This document shows, one piece after another, positions 1 through 47,548 of a stretch of DNA of 47,548 nucleotides. How positions within the stretch are numbered: position 1 is the first letter of the stretch; each line of letters opens with the position of its first letter. A model generated the notes under the pieces. The model saw nothing but the letters and a program-made list of their open reading frames with translations, was not told where the DNA came from and made no database searches. The position numbers and the translations under genes were made by a program. This DNA is from a phage. The DNA is taken from the NCBI GenBank assembly GCA_012145005.1, contig GCA_012145005.1_3029.1. The stretch is one strand, 5' to 3'.

Positions 1-210
1 GGCAAGAAATATTTCTTTACTCTTATAGTTGACTCTGAAACAAAATATGAAAATAAACGTATTCTTAGTAAAAAGAATATCTTAACTATTGTTGATGATC
101 TTTTTGATAAATTCGTAGAAAATCCCAATTTTGAAAGCGATTTATTATTAGAAAAATTTGTTAAGGAATGTAGAGAATATGTCAAAACCATCACTATACC
201 TTCCAAGTAA
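1..210 (+). CDS. 3' end of a small membrane-protein paralog (gene continues upstream of window)
   Basis: Frame 1 is open from window edge to TAA 208-210 (69 codons, AT-rich); C-terminus EKFVKECREYVK resembles C-termini of the next three genes. Confidence 0.4.
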   Translation, partial: GKKYFFTLIVDSETKYENKRILSKKNILTIVDDLFDKFVENPNFESDLLLEKFVKECREYVKTITIPSK

Positions 211-571
211 ACCGTTGAAGTATGAATTAAAGCGTCAGATAATTTCTACTGATGTGTTAATAGGTCCTGTGGTAGTTGTATCATTTGTGATTCTGGTGAT
301 TGCTGGAATGGTTATAGACGTTATGACTGATATTGAATCTGGTGCAATATTTGGAGCAACACTAATTCTTCCGTTGGTAGTTCCGCTTTTATTAGTACCT
401 ATAAATTGGATAGGATATTGGTATCAAGGAAGACACTATCGTAAACGTGTACGTGATTGGAAAGCTCAGTGTAAAAAGATTAAAAAGGAACATCAGCTTA
501 AACTTGCTGCGCATGAATTTAATGAAATTATGAAATTTGTTAAGGAATCACGATGCAAAAGCCAAAACTAA
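179..571 (+). CDS. small two-TM membrane protein, tandem paralog family
   Basis: ORF track 158..571, start moved to ATG 179 (MSKPS); two hydrophobic helices; C-terminal FVKESRCK motif; start overlaps end of upstream paralog. Confidence 0.5.
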   Translation: MSKPSLYLPSKPLKYELKRQIISTDVLIGPVVVVSFVILVIAGMVIDVMTDIESGAIFGATLILPLVVPLLLVPINWIGYWYQGRHYRKRVRDWKAQCKKIKKEHQLKLAAHEFNEIMKFVKESRCKSQN

Positions 572-927
572 ATAAAGTCAAATATTCTCTTCCTGAGTCA
601 TTTTTAATTTTTGCTGTAGCGTTGGCTGCAGCTCTTGCGGGTAGTCTTTTTGGATTGTTAATTGACTGTCTTATTTTAAACATCCGTAGTAACGTCAGCG
701 GTATAATAGATATAATAGAAGTTTGGAGTGAACTTCATTATACTATAGCGATTTCATTATTTTCATTCTTTGGTACCATGTTATATTTTCATTATGATAA
801 TTTTAAAATAAATTGGCAAAGAAAAAAAGATTACAAAATACAATTAAAGGAATATAATAGCTACATGTCTTATATTGAAAAAGAATCAATGGAAGAGTTT
901 GTGAGTGATTGTAGGAAAATTAAATGA
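553..927 (+). CDS. small two-TM membrane protein, tandem paralog family
   Basis: ORF track; N-term MQKPK parallels MSKPS of previous gene; two hydrophobic segments; C-terminal FVSDCRKIK. Confidence 0.5.
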   Translation: MQKPKLNKVKYSLPESFLIFAVALAAALAGSLFGLLIDCLILNIRSNVSGIIDIIEVWSELHYTIAISLFSFFGTMLYFHYDNFKINWQRKKDYKIQLKEYNSYMSYIEKESMEEFVSDCRKIK

Positions 928-1408
928 TTTTAAAAACTCGCTGGTATGATTTAGATGATGGGGATGATGGCATTTCAGTTGATAGAGTTGACTGGAATGG
1001 TTGTTCCGAAGATATGAAAAATTTGTTGATTAGGGAGTTTAGAATGGGATATCAAGCAGCTAAGCCATCTATTATAACAGATGATAAATTCGTGTGTATT
1101 CATAATGGTCGCGCTAAGTTAACGAACGCTGATTGGTTCACAGATAAAATTATGATTCTGTGGTATATTATTAGTCTTCCTGTGACATCATTCGTATTTT
1201 ACTTTTTTATAAAAAATCCAATGGACAGAATAGGAGATTGGATTCTTTTAACCATACTTGTTAATATTTTTACTGCAGCAATATTATCTGGGATATGGTA
1301 CACGTTCATTGAAATGCCATGGCGACTACGCAGACAACAAAAGATTTTTGATGAAAAGAAATATACTCAAAATTTAAATAACTTTATCACTGAATGCAGG
1401 AAATTAAA

Positions 1409-1412
<4 letters not shown>
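924..1412 (+). CDS. two-TM membrane protein with N-terminal soluble domain, same paralog family
   Basis: ORF track; C-terminal FITECRKLK; ATGA overlap with previous gene. Confidence 0.5.
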
Positions 1413-2381
<969 letters not shown>

Positions 2382-2385
2382 AGTT

Positions 2386-2415
2386 GTTTACTTTCTCCTA
2401 GAACTGTGATAGTAT
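2386..2415 (+). promoter_or_regulatory. T4-type early promoter
   Basis: GTTTAC, 17-18 bp spacer, TAGTAT; inverted repeat ACTGTGA/TCACAGT flanks the -10. Confidence 0.6.
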
Positions 2416-2440
2416 ATTCACAGTTACTTGGAGGGATAAA

Positions 2441-2857
2441 ATGACTCGTATTAATTTGACTTTAGTATCTGAACTTGCTGATCAACATTTAATCGCAGAA
2501 TACCGTGAATTGCCGCGTGTTTTTGGTATAGTTCGTAAGCATGTGGCAAACGGTAAGCGCGTTAAAGATTTTAAAATATCTTCCGAGTTTATTTTAGGTT
2601 CTGGTCATGTTACGTTCTTTTACGATAAGTTAGAATTTTTGCGAAAGCGTCAATTAGACATTATAACGGAATGCTTAAAACGCGGGTTCAGTATAAAAGA
2701 TACTGAAGTTCCTGACATCAGCGATATTCCAATAGAATGGAAAAATGATTATAATCCATGCAAATCAGCTATTAAATTGAGTCAACAACGACTTGATGAA
2801 AAAATTTTAATGAAACCACATTGGTATAAGTATTACGGTAAAAATATTTACATTTAA
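2441..2857 (+). CDS. denV: endonuclease V, pyrimidine-dimer DNA glycosylase
   Basis: 138 aa; [17 protein letters not shown]...[11 protein letters not shown] matches T4 DenV. Confidence 0.95.
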
Positions 2858-2866
2858 AGGAAACCC

Positions 2867-3340
2867 ATGAAAACATATCAAGAATTTATCACTGAAGCAG
2901 CTATTAATTCTCAAATTATTGCTGAATCTTTTACTGATCTTTTGAAATTTAAAAAAGGTCAAAAAATTACTGCTGTATTGGATGATGGTACAGAAGTTGA
3001 GATGGATGTACAGGGATATAATTATGCAGTAGATGGAAAATTGTATAATAAATCTCATGCTAAATTTGATTCATTTGACGACTTTGTTAATGCAGTTGAA
3101 GATGAAAAAACTCGTCGATCCATTGCAACTGGTGATGCTAAGGTTCTTATGGCACATGGTCATGAACGCATTCGCGCTAAACAGAATAAAATGGGTGAAG
3201 ATAATTTTGCATTAGTTGGTTATCAATCTGGTAAACAAACTTATGGTTATCAGCGTACTGCTACCATGTATAACAAAAATGGTAAAATCGCTTTCGTGAA
3301 TAGTAAAGGTTCTGTTCAGTACGTCAAATCATTCAAATAA
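2867..3340 (+). CDS. internal head protein (IP family) with capsid-targeting sequence
   Basis: N-terminus MKTYQEFITEAA is the T4 internal-protein capsid targeting sequence; 157 aa does not match IPI/IPII/IPIII lengths. Confidence 0.75.
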   Translation: MKTYQEFITEAAINSQIIAESFTDLLKFKKGQKITAVLDDGTEVEMDVQGYNYAVDGKLYNKSHAKFDSFDDFVNAVEDEKTRRSIATGDAKVLMAHGHERIRAKQNKMGEDNFALVGYQSGKQTYGYQRTATMYNKNGKIAFVNSKGSVQYVKSFK

Positions 3341-3493
3341 GCAAATAAGAAATATGGGAACAAGCTGGACCTCATGATTCTATGAGGGATTCCCGCCAAC
3401 CTGTAATAAGGTCGAGCCCAAGTGCGGTAATGGGTAAATACAGAAATGGACAATTCATGCGCCACGGAATGGCCCAAACTTAGAGAGAATAAA

Positions 3494-4033
3494 ATGAGAA
3501 CATTTTTAACTGGTCCTTATCTATCCCTGATGAATGCTTTTACACACCATTCTGATGCTAGAGTAGAAGAAATTTGTAAGAATGATTATCTTCCACCAAT
3601 GGAAGATATGCTCAAACAGTACTGCACACTTCGATTAGATGGTGGACGTCAATCCGGTAAATCAATTGCTGTGACTAACTTTGCTGCTAATTGGCTGTAT
3701 GATGGTGGAACAGTTATTGTTCTTTCTAATACTTCAGCTTACGCTAAAATTTCTGCAGGCCACATTAAAAAAGAATTTTCTCGTTATTCTAGCGATGATA
3801 TTCGATTCCGTTTATTTACCGATTCTGTCCGTAGTTTTATCGGTAATAAAGGAAGCAAGTTCAGAGGTTTATCGCTTTCGCGGATTTTGTATATAATCGA
3901 TGAGCCTGTTAAATCTCCTGATATGGATAAAATTTACGATATTCATATTGAAACTGTGCAACACTGCTGCAATAGTAAATGTTGCATTGGTGGTATTACT
4001 CGTCCACAGTTTTTCATAATCGGAATGCAATGA
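3494..4033 (+). CDS. P-loop NTPase-like hypothetical protein
   Basis: Walker A-like GGRQSGKS and Walker B-like LYIIDEP; start at ATG 3494 preferred over 3446. Confidence 0.45.
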   Translation: MRTFLTGPYLSLMNAFTHHSDARVEEICKNDYLPPMEDMLKQYCTLRLDGGRQSGKSIAVTNFAANWLYDGGTVIVLSNTSAYAKISAGHIKKEFSRYSSDDIRFRLFTDSVRSFIGNKGSKFRGLSLSRILYIIDEPVKSPDMDKIYDIHIETVQHCCNSKCCIGGITRPQFFIIGMQ

Positions 4034-4359
4034 TGACAGACACGCAGCTTTTCGAATATCTTTATTTTTCGCCAAAAACTATTAAAAATAAATTGGTGAA
4101 TCATTTTGAAATTTTGGCAAATAATAACATTTTGAGCGAATTTTATCCCAAGCAATACAAATTACAAAAAGGCGTATTCAAAGGATGCAGAGTTTTGTGC
4201 ACTGCTCCTAACGCGCAGTTAATGAATAAAATTCCATATTTTACCATGGAATTTATTGATGGACCTTTTAAAGGACTAATCACCCAAAGTTTAATGGCAT
4301 ATGATTCTGAGCCATTTTTAATTAAAGAACAATCTTGGATAAATTTATTTTCTAATTGA
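4030..4359 (+). CDS. hypothetical protein
   Basis: ORF track 3979..4359 trimmed to ATG 4030, overlapping stop of previous gene. Confidence 0.45.
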   Translation: MMTDTQLFEYLYFSPKTIKNKLVNHFEILANNNILSEFYPKQYKLQKGVFKGCRVLCTAPNAQLMNKIPYFTMEFIDGPFKGLITQSLMAYDSEPFLIKEQSWINLFSN

Positions 4360-4365
4360 GGTTAT

Positions 4366-4728
4366 ATGAAAGCATATCAAATTCTTGAAGGCACGCATAA
4401 AGGTACTATTTATTTTGAAGATGGTATTCAAGCACGAATTATTGTCTCTAAAACCTTTAAAGAGGACTCTTTTGTAGACCCGGAAATTTTCTACGGTTTG
4501 CATGCCCGTGAAATTGAAATTGAACCACAGCCTACGGTTAAAATTGAAGGTGGTCAACACCTGAATGTTAACGTTCTGCGTCGTGAAACTCTGGAAGATG
4601 CAGTTAAGCATCCGGAAAAATATCCGCAGCTGACCATCCGTGTATCAGGTTATGCAGTTCGCTTTAACTCTCTGACTCCGGAACAGCAGCGCGACGTTAT
4701 CGCTCGTACCTTCACCGAGAGTTTGTAA
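4366..4728 (+). CDS. autonomous glycyl radical cofactor (GrcA/YfiD-like; T4 Y06I-like)
   Basis: C-terminal [25 protein letters not shown] glycyl-radical motif; C-terminal half as recalled is near-identical to E. coli GrcA and uses E. coli-like codons. Confidence 0.88.
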
Positions 4729-4949
4729 TGGCAAAGATAATTATTGAAGGTTCTAAAGATGTGCTAAATGCTTTCGCCGAGTGGTTTAGTAATTCAGGCG
4801 AACAGCAATTTAATGAAGCCTGGAATATGGGTGATATTGATGGAATTTATCCTACGACAGAAATTTCTGTTCAAGGATATGGCATTCATGAACCTATTCG
4901 TTTAGTTGAATATGATTTATGCACTGGTGAGGAAGTCAAATATGATTGA
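4728..4949 (+). CDS. hypothetical protein
   Basis: ORF track; coupled starts/stops. Confidence 0.45.
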   Translation: MAKIIIEGSKDVLNAFAEWFSNSGEQQFNEAWNMGDIDGIYPTTEISVQGYGIHEPIRLVEYDLCTGEEVKYD

Positions 4950-5208
4950 AGACATTAAAGGTTATAAGCCGCATACTGAAGAGAAAATCGGTAAAGTGAA
5001 TGCTATCAAAGACGCTGAAGTTCGTTTAGGACTTATCTTTGACGCTTTATACGATGAATTCTGGGAAGCATTTGATAGCTGTGAAGATGATGAACTCGCG
5101 AAGAATTACGCCGAAAGCCTCGATCAGTTAACTATTGCTAAAACGAAACTCAAAGAAGCCAGTATGTGGGCTTGTCGTGCAGTGTTCCAACCAGAGGAAA
5201 AATACTAA
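4942..5208 (+). CDS. hypothetical acidic protein
   Basis: ORF track 4906..5208 trimmed to ATG 4942 with GAGG RBS. Confidence 0.45.
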
Positions 5209-5486
5209 TGGCTCAATTAAGTGCAGGGTTTGGTTATGAGTATTATACTGCACCTCGTCGTGTATCTGCCGCTCCTAAGAAAATTCAAAGTCTTGATGAC
5301 TTACAGGAAGTAGTCCGTAAAGCTTTCCAGGACTATGCACGTTATCTTAAAGAAGATTCACAGGACTGTCTCGAAGAAGATGAAATTGCTTACTATGAAC
5401 AGCGTCTTGAACAGCTTAAAAACTTGCATGAGGTTCGTGCAGAAGTTTCAAAGTCTATGAATAAATTGATTAGATTTAAAGAATAA
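5208..5486 (+). CDS. hypothetical protein
   Basis: ORF track 5166..5486 trimmed to ATG 5208 overlapping previous stop. Confidence 0.45.
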
Positions 5487-5488
5487 CT

Positions 5489-5518
5489 GTTTACTTTTCC
5501 TCTTGACTGTGGTATAAT
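5489..5518 (+). promoter_or_regulatory. T4-type early promoter upstream of regB
   Basis: GTTTAC, 17 bp, TATAAT. Confidence 0.7.
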
Positions 5519-5545
5519 TTTTCTATCAGTTAAGAGGAGAATAAC

Positions 5546-6007
5546 ATGACTATCAATACAGAAGTTTTTATCCGTCGAAATAAGCTTCGTCGTCATTTTG
5601 AGTCGGAGTTTCGTCAAATTAACAATGAGATTCGTGAGGCATCAAAAGCAGCAGGGGTCTCATCGTTTCATCTGAAATATTCTCAGCATCTTCTTGATCG
5701 TGCAATTCAACGGGAGATTGATGAGACATATGTTTTTGAATTATTCCATAAAATAAAAGACCATGTTTTAGAAGTTAATGAATTCCTGAGTATGCCTCCG
5801 CGTCCTGACATTGACGAGGATTTTATTGATGGGGTTGAATATCGTCCTGGACGTTTAGAAATCACAGATGGAAATCTTTGGCTTGGATTTACAGTTTGTA
5901 AGCCTAATGAGAAGTTCAAAAACCCGTCACTTCAATGCAGGATGGCAATTATCAATAGTCGTCGTTTACCAGGAAAGGCTTCTAAAGCAGTAATTAAAAC
6001 TCAATGA
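5546..6007 (+). CDS. regB: RegB site-specific endoribonuclease
   Basis: 153 aa; MTINTEVFIRRNKLRRHFESEFRQ matches T4 RegB. Confidence 0.9.
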   Translation: MTINTEVFIRRNKLRRHFESEFRQINNEIREASKAAGVSSFHLKYSQHLLDRAIQREIDETYVFELFHKIKDHVLEVNEFLSMPPRPDIDEDFIDGVEYRPGRLEITDGNLWLGFTVCKPNEKFKNPSLQCRMAIINSRRLPGKASKAVIKTQ

Positions 6008-6014
6008 GGTAAGC

Positions 6015-6560
6015 ATGAGAAAAGCACTACTCGCTGGTCTATTGGCCATTTCAATGATGGCACATAGCTCCGAGCATACTTTCAGTAATGTCCAACTCGA
6101 TAACATGCGTTACGCATATCAATTCGGGGAACAATTTTCTAAGGATGGAAAATATAAAACACACAAAAATATCCACAAGAGCGGATTAGGTCATATAATG
6201 GCTGCTATTTTATGGCAAGAAAGCTCTGGCGGAGTTAATTTAAAATCTAAACCAAAGCATCACGCCTACGGAATGTTCCAAAATTATTTGCCTACTATGC
6301 GAGCAAGAGTTAAGGAACTTGGTTATAATATGACCGATGCTGAAATAAAAAGAATGTTGAATAAACGGTCCAATTCAGCTTCCTGGGCGTACATTGAACT
6401 TTCTTATTGGTTAAATATACATAAGGGCGATATAAGAAAAGCAATATCCTCTTATAATTCGGGATGGAATGTTAAAGCAGGTTCTAAATATGCTTCTGAA
6501 GTCCTAGAAAAGGCTAATTACCTTAAAAATAATAAACTTTTGGAAATAGTAAATGACTAA
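6015..6560 (+). CDS. secreted lytic-transglycosylase-like protein (vs.1-like)
   Basis: signal peptide MRKALLAGLLAISMMAHS; SLT-like motifs ESSGG and AYGMFQ. Confidence 0.55.
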   Translation: MRKALLAGLLAISMMAHSSEHTFSNVQLDNMRYAYQFGEQFSKDGKYKTHKNIHKSGLGHIMAAILWQESSGGVNLKSKPKHHAYGMFQNYLPTMRARVKELGYNMTDAEIKRMLNKRSNSASWAYIELSYWLNIHKGDIRKAISSYNSGWNVKAGSKYASEVLEKANYLKNNKLLEIVND

Positions 6561-6894
6561 AATTTTGGTTTTATGTATAGGATTAATTTCATTTTCTGCG
6601 TTAGCAGATACATCATATACTGAAATTAGAGAATATGTAAACCGTACTGCAGCGGATTATTGCGGGAAAAATAAAGCATGTCAAGCTGAATTTGCGCAGA
6701 AATTAATATATGCATATAAAGACGGAGAAAGAGATAAATCAAGCAGATACAAAAATGATACATTGTTAAAACGATATGCTAAAAAGTGGAATACCTTAGA
6801 ATGTTCAGTTGCGGAGGAGAAAGATAAAGCCGCTTGTCATTCAATGGTTGACCGTTTGGTAGATTCTTATAATCGAGGATTGAGTACTAGATGA
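6553..6894 (+). CDS. secreted cysteine-containing small protein (possibly vs)
   Basis: signal peptide MTKILVLCIGLISFSALA; position between vs.1-like and tk region. Confidence 0.45.
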   Translation: MTKILVLCIGLISFSALADTSYTEIREYVNRTAADYCGKNKACQAEFAQKLIYAYKDGERDKSSRYKNDTLLKRYAKKWNTLECSVAEEKDKAACHSMVDRLVDSYNRGLSTR

Positions 6895-7358
6895 TTGTAA
6901 AATATATCAAGGGCGATATTGTCGCCCTTTTCGCTGAAGGTAAAAATATTGCGCATGGATGCAATTGTTTTCATACTATGGGTTCAGGCGTAGCGGGTCA
7001 ATTAACCAAAGCTTTCCCTAAAATTTTGGAAGCTGATAAATTACAGACTGAATGGGGTGATGTAACTAAACTCGGTTCTTACTCAGTCTATGAAAAATAC
7101 TTTAGGACTCATAAAGCGTATTGCTTCAACCTTTATACTCAATTTCAACCAGGGCCAAATTTTGAGTATTCCGCTTTAATGAATTGTATGTTAGAATTAA
7201 ATGAGTTTGGTGAAAATAAACTGATTAAACCTACAATCTATATGCCTAGGATTGGTGCAGGCATAGGTAAAGGAAACTGGGATATTATTGAGGGGATTTT
7301 AGATACATATTCCTCTAAATTAGAAATTGTGATTGTTGATTGGGAACCGTTATTATGA
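6891..7358 (+). CDS. macro domain protein (ADP-ribose binding/hydrolase fold)
   Basis: GCNCFHTMGSGVAG and IGAGIGKG glycine-rich macro-domain motifs. Confidence 0.65.
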   Translation: MIVKYIKGDIVALFAEGKNIAHGCNCFHTMGSGVAGQLTKAFPKILEADKLQTEWGDVTKLGSYSVYEKYFRTHKAYCFNLYTQFQPGPNFEYSALMNCMLELNEFGENKLIKPTIYMPRIGAGIGKGNWDIIEGILDTYSSKLEIVIVDWEPLL

Positions 7359-7567
7359 ATATACATTATCCACATCCGTATGACCCAAAGAATAAGGCAG
7401 TAATTATTCGTCAATGGGAACGCATTTGCCGTACTAAATGTCCAATTAATAGTCCACATGATGTAGATAAAGACTACATTGGAACATTCGTTGAATATAC
7501 CTTTATTGATAAGAAAGGTCGTAAACAGCATGTAGAAGAATACTGCTTAAAGGTGACATGGTTATGA
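7355..7567 (+). CDS. hypothetical protein
   Basis: ORF track trimmed to ATG overlapping previous stop. Confidence 0.4.
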   Translation: MNIHYPHPYDPKNKAVIIRQWERICRTKCPINSPHDVDKDYIGTFVEYTFIDKKGRKQHVEEYCLKVTWL

Positions 7568-7770
7568 GCCAAACTAGTATTCTTAAAAATGCCCACTGTG
7601 AAAAGTGTAAATGGCCGGTTGTTTTTGCTTTATGCAACGATGAAATGGCTTGTGATTTCGATTATTGGTGCTATTGTTCTAATAAAGGATGCATCAATCA
7701 TAAAGGTGAAGGATTTTATTCGGGATTTTATCCTTATCCAGATTTCGTTAAAGAAGGTAAACCGAAATGA
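7564..7770 (+). CDS. cysteine-rich small protein (possible Zn binding)
   Basis: CEKC...C...C...CYC...C pattern. Confidence 0.4.
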   Translation: MSQTSILKNAHCEKCKWPVVFALCNDEMACDFDYWCYCSNKGCINHKGEGFYSGFYPYPDFVKEGKPK

Positions 7771-7940
7771 ATAGTTCTGAGTTACAATATGAAGTGTTAC
7801 GTGAACTTGATAATTTAATTGAACTCGCTGTTAATAAAGGTTTTGCCATTGGAATTGGTCAAAAAGATACTGATCATTTAACTGTGGAAATATTTAAGCA
7901 AAAGCGAATTATTTTAAAACTTTTGGAAATTAATATATGA
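7767..7940 (+). CDS. small hypothetical protein (57 aa)
   Basis: ATGA-coupled ORF below track cutoff, fills the gap between neighbours. Confidence 0.3.
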   Translation: MNSSELQYEVLRELDNLIELAVNKGFAIGIGQKDTDHLTVEIFKQKRIILKLLEINI

Positions 7941-8122
7941 GTTTAAGCAAAGAACAAAAAGACAAACTCTTTTCTCTTATCCACGAAGTTATGGATAAAA
8001 ACAGTGAATTGGAAAAAGTTTGTGATGAATGCGGTCCTTTTAATGCAAATGAATACGAAGAACTTTCTAAAGAATTCGATAATAAAGAACAAGAACTCAT
8101 TGATTATATAAATTCTTTATGA
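7937..8122 (+). CDS. small acidic helical protein
   Basis: ORF track; resembles next ORF (xxEQKxxLFxL...). Confidence 0.4.
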   Translation: MSLSKEQKDKLFSLIHEVMDKNSELEKVCDECGPFNANEYEELSKEFDNKEQELIDYINSL

Positions 8123-8307
8123 TTACTCGCGAACAAAAGAACGAAATATTATTTTTAGTTGGTGAAATTATTAGTTTAGAAAAGGATTTGTCTTTTGAAT
8201 TATCTTCTGATTATGGAGATGCCGAAACATATTACGAATTAGTAAAATCTATCGATAAAGCTGAAAATGATTTAGAAACATATTTAGAAAATTTAACTAA
8301 GGACTAA
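8119..8307 (+). CDS. small acidic helical protein, paralog of previous
   Basis: ORF track; MITREQKNEILFLVGEI. Confidence 0.4.
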   Translation: MITREQKNEILFLVGEIISLEKDLSFELSSDYGDAETYYELVKSIDKAENDLETYLENLTKD

Positions 8308-8308
8308 A

Positions 8309-8890
8309 ATGGCGAGTTTAATTTTTACTTATGCAGCAATGAATGCTGGAAAATCTGCTTCTCTTTTAACTGCTGCACATAATTATAAAGAACGCGGAAT
8401 GAGTGTATTAGTTCTTAAGCCTGCTATTGATACTCGCGATTCTGTCTGTGAAGTTGTTTCTCGCATTGGAATTAAACAGGAAGCGAATATTATTACAGAT
8501 GATATGGATATTTTCGAGTTCTATAAATGGGCTGAAGCACAAAAAGATATTCATTGCGTATTTGTAGATGAAGCCCAATTTTTAAAAACTGAACAAGTAC
8601 ATCAATTGAGCCGAATTGTTGATACATATAATGTTCCTGTTATGGCTTATGGATTAAGGACTGATTTCGCTGGAAAATTGTTTGAAGGTTCTAAAGAACT
8701 TTTAGCGATTGCAGATAAACTTATTGAACTAAAGGCAGTTTGTCATTGTGGTAAAAAAGCGATTATGACAGCTCGATTAATGGAAGATGGAACACCAGTT
8801 AAAGAAGGTAATCAAATCTGTATTGGTGATGAAATTTATGTTTCTTTGTGTAGAAAACATTGGAATGAATTAACTAAAAAGCTCGGTTAG
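8309..8890 (+). CDS. tk: thymidine kinase
   Basis: 193 aa; P-loop AMNAGKSASLL; C-terminal CHCGKKA zinc motif; matches T4 Tk. Confidence 0.93.
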   Translation: MASLIFTYAAMNAGKSASLLTAAHNYKERGMSVLVLKPAIDTRDSVCEVVSRIGIKQEANIITDDMDIFEFYKWAEAQKDIHCVFVDEAQFLKTEQVHQLSRIVDTYNVPVMAYGLRTDFAGKLFEGSKELLAIADKLIELKAVCHCGKKAIMTARLMEDGTPVKEGNQICIGDEIYVSLCRKHWNELTKKLG

Positions 8891-8899
8891 TGCAAAAGT

Positions 8900-8907
8900 T
8901 ATAAATA
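8900..8907 (+). promoter_or_regulatory. T4 late promoter TATAAATA
   Basis: exact TATAAATA about 25 nt upstream of ATG 8933. Confidence 0.5.
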
Positions 8908-8932
8908 GGTTTATCTAACTAAAGGGGTATAT

Positions 8933-9145
8933 ATGCTACAATTAACTGAAAAGCAACTTCGCAATCTTACTGTGCTTCAATTAGATGAAATTCGTAGGGA
9001 AGTTGGAAATATCATTTCAGCTTTGCGTCGAGAAGTATCACTCAACCAATCTCCGGCAGACTATACTAGATTGCGAAATTTTGAAAAATACCTTGATAAA
9101 GTTAAGGCCGTGCATCGGCATAAAGTAAATACAGGACAAAAATGA
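8933..9145 (+). CDS. hypothetical protein adjacent to rI
   Basis: ORF track. Confidence 0.45.
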
Positions 9146-9157
9146 TAGGAGGCCTTT

Positions 9158-9451
9158 ATGGCCTTAAAAGCAACGGCACTTTTTGCCATGCTAGGATTGT
9201 CATTTGTTTTATCTCCATCGATTGAAGCGAATGTCGATCCTCATTTTGATAAATTTATGGAATCTGGTATTAGGCACGTTTATACACTTTTTGAAAATAA
9301 AAGCGTAGAATCGTCTGAACAATTCTATAGTTTTATGAGAACGACCTATAAAAATGACCCGTGCTCTTCTGATTTTGAATGTATAGAACGAGGCGCGGAG
9401 ATGGCACAATCATACGCTAGAATTATGAACATTAAATTGGAGACTGAATGA
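9158..9451 (+). CDS. rI: lysis inhibition regulator RI
   Basis: 97 aa; MALKATALFAMLGLSFVLSPSIEANVDPHFDKF matches T4 RI. Confidence 0.9.
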   Translation: MALKATALFAMLGLSFVLSPSIEANVDPHFDKFMESGIRHVYTLFENKSVESSEQFYSFMRTTYKNDPCSSDFECIERGAEMAQSYARIMNIKLETE

Positions 9452-9834
9452 AATTCAGCGACTTTTCACAAAGTGGAAAACCTTCAAAGGCAGATGAATA
9501 CTTAGGTTTATTAATGGCTGCGCAAGCTTATTTTCATTCTGCGCATTTTGAAACTAAAAGTTATGCTAGACACAAAGCATACGATTTTATTTTCTCTGAG
9601 TTGCCAGATTTGATTGATAAATTTGGTGAGCAATATTTGGGGTATTCTGGTAGAAAATACACACCGTCAATCCCGGATGCCAGTAAACTTCCTACTGATA
9701 CAGTTAAAATGATTGATCGCATACTAGACCAATCTAACAGCATTTACAAAGAAATGCCTCCAGCCATTCAAAGCACGATAGATGATATTACTGGAATGTT
9801 TTACCAGAGTAAATATCTTCTTTCCCTCGAATAA
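9448..9834 (+). CDS. hypothetical protein adjacent to rI
   Basis: ORF track. Confidence 0.45.
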
Positions 9835-9838
9835 CATT

Positions 9839-9861
9839 AGTCTCCTTCGGGAGACTTTTTT
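9839..9861 (+). terminator. UUCG-tetraloop stem-loop with T-tract
   Basis: AGTCTCC-TTCG-GGAGACT followed by TTTTT. Confidence 0.7.
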
Positions 9862-9871
9862 CATTTTACCG

Positions 9872-9901
9872 GTTTACTTTCTATTTGAGCTGTGATACTA
9901 T
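9872..9901 (+). promoter_or_regulatory. T4-type early promoter
   Basis: GTTTAC, 17 bp, TACTAT. Confidence 0.6.
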
Positions 9902-9929
9902 ACAACCATCGGATAAAGAGGAGAACATC

Positions 9930-10118
9930 ATGAAAATTGAAGCACTTAATCAAGAAGGAAATATCTACGTCATCATTAATGGTGATTTTTTCGTCGACAT
10001 GGATGAAGTTACCAGTGAAGAACTTGAAAAACTTCTTAAGAAACGTTATGATATGTGTGATGAAGCTGCAACTCATATGGCGTGTGCAATATTCTCTCTT
10101 TCATATGTGGTGGAATAA
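9930..10118 (+). CDS. small hypothetical protein
   Basis: ORF track trimmed to ATG 9930 with GAGGAG RBS. Confidence 0.45.
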
Positions 10119-10300
10119 TGATTAGTATCGAACAAGCAGATAAAATTAAAGAATTGGTAGCTTTAATTCGCAAAGCAGATGAGGAACGCGTTAACTTTGC
10201 CTTATCAGGTATTGAAGAATTTGAAACTAAGGTTGATAATGCTTTAGAAGCTTTAGATATGTTTCTTGATGAAATTATCGATCATAATACGAGAGTTTAA
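10118..10300 (+). CDS. small acidic helical protein
   Basis: ORF track trimmed to ATG 10118; [13 protein letters not shown]. Confidence 0.4.
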   Translation: MISIEQADKIKELVALIRKADEERVNFALSGIEEFETKVDNALEALDMFLDEIIDHNTRV

Positions 10301-10302
10301 GT

Positions 10303-10497
10303 ATGCTAACACGTGAACAGTTTGAAAAAATCATTAAATTAGCACGTGATGTTGAAATAGATTCATATCAATTGGCAGTTGAGCACTGTGAAGGATATTC
10401 ATACGACGGTATAGAAGCAGCTAAAAAGGATTTAGATAAATCCAAAGCTAAGTTAGTTCAATATCTTGAAATGATTAGGTGGAATAATGAAAACTGA
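10303..10497 (+). CDS. small acidic helical protein
   Basis: ORF track; MLTREQFEKIIKL. Confidence 0.4.
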   Translation: MLTREQFEKIIKLARDVEIDSYQLAVEHCEGYSYDGIEAAKKDLDKSKAKLVQYLEMIRWNNEN

Positions 10498-10660
10498 AAA
10501 GCAGATGTTTTTAATGAAGCTAATTGAAGAATATGCTAATGCAGTTTCTGACTATGAGTGTTCTTCTCGGGAAAGAGGTACAGCTTTCGCAAAGGAAGAA
10601 ATGAAAATCATGGTTGATGCTCACACAAAACTCCAGAATTTTATTGAAAACGTCATTTAA
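10487..10660 (+). CDS. small hypothetical protein (57 aa)
   Basis: below track cutoff; start overlaps previous gene end. Confidence 0.3.
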   Translation: MKTEKQMFLMKLIEEYANAVSDYECSSRERGTAFAKEEMKIMVDAHTKLQNFIENVI

Positions 10661-10662
10661 TG

Positions 10663-10692
10663 GTTTACAAGTTGGCAAGGTTATGGTATAGT
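10663..10692 (+). promoter_or_regulatory. T4-type early promoter
   Basis: GTTTAC, about 18 bp, TATAGT; inverted repeat GTTGGCAA/TTGCCAAC flanks the -10. Confidence 0.55.
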
Positions 10693-10720
10693 AATTTTGC
10701 CAACTGCCAAGGAGAAGAGA

Positions 10721-10825
10721 ATGAAAGTTTTGTTTGTTGTGTATGTGATGATTCAATATAATTACCCAATGTTTACTTATAATTTGGTGAACAATATTAT
10801 TGATATTATTCAAAGGAGTATGTAA
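10721..10825 (+). CDS. possible 34-aa hydrophobic leader peptide
   Basis: AAGGAG-like RBS then ATG; MKVLFVVYVMIQYNYPMF; low confidence. Confidence 0.2.
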   Translation: MKVLFVVYVMIQYNYPMFTYNLVNNIIDIIQRSM

Positions 10826-10827
10826 TT

Positions 10828-11385
10828 GTGAGTGAGTCAAAGAGAATCAATATGAAACGATTAGTATTAGAAGTTAGTCCGCTTTTTGGTGAATTGGCTA
10901 TAGAAAAAGTAAATAATATGTATCGTTTGACGCAAGAAGACGATATGCTATATTTTACGCCCAGTGAAATCATTCGTTTAACCCAAATTGAATATCCTTA
11001 TACTGATAAAATAGTAAGCATCAATGATGAGCACAAAATTCATTTTTATTCTTCATGCCCAGGATTTAATATTAACAGTGAGTCAATGTGTTTATCAGTT
11101 ATCCATTGGGATAGTTTTATAGCTAAGATTAAATATTTTTATTATTCTAATGAAAGAAAACATAGTTTAAAATGGCTCAAAAATTGCAATGCTATTATTA
11201 CTAACGCTTGCAATCAGAATGATGAAACTCTTTTAAATGTATCAAAATGTTATGAAGAGGGAGATGTCTTAACTATTCGCCAAATTGACGATTTTCGATC
11301 ACATATTGTCACATTTACCAAAGACGAAGCTATTGCGCTAAAGACTTATCTTGATTCTGTCATTCCAACTATGATTTCAAAGTGA
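10828..11385 (+). CDS. hypothetical protein, paralog pair member A
   Basis: GTG start 9 nt after AAGGAG; C-terminus KDEAIALKTYLDSVIPTM similar to next gene. Confidence 0.45.
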   Translation: MSESKRINMKRLVLEVSPLFGELAIEKVNNMYRLTQEDDMLYFTPSEIIRLTQIEYPYTDKIVSINDEHKIHFYSSCPGFNINSESMCLSVIHWDSFIAKIKYFYYSNERKHSLKWLKNCNAIITNACNQNDETLLNVSKCYEEGDVLTIRQIDDFRSHIVTFTKDEAIALKTYLDSVIPTMISK

Positions 11386-11391
11386 GGAAAT

Positions 11392-11913
11392 ATGTTTATT
11401 TCAAGTGAAAGTGGTTTAATTCGTGTTGAATTTAAAAATGACATCTTCCTTATTCAAGGAGATGATATTATTAAAATGAGTTATGACGAAATCAAGAAAA
11501 TTTGTCATACTCTTGAAAGTCATGGAAAGGAAAATGCTACTATCGATATAGGTGATTTATGGGTGACGCTTTATGAAGTATCCGAAGGATTTAACATTGA
11601 AGATGAAAACAACATCTTAGCTATTGATAAAAGAAGTGATTTGTTTGATGTGTTAAAAGTTTATGAACAGTCAAACGGTGGAAGAAAAGCCGTATTGATT
11701 TATCAAAAACCGCATTCATGCGGAACTGCTTCAATTATTTCAAATATTGAAGATGAAACTGATACCTATATGTGTGTTTTGAAAGCGGGCGGTGACCGTC
11801 ATCCGGATTTTATTTCTATTCGTCAAAACAATGGAGAAATTTCATTATCAAAATCAGAAGCTGAAGCTATGATTAAGTATTTAACAACCGTTACACCTTC
11901 AATGAAAGGATAA
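11392..11913 (+). CDS. hypothetical protein, paralog pair member B
   Basis: C-terminus KSEAEAMIKYLTTVTPSM parallels previous gene. Confidence 0.45.
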   Translation: MFISSESGLIRVEFKNDIFLIQGDDIIKMSYDEIKKICHTLESHGKENATIDIGDLWVTLYEVSEGFNIEDENNILAIDKRSDLFDVLKVYEQSNGGRKAVLIYQKPHSCGTASIISNIEDETDTYMCVLKAGGDRHPDFISIRQNNGEISLSKSEAEAMIKYLTTVTPSMKG

Positions 11914-11915
11914 TT

Positions 11916-12377
11916 ATGATTATTAATGAAAGCTCTTGGCACTATAAATTATTCAAAATGTTTAATGATGAATGGAAACGACCTAAGACACTATGCGCGT
12001 ATTTTTGGTCTATTGTTATTCCTACATTTTTCGTTTCTTTTTTCGGATGTACTATACTCGCAGGTCTAACTATCATCTGCGCAGAAATCATGCAGAAATG
12101 GCTTATTTTTGGTAGTTTATGGACTCTTATTCCATCAGCATTTATACTTGCCATTTTGCTTGTTTTACTTATTATCGGTTCATTTGTTATTCCTGCACAA
12201 TTGCATGAAAAATATAAAGATTATAAATGGAAAAAGGATTATGCTTTACATGTAGAAAATATTGATAGGGCGTATAAAGGTTTACCTCCTATTCAACCAA
12301 AGAAATCTATTATCGTCGAATTTTTAAAAGCGCGTAAAGCTAAAGTATGTCCTGTTATTGAATATAAGGCTGAATGA
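11916..12377 (+). CDS. two-TM membrane protein
   Basis: two long hydrophobic segments in ORF track protein. Confidence 0.45.
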   Translation: MIINESSWHYKLFKMFNDEWKRPKTLCAYFWSIVIPTFFVSFFGCTILAGLTIICAEIMQKWLIFGSLWTLIPSAFILAILLVLLIIGSFVIPAQLHEKYKDYKWKKDYALHVENIDRAYKGLPPIQPKKSIIVEFLKARKAKVCPVIEYKAE

Positions 12378-13387
12378 TGAAAACAGTAATGAAAAGCTAT
12401 TTTGGCAGTCATCTTTATGGAACTTCTACTCCAGAATCTGATGTAGATTTTAAAGAAATCTTTGTTCCTCCTGCTCGCGATATTCTTATCGGAAATGTTA
12501 AAGAGCATATGAGTAAAAACACTAACAACACATCATCTAAAAACACTAAAGATGATATTGACCATGAACTATACAGTCTTAAGTATTTCTTTAAATTAGC
12601 AGCAGATGGTGAAACTGTAGCATTGGATATGCTTCACACTCCACCTGAGCTAGTGGTTAAATCTGATTTACCTGATGTATGGAAATTTATCCAAGACAAT
12701 CGTTCACGATTTTATACAACTAACATGAAATCCTATTTAGGATATGTCCGTAAGCAAGCTTCTAAATATGGTGTTAAGGGTTCTCGTTTGGCCGCATTGC
12801 GTGATGTATTGAAAGTAGTTAATCAAATCCCCGATCAGTGGGTTGATTATCAAGAAGACGGTTCCATTAAGCAACGTCGCACTAAAGTTGAAGATATTAA
12901 GCATCGTCTTCCAGAGAACGAATTCTGTGAATGGGTATTCCATAATCATGAGAAAACCGGTCCACAAACGTTCTACACTGTGTTGGGTCGTAAATATCAG
13001 ACAACACTTTCTCTTATTGAGCTTAAGCAGTCTTTGAATAAACTTGATGCCGAATACGGTGAACGTGCTCGTAAGGCTGAAGCGAATGAAGGTATTGACT
13101 GGAAAGCATTGAGTCATGCTTGTCGTGGTGGACTCCAACTATTGGAAATTTACAAAACTGGTGACTTAGTCTATCCACTTCAAGATGCTCCGTTTATTCT
13201 CGACGTGAAGCTGGGTAAACATCCATTTAAAACTGTTCAAGAGTTTTTGGAAGATGTGGTCGATCAAGTAGAAGCAGCATCCATTGAAGCTTCTAAGAAC
13301 GGTATGCAGCAAAAAGTAGACATGGGTTTTTGGGATGACTTCCTTGAGAGGGTTTATCTTGAAAACCACCGAAGTTATTATAAATGA
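12374..13387 (+). CDS. Pol-beta-superfamily nucleotidyltransferase-fold protein
   Basis: N-terminal FGSHLYGTSTPESDVDF fits hG[GS]x9-13Dh[DE]h NTase signature; candidate third acidic residue in VALDML. Confidence 0.5.
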   Translation: MMKTVMKSYFGSHLYGTSTPESDVDFKEIFVPPARDILIGNVKEHMSKNTNNTSSKNTKDDIDHELYSLKYFFKLAADGETVALDMLHTPPELVVKSDLPDVWKFIQDNRSRFYTTNMKSYLGYVRKQASKYGVKGSRLAALRDVLKVVNQIPDQWVDYQEDGSIKQRRTKVEDIKHRLPENEFCEWVFHNHEKTGPQTFYTVLGRKYQTTLSLIELKQSLNKLDAEYGERARKAEANEGIDWKALSHACRGGLQLLEIYKTGDLVYPLQDAPFILDVKLGKHPFKTVQEFLEDVVDQVEAASIEASKNGMQQKVDMGFWDDFLERVYLENHRSYYK

Positions 13388-13388
13388 T

Positions 13389-13413
13389 AGGGAGCCTTCG
13401 GGCTCCCTTTTTG
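13389..13413 (+). terminator. UUCG-tetraloop stem-loop with T-tract
   Basis: AGGGAGCC-TTCG-GGCTCCCT then TTTTT. Confidence 0.7.
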
Positions 13414-13435
13414 TTTAAAATGACGTCACAAAGTT

Positions 13436-13465
13436 GTTTACTTCTGCCGCAAAGCATATTATAAT
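13436..13465 (+). promoter_or_regulatory. T4-type early promoter
   Basis: GTTTAC, 17 bp, TATAAT. Confidence 0.65.
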
Positions 13466-13511
13466 ATATGTGTAGTTAATTAATTGCTCTTTAAAAATTG
13501 AGGAGAATACA

Positions 13512-13997
13512 ATGCATATTTTAATGCAATGCCTTGGCAACAAAATTAATGATTTTAATCATAAGCGTGTTAATGATTACATTAAAGACAAACTTGAGAT
13601 TAAAGACACACTTTTTAGAGGACTTACAATAGAGGAAGTGCTATCTTATAAGTTTGAAGTTAATAGGAGAATCAAATTTAAAAGAATAACTTCCTTTAGC
13701 AGTGAGTCTCATATAGCTGAAACGTTTGCGGCAGAACGCTATATGACTAATGTTTTAGTAGTATTAAAAAATGCAAACGTTTTCGACTATTCGACTGCTA
13801 TGATTGACATTTTAGAAAATTTAATCGCAATTGAAGAATCTGGTCAAACTGACGATGATAAGCTTAACAAGCTTTATGATAACCTTTGTATGGTAGATTA
13901 TGAAAGAGAGTTTTTACTGCCAATTAATTCTGAGTTAATAGTTAAAAACATATATTTTGATAGCAAAAAGAACATGCATATAGTAGAAATGGAATAA
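13512..13997 (+). CDS. putative mono-ADP-ribosyltransferase (R-S-E class, C3/ModB-like minimal domain)
   Basis: LFRG (Arg36), TSFSS (STS-like, 60-64), YEREFLLPINSELIV (ExE 131-133 in an ARTT-loop-like context) in canonical order and spacing. Confidence 0.5.
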   Translation: MHILMQCLGNKINDFNHKRVNDYIKDKLEIKDTLFRGLTIEEVLSYKFEVNRRIKFKRITSFSSESHIAETFAAERYMTNVLVVLKNANVFDYSTAMIDILENLIAIEESGQTDDDKLNKLYDNLCMVDYEREFLLPINSELIVKNIYFDSKKNMHIVEME

Positions 13998-14005
13998 ATC
14001 GACAC

Positions 14006-14034
14006 AAAGGGGCCCTAGAGGTCCCCTTTTTATT
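14006..14034 (+). terminator. stem-loop with T-tract
   Basis: AAAGGGG...CCCCTTTT followed by TATTT. Confidence 0.6.
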
Positions 14035-14042
14035 TCAAAAAT

Positions 14043-14065
14043 TTTTTCACAAAACGGTTTACAAG
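14043..14065 (+). repeat. 23-nt promoter-cassette segment repeated at 40319-40341
   Basis: TTTTTCACAAAACGGTTTACAAG identical at both sites. Confidence 0.7.
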
Positions 14066-14086
14066 CATAAAGCTTTATGGTACTAT
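14057..14086 (+). promoter_or_regulatory. T4-type early promoter
   Basis: GTTTAC, 17 bp, TACTAT; shares segments with promoters at 15499 and 40333. Confidence 0.65.
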
Positions 14087-14101
14087 ACAACTATCAACTA
14101 C
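14078..14101 (+). repeat. 24-nt promoter-cassette segment repeated at 15520-15543
   Basis: TGGTACTATACAACTATCAACTAC identical at both sites. Confidence 0.7.
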
Positions 14102-14123
14102 TGATACGGATTTGGAGAATAAA

Positions 14124-15092
14124 ATGAAAACTGTAACTATCAATAAGGGTATCTACTTCGGTAAAGAAATCTCTGGAACTTTTGAGCTCTTAGGCGAATG
14201 GTTCCCAGATAATGCTCCGGTAGATGCACAAGGAGATGGTAAAGTTTTTGTTGAAATTGACGGTAAACGTCGCGGTGTTTGGGTTTACAAATCAGATATT
14301 TCATATGATGGTGTAAAAGTTGAAGAAGTTAAAGAATCATATGAAGATATGAAAACCCGCATTAATAAAAGATTTAATGTTATGGGAATGATGACGAATG
14401 GTATTATTAATGGAAATATTCGTTCATTAATTATCTCTGGCGCAGCAGGTATTGGTAAAACGTATTCTTTAGATAAAGCTTTAAATAAAGCAAATGATAT
14501 TGGATACATTGAATATAAAAGCATTAATGGTAAAATCTCTGGTATTGGTCTTTATGAGCAGCTTTGGAATAATCGTGAAGAGAATTCTGTCCTTTTGATT
14601 GATGATGTGGATGTTTTCTCTGATATGGACATTCTTAATCTTCTAAAAGCCGCTCTGGACACTGGAGAGACCCGTAAAGTCTGCTGGAGTACTGCGTCTT
14701 CTTACTTAGAAGAAAAAGGCATTGACCGTGAGTTTGAATTTAAAGGAACGATTGTTTTTATCACAAACGTTGACATTGACCGCGAATTAGACCGTGGTAC
14801 TAAACTTGCTCCACATTTACAAGCATTGGTGTCCCGCTCAGTTTATTTGGATTTGGGTGTTCACACTAATGAAGAAATTATGGTCAGGGTTGAAGATGTT
14901 ATTCTTTCAACCGACATGATGCAAAAGCGCGGTCTTTCTGATGAAGAAACTTATAAAGCATTATCATGGATGAAAGTTAATGTTAATCGTTTACGCAATG
15001 TTTCACTGCGTACTGCTCTTTATCTTGCTGACTTTATTATGACCGACAAAAACGGTTGGGAAGAAATTGCTGAGGTTACTCTTCTAAAATAA
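14124..15092 (+). CDS. AAA+ ATPase-like protein
   Basis: Walker A ISGAAGIGKT, Walker B VLLIDDVD, sensor-1-like IVFITN; about 100-aa N-terminal domain. Confidence 0.55.
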   Translation: MKTVTINKGIYFGKEISGTFELLGEWFPDNAPVDAQGDGKVFVEIDGKRRGVWVYKSDISYDGVKVEEVKESYEDMKTRINKRFNVMGMMTNGIINGNIRSLIISGAAGIGKTYSLDKALNKANDIGYIEYKSINGKISGIGLYEQLWNNREENSVLLIDDVDVFSDMDILNLLKAALDTGETRKVCWSTASSYLEEKGIDREFEFKGTIVFITNVDIDRELDRGTKLAPHLQALVSRSVYLDLGVHTNEEIMVRVEDVILSTDMMQKRGLSDEETYKALSWMKVNVNRLRNVSLRTALYLADFIMTDKNGWEEIAEVTLLK

Positions 15093-15193
15093 TTCATAAG
15101 AGGACTTCTATGACAAAAAGGCAGTTCAGAAATAGATTATATGGACTGCCATCAAAAAGATGACTAGAATTAAACTGGTAAATGGAGGTAGTG

Positions 15194-15496
15194 ATGTTAT
15201 ACTCAAAGGCTCGTGAAATTTACGAAACTAAAATTAAAGAAGCTGTATTTCAATTCGCAACGACAATGCGATGGACAAATGATTGGGAGTATTCAAAAAA
15301 TCATAAGAAGCCCCTGGTGACAAGAAAGGCTCATATGTTAGTGTTAATAGACCGTGAGCAGATTAAAGCCCGAGAAGCCCTCCAGAATCATAAAAAGGCT
15401 GCCTTTGAATGGTTTATGGATAACACTGCTCCTGAGACTAAGAAAGTAGTGAGCGCTTGGTTCAGTGGAAAAAATTGTGAAAGAAGTTTCTTTTAG
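15194..15496 (+). CDS. hypothetical basic protein
   Basis: ORF track trimmed to ATG 15194 after GGAGG. Confidence 0.4.
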   Translation: MLYSKAREIYETKIKEAVFQFATTMRWTNDWEYSKNHKKPLVTRKAHMLVLIDREQIKAREALQNHKKAAFEWFMDNTAPETKKVVSAWFSGKNCERSFF

Positions 15497-15498
15497 TT

Positions 15499-15528
15499 GT
15501 TTACAAGACCGTTCCTCTGTGGTACTAT
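15499..15528 (+). promoter_or_regulatory. T4-type early promoter
   Basis: GTTTAC, 17 bp, TACTAT; 29/30 identical to promoter at 40333-40362. Confidence 0.65.
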
Positions 15529-15556
15529 ACAACTATCAACTACGGAGGAACACAAA

Positions 15557-16084
15557 ATGAACGCTAAAGATATTTTCAACTTGGTAAATTACAACGATGG
15601 TAAATTTAAATCTGAAGCACAAAGTAAGTTCTTTAATGACATCTCAATCGGAGGTGAAATCACAGTTGACGGAGGACAAATTTACAAATCCCGTTGGAAT
15701 TGGATCGTTATTATCGATGAGATTGGTATTGTAGAAATTTACAAGAATACGAATAAAAATCGTACATTACACTGGTCTCGTGATACTAACGAACAGTACA
15801 AAAGGGATAAAGCATCTAAATTATCTCGTGTAACTCAAGAAGATATTGAGTTCATCAAGAAAGATATTTTGATGTATGATAACTTAATTGCTGAAGAGCA
15901 AGCTGTTATTGATAAATTTGATGAGATTAAAGCTTCTCGTGAAATTCCTGATTTTATGAAAGAATCAGTAAATGAACGATACACTCTCATTTCAGAGCGT
16001 ATTGAAACTTACAAAAAGCAAAGAGCTGAACGCCAAAATACTCTTCGGAAGTTTGAAGAACGGTTAAAGACGGTACTCGCATAA
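15557..16084 (+). CDS. hypothetical protein with C-terminal coiled coil
   Basis: ORF track 15497 trimmed to ATG 15557 because the extension spans the promoter. Confidence 0.45.
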   Translation: MNAKDIFNLVNYNDGKFKSEAQSKFFNDISIGGEITVDGGQIYKSRWNWIVIIDEIGIVEIYKNTNKNRTLHWSRDTNEQYKRDKASKLSRVTQEDIEFIKKDILMYDNLIAEEQAVIDKFDEIKASREIPDFMKESVNERYTLISERIETYKKQRAERQNTLRKFEERLKTVLA

Positions 16085-16139
16085 CCGCTTTATACCAAGG
16101 ATGGTATAATGGTTCTAAGCCCTTTTAATTGAGATTATT

Positions 16140-16547
16140 ATGAAACGGTTGATAATTAAAAGATTGAATTTATTGATATGTTGTTTATGTGTAGTAGTTG
16201 CATATGGTTATTACGCAATTAATGATTATATGCACTATAAAGATTATGATGTTACTGTAGTTAATACCATTACAGGAACACAAGGAAAAGGGTCTAGTTT
16301 ATCGTTTATTGCCGTATATGAACTCAAAGACGGTTATAGATTTAGTGAATATATTTCCCCAGAGATGTATTCTTCAATAGAAAAAGGTGATAATATTACT
16401 GTAAGTTTACGTCCTTTCGACGTAAAACAGACACTGTTTGATAATATTGTTTGGTTCTTTGGGATGGTATTAGTTCAATCTGTGTGTGGTGCTTATGTAG
16501 TCTGTTCAATCATATTCTGTGTATTTAGTAAAATTGAAATTGAGTGA
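16140..16547 (+). CDS. membrane protein
   Basis: N- and C-terminal hydrophobic helices. Confidence 0.45.
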   Translation: MKRLIIKRLNLLICCLCVVVAYGYYAINDYMHYKDYDVTVVNTITGTQGKGSSLSFIAVYELKDGYRFSEYISPEMYSSIEKGDNITVSLRPFDVKQTLFDNIVWFFGMVLVQSVCGAYVVCSIIFCVFSKIEIE

Positions 16548-16554
16548 GGAAAAT

Positions 16555-17445
16555 ATGTCAGTAGTAATTAATAATGTCAATGCAGTAATTAAATCATTAG
16601 TTAATAAAAAAATGATGAATGAATGGACTGTACTTCGTCGTGGAGAGCCAGATAAATTTTTTCATAGATTTAACCCAACTTTGGATTTGAATGTTATCGA
16701 CAAAGATGTTCATGCTGAAATTTTAGATAAGTTTAAAGTTGATATTGGATTTGGATTAGAAAAACATTTACAGCGAACAAATGGATCTGGAATGAGTTTA
16801 TCTAATCGCATTATGAAAGCCCTTAATAAAATTGGAGCGTTGTCTCGTATTAATGCGAGTGAAATTCTTCGTAATTATAATAAAGGATATGACCTTTATG
16901 GTCGACTAATGCCGAAGTTATCATTTGACCAAATGATTGCAGATTTGTGGGAAAATCAGCGACGATTATTAGCATTAGGCGCTCGATTGGCTAAAGGTCT
17001 AGATAAACAAATGATTTTTAAGACCAATAATACAGAAGACCTTAAATGCTTTAAATTTAGTATTCGCGGAGATGATTATTACATCAGAGCTCACTCTACA
17101 GATTATGTTAATATGGGACATCATCTCTGTTTAGCTTTTGAAGTTTTAAAAGAAGCTGGAACATTAGAATATTCATCTGGTGCAAAATGCCCTATTGGTT
17201 CAAGTTGTATTTTAATTTATCGCCCGGATGAATCTAGTTCAACTAAATTGCCTACAAAACCTGTACCAGTTCGTAGTAACGAAAAACATTCTGAACAAAT
17301 TGATTATTTTAATAAGCAAATTGAAGAGCTGAATATTTCTATTCAACAATATGATGATGAAATTTTCAGACTATCTGGACTGAGTAGTAAAGCTAAATCT
17401 GAGCGTGAAAAGTTAATTAAAATTGTTGATTTACTTAAATCTTAA
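16555..17445 (+). CDS. coiled-coil-tailed protein, tandem paralog family member 1
   Basis: start at MSVVINN after GAGGAAAA; C-terminal heptad-rich region. Confidence 0.5.
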   Translation: MSVVINNVNAVIKSLVNKKMMNEWTVLRRGEPDKFFHRFNPTLDLNVIDKDVHAEILDKFKVDIGFGLEKHLQRTNGSGMSLSNRIMKALNKIGALSRINASEILRNYNKGYDLYGRLMPKLSFDQMIADLWENQRRLLALGARLAKGLDKQMIFKTNNTEDLKCFKFSIRGDDYYIRAHSTDYVNMGHHLCLAFEVLKEAGTLEYSSGAKCPIGSSCILIYRPDESSSTKLPTKPVPVRSNEKHSEQIDYFNKQIEELNISIQQYDDEIFRLSGLSSKAKSEREKLIKIVDLLKS

Positions 17446-17453
17446 GGAATACC

Positions 17454-18482
17454 ATGAAAACTCGTTCTCAAATTGAAGATATGGTTCGTAATGCCAGCTA
17501 TACTCGTGATGCTATGACATTTTTGTGTGAAAATAATTTAGACCTTGATAAAGTTAATTGTTCCATTCATGCCTTTAAACATCTGAACAGCAGCGAATGG
17601 GTGCGTAATTTTAGCGAAGCGGGGTATATTACACAAATGACGGCTCGTGAGCAGCTCACCGATTTCTGTAAAACTATTGATTATAAAAATCCTCTATTTG
17701 TTCAAGGCGTTGGTCAAAGTAAGGTTGATTTATCATCTGGATTTTTCAATCCAAATCATTATCGTATTGAATGGAGATTTATTGCTCTGTTCCGTAGACA
17801 ATTAAAGCAAATTTTATCAACTGCGAGTCGATTAAAAGGTTCTGATATTAACTTAAAGAACCTGAAATTTGATGGTTATACTCTTCAGATGGAAGTAAGA
17901 CCATTAAAAGAAAATAACAGAACCGCACGAATTAGCTTTAAACCTAATACAAAAAATTCTCTTTCAATTTGCGAATGCCTTAAATCGCAGTTGACAGAAG
18001 CATTTAAGTATATGGATGTTGTTGCTGCTGTTCAGTCTAAGATTTCACAACATTTCGAACGATTTAAATTAGACACAACAACATATGAACTTGATATGAT
18101 CGTTTCATTTAAATACGATTTTTTGAGAAAGGACGAAGTCACGCAAGAGAAAAAGCAGGAAGTGCAAGATAACTTAAATTTAAATTTATTCAATTACTCA
18201 TCAAACGATCCTAAATTTTGGATGTATAGCTCAAGCAATATAGATGCATGTAAACTTAATAAAGTGAGTTTTCTTCCTACTGAAAATTCAAATTTTAAAC
18301 CTGTAGAAAAATGGCACGCTGACGCGATTGAGAAGTCTCTTAAGGCAGTAGATGATGAACTCGTTAAAGCGACCAATGAAGTGCTAGAAGCTGAAAAGGT
18401 GTTAGAACAAGCTCAGTCAAGGGTTCAAAATCTGACAAAGCAACGTTCTAAACTGAACAATGCACTAAATGCACTGAACTAG
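17454..18482 (+). CDS. coiled-coil-tailed protein, tandem paralog family member 2
   Basis: N-term MKTRSQIEDM; C-terminal coiled coil. Confidence 0.5.
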   Translation: MKTRSQIEDMVRNASYTRDAMTFLCENNLDLDKVNCSIHAFKHLNSSEWVRNFSEAGYITQMTAREQLTDFCKTIDYKNPLFVQGVGQSKVDLSSGFFNPNHYRIEWRFIALFRRQLKQILSTASRLKGSDINLKNLKFDGYTLQMEVRPLKENNRTARISFKPNTKNSLSICECLKSQLTEAFKYMDVVAAVQSKISQHFERFKLDTTTYELDMIVSFKYDFLRKDEVTQEKKQEVQDNLNLNLFNYSSNDPKFWMYSSSNIDACKLNKVSFLPTENSNFKPVEKWHADAIEKSLKAVDDELVKATNEVLEAEKVLEQAQSRVQNLTKQRSKLNNALNALN

Positions 18483-18511
18483 TTTACTTTGCCACAAGGA
18501 TGTGGTATAAT
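18482..18511 (+). promoter_or_regulatory. T4-type early promoter
   Basis: GTTTAC, 17 bp, TATAAT. Confidence 0.65.
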
Positions 18512-18539
18512 GTTCTTACTTTCTACTGAGGAGATTAAT

Positions 18540-19541
18540 ATGACTCGTAACGAATATATCAAATCATTCAATAGTGTTATTGATGATAAAGCTATACCGA
18601 TGTTTGGTCAAAATAGCGTTATTTCTATTATCAATCAATGGCTCAATAGTGTTGATGCAAGTATTGTTTCTTCTACTAAATTTATTCATGAAATTCGTAA
18701 AATTTCTAGCCGTGTAGATAAAGATGTTATCAAAAAAACTTTTAAAGGGTCTCATCTTCTTTCATACTTAGTCAACAGAGATATTCTTAGTAAATTTGGG
18801 AAAGAAATTAAACGAACTAAAGATGTAGTAGGATATAATTGGTTCGGTGATGTTAATTCTTATCATCTTAATAATAAAGAAGACCCTGAGAATATTTTTA
18901 CTCGTCGTTGGATTAGTAATTTCAGACTTTTCAAAGGACAGATTCTAAAATCAGCTTCTAAATTATGTTATGGCGATTATCGTCAAATTCATCCTTTGGC
19001 TTCTGATATGATTATCATAAAAGAATATGAACTTGATAAAAATAAAGTATCTATTTTTGTGAATTATGGATTTTTTACACCAGAAACTAACCAAAAGAAC
19101 ATTAATAAATTTTTCTCAATTGCTAGCACTATAACTCGTCAATTAGAAACCGCATTACTTTGTATGGAAACAGTAGAAAATATTCATACGTATCCTTTTA
19201 AGAATATATGCGGTTGGGAAGGATATAAAATTGTAGTTAGTCTTCGTGAAGTGAAATGTGCTTATTCACTAACTGATAAAGAAATTTACCAACAAAAACG
19301 TGAAGAAATTGTGAATACTCCTAAAGAAGAAACTACACTTGAGGAACTAATGGATAATCTTGACGATTCGCCTGAACCAGTAGAAATTCGTCCAGAAGTT
19401 ATTGCACTAGAAAAAGCTTATAAAGAAGCTCTAGAAATTTCTAATAAAGCACAGAAAGAATATGAGCAGGCTAAAAGGATTTGGGAAGAATCTGTTAATC
19501 GTCTGGATCGTCTTGAACAAGCTTTACAATTAATTAAGTAA
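18540..19541 (+). CDS. coiled-coil-tailed protein, tandem paralog family member 3
   Basis: track ORF 18489 trimmed to ATG 18540 (extension overlaps promoter); C-terminal coiled coil. Confidence 0.5.
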   Translation: MTRNEYIKSFNSVIDDKAIPMFGQNSVISIINQWLNSVDASIVSSTKFIHEIRKISSRVDKDVIKKTFKGSHLLSYLVNRDILSKFGKEIKRTKDVVGYNWFGDVNSYHLNNKEDPENIFTRRWISNFRLFKGQILKSASKLCYGDYRQIHPLASDMIIIKEYELDKNKVSIFVNYGFFTPETNQKNINKFFSIASTITRQLETALLCMETVENIHTYPFKNICGWEGYKIVVSLREVKCAYSLTDKEIYQQKREEIVNTPKEETTLEELMDNLDDSPEPVEIRPEVIALEKAYKEALEISNKAQKEYEQAKRIWEESVNRLDRLEQALQLIK

Positions 19542-19593
19542 TTTAAAGCCAAGGATGGCTCGGAGTATAAATCATTAACTAAGTGAGAAGAAC

Positions 19594-20523
19594 ATGAAAA
19601 CTCGTAAACATTATATTGATTATTTTGACAGTCTTATTACTAAACATCGTAATTATCAGATCGGGCACAGAGCAGTAATCAATAATATTCTTCGTGATTT
19701 CCTTCAATATGTTGGCCAGGAAAATCATATCTGTAAAGATACTCAAAACGCTTATTCTCATTCGTTAGGCAATTTGCTTCAATGGTTTAAACGTTCTCGT
19801 CTGTTATCTTCTACTGTAGCTAGTGATAACATTAAAAACTTTATGAAGCCGAGCTTTATTAAATCTGAGACATCTATAACCGATTTGGTTGAATTTACTA
19901 TTGTTAACGATGTTAAAAAGACTCATTTGGCTGATTGGTTTTCTACCATTCCTGAAACTAAATTTGCTGATAAATTCGCCTGTCAATTCAATGACCAAGT
20001 GAATATGCTTTTTAAGCATGCTCGCAAACTGTTTACCGCGGGTGATGACCGTACAAATACAGTTCATGTTAAGGACTGGGTTATTGCTGATGAAGTAACA
20101 CACAAGCCAGGTGGTTCATCAGTATTAATTAATATCCAGGTTCCTTATTATTACTCACGTAATCTCGGCACCATGACAGCTAGAGAAATTAATAAGCACA
20201 ACAAAACTATTCGTTCGTTGTCTTATAAACTCCGCATGATGTTAAAAATTATGGACGTAGTGGAAATGTATGACGAAACCGAAGATAATGGTTCAATGTT
20301 ATACAGTTCACGCATTCTAATTAAACTGAAGAACCCTAATACATATAAGACAGTTGTAAAAGAGCCTAAAGTAGAAAAGGTTGATAATCTGAGTGAAGAA
20401 CGTGAATATCTCAATGCCCGTTTGATTGAAGTTGAAGCCCAAATTACAGAACACACCAAATTGTTAAAAGCTCTTAATGCAAAAGCAAATGGTTTACGTA
20501 ATGCTATTGAGGTATTGAAATGA
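19594..20523 (+). CDS. coiled-coil-tailed protein, tandem paralog family member 4
   Basis: N-term MKTRKHYIDYF parallels member 2; C-terminal coiled coil. Confidence 0.5.
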   Translation: MKTRKHYIDYFDSLITKHRNYQIGHRAVINNILRDFLQYVGQENHICKDTQNAYSHSLGNLLQWFKRSRLLSSTVASDNIKNFMKPSFIKSETSITDLVEFTIVNDVKKTHLADWFSTIPETKFADKFACQFNDQVNMLFKHARKLFTAGDDRTNTVHVKDWVIADEVTHKPGGSSVLINIQVPYYYSRNLGTMTAREINKHNKTIRSLSYKLRMMLKIMDVVEMYDETEDNGSMLYSSRILIKLKNPNTYKTVVKEPKVEKVDNLSEEREYLNARLIEVEAQITEHTKLLKALNAKANGLRNAIEVLK

Positions 20524-20909
20524 AAAAGCGTTTATTAGAAGACATTGCAGCTTCAAGTAATTCCAGTTTAATTAAAATTATTATGGCTGGTGAGGAAGAT
20601 GATATGGAAATGCGTGGAAAGATTCACGGCTGCGACGATTTAGATTTTAAACCTCCAGCATGGGATGCTATTATGGCTATGGTTGAACGACGTGAAAGAG
20701 CTTCTAAAAACGTTCCTAATTGCCCTGAATGCGGTACTGAACAAGTTCAGTTGATTAACTGGCGTAAACCAGAGCTTGAATATAAATGCCGTCAATGTAA
20801 ACATAAATTCAGTAAGCATGCTCCGGAAATGGTTAAATTGCCTGACTCTACTGAGTTCTTTAAAGAACTTGTGAGTGTTCAACCAATGCCTAATAATATT
20901 TTGGATTAA
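20520..20909 (+). CDS. zinc-ribbon protein
   Basis: CPECG ... CRQC four-cysteine zinc ribbon. Confidence 0.45.
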
Positions 20910-20911
20910 AA

Positions 20912-21154
20912 ATGACCAAGCGTAAAGAATATATGGAAGCTGCTGAAAAGGCAGTCCGTGAATTAGCAATAGCTTATTATAATGAACATGGTAAATTTCC
21001 TGATAGATACAGCGTGCTTAAATCTGCTTTAACTCGTTCATATAAAAATATGCTATCAGAAGTAAGTGATATTATATACAAACATAAAGAACAAACGGGC
21101 CAAAGTCTTGATTACGACGAGACTTTTAAACAAGTACTAGGAATTAAGGAATAA
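20912..21154 (+). CDS. hypothetical protein
   Basis: ORF track. Confidence 0.4.
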
Positions 21155-21155
21155 T

Positions 21156-21419
21156 ATGTTTAAAGTATATGGTTATGATAGCAACATTCATAAATGTGTG
21201 TATTGCGATAATGCAAAACGTCTTTTGACCGTGAAGAAACAGCCGTTTGAATTTATCAACATTATGCCGGAAAAAGGTGTTTTTGATGATGAGAAAATTG
21301 CTGAGCTTCTGACTAAACTAGGTCGTGATACTCAAATCGGCTTGACGATGCCTCAAGTATTTGCTCCTGATGGAAGTCATATTGGTGGATTTGACCAACT
21401 GCGAGAATATTTTAAATGA
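21156..21419 (+). CDS. nrdC: thioredoxin/glutaredoxin NrdC
   Basis: 87 aa; CVYC active site; MFKVYGYDSNIHKCVYCDNAKRLL matches T4 NrdC. Confidence 0.9.
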   Translation: MFKVYGYDSNIHKCVYCDNAKRLLTVKKQPFEFINIMPEKGVFDDEKIAELLTKLGRDTQIGLTMPQVFAPDGSHIGGFDQLREYFK

Positions 21420-21631
21420 TGCTCGAAGGAACTGACTATATTCATGATTACCGCGGAAGCGCGGTATATGTAGGTGATGAAGTTGCAGTTTATTATGGGT
21501 ATGGAACTTTGATGACAGCCAAGGTTATTCAAATTAAAAATAATCGTGCTAAACTCGAAGTTTATTATTCTAATGGTGAAAAGTCTATTTCTAAGTGGAA
21601 ATACGGCGATTGTATGGTTAAATTGGGGTAA
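21416..21631 (+). CDS. hypothetical protein
   Basis: ORF track; ATGA coupling to nrdC. Confidence 0.4.
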   Translation: MMLEGTDYIHDYRGSAVYVGDEVAVYYGYGTLMTAKVIQIKNNRAKLEVYYSNGEKSISKWKYGDCMVKLG

Positions 21632-21633
21632 AT

Positions 21634-21804
21634 ATGATTTACGATATTAATGTATCACGAGCTCCGTCAATGGTTACTATTCCAGCCGAAGAACTAGATC
21701 GTCTTCAGAAAATTGAAGAACTTCTTTGGGAAATTGAATGTGACCTGCCATCAGGACTAGAATCCTGGATTGATGATGAAGAACTTAATAAATTGCGAAA
21801 TTAA
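21634..21804 (+). CDS. small hypothetical acidic protein (56 aa)
   Basis: below track cutoff; fills intergenic gap. Confidence 0.3.
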   Translation: MIYDINVSRAPSMVTIPAEELDRLQKIEELLWEIECDLPSGLESWIDDEELNKLRN

Positions 21805-21814
21805 GTGGTGACAA

Positions 21815-22135
21815 ATGACTATTGAAAATAAATTAGATGTTGATGCAGTTCTGAGCGAAATCATCGAAGACCATGATGCATTTTCGGAAAACTATGATTT
21901 CGATTTTTCCGATTATCTTAAACCTATCGAAATAGAAGACTGGGTGCAAGACGGTAAATGCCAATATCGCCAGTGTGTTTATTTTAGTCCAAAACATAAT
22001 GTGCATGTTTCCGTAAATGAATGCCGTTCAGGTTCTTATCATTCTGACTGGTATTATGCAGTTCCGACTGTTGAACTAGTCGAGCCCCATGAACGTGTAG
22101 TAACTCAGACAGTACGAGAATGGATTACGCTATAA
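21815..22135 (+). CDS. hypothetical protein
   Basis: ORF track. Confidence 0.4.
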   Translation: MTIENKLDVDAVLSEIIEDHDAFSENYDFDFSDYLKPIEIEDWVQDGKCQYRQCVYFSPKHNVHVSVNECRSGSYHSDWYYAVPTVELVEPHERVVTQTVREWITL

Positions 22136-22258
22136 AACCCTGGTGGGCGGCTAGATGGGAAACTGTAGAGCCAGAACCGGAAGAACCGGTTTACACTGAT
22201 GAAGAAACAATATATAATGAACCAACGATAAATGACTTAATTGATATGGAGATGGGAC

Positions 22259-22744
22259 ATGATTACAGTAGATAAGTGGTTTAGAATTAATCGTGCTGAT
22301 AAAGGGCTGTGTAATTACTGGCCGGAACTTAGTGCAGGCACTGTCTTTAAAGTTCGTGAACTTGCAAAAGAATGTGAAGATGATATAGAGCCTGATACTG
22401 GAATTATTGAAATTGAACTTTCTGACGGAAAGATTATTAACATCTACGATAAGCCAATTACGTATTGGTGCTTGTGGAATACTGAATCAGTAGAAAATGG
22501 CGAAATTGAAGAAGTTGTAGATAGAACTAATCAAGTTGTTCAGAAGCCTAAAGCTGATTTTCAAGGTGAACGTATTTCATACGCATTAGCTAAATTAGCT
22601 GCACAAGAAAATAACGATGGCTATGAAGGAAATTTGATGCAAGCTGCGGCAGAATATATTGAATGGCTTGAAACCCAAATTTCTTTTTCTGACCAAAAGA
22701 TTCGGCAATATAAGCGATTGAATCAAATGTTTTACAATACCTGA
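22259..22744 (+). CDS. pin: probable Pin (protease inhibitor) homolog
   Basis: 161 aa from ATG 22259, equal to T4 Pin length; immediately upstream of gene 49; assignment by position and size. Confidence 0.5.
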   Translation: MITVDKWFRINRADKGLCNYWPELSAGTVFKVRELAKECEDDIEPDTGIIEIELSDGKIINIYDKPITYWCLWNTESVENGEIEEVVDRTNQVVQKPKADFQGERISYALAKLAAQENNDGYEGNLMQAAAEYIEWLETQISFSDQKIRQYKRLNQMFYNT

Positions 22745-22755
22745 AAATAATAAAT

Positions 22756-22786
22756 ACCCTTATCTATTTAAGGTAAGGGTTTTATT
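22756..22786 (+). terminator. 10-bp stem-loop plus T-tract directly before gene 49 start
   Basis: ACCCTTATCT/AGGTAAGGGT stem, 5-nt loop, TTTATT; stem contains the SD region of gene 49. Confidence 0.55.
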
Positions 22787-23260
22787 ATGTTATTGACTGG
22801 CAAATTATATAAAGAAGAAAAACAGAAATTTTATGATGCACAAAACGGTAAATGCTTAATTTGCCAACGAGAACTAAATCCTGACGTTCAAGCTAATCAC
22901 CTCGACCATGACCATGAATTAAATGGACCAAAAGCAGGAAAAGTACGTGGATTGCTTTGTAATCTCTGCAATGCCGCAGAAGGTCAAATGAAGCACAAAT
23001 TTAATCGTTCTGGCTTAAAGGGTCAAGGTGTTGATTATCTTGAATGGTTAGAAAATTTACTTACTTATTTAAAATCCGATTACACCCAAAATAATATTCA
23101 CCCTAACTTTGTTGGAGATAAATCAAAGGAATTTTCTCGTTTAGGAAAAGAGGAAATGATGGCTGAGATGCTTCAAAGAGGATTTGAATATAATGAATCT
23201 GACACTAAAACACAATTAATAGCTTCATTTAAGAAGCAGCTTAGAAAGAGTTTAAAATGA
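22787..23260 (+). CDS. 49: endonuclease VII (Holliday junction resolvase)
   Basis: 157 aa; MLLTGKLYKEEKQKFYDAQNGKCLICQRELN matches T4 gp49. Confidence 0.92.
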   Translation: MLLTGKLYKEEKQKFYDAQNGKCLICQRELNPDVQANHLDHDHELNGPKAGKVRGLLCNLCNAAEGQMKHKFNRSGLKGQGVDYLEWLENLLTYLKSDYTQNNIHPNFVGDKSKEFSRLGKEEMMAEMLQRGFEYNESDTKTQLIASFKKQLRKSLK

Positions 23261-25074
23261 CAATTGAAAAAGAAATTGAAGGATTGATTCATAAAACTAA
23301 TAAAGACCTTTTAAACGAGAATGCTAATAAAGATTCTCGTGTTTTTCCAACTCAACGGGACCTTATGGCTGGTATTGTGTCTAAACACATTGCCAAAAAT
23401 ATGGTCCCGTCTTTTATTATGAAAGCGCATGAAAGCGGAATTATCCATTTCCATGATATTGATTATTCCCCTGCTCTTCCATTTACTAATTGCTGTTTAG
23501 TAGATTTAAAAGGAATGCTTGAGAACGGATTTAAGCTTGGTAATGCACAGATTGAAACTCCTAAATCAATTGGAGTTGCTACTGCAATTATGGCACAAAT
23601 TACTGCACAGGTTGCTTCCCATCAATATGGCGGAACGACTTTTGCGAATGTAGATAAAGTACTTTCTCCTTATGTTAAACGCACCTATGCAAAACATATT
23701 GAGGATGCAGAAAAATGGCAAATCGCTGATGCGTTGAATTATGCTCAATCTAAAACAGAAAAAGATGTATACGATGCATTCCAAGCTTATGAATATGAAG
23801 TAAATACTCTCTTTAGTTCAAACGGACAAACGCCTTTTGTAACAATTACATTTGGTACGGGAACTGACTGGACTGAACGAATGATTCAGAAAGCAATTCT
23901 GAAAAATCGTATTAAAGGTCTTGGTCGTGATGGGATAACTCCTATTTTCCCTAAGCTTGTTATGTTCGTTGAAGAAGGTGTTAATCTTTATAAAGACGAT
24001 CCGAACTATGATATTAAACAGCTTGCTCTAGAGTGTGCAAGCAAAAGGATGTATCCTGATATTATTTCAGCTAAGAACAATAAAGCTATCACTGGTTCAT
24101 CTGTTCCTGTTTCTCCAATGGGTTGCCGTAGTTTCTTGAGCGTATGGAAAGATTCGACTGGTAATGAAATTCTTGATGGACGTAATAATCTTGGTGTTGT
24201 AACACTGAATCTTCCTCGCATCGCGTTAGATTCTTATATTGGAACACAGTTCAATGAACAGAAATTTGTTGAATTATTCAATGAACGAATGGATCTGTGT
24301 TTTGAAGCTTTGATGTGTAGAATTAGTTCCTTAAAAGGAGTTAAAGCGACTGTTGCTCCTATTCTTTACCAAGAAGGTGCATTCGGGGTTCGTCTTAAAC
24401 CTGATGACGACATAATTGAGTTATTTAAAAACGGTAGAAGTTCAGTGTCTTTAGGATACATTGGTATTCATGAATTGAATATTCTTGTCGGTCGTGACAT
24501 TGGACAAGAAATTTTAACTAAAATGAATGCTCGTCTTAAACAGTGGGCTGAAAGAACTGGGTTTGCTTTTAGTTTGTATTCGACTCCTGCTGAAAACCTT
24601 TGTTATCGCTTCTGTAAACTTGATACAGAAAAATATGGAAGTGTAAAAGATGTTACCGATAAAGGATGGTACACTAACAGTTTCCATGTTTCAGTAGAAG
24701 AAAATATTACTCCGTTTGAAAAGATTTCTCGTGAAGCGCCATATCATTTCATTGCGACAGGTGGTCACATTTCTTATGTTGAACTTCCTGATATGAAAAA
24801 TAACTTAAAAGGTCTTGAGGCCGTGTGGGATTATGCTGCACAACATTTAGATTATTTTGGTGTTAATATGCCAGTAGATAAATGTTTTACGTGTGGAAGT
24901 ACTCATGAAATGACTCCTACTGAAAACGGATTTGTTTGTTCTATTTGTGGAGAAACTGATCCTAAAAAGATGAATACCATAAGAAGAACATGTGGTTATT
25001 TGGGAAATCCGAACGAGCGCGGATTTAATCTCGGTAAAAATAAAGAAATCATGCATAGGGTTAAACACCAATGA
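23257..25074 (+). CDS. nrdD: anaerobic ribonucleoside-triphosphate reductase
   Basis: 605 aa continuous ORF; C-terminal RRTCGYLGNP glycyl-radical motif; no intron interruption. Confidence 0.93.
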   Translation: MTIEKEIEGLIHKTNKDLLNENANKDSRVFPTQRDLMAGIVSKHIAKNMVPSFIMKAHESGIIHFHDIDYSPALPFTNCCLVDLKGMLENGFKLGNAQIETPKSIGVATAIMAQITAQVASHQYGGTTFANVDKVLSPYVKRTYAKHIEDAEKWQIADALNYAQSKTEKDVYDAFQAYEYEVNTLFSSNGQTPFVTITFGTGTDWTERMIQKAILKNRIKGLGRDGITPIFPKLVMFVEEGVNLYKDDPNYDIKQLALECASKRMYPDIISAKNNKAITGSSVPVSPMGCRSFLSVWKDSTGNEILDGRNNLGVVTLNLPRIALDSYIGTQFNEQKFVELFNERMDLCFEALMCRISSLKGVKATVAPILYQEGAFGVRLKPDDDIIELFKNGRSSVSLGYIGIHELNILVGRDIGQEILTKMNARLKQWAERTGFAFSLYSTPAENLCYRFCKLDTEKYGSVKDVTDKGWYTNSFHVSVEENITPFEKISREAPYHFIATGGHISYVELPDMKNNLKGLEAVWDYAAQHLDYFGVNMPVDKCFTCGSTHEMTPTENGFVCSICGETDPKKMNTIRRTCGYLGNPNERGFNLGKNKEIMHRVKHQ

Positions 25075-25541
25075 ATTATGATAGATTTTATCCTTGCGAT
25101 TTTGTGAATGGCCCTGGTTGCAGGGTCGTTCTTTTCGTTACAGGTTGTTTGCATAAATGCGAAGGGTGTTATAATAAATCAACATGGAATGCTAGAAATG
25201 GTATTCCATTCACTGGAGAGACACTAGAGCAATTAATTGAATGTTTGAATAATGATTATATAGAAGGATTGACTATAACCGGAGGTGACCCTCTCTATCC
25301 TGATAACCGAGATGTTATTCATTGCATTGTTCAAACGGTAAAAAATCTTTATCCCAGTAAAAGCATTTGGTTGTGGACAGGATATAAGTTTGAAGATATT
25401 AAACAACTAGAAATGCTTAAATATGTTGATGTTATTATTGATGGGAAGTATGAGAAAAATCTTCCGACTAAAAAGCTGTGGCGAGGATCAGATAATCAGC
25501 GACTTTGGTCAAATACCGATGGGGTGTGGACACATGATTAA
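25071..25541 (+). CDS. nrdG: anaerobic RNR activating enzyme (radical SAM)
   Basis: 156 aa; CLHKCEGC radical-SAM cysteine cluster. Confidence 0.9.
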   Translation: MNYDRFYPCDFVNGPGCRVVLFVTGCLHKCEGCYNKSTWNARNGIPFTGETLEQLIECLNNDYIEGLTITGGDPLYPDNRDVIHCIVQTVKNLYPSKSIWLWTGYKFEDIKQLEMLKYVDVIIDGKYEKNLPTKKLWRGSDNQRLWSNTDGVWTHD

Positions 25542-25656
25542 ATTGAATTACATTATGGATACTATAAATGATATGATTTTTCATTTTGGTCCAGAATTTT
25601 ATTCGCAATATAGTTTAGTGCTTATCAATGCTTGGTTAATCAATTAAGGGTAAAAT

Positions 25657-25869
25657 ATGTATAAATTTCGTAAAGGTTTAGCTGATTTTCTTACAACTGT
25701 AACGTTCTTTTTGTTTATGGCAGTTGGAGCTATTTTCCTTATTCCTTTTATTGTTGTATTTTTCGTTATTAGTTTAATTTCTCCAGAAAAGGGCTTATCT
25801 TCTAGTGAGTTCAATAAGCGTCTGGATAAAATTACTAACAAGCTGAATGCTGCTCTTAGTAAGGAATAG
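25657..25869 (+). CDS. small membrane protein
   Basis: single long hydrophobic helix. Confidence 0.4.
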   Translation: MYKFRKGLADFLTTVTFFLFMAVGAIFLIPFIVVFFVISLISPEKGLSSSEFNKRLDKITNKLNAALSKE

Positions 25870-25871
25870 TT

Positions 25872-26180
25872 GTGAAACAAAATAAGATTGAAGTCTATGG
25901 AATTCCAGATGAAGTAGGTCGTTGTCCTGGATGTCAATCAGTTACAAAACTTCTAAAGGAGCTTAATGCTCCTTTTACTTTCTATAAAGTTCTTACAAAT
26001 AATGGTAAGATTGAGTATGATCGTCCGCTGATTGTATCTCTTGCTAAACGCGCTGGATTCACATCTCTTAACATTCGTTATCCGGTCATTTTCATTAATG
26101 ATTCTAGACAAAAGAACATTAAACACTTCAAAGAAACTCTCATTTCACTTGGATATGATAAAGATATCATAGAAGACTAA
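25872..26180 (+). CDS. thioredoxin-fold protein (NrdH/glutaredoxin-like)
   Basis: GTG start after AAGGA; CPGC redox motif. Confidence 0.5.
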   Translation: MKQNKIEVYGIPDEVGRCPGCQSVTKLLKELNAPFTFYKVLTNNGKIEYDRPLIVSLAKRAGFTSLNIRYPVIFINDSRQKNIKHFKETLISLGYDKDIIED

Positions 26181-26183
26181 GAC

Positions 26184-26203
26184 GGGCCCTCTGGGCCTTT
26201 CTT
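26184..26203 (+). terminator. GC-rich stem-loop with T-rich tail
   Basis: GGCCC-TCT-GGGCC then TTTCTTTCT. Confidence 0.5.
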
Positions 26204-26278
26204 TCTCACATTCTGTATATTACCATTCTAAGCTATCGTTCCCTTCTTATCATTCCCTAAAATAATTTTCACAAAGTT

Positions 26279-26308
26279 GTTTACAACAAGTTCAAACCGT
26301 GGTATTAT
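26279..26308 (+). promoter_or_regulatory. T4-type early promoter
   Basis: GTTTAC, 17 bp, TATTAT. Confidence 0.6.
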
Positions 26309-26338
26309 TAACATATGAATTGCCTTTGAGGATTTGAT

Positions 26339-26521
26339 ATGGTTGTGGTTGATAAAGAAATTAAAAAGGGACAATATTATTTTATTAATGGTAATGTTGT
26401 TCGTGTTACTTACGTAAATGGTTATGATGTTTATTATCTTATACTTAAGTTACATAAACACATGATTTGTGATCGTGCTGTATTTAGTTCAGTTGCTAAG
26501 GAAATTAAACTCCATGGGTAA
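26339..26521 (+). CDS. small hypothetical protein
   Basis: ORF track. Confidence 0.4.
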   Translation: MVVVDKEIKKGQYYFINGNVVRVTYVNGYDVYYLILKLHKHMICDRAVFSSVAKEIKLHG

Positions 26522-26807
26522 AACGTATCGTCGTAAAGACTTGAAAGTTCGTGATTATGACTATTTCGGAAAGCGTAAAGCTCCTGATGGGATAAGTCAT
26601 AAAGATATGGTTGAAAACATTTTTCGTTCAGATAAATGGCGACGTATGCGAGGTGTTGATTCAGAGGTTAAGAATGAATTGAATCGTCAACTGCGTGGTG
26701 AAGTAAGAAAGTTGAAAAAATCAGTTTACATTGACGATGATTTTGATTATAATACATCTCAACGAGTTGCTAAGCGCAAATCAAACGAATGTTATCGTTA
26801 CAGCTGA
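26514..26807 (+). CDS. hypothetical basic protein
   Basis: track ORF trimmed to ATG 26514. Confidence 0.4.
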   Translation: MGKTYRRKDLKVRDYDYFGKRKAPDGISHKDMVENIFRSDKWRRMRGVDSEVKNELNRQLRGEVRKLKKSVYIDDDFDYNTSQRVAKRKSNECYRYS

Positions 26808-26814
26808 GGAAAAT

Positions 26815-26946
26815 ATGAATATCAAACGAATGCTTTTTAAGCAGGGGTTATACACTTTAAATGTTGCTCCAAAAGGCGATACGACCAAGTGGTCAGTAAA
26901 TGACTGGATTAAATTTATTGATGAAAATGGTAATTGGAAAATTTAA
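26815..26946 (+). CDS. small hypothetical protein (43 aa)
   Basis: GAGGAAAA RBS then ATG 26815. Confidence 0.35.
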   Translation: MNIKRMLFKQGLYTLNVAPKGDTTKWSVNDWIKFIDENGNWKI

Positions 26947-27147
26947 ATGAATCCTGAATCTAAATTATCGCAACGAATTGCTGAAGCTCGTCGCCAGTTC
27001 TTTGAAAATATGATAGCCCAGGGTATTGATGACGAAGTTTTTCTGAACTGGTTTTGGAATCACAAATATTCAAAATGCGCAGGAGCAATATTAATATCAG
27101 CCGCAATGATGTACGAAGGCTGGAAGGGTGCCAAACAGTTTAGCTAA
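26947..27147 (+). CDS. small hypothetical protein
   Basis: ORF track. Confidence 0.4.
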   Translation: MNPESKLSQRIAEARRQFFENMIAQGIDDEVFLNWFWNHKYSKCAGAILISAAMMYEGWKGAKQFS

Positions 27148-27164
27148 GGGCTTCGGCCCTTTTT
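27147..27164 (+). terminator. UUCG-tetraloop stem-loop with T-tract
   Basis: AGGGC-TTCG-GCCCT then TTTT. Confidence 0.65.
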
Positions 27165-27199
27165 GGATAATAAAATTTTAACGCAATTGAGGATAATGT

Positions 27200-27526
27200 A
27201 TGACTATTCAAATTAAAAACGCCATCAATTCTTATGCATATGATAAAGTAGTTTCTTTGCTAGAAAAAGGCGATATTGTAACTCCTCAAAGTTTGGATAA
27301 ATGGGAAAAAGAGCTTCATCAGACGATGAAACAGAATGATCAGAAGATTGGACGCAACACTATCCGCGAATTGTTGGTTCAATATATCTTGTCAGAATTT
27401 GATGTTAAAGCTTTTGGCGTAGAATCTAAAGCTTATCAAAAACATGAAATTTCCGATAAAACTATTCGTCGTATGAAAAATCAACGCAAGAAAAAATTTG
27501 CTGACCTGAAAATTACTAAGGTATAA
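27200..27526 (+). CDS. hypothetical protein
   Basis: ORF track. Confidence 0.4.
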   Translation: MTIQIKNAINSYAYDKVVSLLEKGDIVTPQSLDKWEKELHQTMKQNDQKIGRNTIRELLVQYILSEFDVKAFGVESKAYQKHEISDKTIRRMKNQRKKKFADLKITKV

Positions 27527-27528
27527 TT

Positions 27529-27744
27529 ATGAACGAAGCTCTTATTAACGATTTACGTCTTGCCGGATATGAAGTAAATACAAATGGCATTGGTTTAACT
27601 CAAATTGAAGGAAATGGATTCATCCTTGAGTATGAATTTAGCCAATGGTGGTTATATGCCAATTATGGCGAATTGATTGAATATGTTGACCAATTTGATT
27701 CACTAGATGCAGCTCTTGAAGCGGCTAAGTTGATGAATGTATGA
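27529..27744 (+). CDS. small hypothetical acidic protein
   Basis: ORF track. Confidence 0.4.
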   Translation: MNEALINDLRLAGYEVNTNGIGLTQIEGNGFILEYEFSQWWLYANYGELIEYVDQFDSLDAALEAAKLMNV

Positions 27745-28010
27745 AATTTATTAATATTTCTATTACTATTGAAAATTATGGCATTTTCTATGTTGACCAA
27801 TACATGAAAATTTCATTTTTCCCAAATAAGACTGGTGTTGGATATTGGGAAAGCCATGTTTCTGAATTAAATGAAAGTGAATATGTTAGTACACATGAAA
27901 AGTTTTTAGACTTTTTATATCATGCTGATCTAACTAGTCATTATATAGATATTCATGAATTTAAAAAGATGATGGAAAAAGTATTCCAAGCATACTGTTT
28001 ACTTAGATAA
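27741..28010 (+). CDS. hypothetical protein
   Basis: ORF track. Confidence 0.4.
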   Translation: MKFINISITIENYGIFYVDQYMKISFFPNKTGVGYWESHVSELNESEYVSTHEKFLDFLYHADLTSHYIDIHEFKKMMEKVFQAYCLLR

Positions 28011-28090
28011 CTGATTCATCCTCTGTGCTTTAAGATAGATCTTCAAATATTATGATATAATAGATCTATGAATTGAGCTAAGAGGTGAAA

Positions 28091-28648
28091 ATGTCAGAAA
28101 CTAAGCCTAAATATAATTACGTAAACAATAAAGAGCTTTTACAAGCTATTATTGATTGGAAAACAGAATTAGCAAATAATAAAGACCCAAATAAAGTAGT
28201 TCGTCAGAATGATACTATCGGATTAGCCATTATGCTTATTGCAGAAGGCTTATCTAAGCGTTTCAACTTTTCAGGATACACCCAGTCTTGGAAACAAGAA
28301 ATGATTGCAGATGGTATAGAAGCTTCTATTAAGGGGCTTCACAATTTTGATGAAACGAAATATAAAAACCCACATGCATATATAACTCAAGCTTGTTTTA
28401 ATGCATTCGTCCAACGTATTAAAAAAGAACGTAAGGAAGTTGCAAAGAAATATAGTTACTTCGTTCACAATGTCTATGACAGCCGTGACGACGATATGGT
28501 TGCGTTAGTAGATGAAACTTTTATTCAAGACATCTATGATAAAATGACGCATTACGAAGAATCAACCTATAGAACACCGGGGGCTGAAAAGAAAAGTGTT
28601 GTAGACGATTCTCCTAGTTTGGATTTTTTATATGAGGCTAACGATTAA
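28091..28648 (+). CDS. 55: late-transcription sigma factor gp55
   Basis: 185 aa from ATG 28091; [24 protein letters not shown] matches T4 gp55. Confidence 0.92.
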
Positions 28649-28850
28649 CCTCTCCGGATTCTTGGAAGAAATACCTGAAGTTGAAGCTATTCCCTATTTA
28701 CTTAAAATGTATCTCAGGGAAGTTTTAGCTCTTGACATTGATATTGATCCAGAAAATCCGTATGATACCGCTTTTAAATCTAATGGTGTAGAATTAAACT
28801 ATCGGTATCATTTAACAGATGATGATTTTTATTTTATATTAGAGAAATAA
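28632..28850 (+). CDS. small hypothetical acidic protein
   Basis: ORF track. Confidence 0.4.
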
Positions 28851-28851
28851 T

Positions 28852-29169
28852 ATGACTGATAAACCCGAAATTAATGATGAAGTGGAAAAGCTTATTTCTT
28901 CTATTGAAGAAAAGAACCGTCTTGAAGCAGAAAGAAAAGCAAATAAGTTATTGTCTAAAAACAAACGCGAACTGAACCGTCTTTATAAGCACGCTCAGAT
29001 TGCAGCTGAAAACAATAATTTTGCTCAATACGAATATGCTATCAAGAAAAGTCGGGATATTCTAAAACAGCCATATAACGATGAACTCATCAGTATTCTT
29101 TGGAAGACTACTAGATCGCAGATTGAGGATATGATTGATGCTTACACACGTAAAATTCAAGCGTCTTAA
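28852..29169 (+). CDS. hypothetical helical protein
   Basis: ORF track. Confidence 0.4.
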   Translation: MTDKPEINDEVEKLISSIEEKNRLEAERKANKLLSKNKRELNRLYKHAQIAAENNNFAQYEYAIKKSRDILKQPYNDELISILWKTTRSQIEDMIDAYTRKIQAS

Positions 29170-29341
29170 AATTAATGCAGGATTTACTGAATCTTTGAAT
29201 GGTCATCTTTGTGTGAAAATTTCTGAAAAAGAATACCATGATAGTTCAATTAAAGAAGTTAATCCTCCTATTGTAAGAGCAGACCCTAATATGAAAGTAT
29301 GGGTTGATTCCTATCAAGTCAAAAAATGGTGGCAGTTATGA
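29135..29341 (+). CDS. small hypothetical protein
   Basis: ORF track; start uncertain. Confidence 0.35.
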   Translation: MMLTHVKFKRLKINAGFTESLNGHLCVKISEKEYHDSSIKEVNPPIVRADPNMKVWVDSYQVKKWWQL

Positions 29342-29344
29342 AAG

Positions 29345-29518
29345 ATGAACATCCAGACTTCTGAAATAGATTATAATAAAGTTCGTTCCTCTAAAGAGGA
29401 AATGATGAGACGCTTTAAAGAGTCTCATGATAAAGCTAAAGCAGAAGGAACTATAACATATAAGCGTATAAAATTTAGAAGCTCTAATGAGCCTCTGTAT
29501 GGCGTATTATGCGGATAG
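29345..29518 (+). CDS. small hypothetical protein (57 aa)
   Basis: below track cutoff; ends just before a stem-loop. Confidence 0.3.
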   Translation: MNIQTSEIDYNKVRSSKEEMMRRFKESHDKAKAEGTITYKRIKFRSSNEPLYGVLCG

Positions 29519-29532
29519 GAGCTTCGGCTCCT
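29517..29532 (+). terminator. UUCG-tetraloop stem-loop (no strong T-tract)
   Basis: AGGAGC-TTCG-GCTCCT. Confidence 0.45.
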
Positions 29533-29535
29533 ATA

Positions 29536-29560
29536 TTGCTTTATAAATTTTTGGTAAAAT
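29536..29560 (+). promoter_or_regulatory. candidate T4 middle promoter (MotA box) upstream of alpha-gt
   Basis: TTGCTTTA MotA-box-like, 11 bp, TAAAAT. Confidence 0.35.
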
Positions 29561-29584
29561 AAACCAAAACAAAGAGGATATTAA

Positions 29585-30787
29585 ATGAAAGTATGTATTT
29601 TTATGGCTCGAGGTCTTGAAGGTTGTGGTGTAACAAAATTCTCACTCGAGCAACGTGATTGGTTTATTAAAAATGGTCATGAAGTGACTTTGGTTTATGC
29701 TAAAGATAAATCATTTACTCGTAATTGCGCGCATGATTATAAATCATTTTCAATTCCGGTTTTATTGGCAAAAGAATACGATAAAACACTTAAGCTGGTA
29801 AATGATTGTGATATTCTAATTATCAATTCAGTTCCTGCTACTTCGGTTGAAGAAGACACTATTAATAACTATAAAAAAATTATTGATAACATTAAACCTT
29901 CTGTTCGTGTTGTAGTTTATCAGCATGACCATTCTTCTCTTTCTTTGCGTCGAAATTTGGGATTAGAAGAAACTGTTCGTCGAGCTGATGTTATTTTTAG
30001 CCATTCTGATAATGGTGATTTTAATAAAGTTCTGATGAAAGAATGGTATCCTGAAACAGTTTCTCTGTTTGATGATATTGAAGAAGCACCGACCGTATAT
30101 AACTTTCAGCCTCCTATGGATATTGCGAAAGTTCGATCAACCTATTGGAAAGATGTTTCTGAAATTAATATGAATATCAACCGTTGGATTGGTCGTACGA
30201 CTACATGGAAAGGTTTTTATCAGATGTTTGATTTTCACGAAAAACATCTTAAACCTGCAGGACTAAGTACTATTATGGAAGGTCTGGAACGTTCTCCAGC
30301 GTTCATTCCTATTAAAGAAAAAGGAATTCCATACGAGTATTATCGTCTTCATCAAGTAGACCAAATTAAAATTGCTCCTAATTTGCCAACGCAAATTCTT
30401 GACCGTTATGTAAATAGCGAAATGCTTGAACGCATGAGTAAATCCGGATTTGGTTATCAACTGAGTAAGTTGGACAAAAAATATTTACAACGTTCTTTAG
30501 AATATACTCATCTCGAGCTTGGTGCATGTGGAACAATTCCGGTATTTTGGAAATCTACTGGCGAAAATTTAAAATTCCGTGTTGATAATACTCCTTTGAC
30601 CTCGCATGATAGCGGTATCATTTGGTTTGATGAAAATGATATGGAATCAACATTTGAACGTATTAAAGAACTGTCATCTGACCGAGCTCTTTATGACCGT
30701 GAGCGAGAAAAAGCATATGAATTTTTGTATCAGCATCAAGATTCAAGCTTCTGCTTTAAAGAACAGTTTGACATTATTACAAAATAA
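29585..30787 (+). CDS. agt: DNA alpha-glucosyltransferase
   Basis: 400 aa; MKVCIFMARGLEGCGVTKFSLEQRDWFIKNGHEV matches T4 alpha-gt. Confidence 0.93.
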   Translation: MKVCIFMARGLEGCGVTKFSLEQRDWFIKNGHEVTLVYAKDKSFTRNCAHDYKSFSIPVLLAKEYDKTLKLVNDCDILIINSVPATSVEEDTINNYKKIIDNIKPSVRVVVYQHDHSSLSLRRNLGLEETVRRADVIFSHSDNGDFNKVLMKEWYPETVSLFDDIEEAPTVYNFQPPMDIAKVRSTYWKDVSEINMNINRWIGRTTTWKGFYQMFDFHEKHLKPAGLSTIMEGLERSPAFIPIKEKGIPYEYYRLHQVDQIKIAPNLPTQILDRYVNSEMLERMSKSGFGYQLSKLDKKYLQRSLEYTHLELGACGTIPVFWKSTGENLKFRVDNTPLTSHDSGIIWFDENDMESTFERIKELSSDRALYDREREKAYEFLYQHQDSSFCFKEQFDIITK

Positions 30788-30803
30788 AGGGCTTCGGCCC
30801 TTT
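30786..30803 (+). terminator. UUCG-tetraloop stem-loop
   Basis: AAAGGGC-TTCG-GCCCTTT. Confidence 0.6.
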
Positions 30804-30826
30804 AGCTTTATACGGAGTTTGATATA

Positions 30827-30967
30827 ATGATATTTCTTGGATATGTGATACTTTTTCTTGCATTTTATCTATTCACTAGAGCATGTTGGATTGGGTTCTT
30901 TAGCACTCCAGATGGATTTATTTCAATAATTTTATTTTGCATTTCAATGACGGTTCTTGATATATGA
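30827..30967 (+). CDS. small hydrophobic membrane protein (46 aa)
   Basis: GGAG RBS; two hydrophobic stretches; ATGA overlap with gene 47 start. Confidence 0.35.
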   Translation: MIFLGYVILFLAFYLFTRACWIGFFSTPDGFISIILFCISMTVLDI

Positions 30968-31983
30968 AAATTTTAAATTTAGGTGATTGGCATTTAGGCG
31001 TTAAAGCCGATGACGAGTGGGTTCAATCCATTCAGTTGGATGGAATTAAGCAAGCGATAGAATATTCTAAGAAAAATGGAATTACTACCTGGATTCAATA
31101 CGGCGATATTTTTGATGTGCGAAAAGCAATCACGCATAAAACTATGGAGTTCGCCCGTGAAATAGTTCAAATGCTTGATGATGCTGGTATTACCCTACAT
31201 ACTGTTGTAGGAAACCATGATATGCATTTTAAAAATACTTTAACTCCAAATGCCTCTACTGAGCTTTTGGCTAAATATCCTAATGTTAAAGTATATGATA
31301 AGCCTACTACAGTAGATTTTGACGGATGTTTAATTGATTTAATTCCTTGGATGTGTGAAGAAAATACTAGTGAAATTCTCGAGCACATAAAAACTTCTTC
31401 TGCTTCTTTTTGTGTTGGTCACTGGGAACTGAATGGATTTTATTTTTATAAAGGAATGAAATCTCACGGTCTTGAACCTGATTTCCTTAAGACTTATAAA
31501 GAGGTGTGGTCTGGTCACTTCCATACTATTTCTGAGGCTGCAAACGTCAGATATATTGGGACACCATGGACACTAACTGCAGGTGACGAGAATGACCCTC
31601 GTGGGTTCTGGATGTTTGATACAGAAACAGAACGAATGGAATTTATTCCAAACAACACTACCTGGCATCGTAGAATTCATTATCCATTTAAAGGAAAAAT
31701 TGACTATAAAGATTTTACAAATCTATCAGTACGTGTTATAGTAACTGAAGTAGACAAAAATCTGACGAAGTTCGAATCTGAACTAGAAAAAGTTGTGCAT
31801 TCATTACGAGTTGTGTCAAAGATTGATAACTCTGTCGAGTCAGATGACAGTGAAGAAGTTGAAGTTCAATCTCTTCAGACGTTGATGGAAGAATACATTA
31901 ATGCAATTCCAGACATCACTGATTCTGACCGCGAAGCACTTATTCAATATGCAAATCAGTTATATGTAGAGGCAACACAATGA
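30964..31983 (+). CDS. 47: recombination nuclease subunit gp47 (Mre11-like)
   Basis: 339 aa; N-terminal LGDWHLG phosphoesterase motif; GNHD motif. Confidence 0.92.
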   Translation: MKILNLGDWHLGVKADDEWVQSIQLDGIKQAIEYSKKNGITTWIQYGDIFDVRKAITHKTMEFAREIVQMLDDAGITLHTVVGNHDMHFKNTLTPNASTELLAKYPNVKVYDKPTTVDFDGCLIDLIPWMCEENTSEILEHIKTSSASFCVGHWELNGFYFYKGMKSHGLEPDFLKTYKEVWSGHFHTISEAANVRYIGTPWTLTAGDENDPRGFWMFDTETERMEFIPNNTTWHRRIHYPFKGKIDYKDFTNLSVRVIVTEVDKNLTKFESELEKVVHSLRVVSKIDNSVESDDSEEVEVQSLQTLMEEYINAIPDITDSDREALIQYANQLYVEATQ

Positions 31984-32243
31984 CTTTTGATGAATTTAAA
32001 AATGTTATGATGAGTCAGCATTTTGAATGCGAAGTAAAAGATGATATTGGGCATAAAGAAATTATTGAATATTGGTTTGAACCGCTAGAGGTTGAAGATA
32101 ATTGTATTAAAAAGGTTACGGTCTGCACTGACTGGGCTGTATCTTTTAACTTCAACATTTTAGATAATGACACACCTAAATCATTACGAGATATGGCTGT
32201 ATCTTGTATTAAGGATGCATACTGTGAAGTTTTCGACATTTGA
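31980..32243 (+). CDS. small hypothetical protein
   Basis: ORF track; ATGA coupling to gene 47. Confidence 0.4.
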   Translation: MTFDEFKNVMMSQHFECEVKDDIGHKEIIEYWFEPLEVEDNCIKKVTVCTDWAVSFNFNILDNDTPKSLRDMAVSCIKDAYCEVFDI

Positions 32244-32430
32244 CATTAACGATGAATTCATAGCAAATATTGATTATACCGAAGAAGATTCTAGATATGT
32301 TGGAATAATTTATATTACATCAAAAACAGCACAAGGTGTTGTTTGCATGGCTGAATTTGATGAATACTTTTTAGATTATGATGATATGATAGAATGGTCT
32401 AAAAGATACATTAAAAGGAATCTTTTGTGA
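32215..32430 (+). CDS. small hypothetical protein (start ambiguous: ATG 32215 or GTG 32224)
   Basis: track ORF 32167..32430 trimmed; AAGGA precedes GTG 32224. Confidence 0.3.
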   Translation: MHTVKFSTFDINDEFIANIDYTEEDSRYVGIIYITSKTAQGVVCMAEFDEYFLDYDDMIEWSKRYIKRNLL

Positions 32431-34109
32431 AGAATTTTAAACTAAACCGAGTTAGGTATCAAAATATAATGTCAGTAGGTGGAAATCCTATTGACATTCA
32501 ATTAGATAAGGTTCAAAAAACTCTTATTACTGGCCGAAATGGCGGTGGTAAGTCTACTATGTTAGAAGCCATCACATTTGGGCTTTTTGGCAAGCCATTT
32601 CGTGATGTAAAGAAAGGTCAATTAATAAACAGCACAAATAAGAAAGAACTTTTAGTTGAACTGTGGATGGAATATGATGAGAAAAAGTACTATATCAAAA
32701 GAGGACAAAAACCAAACGTTTTCGAAATCACCGTTAACGGTACACGTCTTAATGAATCTGCCAGCAGTAAAGATTTCCAAGCAGAATTTGAACAGCTTAT
32801 CGGAATGTCATATGCCAGTTTCAAGCAGATTGTTGTCCTTGGTACAGCAGGGTATACCCCTTTCATGGGTTTGTCGACCCCTGCACGAAGAAAGCTTGTG
32901 GAAGACCTGCTCGAGGTAGGAACATTAGCTGAAATGGATAAGCTTAATAAAGCACTAATACGTGAATTAAATTCACAAAACCAAGTGCTTGATGTTAAAA
33001 AAGATAGTATTATCCAACAAATTAAAATATATAATGATAACGTTGAACGCCAGAAAAAATTAACTGGTGATAACCTTACTCGTCTACAGAATATGTATGA
33101 TGATTTGGCAAAAGAAGCTAGAACGCTAAAATCGGAAATAGAAGAAGCTAATGAAAGATTAGTTAATATTGTTTTGGATGAAGACCCGACTGATGCATTT
33201 AATAAAATCGGCCAAGAAGCATTTTTAATTAAATCAAAAATTGACTCGTATAATAAAGTCATTAATATGTATCACGAAGGTGGATTATGTCCAACCTGTT
33301 TGTCACAATTAAGTTCCGGTGATAAAGTTGTTTCTAAAATTAAAGATAAAGTTTCTGAATGTACACATTCATTTGAACAGCTTTCAACACATCGTGATAA
33401 TTTAAAAGTTCTCGTCGATGAATACCGAGATAATATTAAAACCCAACAGACGTTGGCGAATGATATTCGCAATAAAAAGCAATCTCTAATCACGACGGTA
33501 GATAAAGCTAAAAAAGTTAAAGCAGCTATAGAAAAAGCATCATCCGAGTTTATTGACCATGCTGATGAAATAGCACTGCTTCAAGAAGAACTTGATAAAA
33601 TTGTTAAGACAAAAACTAATTTAGTAATGGAAAAATACCACAGAGGAATTTTGACTGATATGCTCAAAGATTCTGGTATTAAAGGTGCTATCATTAAAAA
33701 GTACATTCCATTATTTAATAAGCAGATTAACCATTATCTTAAAATAATGGAAGCGGATTATGTGTTTACATTAGATGAAGAATTTAATGAGACAATTAAA
33801 TCCCGCGGTCGTGAAGATTTTAGTTATGCTTCATTTAGTGAAGGTGAAAAAGCACGAATCGATATTGCTCTTTTATTTACTTGGCGTGATATTGCTTCTA
33901 TCGTATCTGGTGTTAGTATTAGTACATTAATTCTTGATGAAGTGTTTGATGGGTCATTTGATGCTGAAGGTATTAAAGGTGTAGCTAATATTATAAATTC
34001 AATGAAAAATACTAATGTTTTTATAATTTCGCATAAAGACCACGACCCGCAAGAATATGGTCAGCATCTTCAAATGAAGAAAGTTGGTCGATTTACTGTA
34101 ATGGTTTAA
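32427..34109 (+). CDS. 46: recombination ATPase gp46 (Rad50/SbcC-like)
   Basis: 560 aa; Walker A GRNGGGKST; long coiled-coil middle; CPTC zinc hook; C-terminal LILDEVFD Walker B. Confidence 0.92.
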   Translation: MKNFKLNRVRYQNIMSVGGNPIDIQLDKVQKTLITGRNGGGKSTMLEAITFGLFGKPFRDVKKGQLINSTNKKELLVELWMEYDEKKYYIKRGQKPNVFEITVNGTRLNESASSKDFQAEFEQLIGMSYASFKQIVVLGTAGYTPFMGLSTPARRKLVEDLLEVGTLAEMDKLNKALIRELNSQNQVLDVKKDSIIQQIKIYNDNVERQKKLTGDNLTRLQNMYDDLAKEARTLKSEIEEANERLVNIVLDEDPTDAFNKIGQEAFLIKSKIDSYNKVINMYHEGGLCPTCLSQLSSGDKVVSKIKDKVSECTHSFEQLSTHRDNLKVLVDEYRDNIKTQQTLANDIRNKKQSLITTVDKAKKVKAAIEKASSEFIDHADEIALLQEELDKIVKTKTNLVMEKYHRGILTDMLKDSGIKGAIIKKYIPLFNKQINHYLKIMEADYVFTLDEEFNETIKSRGREDFSYASFSEGEKARIDIALLFTWRDIASIVSGVSISTLILDEVFDGSFDAEGIKGVANIINSMKNTNVFIISHKDHDPQEYGQHLQMKKVGRFTVMV

Positions 34110-34164
34110 TTTATAAGAGATTATGCTTTAATTTATTAGAGTATAATCTCTATGGAGGAAAAAC

Positions 34165-34353
34165 ATGGAATATTCAACTGGACAGCATCTATTAACTATT
34201 CCTGAAATAAAACGATATATTCTGAGAAATAATTTTTCTAATGAAGAGCATATAGTTACTGAATCTATGCTTAAGAATGCATTTAAATCAGAATATACGA
34301 AAATAATGTCCAACAGGAATGAAGCTTGGACTGTTACTGATTATTATGACTAA
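34165..34353 (+). CDS. small hypothetical protein
   Basis: ORF track. Confidence 0.4.
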   Translation: MEYSTGQHLLTIPEIKRYILRNNFSNEEHIVTESMLKNAFKSEYTKIMSNRNEAWTVTDYYD

Positions 34354-34362
34354 AGGTGTATT

Positions 34363-34752
34363 ATGACTAAAATTACTGTGAATTATACTGTTGATGTAAA
34401 AGATATTCAGCCAAAACACGTGCGTTCTGAATCAAATCCGCAAAACCAAAATAAAATTCGTCGAGCATGGGTTTTGTCTCTTTCTGATAACGCGATGGAA
34501 GTTATTCAGAGCAAAATTAAATCTGCACCTGCTCGTCATGCGTATTATGAAGCTATCGATCGTGAAGTGAGTGATAAATGGATTGAACTAATGCGCAAAC
34601 ATACGGCAGAATCTCTAAACGCTGGTGCCAAATTTATTATGACTTCATGTGGTGAACGCCTTGAAGATGATTATTGCGGTAATGCAGATGAACGCCTAAT
34701 TGTCGCTGCTCAAATTGTTGCGGAAACAATTGCTGCCGATTTTAATCGTTAA
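34363..34752 (+). CDS. rpbA: RNA polymerase binding protein RpbA
   Basis: 129 aa, position immediately upstream of gene 45; matches T4 arrangement. Confidence 0.7.
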
Positions 34753-34776
34753 TTGCTTTATTAAATTAGTTATAAA
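34753..34776 (+). promoter_or_regulatory. candidate T4 middle promoter (MotA box) upstream of gene 45
   Basis: TTGCTTTA then 10-11 bp then TATAAA. Confidence 0.35.
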
Positions 34777-34807
34777 ATTAAATCTCATTTGAATTGAAGG
34801 AAATTAC

Positions 34808-35494
34808 ATGAAACTGTCTAAAGATACTACTGCTCTGCTTAAAAATTTCGCTACTATTAACTCTGGTATTATGCTTAAATCTGGTCAATTTATTATGACT
34901 CGCGCAGTTAATGGTACAACTTATGCGGAAGCAAATATTTCTGACACTATTGATTTTGATGTAGCAATTTACGATTTGAACGGTTTTCTCGGTATTCTGT
35001 CCTTAGTTAATGACGATGCAGAAATTTCCCAGTCAGAAGATGGAAATATTAAAATTGCTGATGCTCGTTCAACAATTTTTTGGCCAGCAGCCGATCCGAG
35101 TACAGTAGTTGCTCCTAATAAACCGATTCCATTCCCGGTAGCATCTGTTGTTACCGAAATTAAAGCTGAAGACCTTCAACAGCTGTTGCGTGTATCTCGT
35201 GGTCTGCAGATTGATACAATTGCTATCACAGTAAAAGAAGGTAAAATCGTAATTAACGGTTTTAATAAAGTAGAAGATTCTGCTTTGACCCGTGTTAAAT
35301 ATTCTTTGACTCTTGGTGATTATGATGGTGAAAATACATTTAATTTCATTATCAATATGGCAAATATGAAAATGCAACCAGGAAATTATAAACTTCTGCT
35401 CTGGGCAAAAGGTAAACAAGGCGCTGCTAAATTTGAAGGTGAACACGCGAATTATGTAGTAGCTCTTGAAGCTGATTCTACCCACGATTTTTAA
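34808..35494 (+). CDS. 45: sliding clamp gp45
   Basis: 228 aa; MKLSKDTTALLKNFATINSGIMLKSG matches T4 gp45. Confidence 0.95.
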   Translation: MKLSKDTTALLKNFATINSGIMLKSGQFIMTRAVNGTTYAEANISDTIDFDVAIYDLNGFLGILSLVNDDAEISQSEDGNIKIADARSTIFWPAADPSTVVAPNKPIPFPVASVVTEIKAEDLQQLLRVSRGLQIDTIAITVKEGKIVINGFNKVEDSALTRVKYSLTLGDYDGENTFNFIINMANMKMQPGNYKLLLWAKGKQGAAKFEGEHANYVVALEADSTHDF

Positions 35495-35495
35495 T

Positions 35496-35513
35496 AAAGG
35501 GCTTCGGCCCTTT
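35496..35513 (+). terminator. UUCG-tetraloop stem-loop
   Basis: AAAGGGC-TTCG-GCCCTTT. Confidence 0.6.
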
Positions 35514-35545
35514 ATAATTTACACTAAAACTTGAATGAGGAAATT

Positions 35546-36505
35546 ATGATTACTGTAAATGAAAAAGAACACATTCTTGAACAGAAATATCGTCCATCTA
35601 CTATCGATGAATGTATTCTTCCCGCCTTTGATAAAGAAACCTTTAAATCTATTACAAGTAAAGGTAAAATTCCACATATTATTCTTCATTCTCCTTCTCC
35701 AGGAACAGGTAAAACGACTGTAGCAAAAGCATTGTGTCATGATGTAAATGCTGATATGATGTTTGTGAATGGATCAGATTGTAAAATTGATTTCGTTCGT
35801 GGTCCTTTGACTAATTTTGCTAGTGCAGCTTCATTTGATGGTCGTCAAAAAGTAATCGTTATTGATGAATTTGACCGTTCAGGGTTAGCAGAGTCTCAGC
35901 GACATCTTCGTTCCTTTATGGAAGCTTATAGTTCAAACTGTAGTATTATTATTACTGCTAACAATATTGATGGTATTATTAAACCGCTTCAGTCACGCTG
36001 CCGAGTTATTACATTCGGTCAACCGACTGATGAAGATAAAATTGAAATGATGAAGCAGATGATTCGTCGATTGACTGAAATCTGCAAGCATGAAGGAATT
36101 GCTATAGCTGATATGAAAGTTGTAGCAGCTTTGGTTAAAAAGAATTTTCCTGATTTTCGTAAAACTATTGGTGAGCTCGATAGTTATTCATCTAAAGGTG
36201 TTTTGGATGCTGGTATTTTATCACTGGTTACTAACGATCGTGGTGCTATTGATGATGTTCTTGAATCTCTCAAAAATAAAGATGTTAAACAACTCAGAGC
36301 TTTAGCACCAAAATATGCAGCTGATTATTCGTGGTTCGTAGGTAAACTTGCCGAAGAAATCTATACACGCGTAACTCCGCAAAGTATTATTCGTATGTAT
36401 GAAATTGTTGGTGAAAATAACCAGTATCATGGAATTGCGGCTAATACGGAATTACATTTAGCATATCTTTTCATTCAATTAGCATGCGAAATGCAGTGGA
36501 AGTGA
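35546..36505 (+). CDS. 44: clamp loader large subunit gp44 (AAA+)
   Basis: 319 aa from ATG 35546; Walker [11 protein letters not shown]; SRC motif. Confidence 0.93.
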
Positions 36506-36506
36506 T

Positions 36507-37070
36507 ATGAGCTTATTTGAAGATGATATTCAATTAAACGAGCATCAAGTTGCTTGGTATTCAAAAGATTGGACAGCTGTCCAATCTGCTGCTGATTCTT
36601 TTAAGGAAAAAGCTGAAAATGAATTTTTTGAAATAATTGGAGCTATTAATAATAAAACTAAATGCTCTATTGCTCAAAAAGATTATTCAAAATACATGGT
36701 TGAGAATGCATTATCACAATTTCCTGAGTGCATGCCAGCTGTATATGCTATGAATTTAATTGGATCAGGTTTAAGCGATGAAGCCCATTTTAATTATCTG
36801 ATGGCTGCTGTTCCTCGGGGTAAAAGATATGGTAAATGGGCAAAACTGGTCGAAGATTCTACTGAAGTATTGATTATTAAGTTACTTGCTAAGCGGTATC
36901 AAGTTAATACAAATGATGCAATTAACTATAAATCAATTCTTACTAAAAATGGAAAACTTCCTTTAGTTTTAAAAGAACTAAAAGGTTTAGTCACGGATGA
37001 TTTTTTAAAAGAAGTGACTAAGAATGTAAAAGAACAGAAACAACTCAAAAAACTAGCATTGGAATGGTAA
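36507..37070 (+). CDS. 62: clamp loader small subunit gp62
   Basis: 187 aa directly after gene 44. Confidence 0.85.
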
Positions 37071-37071
37071 A

Positions 37072-37440
37072 ATGATTGAAATTACTCTTAAAAAACCTGA
37101 AGATTTTCTGAAAGTAAAAGAAACCTTGACTCGTATGGGAATTGCTAATAATAAAGATAAAGTTCTGTATCAGTCCTGCCACATTCTTCAGAAAAAAGGA
37201 CTATACTATATCGTCCATTTTAAAGAAATGCTTCGTATGGATGGCCGTCAGGTTGAAATGACAGAAGAAGATGAAGTTCGTCGTGATTCGATTGCATGGC
37301 TGTTAGAAGATTGGGGACTGATTGAAATCGTTCCTGGTCAAAGAACTTTTATGAAAGATTTAACCAATAACTTCCGAGTTATTTCTTTTAAACAGAAACA
37401 CGAATGGAAACTCGTTCCTAAATATACGATTGGTAATTAA
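37072..37440 (+). CDS. regA: translational repressor RegA
   Basis: 122 aa; position between 62 and 43; MIEITLKKPEDFLKVKETLTRMGIA. Confidence 0.85.
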   Translation: MIEITLKKPEDFLKVKETLTRMGIANNKDKVLYQSCHILQKKGLYYIVHFKEMLRMDGRQVEMTEEDEVRRDSIAWLLEDWGLIEIVPGQRTFMKDLTNNFRVISFKQKHEWKLVPKYTIGN

Positions 37441-37442
37441 GC

Positions 37443-37464
37443 AAGGGGCTTCGGCCCCTTATTT
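37443..37464 (+). terminator. UUCG-tetraloop stem-loop
   Basis: AAGGGGC-TTCG-GCCCCTT. Confidence 0.6.
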
Positions 37465-37482
37465 GGAGTATAATATATCAAG

Positions 37483-37518
37483 AGCCTAATAACTCGGGCT
37501 ATAAACTAAGGAATATCT
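37483..37518 (+). promoter_or_regulatory. putative gp43 translational operator (hairpin plus SD)
   Basis: AGCCT-AATAACTC-GGGCT hairpin (5 bp, 8-nt loop) followed by AAGGA SD and ATG; resembles the T4 gene 43 autoregulatory operator as I recall it. Confidence 0.45.
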
Positions 37519-40215
37519 ATGAAAGAATTTTATATCTCTATCGAAACAGTCGGAAATAACATTGTTGAGCGCTATATTGATGAAAACGGAAAGGAACGTA
37601 CTCGTGAAGTAGAATATCTTCCGACTATGTTTAGGCATTGTAAGGAAGAGTCAAAATACAAAGACATTTATGGTAAAAACTGTGCTCCTCAAAAATTTCC
37701 ATCAATGAAAGATGCACGAGACTGGATGAAGCGGATGGAAGACATCGGTCTCGAAGCTCTTGGTATGAACGATTTTAAACTCGCTTATATCAGTGATACA
37801 TATGGTTCAGAAATTGTTTATGACCGAAAATTTGTTCGTGTAGCTAACTGTGACATTGAGGTTACTGGTGATAAATTTCCTGACCCAATGAAAGCAGAAT
37901 ATGAAATTGATGCTATCACTCATTATGATTCAATTGACGATCGTTTTTACGTCTTTGATTTGTTGAATTCAATGTACGGTTCAGTATCAAAATGGGATGC
38001 AAAGTTAGCTGCTAAGCTTGACTGTGAAGGTGGTGATGAAGTTCCTCAAGAAATTCTTGACCGAGTAATTTATATGCCATTTGATAATGAGCGTGATATG
38101 CTCATGGAATATATTAATCTCTGGGAACAAAAACGACCTGCTATTTTTACTGGTTGGAATATTGAGGGATTTGACGTTCCGTATATCATGAATCGCGTTA
38201 AAATGGTTCTCGGTGAACGCAGTATGAAACGCTTCTCTCCAATCGGTCGAGTAAAATCTAAACTAATTCAAAATATGTACGGTAGCAAAGAAATTTATTC
38301 TATTGATGGCGTATCTATTCTTGATTATTTAGATTTGTACAAGAAATTCGCATTTACTAATTTGCCATCGTTCTCTTTGGAATCAGTTGCTCAACATGAA
38401 ACCAAAAAAGGTAAATTGCCGTACGATGGTCCTATTAATAAACTTCGTGAGACTAATCATCAACGATACATTAGTTATAACATCATTGACGTAGAATCAG
38501 TTCAAGCAATTGATAAAATTCGTGGGTTTATCGATCTAGTTTTAAGTATGTCTTATTACGCTAAAATGCCTTTTTCTGGTGTAATGAGTCCTATTAAAAC
38601 TTGGGATGCTATTATTTTTAACTCATTGAAAGGTGAACATAAGGTTATTCCTCAACAAGGTTCGCACGTTAAACAGAGTTTTCCAGGTGCATTTGTGTTT
38701 GAACCTAAACCGATTGCTCGTCGATACATTATGAGTTTTGACTTGACGTCTCTGTATCCTAGCATTATTCGTCAGGTTAACATCAGTCCTGAAACTATTC
38801 GTGGGCAGTTTAAAGTTCATCCAATTCATGAATATATCGCAGGAACAGCTCCTAAGCCAAGTGATGAATATTCTTGCTCTCCGAATGGATGGATGTATGA
38901 TAAGCATCAAGAAGGTATCATTCCAAAGGAAATCGCTAAAGTATTTTTCCAGCGTAAAGATTGGAAAAAGAAAATGTTCGCTGAAGAAATGAATGCCGAA
39001 GCTATTAAAAAGATTATTATGAAAGGCGCAGGGTCTTGCTCAACTAAACCAGAAGTTGAACGATATGTTAAGTTCAGTGATGATTTCTTAAACGAATTAT
39101 CGAATTACACCGAATCTGTTCTTAATAGTCTGATCGAAGAATGTGAAAAAGCTGCTACGCTTGCTAACACAAATCAGCTGAACCGTAAAATTCTTATTAA
39201 CAGTCTTTATGGTGCTCTTGGTAATATTCATTTCCGCTACTATGATTTGCGAAATGCTACTGCTATCACAATTTTCGGTCAAGTCGGTATTCAGTGGATT
39301 GCTCGCAAAATTAATGAATATCTAAATAAAGTGTGTGGAACTAATGGTGAAGATTTCATCGCAGCAGGTGATACTGATTCGGTATATGTTTGTGTAGATA
39401 AAGTTATTGAAAAAGTAGGTCTTGATCGCTTTAAAGAACAAAATGATTTAGTTGAATTCATGAATCAGTTTGGTAAGAAAAAGATGGAACCTATGATTGA
39501 TGTTGCATATCGTGAGTTATGTGATTATATGAATAACCGCGAGCATCTGATGCATATGGACCGTGAAGCTATTTCTTGCCCTCCACTTGGTTCAAAGGGT
39601 GTCGGTGGATTTTGGAAAGCTAAAAAACGTTATGCTCTGAACGTTTATGATATGGAAGATAAGCGATTTGCTGAACCGCATTTAAAAATCATGGGTATGG
39701 AAACTCAGCAGAGTTCAACACCAAAAGCAGTACAAGAAGCTCTCGAAGAAAGTATTCGTCGTATTCTTCAAGAAGGCGAAGAGTCTGTCCAAGAATACTA
39801 CAAGAACTTTGAGAAAGAATATCGTCAACTTGACTATAAAGTTATTGCTGAAGTAAAAACTGCGAACGATATAGCGAAATATGATGATAAAGGTTGGCCA
39901 GGATTTAAATGCCCATTCCATATTCGTGGTGTACTAACTTATCGTCGAGCTGTTAACGGTTTAGGTGTAGCTCCAATTTTGGATGGAAATAAGGTAATGG
40001 TTCTTCCATTACGTGAAGGAAATCCATTTGGTGACAAGTGCATTGCTTGGCCATCGGGTACGGAACTTCCAAAAGAAATTCGTTCTGACGTACTGTCTTG
40101 GATTGACTACTCAACTTTGTTCCAAAAATCGTTTGTTAAACCGCTTGCGGGCATGTGTGAATCGGCAGGTATGGACTATGAGGAAAAAGCTTCGTTAGAC
40201 TTCCTGTTTGGCTGA
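37519..40215 (+). CDS. 43: DNA polymerase gp43 (family B)
   Basis: 898 aa; exonuclease and polymerase motifs (DxE, YGDTDS); matches T4 gp43 length. Confidence 0.96.
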   Translation: MKEFYISIETVGNNIVERYIDENGKERTREVEYLPTMFRHCKEESKYKDIYGKNCAPQKFPSMKDARDWMKRMEDIGLEALGMNDFKLAYISDTYGSEIVYDRKFVRVANCDIEVTGDKFPDPMKAEYEIDAITHYDSIDDRFYVFDLLNSMYGSVSKWDAKLAAKLDCEGGDEVPQEILDRVIYMPFDNERDMLMEYINLWEQKRPAIFTGWNIEGFDVPYIMNRVKMVLGERSMKRFSPIGRVKSKLIQNMYGSKEIYSIDGVSILDYLDLYKKFAFTNLPSFSLESVAQHETKKGKLPYDGPINKLRETNHQRYISYNIIDVESVQAIDKIRGFIDLVLSMSYYAKMPFSGVMSPIKTWDAIIFNSLKGEHKVIPQQGSHVKQSFPGAFVFEPKPIARRYIMSFDLTSLYPSIIRQVNISPETIRGQFKVHPIHEYIAGTAPKPSDEYSCSPNGWMYDKHQEGIIPKEIAKVFFQRKDWKKKMFAEEMNAEAIKKIIMKGAGSCSTKPEVERYVKFSDDFLNELSNYTESVLNSLIEECEKAATLANTNQLNRKILINSLYGALGNIHFRYYDLRNATAITIFGQVGIQWIARKINEYLNKVCGTNGEDFIAAGDTDSVYVCVDKVIEKVGLDRFKEQNDLVEFMNQFGKKKMEPMIDVAYRELCDYMNNREHLMHMDREAISCPPLGSKGVGGFWKAKKRYALNVYDMEDKRFAEPHLKIMGMETQQSSTPKAVQEALEESIRRILQEGEESVQEYYKNFEKEYRQLDYKVIAEVKTANDIAKYDDKGWPGFKCPFHIRGVLTYRRAVNGLGVAPILDGNKVMVLPLREGNPFGDKCIAWPSGTELPKEIRSDVLSWIDYSTLFQKSFVKPLAGMCESAGMDYEEKASLDFLFG

Positions 40216-40227
40216 TAGAATAAATCT

Positions 40228-40249
40228 AGGGACCTCCGGGTCCCTTTTT
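40228..40249 (+). terminator. stem-loop with T-tract
   Basis: AGGGACC-TCCG-GGTCCCT then TTTTT. Confidence 0.7.
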
Positions 40250-40332
40250 CATACAAGTAATATAAATCTATACTTAGGAAAAATAGATGATTCTGGACCT
40301 TTGGAATTCATTAAAAAATTTTTCACAAAACG

Positions 40333-40362
40333 GTTTACAAGACTGTTCCTCTGTGGTACTAT
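40333..40362 (+). promoter_or_regulatory. T4-type early promoter
   Basis: GTTTAC, 17 bp, TACTAT. Confidence 0.65.
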
Positions 40363-40396
40363 TACCCTATCAACCAATACAAATTTGGAGAATGAA

Positions 40397-40777
40397 ATGA
40401 AAATCGCTATTTTGGTTATTGCATTGGGTCTTACTGGTTGTGTAGCTCAAGGACCGGTAGTAAATCAATCTGATGTAGGAAAAATTGTAAACTGTTCAAG
40501 CAAATTTTATAATCCTAACGTCAAGTGTTATAAAGAAGCTCCAAAACAGACAGTAGAACAAATGCAGGCGAATTTTGACGAAGCTATTCGTCCAGATGAA
40601 TCTGCTCAAGCATATCGTAATTCAGATGTAATTACACGCGAAGAAAAAATTGAAAACTACTGCGCCGAACTTTGGGCTAATTGGGCTAATAATTACCAAT
40701 GGCGAACTGGTAAAAATGCTCCAATGGAGTATGTAGTGAATTCTTATAATTCATGTGTAAAAAATTTGACTAAGTGA
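40397..40777 (+). CDS. predicted lipoprotein (periplasmic)
   Basis: MKIAILVIALGLTGC lipobox signal peptide; track ORF 40208 trimmed because the extension spans terminator and promoter. Confidence 0.55.
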   Translation: MKIAILVIALGLTGCVAQGPVVNQSDVGKIVNCSSKFYNPNVKCYKEAPKQTVEQMQANFDEAIRPDESAQAYRNSDVITREEKIENYCAELWANWANNYQWRTGKNAPMEYVVNSYNSCVKNLTK

Positions 40778-40784
40778 GGAAAAG

Positions 40785-41036
40785 ATGGAAACTTTAGTAG
40801 CAGGTTCAATTTTTATGGTTTTAGTTTCATGCGTGTTGGCTATTATTATATACATGCTTCCATGGTTCATCGCCTTGATGCGCGGGTCAAAATCGACAGT
40901 AGGAATCTTTTTCACATCTTTACTGTTTAACTGGTCAATTATTGGTTGGTTTATTACATTTATTTGGTCAATTGCGGGTGAAACTAAAAAATCTGTGCAG
41001 CAAAATCAAGTAATTATCATCAGAGAGAAGGAATGA
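40785..41036 (+). CDS. imm: superinfection immunity membrane protein Imm
   Basis: 83 aa, two TM helices, position between 43 and 42 as T4 imm. Confidence 0.75.
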   Translation: METLVAGSIFMVLVSCVLAIIIYMLPWFIALMRGSKSTVGIFFTSLLFNWSIIGWFITFIWSIAGETKKSVQQNQVIIIREKE

Positions 41037-41182
41037 AAAGCAAAATTTTAACAGTATTGCTTTTAATCTTGATGATTATAATAAGTATATACTATAGCGT
41101 AACGGTTCCTTGTATGATTCCAACGCTTATTATAGGGTGGAGTTTATTACTGTTACAAGTTAAATATGAATGTATCAATTGA
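41033..41182 (+). CDS. small hydrophobic membrane peptide (49 aa)
   Basis: ATGA-coupled to imm; MKSKILTVLLLILMIIISIYY. Confidence 0.35.
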   Translation: MKSKILTVLLLILMIIISIYYSVTVPCMIPTLIIGWSLLLLQVKYECIN

Positions 41183-41189
41183 GGTTTAA

Positions 41190-41930
41190 ATGATTAATGA
41201 CTCTTTGACAGTTGAAGAAACTCGTCTTCATTTGGGAATTGCGTTAAAGGAAAAAGATTTCGTAATTGATAAAACTGGCGTTAAAACTATTGAAATTATT
41301 GGCGCATCATTTGTAGCAGATGAACCGTTTATTTTTGGCGCTCTTAATGATGAATACATTCAGCGTGAACTTGAATGGTATAAATCTAAAAGTTTGTTTG
41401 TTAAAGATATTCCGGGCGAAACACCGAAGATTTGGCAACAGGTAGCATCTTCTAAAGGCGAAATTAACTCGAATTATGGTTGGGCCATCTGGTCAGAAGA
41501 TAACTATGCCCAGTATGATATGTGTTTAGCTGAACTTGGTCAAAATCCTGATTCTCGACGTGGTATCATGATTTATACTCGTCCATCCATGCAGTTTGAC
41601 TACAATAAAGATGGTATGTCAGATTTCATGTGTACGAATACAGTACAGTACCTGATTCGTGATAAGAAAGTCAATGCAGTAGTAAGCATGCGTTCAAATG
41701 ACGTGGTCTTCGGATTCCGTAATGATTATGCATGGCAAAAATACGTACTAGATAAATTAGTATCTGATTTGAATGCAGGTGATTCAACTCGTCAGTATAA
41801 AGCAGGTTCCATTATATGGAATGTCGGGAGCCTTCACGTGTATTCCCGTCATTTTTATTTGGTTGACCATTGGTGGAAAACTGGCGAAACTCATATTGCG
41901 AAAAAAGATTATAACGGTGAGTGGAAATGA
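41190..41930 (+). CDS. 42: dCMP hydroxymethylase gp42
   Basis: 246 aa; matches T4 gp42 (thymidylate-synthase-like fold). Confidence 0.93.
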   Translation: MINDSLTVEETRLHLGIALKEKDFVIDKTGVKTIEIIGASFVADEPFIFGALNDEYIQRELEWYKSKSLFVKDIPGETPKIWQQVASSKGEINSNYGWAIWSEDNYAQYDMCLAELGQNPDSRRGIMIYTRPSMQFDYNKDGMSDFMCTNTVQYLIRDKKVNAVVSMRSNDVVFGFRNDYAWQKYVLDKLVSDLNAGDSTRQYKAGSIIWNVGSLHVYSRHFYLVDHWWKTGETHIAKKDYNGEWK

Positions 41931-42769
41931 TTCAATTCGTAATTCCAAGCTATCAACGCGTAGGGGCAGTTTCTGCCCTTGATATGTTTCCGACTGATTA
42001 TGAACCACATATTGTAGTACGTGAACACGAAGAAAAAGCTTATTATGACGCTTATGGGTCTAGAGCTAAAATTATAACTATTCCTGATGATGTTAATGGA
42101 ATTGCTGGTACTCGTAAAGCAATTACTGATATGTATGCAGGTCAACGAATTTGGATGATTGATGATGATACTACTATTCGTATGAGTTCAATGCGAAAGA
42201 AAGATGATCGTCGCTGCGTAGATAAAATTAATCAATTAACCCGTGAACAGTTCTATGAATTGATTCAATACGTTGAAGATGCCATGGATTGCGGGTATTA
42301 TCATGGTCATGCTCGTCTGCCTATTTTTAAAATTACTTCATCTTGGGGTAATTATCGTGAAAATTCATATGGATTCACGAATACATGGTATGACCTTGGA
42401 AAACTTACGACAGAACAAATTGGGTATGGAAAAATTGATTTATGCGAAGATATGTATGCATTTCTCAATTTAATTAATCAAGGTTATCCACATTTGGCCT
42501 TGTTCAAATATCTGGTTGTATCTGGAAAAGCACAGGCTCCCGGCGGATGTAGTTCAATTCGTAGTAATTCAAAACATAATAGAGCTCTTGAGCAAATCAA
42601 TAGAGAGTTTCCAGAGCAAGCTCGTTGGAAAACATCGAATATTGAAAAGAGAAAATCGTTGGGTGAAGAAGATGAGCCATTAAAGGTTCTTCGCATGTGT
42701 GTTTCGCGCAAAGAAAAATCAGAAGCGTTTCATAAGTTTAATGCTATTCATCCAATAGCAGTTGATTAA
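41927..42769 (+). CDS. GT-A fold glycosyltransferase (candidate HMC-DNA glucosyltransferase, not T4 beta-gt)
   Basis: VIPSYQR N-terminal motif and WMIDDDT DxD motif; occupies the beta-gt slot downstream of gene 42 but N-terminus does not match T4 beta-gt as I recall it. Confidence 0.6.
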   Translation: MIQFVIPSYQRVGAVSALDMFPTDYEPHIVVREHEEKAYYDAYGSRAKIITIPDDVNGIAGTRKAITDMYAGQRIWMIDDDTTIRMSSMRKKDDRRCVDKINQLTREQFYELIQYVEDAMDCGYYHGHARLPIFKITSSWGNYRENSYGFTNTWYDLGKLTTEQIGYGKIDLCEDMYAFLNLINQGYPHLALFKYLVVSGKAQAPGGCSSIRSNSKHNRALEQINREFPEQARWKTSNIEKRKSLGEEDEPLKVLRMCVSRKEKSEAFHKFNAIHPIAVD

Positions 42770-42846
42770 TGCCTAAATTTATTGTGTTATAATTACTTTA
42801 TCTTTAACCAGTGAGGAAAATATAATGATGCCTATGGAAAAAATGA

Positions 42847-44028
42847 ATGTCTATTGCAGATTTAAAATCCCGTTTGATTAAAGCTTCCACTTCTAAAATG
42901 ACTGCTGAACTGACTACATCTAAATTCTTTAATGAAAAGGATGTAATCCGTACAAAAATCCCAATGCTTAATATCGCTATTTCAGGTGCGATTGATGGTG
43001 GTATGCAGTCTGGTTTAACTATTTTTGCAGGTCCTTCTAAACACTTTAAATCAAATATGTCTTTGACCATGGTTGCGGCGTATTTGAACAAATATCCTGA
43101 CGCGGTATGTCTATTCTATGATAGCGAATTTGGTATTACTCCAGCTTATTTGCGATCCATGGGAGTTGACCCGGAACGAGTAATTCATACGCCAATTCAG
43201 TCAGTTGAACAGCTGAAAATTGATATGGTGAATCAGCTTGAAGCTATTGAGCGTGGTGAAAAAGTTATTGTATTCATTGACTCAATTGGTAATATGGCTT
43301 CTAAGAAAGAAACGGAAGATGCCTTGAATGAAAAATCTGTGGCAGATATGACTCGTGCTAAATCACTGAAGTCATTATTCCGTATTGTTACTCCTTATTT
43401 TAGTATTAAAAACATTCCATGTGTTGCGGTTAACCATACAATTGAAACAATTGAAATGTTTAGTAAAACCGTGATGACAGGTGGTACAGGCGTAATGTAT
43501 TCGGCTGATACTGTATTCATTATCGGTAAGCGCCAGATTAAAGATGGTTCTGATCTTCAGGGGTATCAATTTGTTCTAAATGTAGAAAAATCTCGTACCG
43601 TTAAAGAAAAAAGTAAATTCTTTATTGATGTTAAATTTGACGGTGGCATCGATCCTTATTCTGGATTGTTAGATATGGCTTTAGAATTAGGATTTGTGGT
43701 AAAACCTAAAAATGGCTGGTATGCTCGTGAATTTCTTGACGAAGAAACCGGTGAGATGATTCGCGAAGAAAAATCTTGGCGTGCAAAAGATACCAACTGC
43801 ACTACATTCTGGGGTCCTTTATTTAAGCATCAGCCATTCCGAGATGCTATTAAACGTGCTTATCAGTTAGGTGCTATTGATAGTAATGAAATTGTTGAAG
43901 CTGAAGTTGATGAATTGATTAACTCAAAGGTTGAAAAATTTAAATCTCCAGAAAGTAAAAGTAAATCAGCAGCTGATTTAGAAACTGACCTCGAGCAGTT
44001 AAGTGATATGGAAGAATTTAATGAATAA
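42847..44028 (+). CDS. uvsX: RecA-like recombinase UvsX
   Basis: 393 aa; Walker A GPSKHFKS; matches T4 UvsX. Confidence 0.93.
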   Translation: MSIADLKSRLIKASTSKMTAELTTSKFFNEKDVIRTKIPMLNIAISGAIDGGMQSGLTIFAGPSKHFKSNMSLTMVAAYLNKYPDAVCLFYDSEFGITPAYLRSMGVDPERVIHTPIQSVEQLKIDMVNQLEAIERGEKVIVFIDSIGNMASKKETEDALNEKSVADMTRAKSLKSLFRIVTPYFSIKNIPCVAVNHTIETIEMFSKTVMTGGTGVMYSADTVFIIGKRQIKDGSDLQGYQFVLNVEKSRTVKEKSKFFIDVKFDGGIDPYSGLLDMALELGFVVKPKNGWYAREFLDEETGEMIREEKSWRAKDTNCTTFWGPLFKHQPFRDAIKRAYQLGAIDSNEIVEAEVDELINSKVEKFKSPESKSKSAADLETDLEQLSDMEEFNE

Positions 44029-44365
44029 AGATGATTTAGATTTAGATCTAGAAATTATCGATGAATCCCCCTCCGAAGAGGGGGAAGAAGAAAGAAAAGA
44101 ACGTCTTTTTAATGAATCTCTTAAGATAATTAAATCTGCCATGGAAAATGTTATCCAGGAGATTGTCATTAAACTAGAAGATGGTTCTACACACATTGTG
44201 TATGTGACAAAATTAGATTGGGTTGATGGAAAGGTTGTAATGGACTTTGCTGTTCTTGACCAAGAAAGAAAAGCTGAGTTAGCTCCTCATGTAGAAAAAT
44301 GTATTACAATGCAACTACAAGATGCATTTAATAAAAGGTCAAAGAAAAAGTTTAAATTCTTTTAA
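44021..44365 (+). CDS. 40: gp40 head vertex assembly chaperone
   Basis: 114 aa from ATG 44021 overlapping uvsX end; position between uvsX and 41. Confidence 0.6.
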   Translation: MNKDDLDLDLEIIDESPSEEGEEERKERLFNESLKIIKSAMENVIQEIVIKLEDGSTHIVYVTKLDWVDGKVVMDFAVLDQERKAELAPHVEKCITMQLQDAFNKRSKKKFKFF

Positions 44366-44374
44366 GGAGTAAGT

Positions 44375-45802
44375 GTGGTAGAAATTATTCTTTCTCATCT
44401 CATATTTGATCAAGCTTATTTTTCAAAAGTTTGGCCATATATGGATTCAGAATATTTTGAAAGTGGTCCAGCTAAAAATACATTCAAATTAATTAAATCT
44501 CATGTTAATGAGTACCATAGCGTTCCATCTATTAATGCGCTAAATGTTGCATTAGAAAATAGTTCATTTACTGAAACAGAATATTCTGGTGTAAAAACAC
44601 TTATTTCAAAACTGGCTGATTCTCCAGAAGACCACAGCTGGTTAATAAAAGAAACAGAAAAATATGTTCAGCAAAGGGCGATGTTTAATGCTACGTCTAA
44701 AATAATCGAAATTCAAACCAATGCTGAGCTTCCTCCAGAAAAACGAAATAAGAAAATGCCAGATGTAGGTGCTATTCCTGACATCATGCGCCAAGCATTA
44801 TCAATTTCATTTGATAGTTACGTTGGTCATGATTGGATGGATGACTACGAAGCACGTTGGCTATCTTATATGAATAAAGCTCGTAAGGTTCCATTTAAAC
44901 TCAGAATTCTAAACAAAATTACGAAAGGCGGAGCTGAAACAGGAACACTGAACGTTTTAATGGCTGGCGTTAACGTTGGTAAGTCATTAGGATTGTGTTC
45001 ATTGGCAGCAGATTATTTACAGCTCGGACATAATGTTCTTTACATTTCCATGGAAATGGCAGAAGAAGTCTGTGCTAAACGTATTGATGCTAACATGCTC
45101 GATGTTTCTCTTGACGATATTGATGATGGACATATTTCTTACGCTGAGTATAAAGGAAAAATGGAAAAATGGCGTGAGAAATCTACTCTTGGTCGTTTAA
45201 TCGTTAAACAGTACCCTACTGGTGGGGCAGATGCTAACACATTCAGGTCTCTCTTGAATGAATTGAAGCTCAAAAAGAATTTTGTTCCAACAATCATTAT
45301 TGTCGACTATCTAGGTATTTGTAAATCTTGCCGCATCAGAGTTTACTCAGAAAATAGTTACACAACTGTTAAAGCTATTGCAGAGGAATTGCGTGCTCTT
45401 GCTGTTGAAACCGAAACTGTTCTTTGGACTGCAGCACAGGTTGGTAAACAAGCTTGGGACTCTTCCGATGTTAACATGAGTGATATCGCAGAATCTGCTG
45501 GTCTTCCAGCAACAGCTGATTTTATGCTTGCGGTCATTGAAACCGAGGAGCTAGCAGCTGCTGAACAACAACTCATTAAGCAAATCAAATCACGATATGG
45601 CGATAAGAATAAGTGGAATAAGTTTTTGATGGGTGTTCAAAAGGGAAATCAGAAATGGGTAGAAATTGAACAAGATTCTACTCCAACTGAAGTGAGTGAA
45701 GTAGCAGGTTCACAACAGATTCAGGCTGAACAGAATCGCTATCAAAGAAATGAATCCACTCGAGCACAGTTAGATGCTTTGGCAAATGAATTAAAATTTT
45801 AG
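44375..45802 (+). CDS. 41: replicative DNA helicase gp41
   Basis: 475 aa, GTG start; Walker A GVNVGKS; matches T4 gp41. Confidence 0.95.
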   Translation: MVEIILSHLIFDQAYFSKVWPYMDSEYFESGPAKNTFKLIKSHVNEYHSVPSINALNVALENSSFTETEYSGVKTLISKLADSPEDHSWLIKETEKYVQQRAMFNATSKIIEIQTNAELPPEKRNKKMPDVGAIPDIMRQALSISFDSYVGHDWMDDYEARWLSYMNKARKVPFKLRILNKITKGGAETGTLNVLMAGVNVGKSLGLCSLAADYLQLGHNVLYISMEMAEEVCAKRIDANMLDVSLDDIDDGHISYAEYKGKMEKWREKSTLGRLIVKQYPTGGADANTFRSLLNELKLKKNFVPTIIIVDYLGICKSCRIRVYSENSYTTVKAIAEELRALAVETETVLWTAAQVGKQAWDSSDVNMSDIAESAGLPATADFMLAVIETEELAAAEQQLIKQIKSRYGDKNKWNKFLMGVQKGNQKWVEIEQDSTPTEVSEVAGSQQIQAEQNRYQRNESTRAQLDALANELKF

Positions 45803-45831
45803 TTTACAAGCTGACAAGACTATGGTATAGT
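45802..45831 (+). promoter_or_regulatory. T4-type early promoter
   Basis: GTTTAC overlapping gene 41 stop, 17 bp, TATAGT; inverted repeat ACAAGACTA/TAGTCTTGT around -10. Confidence 0.6.
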
Positions 45832-45860
45832 AGTCTTGTTGGTTAAATGAGGAGATTGTT

Positions 45861-46043
45861 ATGGAATTGGTAAAGGTAGTTTTTATGGGGTGGTTTAAGA
45901 ATGAAAGCATGTTTACTAAAGAAATCACAATGATGAAAGATGACGTTCAATGGGCTACTGCTCAATATGCTGAAGTTAATAAAGCATTAGTTGAAGCTTT
46001 CATTGATGACAAGAAAGTGTGCGAAGTGGATTGCCGAGGATAA
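45861..46043 (+). CDS. small hypothetical protein
   Basis: ORF track. Confidence 0.4.
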   Translation: MELVKVVFMGWFKNESMFTKEITMMKDDVQWATAQYAEVNKALVEAFIDDKKVCEVDCRG

Positions 46044-46044
46044 T

Positions 46045-46302
46045 ATGCATATTGTTTTATTTAAACCTACTCCGTATAACGTCAGGAAAAATACTCAATT
46101 CAAAGCACTTATTGCAGATACGTGGGAATTGGTGTTAGATATTCCAGCAGAAGAAAGTCCTCCATTTGGTCGAGTGGAATTTATTAAGTTTGTTGTACGT
46201 CCTACGAAGAGGCAGATTCGTCAGTGTAAAAGGCATTTTCGTAAAATCGTTAAGCTAGAGAAACAGTTTGTAACATGTGATTACGCAGAAGTTTTAAAAT
46301 AG
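46045..46302 (+). CDS. hypothetical basic protein
   Basis: track ORF 45991 trimmed to ATG 46045. Confidence 0.4.
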   Translation: MHIVLFKPTPYNVRKNTQFKALIADTWELVLDIPAEESPPFGRVEFIKFVVRPTKRQIRQCKRHFRKIVKLEKQFVTCDYAEVLK

Positions 46303-46304
46303 CT

Positions 46305-46334
46305 GTTTACTTTTGTTGGAAATTGAGATACTAT
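46305..46334 (+). promoter_or_regulatory. T4-type early promoter upstream of sp
   Basis: GTTTAC, 17 bp, TACTAT. Confidence 0.6.
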
Positions 46335-46362
46335 ATAAACATAAACTACTGAGGAGATTATC

Positions 46363-46656
46363 ATGAAAAAATTTATTTTTGCTACAATTTTTACTTTGGC
46401 TTCTTGTGCTGCTCAGCCTGCTATGGCAGGATATGATAAAGATTTGTGTGAATGGTCTATGACTGCAGATCAGACTGAAGTTGAAACTCAAATTGAAGCG
46501 GATATTATGAATATCGTTGAGCGCGATCGTCCTGAAATGAAAGCTGAAGTGCAAAAACAACTTAAGTCTGGTGGTGTAATGCAGTATAATTATGTTCTGT
46601 ATTGCGATAAAAACTTTAATAACAAAAATATCGTAACCGAAATCACAGGCGAATAA
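46363..46656 (+). CDS. sp: Spackle periplasmic protein
   Basis: 97 aa; signal peptide MKKFIFATIFTLASCAAQPAMA; matches T4 Sp. Confidence 0.88.
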   Translation: MKKFIFATIFTLASCAAQPAMAGYDKDLCEWSMTADQTEVETQIEADIMNIVERDRPEMKAEVQKQLKSGGVMQYNYVLYCDKNFNNKNIVTEITGE

Positions 46657-46657
46657 T

Positions 46658-47290
46658 ATGATTTATTATATGCACAAAAATCCACCGTTTAAATACGGTA
46701 AATTTCCTGATGCACAATGTTATAATATAACGCCTGATGAAAATAACCGTGGATATCTTATTGGCACAATTTTTGTAATTGTTAAAGATAACGAAATCGT
46801 TGCCTGGGCAGATTTTAAAGGTACAACATATGATGTTAATCCGGTGCCTTTCACATATTACAATTTAATGGATTTGGCATACGATTATAATTGGTTTAAT
46901 CATGACACTTTGGCTCATATTGAAGGTGTAGGATTTGATATTTCATATTCGGAATACACTTTAAGCCCTATGAGTCGAGCGCATAAAGAACCTGAATATT
47001 TTTCATTTAGGAAACGTGTAAACTTTAAACGCAGCACAGAGTATGTCGGTGGAATCTTTGTTAAAGATAATCGAATTATTCGTATTAATTATCCTTTGAG
47101 CGTTAGTCAAAAAGATATTGATGTTGATTTAGATTTCACTGAAAATAATATTAATAATATTGCTTCTGTGTATTTTGGTATCGATCACAAAATTGTAATA
47201 TGTGGATATGAATTACCGTTTGAAGAACAGCCTAAAGTAAAAGTTTCTATTGACGATCAAATTTTTAATGCTTTTATGAATAAAGGTTAA
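46658..47290 (+). CDS. hypothetical protein (T4 61.2-like position)
   Basis: ORF track, 210 aa. Confidence 0.5.
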   Translation: MIYYMHKNPPFKYGKFPDAQCYNITPDENNRGYLIGTIFVIVKDNEIVAWADFKGTTYDVNPVPFTYYNLMDLAYDYNWFNHDTLAHIEGVGFDISYSEYTLSPMSRAHKEPEYFSFRKRVNFKRSTEYVGGIFVKDNRIIRINYPLSVSQKDIDVDLDFTENNINNIASVYFGIDHKIVICGYELPFEEQPKVKVSIDDQIFNAFMNKG

Positions 47291-47291
47291 T

Positions 47292-47548
47292 ATGTATAGT
47301 TCTGAATTTTCATATTTAAAAATGGAAAAAATTTCATACGATTTTATAGATGAAAAGGTTTATTACAGTTTCCATGAACCGCGTTTTAATAGTGAGGTTG
47401 GGTTTATTGTAGTAAAAGACAATTTCATTTTAAAGATATATTCGGCATTAAAGGATTTTCACTACGAAAATATTAACCTAAAATTTGATAAAGAAAACGT
47501 TCGTAATTGTGCAGTAACAATTACAGGAAATAAAGGTACATGTGTTAT
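47292..47548 (+). CDS. 5' part of hypothetical protein, possible paralog of previous (runs off window)
   Basis: open frame from ATG 47292 to window end; VKDN motif shared with previous gene. Confidence 0.35.
   Translation, partial: MYSSEFSYLKMEKISYDFIDEKVYYSFHEPRFNSEVGFIVVKDNFILKIYSALKDFHYENINLKFDKENVRNCAVTITGNKGTCV

What the first reader, a model, noticed from the sequence alone, without database searches (positions are those of the whole stretch)
40397..41182. Envelope-directed cluster around imm: lipoprotein, Imm and a hydrophobic peptide
A lipoprotein (lipobox LTGC) with its own promoter cassette precedes imm, and a 49-aa hydrophobic peptide is translationally coupled after it. All three are envelope-targeted and sit between DNA polymerase and gene 42. 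The lipoprotein is a candidate periplasmic superinfection-exclusion or anti-host factor.
Basis: partly seen in the sequence, partly recalled or inferred. Interest (0 to 1): 0.4.

Follow-up and report, generated by a model that had tools for sequence, protein, structure and literature searches.

The report
T4-type imm.1–imm–small-peptide envelope gene cluster
This is the already catalogued imm.1–imm region of a T4-like phage: a predicted lipoprotein of unknown function, the known superinfection-immunity membrane protein, and a tiny conserved membrane peptide that the T4 reference genome does not annotate.

Summary
The window is a Tequatrovirus (T4-like) genome. After DNA polymerase gene 43 come a terminator hairpin and an early-type promoter, then three genes. 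imm.1 (40397-40777) encodes a 126-aa DUF5481 protein. imm (40785-41036) matches PF14373. A 49-aa ORF (41033-41182) starts on an ATGA overlap with the imm stop. Gene 42 follows.

Imm.1 meets the lipoprotein signal rule (LTGC, Cys15). The lipobox is kept in 16 of 17 homologue clusters and in four more genera. No member has Asp at +2, and one Cys pair is invariant. This points to an outer-membrane-anchored periplasmic protein. In T4 it is made early and is dispensable in the laboratory.

The 49-aa ORF is a real gene. It is conserved in six genera, is under purifying selection and is always coupled to the upstream gene. AlphaFold predicts two helices. T4 reference records do not annotate it.

Function is unproven. 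Imm.1-family genes sit next to imm in five genera, and in Mosigvirus the pair has moved next to spackle. However, phage PM2 has the lipoprotein and peptide but no imm, and many phages have imm alone. No fold or sequence relative gives a mechanism. An accessory role in exclusion is plausible (about 0.35-0.4). All three genes are already in databases.

The parts
40228..40245 (+). Intrinsic-terminator-like hairpin (AGGGACC-TCCG-GGTCCCT followed by TTTTT) just after the gene 43 stop codon.
   Evidence: It is conserved in five Tequatrovirus loci.
40334..40362 (+). Early-type sigma-70 promoter: (G)TTTACA, 17-nt spacer, TG-extended TACTAT, preceded by an A/T-rich tract.
   Evidence: Both hexamers are invariant while the spacer and flanks vary in five loci. 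T4 imm.1 is classed as an early transcript.
40387..40390 (+). Shine-Dalgarno GGAG, 6 nt before the imm.1 ATG.
40397..40777 (+). imm.1: 126-aa predicted lipoprotein. Signal peptide 1-14, lipobox LTGC, lipidated Cys15. The mature part is a periplasmic helical domain with an invariant Cys89/Cys120 pair.
   Evidence: PF17578 (DUF5481) at 5.4e-72 and phrog_1754 at 5e-44. Lipobox rule passed. Lipobox conservation. AF2 model. pN/pS 0.03.
40785..41036 (+). imm: 83-aa superinfection-immunity inner-membrane protein with two hydrophobic segments.
   Evidence: PF14373 at 7.6e-16 and phrog_1039 at 1.6e-31. It is annotated imm in T4 and hundreds of records. Hydropathy profile.
41033..41182 (+). 49-aa two-helix hydrophobic peptide (called '42.1' in some records). 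Its start overlaps the imm stop (ATGA), and its stop lies 7 nt before the gene 42 ATG.
   Evidence: phrog_3610 at 1.7e-25. Homologues carry the precomputed Pfam accession PF26865.1. Conserved in six genera and always overlaps the stop of the upstream gene. pN/pS 0.37 within the genus and 0.44 between genera. AF2 pLDDT 89 with helices 2-24 and 26-47.
41190..41930 (+). Gene 42 (dCMP hydroxymethylase), the downstream boundary of the cluster.
   Evidence: PF00303 and phrog_160. Annotated as gene 42 in relatives.
46363..46656 (+). sp (spackle), the other known T4 exclusion gene, 5.2 kb downstream in this window. In Mosigvirus it lies directly after imm.1-imm.
   Evidence: ORF in the window. Its homologue is annotated Sp in JS09. 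69% identical to the JS09 Sp.

Best explanation
The region is the imm.1-imm-'42.1' early gene cluster of a T4-like (Tequatrovirus) phage.

Transcription most likely starts at an early promoter placed after the gene 43 terminator. It produces three envelope-targeted proteins within the first minutes of infection.

1. Imm.1. This is inferred to be exported by Sec, lipidated at Cys15 and cleaved by signal peptidase II. Residue +2 is Val and is never Asp in the family, so it should be sorted by Lol to the inner leaflet of the outer membrane. A small helical domain braced by a Cys89-Cys120 disulfide would hang in the periplasm on a conserved tether (G-x-V-V-x-x-S-D/E-V/I-G-K).

2. Imm. This is the known inner-membrane protein that prevents superinfecting T-even phages from delivering DNA into the cytoplasm.

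3. The 49-aa peptide. It is translated by termination-reinitiation at the imm stop codon. It inserts as a two-helix hairpin in the inner membrane, with both ends probably cytoplasmic.

My preferred function for Imm.1 is an accessory, non-essential envelope factor in the infected cell's defence against secondary adsorption (exclusion, or resistance to lysis from without). It would act on the outer-membrane and periplasmic side. It would complement Imm at the inner membrane and Spackle in the periplasm. Its target would be a conserved component, not a variable receptor.

What is shown: gene identity, family membership, the conserved lipobox, conserved coupling, purifying selection, early expression in T4 and dispensability in the laboratory.

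What is inferred: lipidation, outer-membrane sorting, the disulfide, the hairpin topology and the exclusion role.
For: - Identity: the region is 98.7% identical to phage ECp13 and more than 90% identical to about 500 Tequatrovirus records.
- Lipoprotein signal: the rule is passed and is rare in the window. The lipobox is kept in 16 of 17 clusters that share only 18-44% identity. It is also kept in the JD18, IME523, PM2 and Bp7 homologues. phrog_1754 unites all of these forms. No member has Asp at +2.
- Periplasmic location: the one member without the lipobox Cys has an ordinary AHA|S signal peptidase I site. So the family is periplasmic either way. Cys120 is invariant. Cys89 is invariant among six representative members, and in the P0017/P0018 pair the corresponding Cys is offset by three alignment columns. 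The C-terminal helical hairpin has pLDDT of about 90.
- Selection: pN/pS is 0.03, lower than for gene 42 at 0.11.
- Expression: T4 Imm.1 is classed early-RNA/early-protein.
- Accessory role: CRISPRi-ART knock-down of T4 imm.1 is 'Not Fit'.
- Link to exclusion: Imm.1-family genes are adjacent or next-but-one to imm in Tequatrovirus, Mosigvirus, Jiaodavirus, Gaprivervirus and Dhakavirus, in two gene orders. In Mosigvirus the imm.1-imm pair sits at a different locus, directly upstream of sp.
- Conserved target: all 502 Tequatrovirus-type records carry Imm.1 at 95% identity or more, and 370 at 99% or more. By established knowledge, T-even phages use different receptors.
- Peptide.
Against: - No experiment addresses Imm.1 function. 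In two literature searches every listed match to 'imm.1' was an abbreviated journal citation, not the gene, and a search for DUF5481 returned nothing.
- From memory of Lu and Henning 1989 (the paper is not held in the library), plasmid-borne imm alone excludes T4. So Imm does not need Imm.1.
- Phage PM2 has an Imm.1-family lipoprotein and the peptide, but no imm was detected in its complete genome.
- Kanagawavirus IME523 has the lipoprotein separated from the peptide by a sugar isomerase, with no imm nearby.
- Imm occurs alone in many phages, including Acinetobacter phages and roughly 45 kb genomes.
- The adjacency could partly reflect shared residence in the plastic region downstream of gene 43.
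- Cys15 is at the lower limit of the position range allowed by the lipoprotein rule.
Confidence: 0.4

Rival explanations
1. Imm.1 is an envelope-directed factor unrelated to exclusion. Examples would be an inhibitor or modulator of a host periplasmic or outer-membrane enzyme or defence, or a stabiliser of the envelope during infection. On this view its position next to imm only reflects the plastic region downstream of gene 43, where small early envelope genes accumulate.
For: - PM2 has the lipoprotein but no imm.
- IME523 and PM2 place the lipoprotein next to gene 43 and sugar-modification genes.
- Some Tequatroviruses insert another small gene with a signal or lipobox-like N-terminus (phrog_4189) in the same slot.
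- Imm occurs alone in many phages.
- Very strong purifying selection fits a conserved host target.
Against: In Mosigvirus the imm.1-imm pair occupies another locus as a unit, directly upstream of sp. This is hard to explain by shared residence alone. No similarity to any known inhibitor family was found.
Confidence: 0.3
2. Imm.1 works like T5 Llp or the Cor proteins. On this view it is an outer-membrane lipoprotein that binds and inactivates the phage's own outer-membrane receptor from the periplasmic side. This would block adsorption or protect progeny from debris.
For: The protein is a predicted outer-membrane lipoprotein that is made early. Lipoprotein-based exclusion is an established strategy, as for T5 Llp (paper listed, PMC9586334, not read here).
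Against: - Imm.1 is 95% identical or more in all 502 Tequatrovirus-type records, which come from phages isolated on many hosts. By established knowledge, T-even receptors differ (OmpC, FadL/OmpF, Tsx, OmpA).
- The gene is not next to a receptor-binding protein gene.
- By established knowledge, T4-infected cells still adsorb secondary phage.
- No sequence or fold match to such proteins was returned.
Confidence: 0.1
3. Imm.1 is not lipidated. Its N-terminal hydrophobic stretch would be an uncleaved membrane anchor or an ordinary signal peptide, as the old annotation 'predicted membrane protein' implies, and the LTGC motif would be incidental.
For: Cys15 is at the lower limit of the rule. Pfam LPAM_1 scores only 11.5 bits against a cut-off of 20. 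One homologue lacks the Cys.
Against: The lipobox Cys is conserved across forms that share only 18-40% identity and across seven genera. A motif conserved that widely is unlikely to be incidental. The h-region is only 9-10 residues, too short for a stable transmembrane anchor.
Confidence: 0.08
4. The 49-aa peptide is not functionally tied to Imm. It would belong with the hydroxymethylcytosine and sugar-modification genes or with gene 42 expression. For example, it could be a coupling ORF that delivers ribosomes to the next gene, or a membrane anchor.
For: - In Mosigvirus, Kanagawavirus and Mosugukvirus the peptide is coupled to a SIS-domain sugar isomerase inside the modification cluster, while imm is elsewhere or absent.
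- Its stop lies 5-8 nt before the next gene's start in four of the seven loci examined, including the window and T4.
- Knock-down at the imm start scores 'Fit' although imm is listed as non-essential. This could reflect a coupling chain into essential gene 42.
Against: The amino-acid sequence itself is conserved, not just the ORF. Y20, P26, M28, W36, Q42 and C47 are invariant. AF2 gives a confident fold. JD18 has imm directly before gene 42 with no peptide.
Confidence: 0.3

Closest known systems
T4 imm.1 (T4p046, UniProt P18057; Pfam DUF5481 / PF17578; phrog_1754)
   Same: It is the orthologue. It is 99.2% identical over 125 aa to T4 Imm.1, 100% identical to the gene in ime09, RB68 and many others, and occupies the same position between 43 and imm.
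   Different: Nothing material differs. T4 has LAGC instead of LTGC and is one residue shorter.
T4 Imm (PF14373, superinfection immunity protein)
   Same: Orthologue, about 94% identical (5 differences in 83 aa) to T4 Imm, with the same length and position.
   Different: None of note. This copy has Cys16 where T4 has Gly. That produces a lipobox-like string but lacks a positive n-region.
Small ORF '42.1' / RB69ORF054c (phrog_3610; Pfam PF26865 precomputed for homologues)
   Same: Same family, 88% identical to the intact but unannotated T4 ORF. It is annotated in VR7, vB_SsoM_113, T2 and others.
   Different: The Tequatrovirus copies are 49 aa with an N-terminal MKSK. Copies in other genera are 45-47 aa.
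T4 Spackle (Sp, gp61.3), periplasmic inhibitor of the gp5 tail lysozyme
   Same: Both are small, early, exported, helical and disulfide-containing periplasmic proteins of T-even phages. The genes are adjacent to the imm.1-imm pair in Mosigvirus.
   Different: There is no homology beyond the signal peptide: hhalign aligns residues 1-19 only. Spackle is not among the listed top 50 Foldseek PDB hits, and no hit is below E=1.
T5 Llp / Cor / TraT-type exclusion lipoproteins
   Same: They share the concept of a phage- or plasmid-encoded outer-membrane lipoprotein acting from the periplasmic face. This comparison is an analogy only.
   Different: No sequence or fold match was found. The gene is not linked to a receptor-binding gene. 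Its sequence does not vary across Tequatrovirus-type records.

Membership tests
Bacterial lipoprotein (signal peptidase II substrate; PROSITE PS51257-type rule) | Lipobox [LVI][ASTVI][GAS]C preceded by an uncharged hydrophobic h-region. | tested here: met
   IAILVIALG-LTGC matches the pattern. Only Imm.1 (from two alternative starts), Sp and two dubious ORFs (one from two alternative starts) match among 981 candidate starts in the window.
Bacterial lipoprotein (signal peptidase II substrate; PROSITE PS51257-type rule) | Cys between positions 15 and 35, and Lys/Arg within the first seven residues. | tested here: met
   Cys15 is at the lower limit. Lys2 is present.
Bacterial lipoprotein (signal peptidase II substrate; PROSITE PS51257-type rule) | The lipobox Cys is conserved among homologues. 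| tested here: met
   16 of 17 clusters keep it, as do the JD18, IME523, PM2 and Bp7 homologues. The exception, P0004, has a signal peptidase I-type site.
Bacterial lipoprotein (signal peptidase II substrate; PROSITE PS51257-type rule) | Actual lipid modification and Lol-dependent outer-membrane sorting. | not testable with these tools
   Only the +2 residue could be read. It is Val, Ala, Gly or Gln and never Asp.
Imm.1 / DUF5481 (PF17578; phrog_1754) | HMM score above the curated cut-off over the full domain. | tested here: met
   239.2 bits against a cut-off of 27, covering profile positions 1-103 of 103. phrog_1754 matches at 5e-44.
Superinfection immunity protein Imm (PF14373) | HMM score above the cut-off, and a small protein with two hydrophobic segments. 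| tested here: met
   58.2 bits against a cut-off of 27.9. Hydropathy profile. About 94% identical to T4 Imm (5 differences in 83 aa).
Superinfection immunity protein Imm (PF14373) | Exclusion of superinfecting T-even phage. | not testable with these tools
   Inferred from orthology to T4 imm. The T4 function is reviewed in PMC6832632 and PMC7677548.
phrog_3610 / Pfam PF26865 small membrane peptide | HMM match over the full length. | tested here: met
   phrog_3610 matches at 1.7e-25 over profile positions 1-47 of 47. All 21 homologue clusters carry the precomputed accession PF26865.1. The local Pfam copy does not hold that model, so the Pfam match itself could not be re-run.
Llp/Cor-type receptor-blocking exclusion lipoprotein | Sequence or fold homology to Llp or Cor. 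| tested here: not met
   No such family was returned at E<=1 in Pfam or at E<=0.1 in PHROGs. BFVD Foldseek returns only Imm.1 orthologues below E=0.001.
Llp/Cor-type receptor-blocking exclusion lipoprotein | The gene is linked to the receptor-binding protein gene and varies with receptor specificity. | tested here: not met
   The gene lies between DNA polymerase and dCMP hydroxymethylase. It is 95% identical or more in all 502 Tequatrovirus-type records.
Spackle-type periplasmic lysozyme inhibitor | Homology of the mature domain to Sp. | tested here: not met
   hhalign aligns only signal-peptide residues 1-19.

The most novel reading that the evidence does not exclude
The Imm.1-family lipoprotein may be a third, so far unrecognised component of T-even superinfection exclusion and resistance to lysis from without. 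It would be anchored in the outer membrane and would intercept a conserved part of the incoming tail tip, or would cooperate with Imm. The unannotated 49-aa hairpin peptide would be a genuine T4 gene that modulates Imm or the inner membrane at the DNA-entry site.
Probability: 0.2. Interest if true: 0.55.

Novelty: already known. Interest (0 to 1): 0.25.

Why it matters
The mechanism of T4 Imm is still poorly understood decades after its discovery. A conserved lipoprotein travels with imm and is under stronger purifying selection than gene 42, so it is an obvious candidate partner that has not been tested. The 49-aa ORF is missing from the T4 reference annotation although it is conserved across six genera, so genome-wide screens built on that annotation never target it. 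Both points are useful for annotation and for experimental design. Neither changes current concepts.

Tried and rejected
- Remote homology for Imm.1. Pfam, NCBIfam and PHROGs scans of the short, long, JD18 and PM2 forms gave only the family itself, plus weak hits that are sub-threshold or confined to the signal peptide.
- Breadth of the Imm.1 family. An exhaustive phmmer search over 1.84 billion representatives found only 6 proteins. The family is therefore narrow and has no bacterial relatives.
- Imm.1 as a Spackle relative. Rejected: only the signal peptides align.
- Imm.1 as an obligate Imm partner. Rejected: PM2 lacks imm.
- Literature. Every listed match to 'imm.1' was an abbreviated journal citation, not the gene. 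A search for 'DUF5481' returned no paper. The Lu and Henning papers (PMC250924, PMC237878) are not held.
- A recalled resemblance between the post-Cys motif (GDVVNASEIGK) and SlyB-type lipoproteins. No family scan supported it, so it was dropped.
- The 37-aa ORF at 40287-40400, which overlaps the promoter. I judged it non-coding because it is poorly conserved and has an indel in T4.
Full report
**What is there.** The window is a Tequatrovirus (T4-like) genome segment. The 1-kb region around the finding is 98.7% identical to Escherichia phage ECp13 and more than 90% identical to about 500 T4-type records.

Reading the sequence gives the following order:
- Gene 43, DNA polymerase, 37519-40215.
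- A GC-rich hairpin followed by a T run at 40228-40245.
- A promoter-like site at 40334-40362: TTTACA, 17 nt, TACTAT with an upstream TG.
- GGAG at 40387-40390.
- A 126-aa ORF at 40397-40777.
- An 83-aa ORF at 40785-41036.
- A 49-aa ORF at 41033-41182, whose ATG overlaps the stop of the 83-aa ORF (GGAATGA).
- Gene 42, dCMP hydroxymethylase, from 41190.

**Identity of the three genes.**
- The 126-aa protein matches Pfam DUF5481 (PF17578) at 5.4e-72 and phrog_1754 at 5e-44.
- The 83-aa protein matches PF14373 (superinfection immunity protein) and phrog_1039.
- The 49-aa protein matches phrog_3610 at 1.7e-25 over the whole profile.

In T4 itself the first two are annotated imm.1 (T4p046) and imm (T4p045). 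The 153-bp 'gap' between imm and gene 42 in NC_000866.4 and AF158101.6 carries no feature. It nevertheless contains the intact 49-aa ORF, which is 88% identical to the one in the window. Other records annotate this ORF as a hypothetical protein or as '42.1'. All 21 homologue clusters found carry a precomputed Pfam accession, PF26865.1. The local Pfam copy does not contain that model. The objects are therefore already catalogued.

**Is Imm.1 a lipoprotein?**
- The N-terminus MKIAILVIALG-LTGC satisfies a PROSITE PS51257-type rule. It has Lys2, an uncharged h-region, a lipobox, and Cys15 at the lower limit of the allowed range.
- Among 981 possible starts of ORFs of 40 aa or more in the window, only Imm.1 (from two alternative starts), Sp and two implausible ORFs (one from two alternative starts) pass the rule.
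- The family is narrow. There are six representatives in 1.84 billion proteins and 18 clusters in the profile search.
- The lipobox Cys is kept in 16 of 17 aligned clusters, which share only 18-44% identity with the query.
- It is also kept in the homologues of Jiaodavirus JD18, Kanagawavirus IME523, Mosugukvirus PM2 and Dhakavirus Bp7. PHROG 1754 independently joins these forms.
- The single exception (P0004) has an ordinary AHA|S signal-peptidase-I site. So the protein is exported there too.
- The residue after the Cys is Val, Ala, Gly or Gln and never Asp. Under the classical +2 rule (established knowledge) this predicts Lol-dependent transfer to the outer membrane.
- Cys120 is invariant. 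Cys89 is invariant among six representative members, and in the P0017/P0018 pair the corresponding Cys is offset by three alignment columns.
- The C-terminal helical hairpin (81-125) is predicted with pLDDT of about 90. I infer that these two Cys form a disulfide, which would fit a periplasmic location.
- The rest of the model is weak (mean pLDDT 65).
- A short motif just after the lipid Cys (G-x-V-V-x-x-S-D/E-V/I-G-K) is shared by the short and long forms.

**Expression and selection.**
- Within nine Tequatrovirus loci, pN/pS is 0.03 for imm.1, 0.07 for imm, 0.37 for the peptide and 0.11 for gene 42. Imm.1 is thus the most constrained of the four.
- In the phage collection, all 502 high-identity records carry Imm.1 at 95% identity or more, and 370 at 99% or more.
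- Both promoter hexamers are invariant in the five loci with the same architecture, while the spacer and flanks vary.
- In T4, the supplementary tables of Wolfram-Schauerte et al. 2022 (PMC9697503) class imm.1 as early at both the RNA and the protein level.
- The CRISPRi-ART screen (PMC11879866) lists its function as unknown and its knock-down as 'Not Fit', with a score of -0.77.
- Imm.1 is therefore made early and is dispensable for single-cycle growth in the laboratory. That is what one expects of an accessory factor.

**The 49-aa peptide is a real gene.**
- tblastn finds it in 766 phage records.
- Intact 45-49-aa ORFs are present in Tequatrovirus, Mosigvirus, Gaprivervirus, Dhakavirus, Kanagawavirus and Mosugukvirus.
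- Y20, P26, M28, W36, Q42 and C47 are invariant.
- Between genera, synonymous sites are near saturation (pS 0.73) while pN is 0.32.
- In all seven loci examined, its ATG overlaps the stop codon of the upstream gene (ATGA six times, TAATG once). This holds whether that gene is imm or a SIS-domain sugar isomerase.
- AlphaFold2 on 21 sequences gives pLDDT 89 with helices 2-24 and 26-47, broken at the invariant Pro26.
- With Lys residues at both ends, I infer a two-helix inner-membrane hairpin with cytoplasmic termini. The topology is not shown.

**Comparative context and what it says about function.** The gene orders downstream of gene 43 differ between genera:
- Tequatrovirus: imm.1-imm-peptide-42.
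- Jiaodavirus JD18: lipoprotein-imm-42, with no peptide.
- Gaprivervirus VR7 and Dhakavirus Bp7: imm-peptide-lipoprotein, where the lipoprotein is a 166-167-aa long form.
- Kanagawavirus IME523 and Mosugukvirus PM2: lipoprotein, SIS isomerase, peptide, nucleotidyltransferase, with no imm nearby.
- Mosigvirus (JS09/RB69 type): the imm.1-imm pair lies elsewhere, between 61.4 and sp and directly upstream of spackle. The peptide stays behind gene 43, coupled to the SIS isomerase.

The Mosigvirus arrangement is the best evidence that imm.1 and imm form a functional pair associated with exclusion.

Two observations argue against an obligatory partnership:
- A six-frame HMM and tblastn scan of the complete PM2 genome (170,286 bp) finds the lipoprotein and the peptide but no Imm.
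- Imm occurs in 1034 records, including Klebsiella, Acinetobacter and roughly 45 kb phage genomes. The short-form lipoprotein query matches 657 records and the long-form query 116.

From memory of Lu and Henning (1989), plasmid-borne imm alone excludes T4. That paper is not in the held library.

**Mechanism.** No sequence or structural neighbour suggests an activity.
- Pfam, NCBIfam and PHROGs return only the family itself, or weak hits that are sub-threshold or confined to the signal peptide.
- Foldseek against PDB has nothing below E=1.
- BFVD returns only orthologues.
- A profile comparison with Spackle aligns only the signal peptides.

The best-supported account is therefore as follows. 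An early promoter drives three envelope proteins. Imm.1 is lipidated and anchored in the inner leaflet of the outer membrane. Imm and the hairpin peptide sit in the inner membrane.

Imm.1 most likely contributes, non-essentially, to the infected cell's handling of secondary adsorption. It would act on a conserved target rather than on a receptor.

A receptor-masking mechanism of the Llp or Cor type is unlikely for three reasons:
- The protein is nearly invariant across Tequatrovirus-type records, while T-even phages use different receptors (established knowledge).
- The gene is not linked to an adhesin gene.
- T4-infected cells still adsorb secondary phage (established knowledge).

I rate the lipoprotein and periplasmic assignment at about 0.85-0.9. 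I rate translation of the peptide as a real protein at about 0.9. I rate the exclusion-related role of Imm.1 at about 0.35-0.4. The main rival, at about 0.3, is an unrelated envelope or anti-host function.

**Novelty and verdict.** The finding is accurate, but it describes known, annotated gene families in a sequence nearly identical to hundreds of database entries. The useful residue is threefold:
- A well-supported lipoprotein assignment for the DUF5481/Imm.1 family, which older annotation calls a 'predicted membrane protein' and RefSeq misnames 'iduronate sulfatase'.
- The gene-neighbourhood evidence linking Imm.1 to imm and sp, together with the PM2 counter-example.
- The absence of the conserved 49-aa ORF from the T4 reference annotation.

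Interest is low to moderate.

Noticed in passing
L002 (T4 NC_000866.4) 4228-4377 minus strand = record 26227-26376; window 41033-41182: The T4 reference records (NC_000866.4 and AF158101.6) annotate nothing in the 153-bp imm-42 interval. The conserved 49-aa ORF is nevertheless intact there. Screens built on that annotation, such as the CRISPRi-ART guide set, therefore do not target it.
   Followed up: yes
window 40397-40777; T4 T4p046 and several RefSeq records: RefSeq names Imm.1 'iduronate sulfatase' in T4, IME339, IME340 and GEP001. No Pfam, NCBIfam or PHROG result supports this, so it looks like a propagated misannotation.
   Followed up: partly
window 46363-46656 (sp); L004 4737-5030: The Spackle signal peptide (MKKFIFATIFTLASC-AAQPAMA|G) contains a lipobox-like LASC with Cys15 that passes the same lipoprotein rule as Imm.1. 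The Mosigvirus Sp has AVSC at the same position, and the PM2 Sp has no Cys there. Published work treats Sp as a soluble 75-aa protein after signal cleavage.
   Followed up: partly
window 41921-42769 (probable true start ATG 41927, overlapping the gene 42 stop): Where T4 has beta-glucosyltransferase, this phage has a 280-282-aa TET-associated glycosyltransferase family protein (PF20691; phrog_842, 'beta-glucosyl-HMC-alpha-glucosyltransferase'). I infer a T2/T6-like rather than T4-like hydroxymethylcytosine glycosylation pattern.
   Followed up: no
L007 about 2345-2602 (also L008-L010): Some Tequatroviruses carry an extra 85-aa gene (phrog_4189, unknown function) between the gene 43 terminator/promoter region and imm.1. 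Its N-terminus is hydrophobic with a lipobox-like LAAC. The slot seems to collect small envelope-targeted genes.
   Followed up: partly
T4 imm (record 26373-26624), CRISPRi-ART supplementary file 15: Knock-down at the imm start scores 'Fit' (1.40, p=0.02), although imm is listed as non-essential in the same study. The overlapping and adjacent starts imm -> 49-aa ORF -> gene 42 suggest a possible translational-coupling chain into essential gene 42.
   Followed up: no
window 40287-40400: A 37-aa ORF spans the early promoter and ends in an ATGA overlap with the imm.1 start. It differs at about a third of its residues and by an indel between this phage and T4, so it is probably not coding.
   Followed up: partly
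L005 3318-5820; L018 2324-4818; L019 3509-6008: In Mosigvirus, Mosugukvirus and Kanagawavirus the small peptide is translationally coupled to a SIS-domain sugar isomerase. It is followed by a roughly 560-aa nucleotidyltransferase-like protein. From recalled knowledge these look like cytosine sugar-modification genes.
   Followed up: no
window 11958-12377: A 139-aa ORF also matches the lipobox-type pattern (FFGC at residue 31). However, it has a charged, atypical N-terminus and looks more like a polytopic membrane protein.
   Followed up: no

Follow-up and report, generated by a model that had tools for sequence, protein, structure and literature searches.

[quoted passage not shown] In T2 and T6, alpha-gt does not act on adjacent hmC residues, about 25% of hmC stays bare, and ba-gt adds a beta-1,6-linked glucose to yield gentiobiosyl-hmC (PMC6024577, PMC13216743, bioRxiv 10.64898/2026.02.25.707755). 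For the T2 and T6 enzymes, this transfer is known to be to alpha-glucosyl-hmC (PMC6024577, PMC11078745), and the T6 enzyme has been shown genetically to add the second glucose: T6 with the gene deleted carries only alpha-glucosyl-hmC, at about 75% (PMC11078745; bioRxiv 10.64898/2026.02.25.707755). T6 is the textbook high-gentiobiosyl phage, with gentiobiosyl-hmC at about 72% versus about 5% in T2. The DNA of the Durham phages Solly, TB37 and CP has been measured as about one third hmC and about two thirds gentiobiosyl-hmdC (PMC13390438).

Here we consider positions 41927-42769 of the window, by which we mean the whole 47,548-nt stretch of phage DNA that was analyzed. With a probability of about 0.93, we read this gene as a T2/T6-type ba-gt that, together with gp42 and alpha-gt, makes gentiobiosyl-hmC and no beta-glucosyl-hmC; a T6-like virion pattern is the probable outcome. 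What we show here is the identity of the gene, its synteny, its conserved motifs, its class of fold and the lack of a beta-gt, while the product and the effect of deletion are taken from literature on near-identical proteins. The gene is already known, being the textbook T2/T6 enzyme, and both genetics and nucleoside mass spectrometry have been published for near-identical phages. Only a few points are mildly new: a correlation between allele and sugar ratio that includes T2 R11H, lesions in both public T6 records, and an apparent ba-gt remnant in T4.

Identity and setting of the gene downstream of gene 42

The gene (41927..42769, +) is an intact open reading frame of 280 amino acids whose stop codon ends at 42769. 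The program-made list of reading frames starts it earlier, at the GTG of 41921, but annotators of T2 and the Durham phages placed the start of the orthologous genes at the ATG, and direct reading of the sequence places the ATG at 41927 within an ATGA that is shared with the gene 42 stop codon. T2, Geo, EL, Solly, TB37 and CP have the same 4-nt overlap (41927..41930, +) in their annotations, and it suggests translational coupling of ba-gt to gene 42. As the initial annotation had said, the neighbor upstream is the dCMP hydroxymethylase gene (gene 42, 41190..41930, +), which matches the T4 enzyme structures PDB 1B49/1B5E at E 1.1e-164 and lies in a region with 94.5% nucleotide identity to T4. 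By these sequence matches it is a true hydroxymethylase. Many RefSeq records name gene 42 ‘thymidylate synthase’. Between imm and gene 42 there is also a hydrophobic reading frame of 49 amino acids (41033-41182, +), which is called ‘Phage protein’ in the Durham phages and is unannotated in the T4, T2 and T6 records, although its DNA is about 94% identical to T4. Downstream, 77 nt separate the end of ba-gt from uvsX (42847-44028; Pfam T4_UVSX_C and RecA), and the order of gene 42, ba-gt and uvsX is common to T2, T6, Geo, EL, BGP, Solly, TB37 and CP.

A scan for promoters and terminators around ba-gt turned up no more sites than shuffling would produce (13 against 11.4 and 2 against 1.3, respectively), so we make no claim of a dedicated ba-gt promoter. 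One terminator-like stem-loop with a 9-bp GC-rich stem, TAGGGGCAG-TTT-CTGCCCTTG, lies at 41961-41981 (+) within ba-gt codons 12-19; with two such sites against a shuffled expectation of 1.3, it may be meaningless.

The family assignment is consistent across resources. The protein matches PHROG 842, ‘beta-glucosyl-HMC-alpha-glucosyltransferase’, over residues 1-275 of 280 (E 5.6e-89), and its only Pfam match is the TET-associated glycosyltransferase family (TAGT, PF20691), with a score of 38.8 bits against a gathering cutoff of 27.5 and spanning profile positions 2-205 of 205. NCBIfam holds no matching model for the family. By megablast, the gene is found in 480 phage records at 90-98% nucleotide identity, nearly all of them Tequatroviruses of Escherichia, Shigella, Yersinia and relatives. 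At the protein level, 690 phage records contain it by tblastn, 178 of them with identity of at least 99%, and this spread makes a chance reading frame untenable. The comparison with the T2/T6 enzyme that the initial annotation had called for gives 276 of 280 identical residues with T2, and a T6 record that differs by five substitutions and a stop codon, which bears out its suggestion of a T2/T6-type, gentiobiosyl-forming enzyme.

Naming in the databases is uneven. The symbol ‘b-gt’ is given to ba-gt in RB3 (NC_025419), RB27 (NC_025448) and T2 (LC348380), though the gene is unrelated to T4 b-gt, and the T2 record AP018813 carries many plainly wrong product names, such as ‘N-acetylmuramoyl-L-alanine amidase’ for alpha-gt.

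Conserved motifs, predicted fold and the exchange with beta-gt

The two GT-A signatures first noticed in the protein, VIPSYQR (residues 5-11) and WMIDDDT (residues 76-82), are both present and their core is conserved. A homology search returned 11 relatives with identities from 99% down to 29%, PF20691 being found in nine of the 11, and 10 full-length sequences were aligned. Across the 10-sequence alignment, I6, P7, S8, Y9, R11, D79, D80, D81, D175 (of an E-D pair), G206, G207, S209 and R212 are invariant. The IPSYQR motif (codons 6-11; 41942..41959, +) coincides with a strand at residues 2-6 that is modeled with high pLDDT, and its place at the end of this first beta-strand would fit a nucleotide-binding role of the GT2/GT-A kind. 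The DxD motif (codons 79-81, GATGATGAT, read as DDD; 42161..42169, +) lies at the end of a modeled strand at residues 74-79 and is the presumed ligand of the divalent metal and the UDP diphosphate, while E174/D175 is a candidate catalytic base. These metal, diphosphate and base roles are drawn from general knowledge of GT-A enzymes.

An AlphaFold2 model of the protein, for which this alignment served as input, has a mean pLDDT of 70.7 and a pTM of 0.75; it is confident in an N-terminal alpha/beta core and contains four disordered segments. Because the model is only moderate, it supports a fold class and not an active-site geometry. Foldseek against the PDB gave 45 matches at E<=1e-3, all of them GT-A glycosyltransferases or nucleotidyltransferases of the same fold, the GT-A matches including AvpGT, WrtF, RmlT, TarS, TarP, SpsA, the K4CP chondroitin polymerase, LARGE1 and the ABO transferases. 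The protein is thus predicted to adopt a single Rossmann-like nucleotide-diphospho-sugar transferase fold, and it does not show the two-domain GT-B fold. Motif conservation and predicted fold together support a GT-A enzyme, as does independent AF3 work on the T6 protein (PMC13216743).

The protein had also been taken to be something other than T4 beta-gt while occupying its position, and both halves of that statement hold. BLASTP against T4 beta-gt yields a best E of 3.4 over only eight residues, far from a significant full-length alignment. At E<=10, a search of PDB sequences, with the T4 beta-gt entries included, returns no glucosyltransferase and no solved relative, and PF09198, the T4 beta-gt family, does not match at E<=0.1. 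With T4 proteins as tblastn queries, neither beta-gt nor segA is found within the 47.5-kb window, while the T4 alpha-gt query matches at 91.5% identity. Nucleotide homology to T4 runs at 94.5% up to position 41912, near the end of gene 42, and returns at 86.9% from 42859, 12 nt inside uvsX; the T4 counterpart of the slot between these genes holds beta-gt and segA. Such sharp breaks at both gene borders indicate cassette replacement, not drift. The last 25 nt of the cassette (42747..42771, +), which take in the 3' end of ba-gt with the stop codon and the next 2 nt, match T4 at 24 of 25 positions by blastn (4263-4239 of the T4 locus, L003), and the T4 copy adjoins the start of segA immediately upstream. 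Downstream of ba-gt, the motif TTATCTTTAACC(A/G)GTG at 42797-42815 recurs just past the T4 beta-gt stop (about 4400-4360 of the same T4 locus). The 25-nt remnant and the TTATCTTTAACC motif look like footprints of an exchange between ba-gt and a beta-gt(+segA) cassette.

Other readings of the gene can be weighed against this evidence. That the genomic slot is identical, and that several records (RB3, RB27 and T2 LC348380) carry the label ‘b-gt’, would be expected of a highly diverged T4 beta-gt, the same gene having simply drifted. However, the protein lacks sequence similarity to T4 beta-gt, its fold class is GT-A where that of T4 beta-gt is GT-B (PMC13216743), and T4 homology stops abruptly on both sides; BLASTP, the PDB sequence search, Pfam, fold class and the border breaks together refute drift, and we give it practically no weight. 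The breadth of PF20691 leaves more room for a TAGT enzyme of another specificity, either one that uses a different donor sugar such as arabinose, as in RB69, or one that replaces beta-gt on bare hmC, and some TAGT homologues are paired with beta-gt or stand alone, with activities that are unknown (PMC13216743). This is nonetheless very improbable here. The protein has 98.6-99.3% identity with the enzymes of phages whose DNA has been measured, beta-glucosyl-hmdC was not found in phages with near-identical enzymes (PMC13390438), T6 without the gene has only alpha-glucosyl-hmC (PMC11078745), and gene 42 of the window encodes a true hydroxymethylase. The candidate arabinosyltransferase of RB69, ORF003c, has a predicted GT-B fold, and T2 ba-gt has no BLASTP homologue in RB69 (PMC6024577); since the RB69 candidate is GT-B and unrelated, the arabinosyltransferase comparison proposed at the outset is not relevant to this gene.

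Glucosylation pathway, alleles and expected sugar ratio

In the proposed pathway, gp42 would make hm-dCMP, which would replace dCMP in the phage DNA. After replication, alpha-gt would move glucose from UDP-glucose onto hmC in alpha linkage; as neighboring hmC residues are closed to it, roughly 1/4 to 1/3 would stay bare. The alpha-gt gene, described as intact in the initial annotation, is so: it lies at 29585-30787 (+), encodes 400 amino acids, matches PDB 1XV5 at E 5.6e-258 and has 91.5% amino acid identity to T4. The 280-aa GT-A enzyme would then add a second glucose from UDP-glucose, beta-linked at the 6-OH of the alpha-glucose, to give gentiobiosyl-hmC. A beta product from UDP-alpha-glucose would imply an inverting mechanism, in keeping with a GT2-like GT-A fold. 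As the 47.5-kb window contains no beta-gt, beta-glucosyl-hmC is expected to be absent from the DNA. HPLC/MS data from phages whose enzymes are 99% identical support the gentiobiosyl-hmC product (PMC13390438), and by analogy the allele of the window would transfer glucose to alpha-glucosyl-hmC in beta-1,6 linkage.

The T2 enzyme (AP018813 / LC348380) shares with the window its length of 280 aa, its 843-nt gene, its position and its 4-nt overlap with gene 42, at 94.9% nucleotide identity, and differs by R11H, K92R, I101V and P251S. T6 (MH550421, AP018814), whose protein is the ‘TAGT’ reference in PMC13216743, likewise shares gene and position, at 95.0% nucleotide identity, and differs by Y40N, D55G, K92R, I101V and R106H. 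Solly and TB37 differ only by K92R and I101V, and CP by these and V30A; at about 95-96% nucleotide identity to the window, they are not the same phage. Neither K92 nor the pair K92/I101 occurs in any of the other eight phages compared. The identical protein in ime09, phiC600P9 and ZCEC15 (100% by tblastn) shows that the K92/I101 allele circulates, though we found no DNA analysis of these three phages in the literature. The Durham phages Geo, EL and BGP, with hmC, glucosyl and gentiobiosyl forms at 1:2:2, have a common ba-gt haplotype (I50V, M89I, R95K, C97R, A202S, Q203H), and neither the high-gentiobiosyl phages nor the window carry this set of six further substitutions. The allele table was drawn up without QOTSP, NR1, Some and EH2, Durham records that are not co-linear with T2, so that a fixed coordinate range missed ba-gt in them.

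The T2 and T6 records show peculiarities of their own. His11 of T2 (AP018813 12283-13125 (-); LC348380 1295-2137 (-)) is the same in both T2 records and stands where Arg occurs in all 10 aligned members and in every other phage compared. In the T6 record MH550421 (L001 12138-12980 (-)), codon 10 of ba-gt is TAG, and the gene is annotated from Met21 as a protein of 261 aa; in AP018814 (L004 3135-3974 (-)), the loss of one GAT turns WMIDDDT into WMIDDT and shortens the DxD motif. Given the high gentiobiosyl content for which T6 is known, these lesions must be mutations of the stocks or else errors in sequencing a GATGATGAT repeat.

Judged from its alleles, the virion DNA of the window would probably contain about one third hmC, about two thirds gentiobiosyl-hmC and a trace of alpha-glucosyl-hmC, that is, a ratio like that of Solly and T6 and unlike that of T2. 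We predict a Solly-like ratio because the alpha-gt protein is identical to that of Solly and ba-gt differs from it only at K92R and I101V; the prediction is a correlation across eight phages from three to four lineages. The same enzyme could instead produce a T2-like outcome, in which a weak allele or weak expression leaves DNA mostly as alpha-glucosyl-hmC with a few percent of gentiobiosyl-hmC. The alpha-gt of the window is of the T2 type (two amino acid differences), the region is about as close in nucleotides to T2 as to T6, and we found no published determinant of the difference between 5% and 72%. We nevertheless consider this outcome unlikely, as Solly and TB37 carry T2-type alpha-gt yet have about two thirds gentiobiosyl (PMC13390438), and the window keeps R11, with His at this otherwise invariant position in T2 alone.

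The alpha-gt allele was rejected as a determinant of the ratio, as both types occur with high and with lower gentiobiosyl content: T2 (5%), Solly and TB37 (both high) have the T2 type, and T6 (72%) and Geo (intermediate) the T4/T6 type. T2 R11H is a candidate cause of the low gentiobiosyl content of T2 (about 5%). It is conceivable, but on present comparisons doubtful, that natural ba-gt alleles set the gentiobiosyl:glucosyl ratio across T-even phages, with R11H giving the 5% of T2, the haplotype of Geo, EL and BGP giving 1:2:2, alpha-gt being irrelevant and the window carrying a ‘full-activity’ allele. A limited literature search found no published statement of this idea.

The alpha-gt proteins fall into two allele classes about 33-36 aa apart, one in T2, Solly, TB37 and the window and the other in T4, T6 and Geo. 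That of the window is one residue from TB37, two from T2 and 33 from T6. The classes appear shuffled relative to the ba-gt alleles, a pattern that indicates recombination between loci about 11 kb apart.

For annotators and users of phage therapy, the DNA chemistry to expect is gentiobiosyl-hmC with some bare hmC and no beta-glucosyl-hmC, and the expected sugar pattern decides the outcome against known defenses. The initial annotation had anticipated that the pattern would matter for modification-dependent restriction, and the literature documents this for Brig1 (PMC11078745), for BapA and Brig3 (bioRxiv 10.64898/2026.02.25.707755) and for GmrSD and BrxU (PMC13390438). The second glucose protects DNA against Brig1, a glycosylase of alpha-glucosyl-hmC (PMC11078745), and against BapA, a deglucosylase, and residual bare hmC exposes such phages to the 5hmC glycosylase Brig3 (both bioRxiv 10.64898/2026.02.25.707755). 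GmrSD-family enzymes still cut the DNA of such phages (PMC13216743, PMC13390438).

Comparison with described systems

The inverting GT2-family GT-A enzymes SpsA, TarS, TarP, RmlT, AvpGT and WrtF resemble ba-gt in predicted fold, in the N-terminal nucleotide-binding strand motif and in the DxD motif. Identity to them is only 9-15%, however, with TM-scores of about 0.45-0.5, and their acceptors are lipids, teichoic acids or glycans, whereas that of ba-gt is a sugar on duplex DNA. T4 beta-gt (GT-B, PF09198, PDB 1BGT/1JG7) is alike in its slot downstream of gene 42, in its use of UDP-glucose and in the beta linkage that it makes on phage DNA, but it is unrelated in sequence and fold class and its acceptor is bare hmC, not alpha-glucosyl-hmC. 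In T4, the gene next to beta-gt on its downstream side is segA, for a homing endonuclease; the window lacks it.

The alpha-gt of the window is of the T2 type, unlike that of T6, which is of the T4 type. Alpha-gt and ba-gt occur together in 12 of 14 sequenced T4-like RB phages, with only RB55 and RB59 having alpha-gt and beta-gt (Thomas et al., PMC6024577), and of 753 phage genomes surveyed in NAR in 2026, only 6 combine alpha-gt with beta-gt (PMC13216743). By these counts, the arrangement in the window is a common one, and so it is in Tequatrovirus, where alpha-gt is often paired with TAGT; the alpha and beta pair of T4 is the exception.
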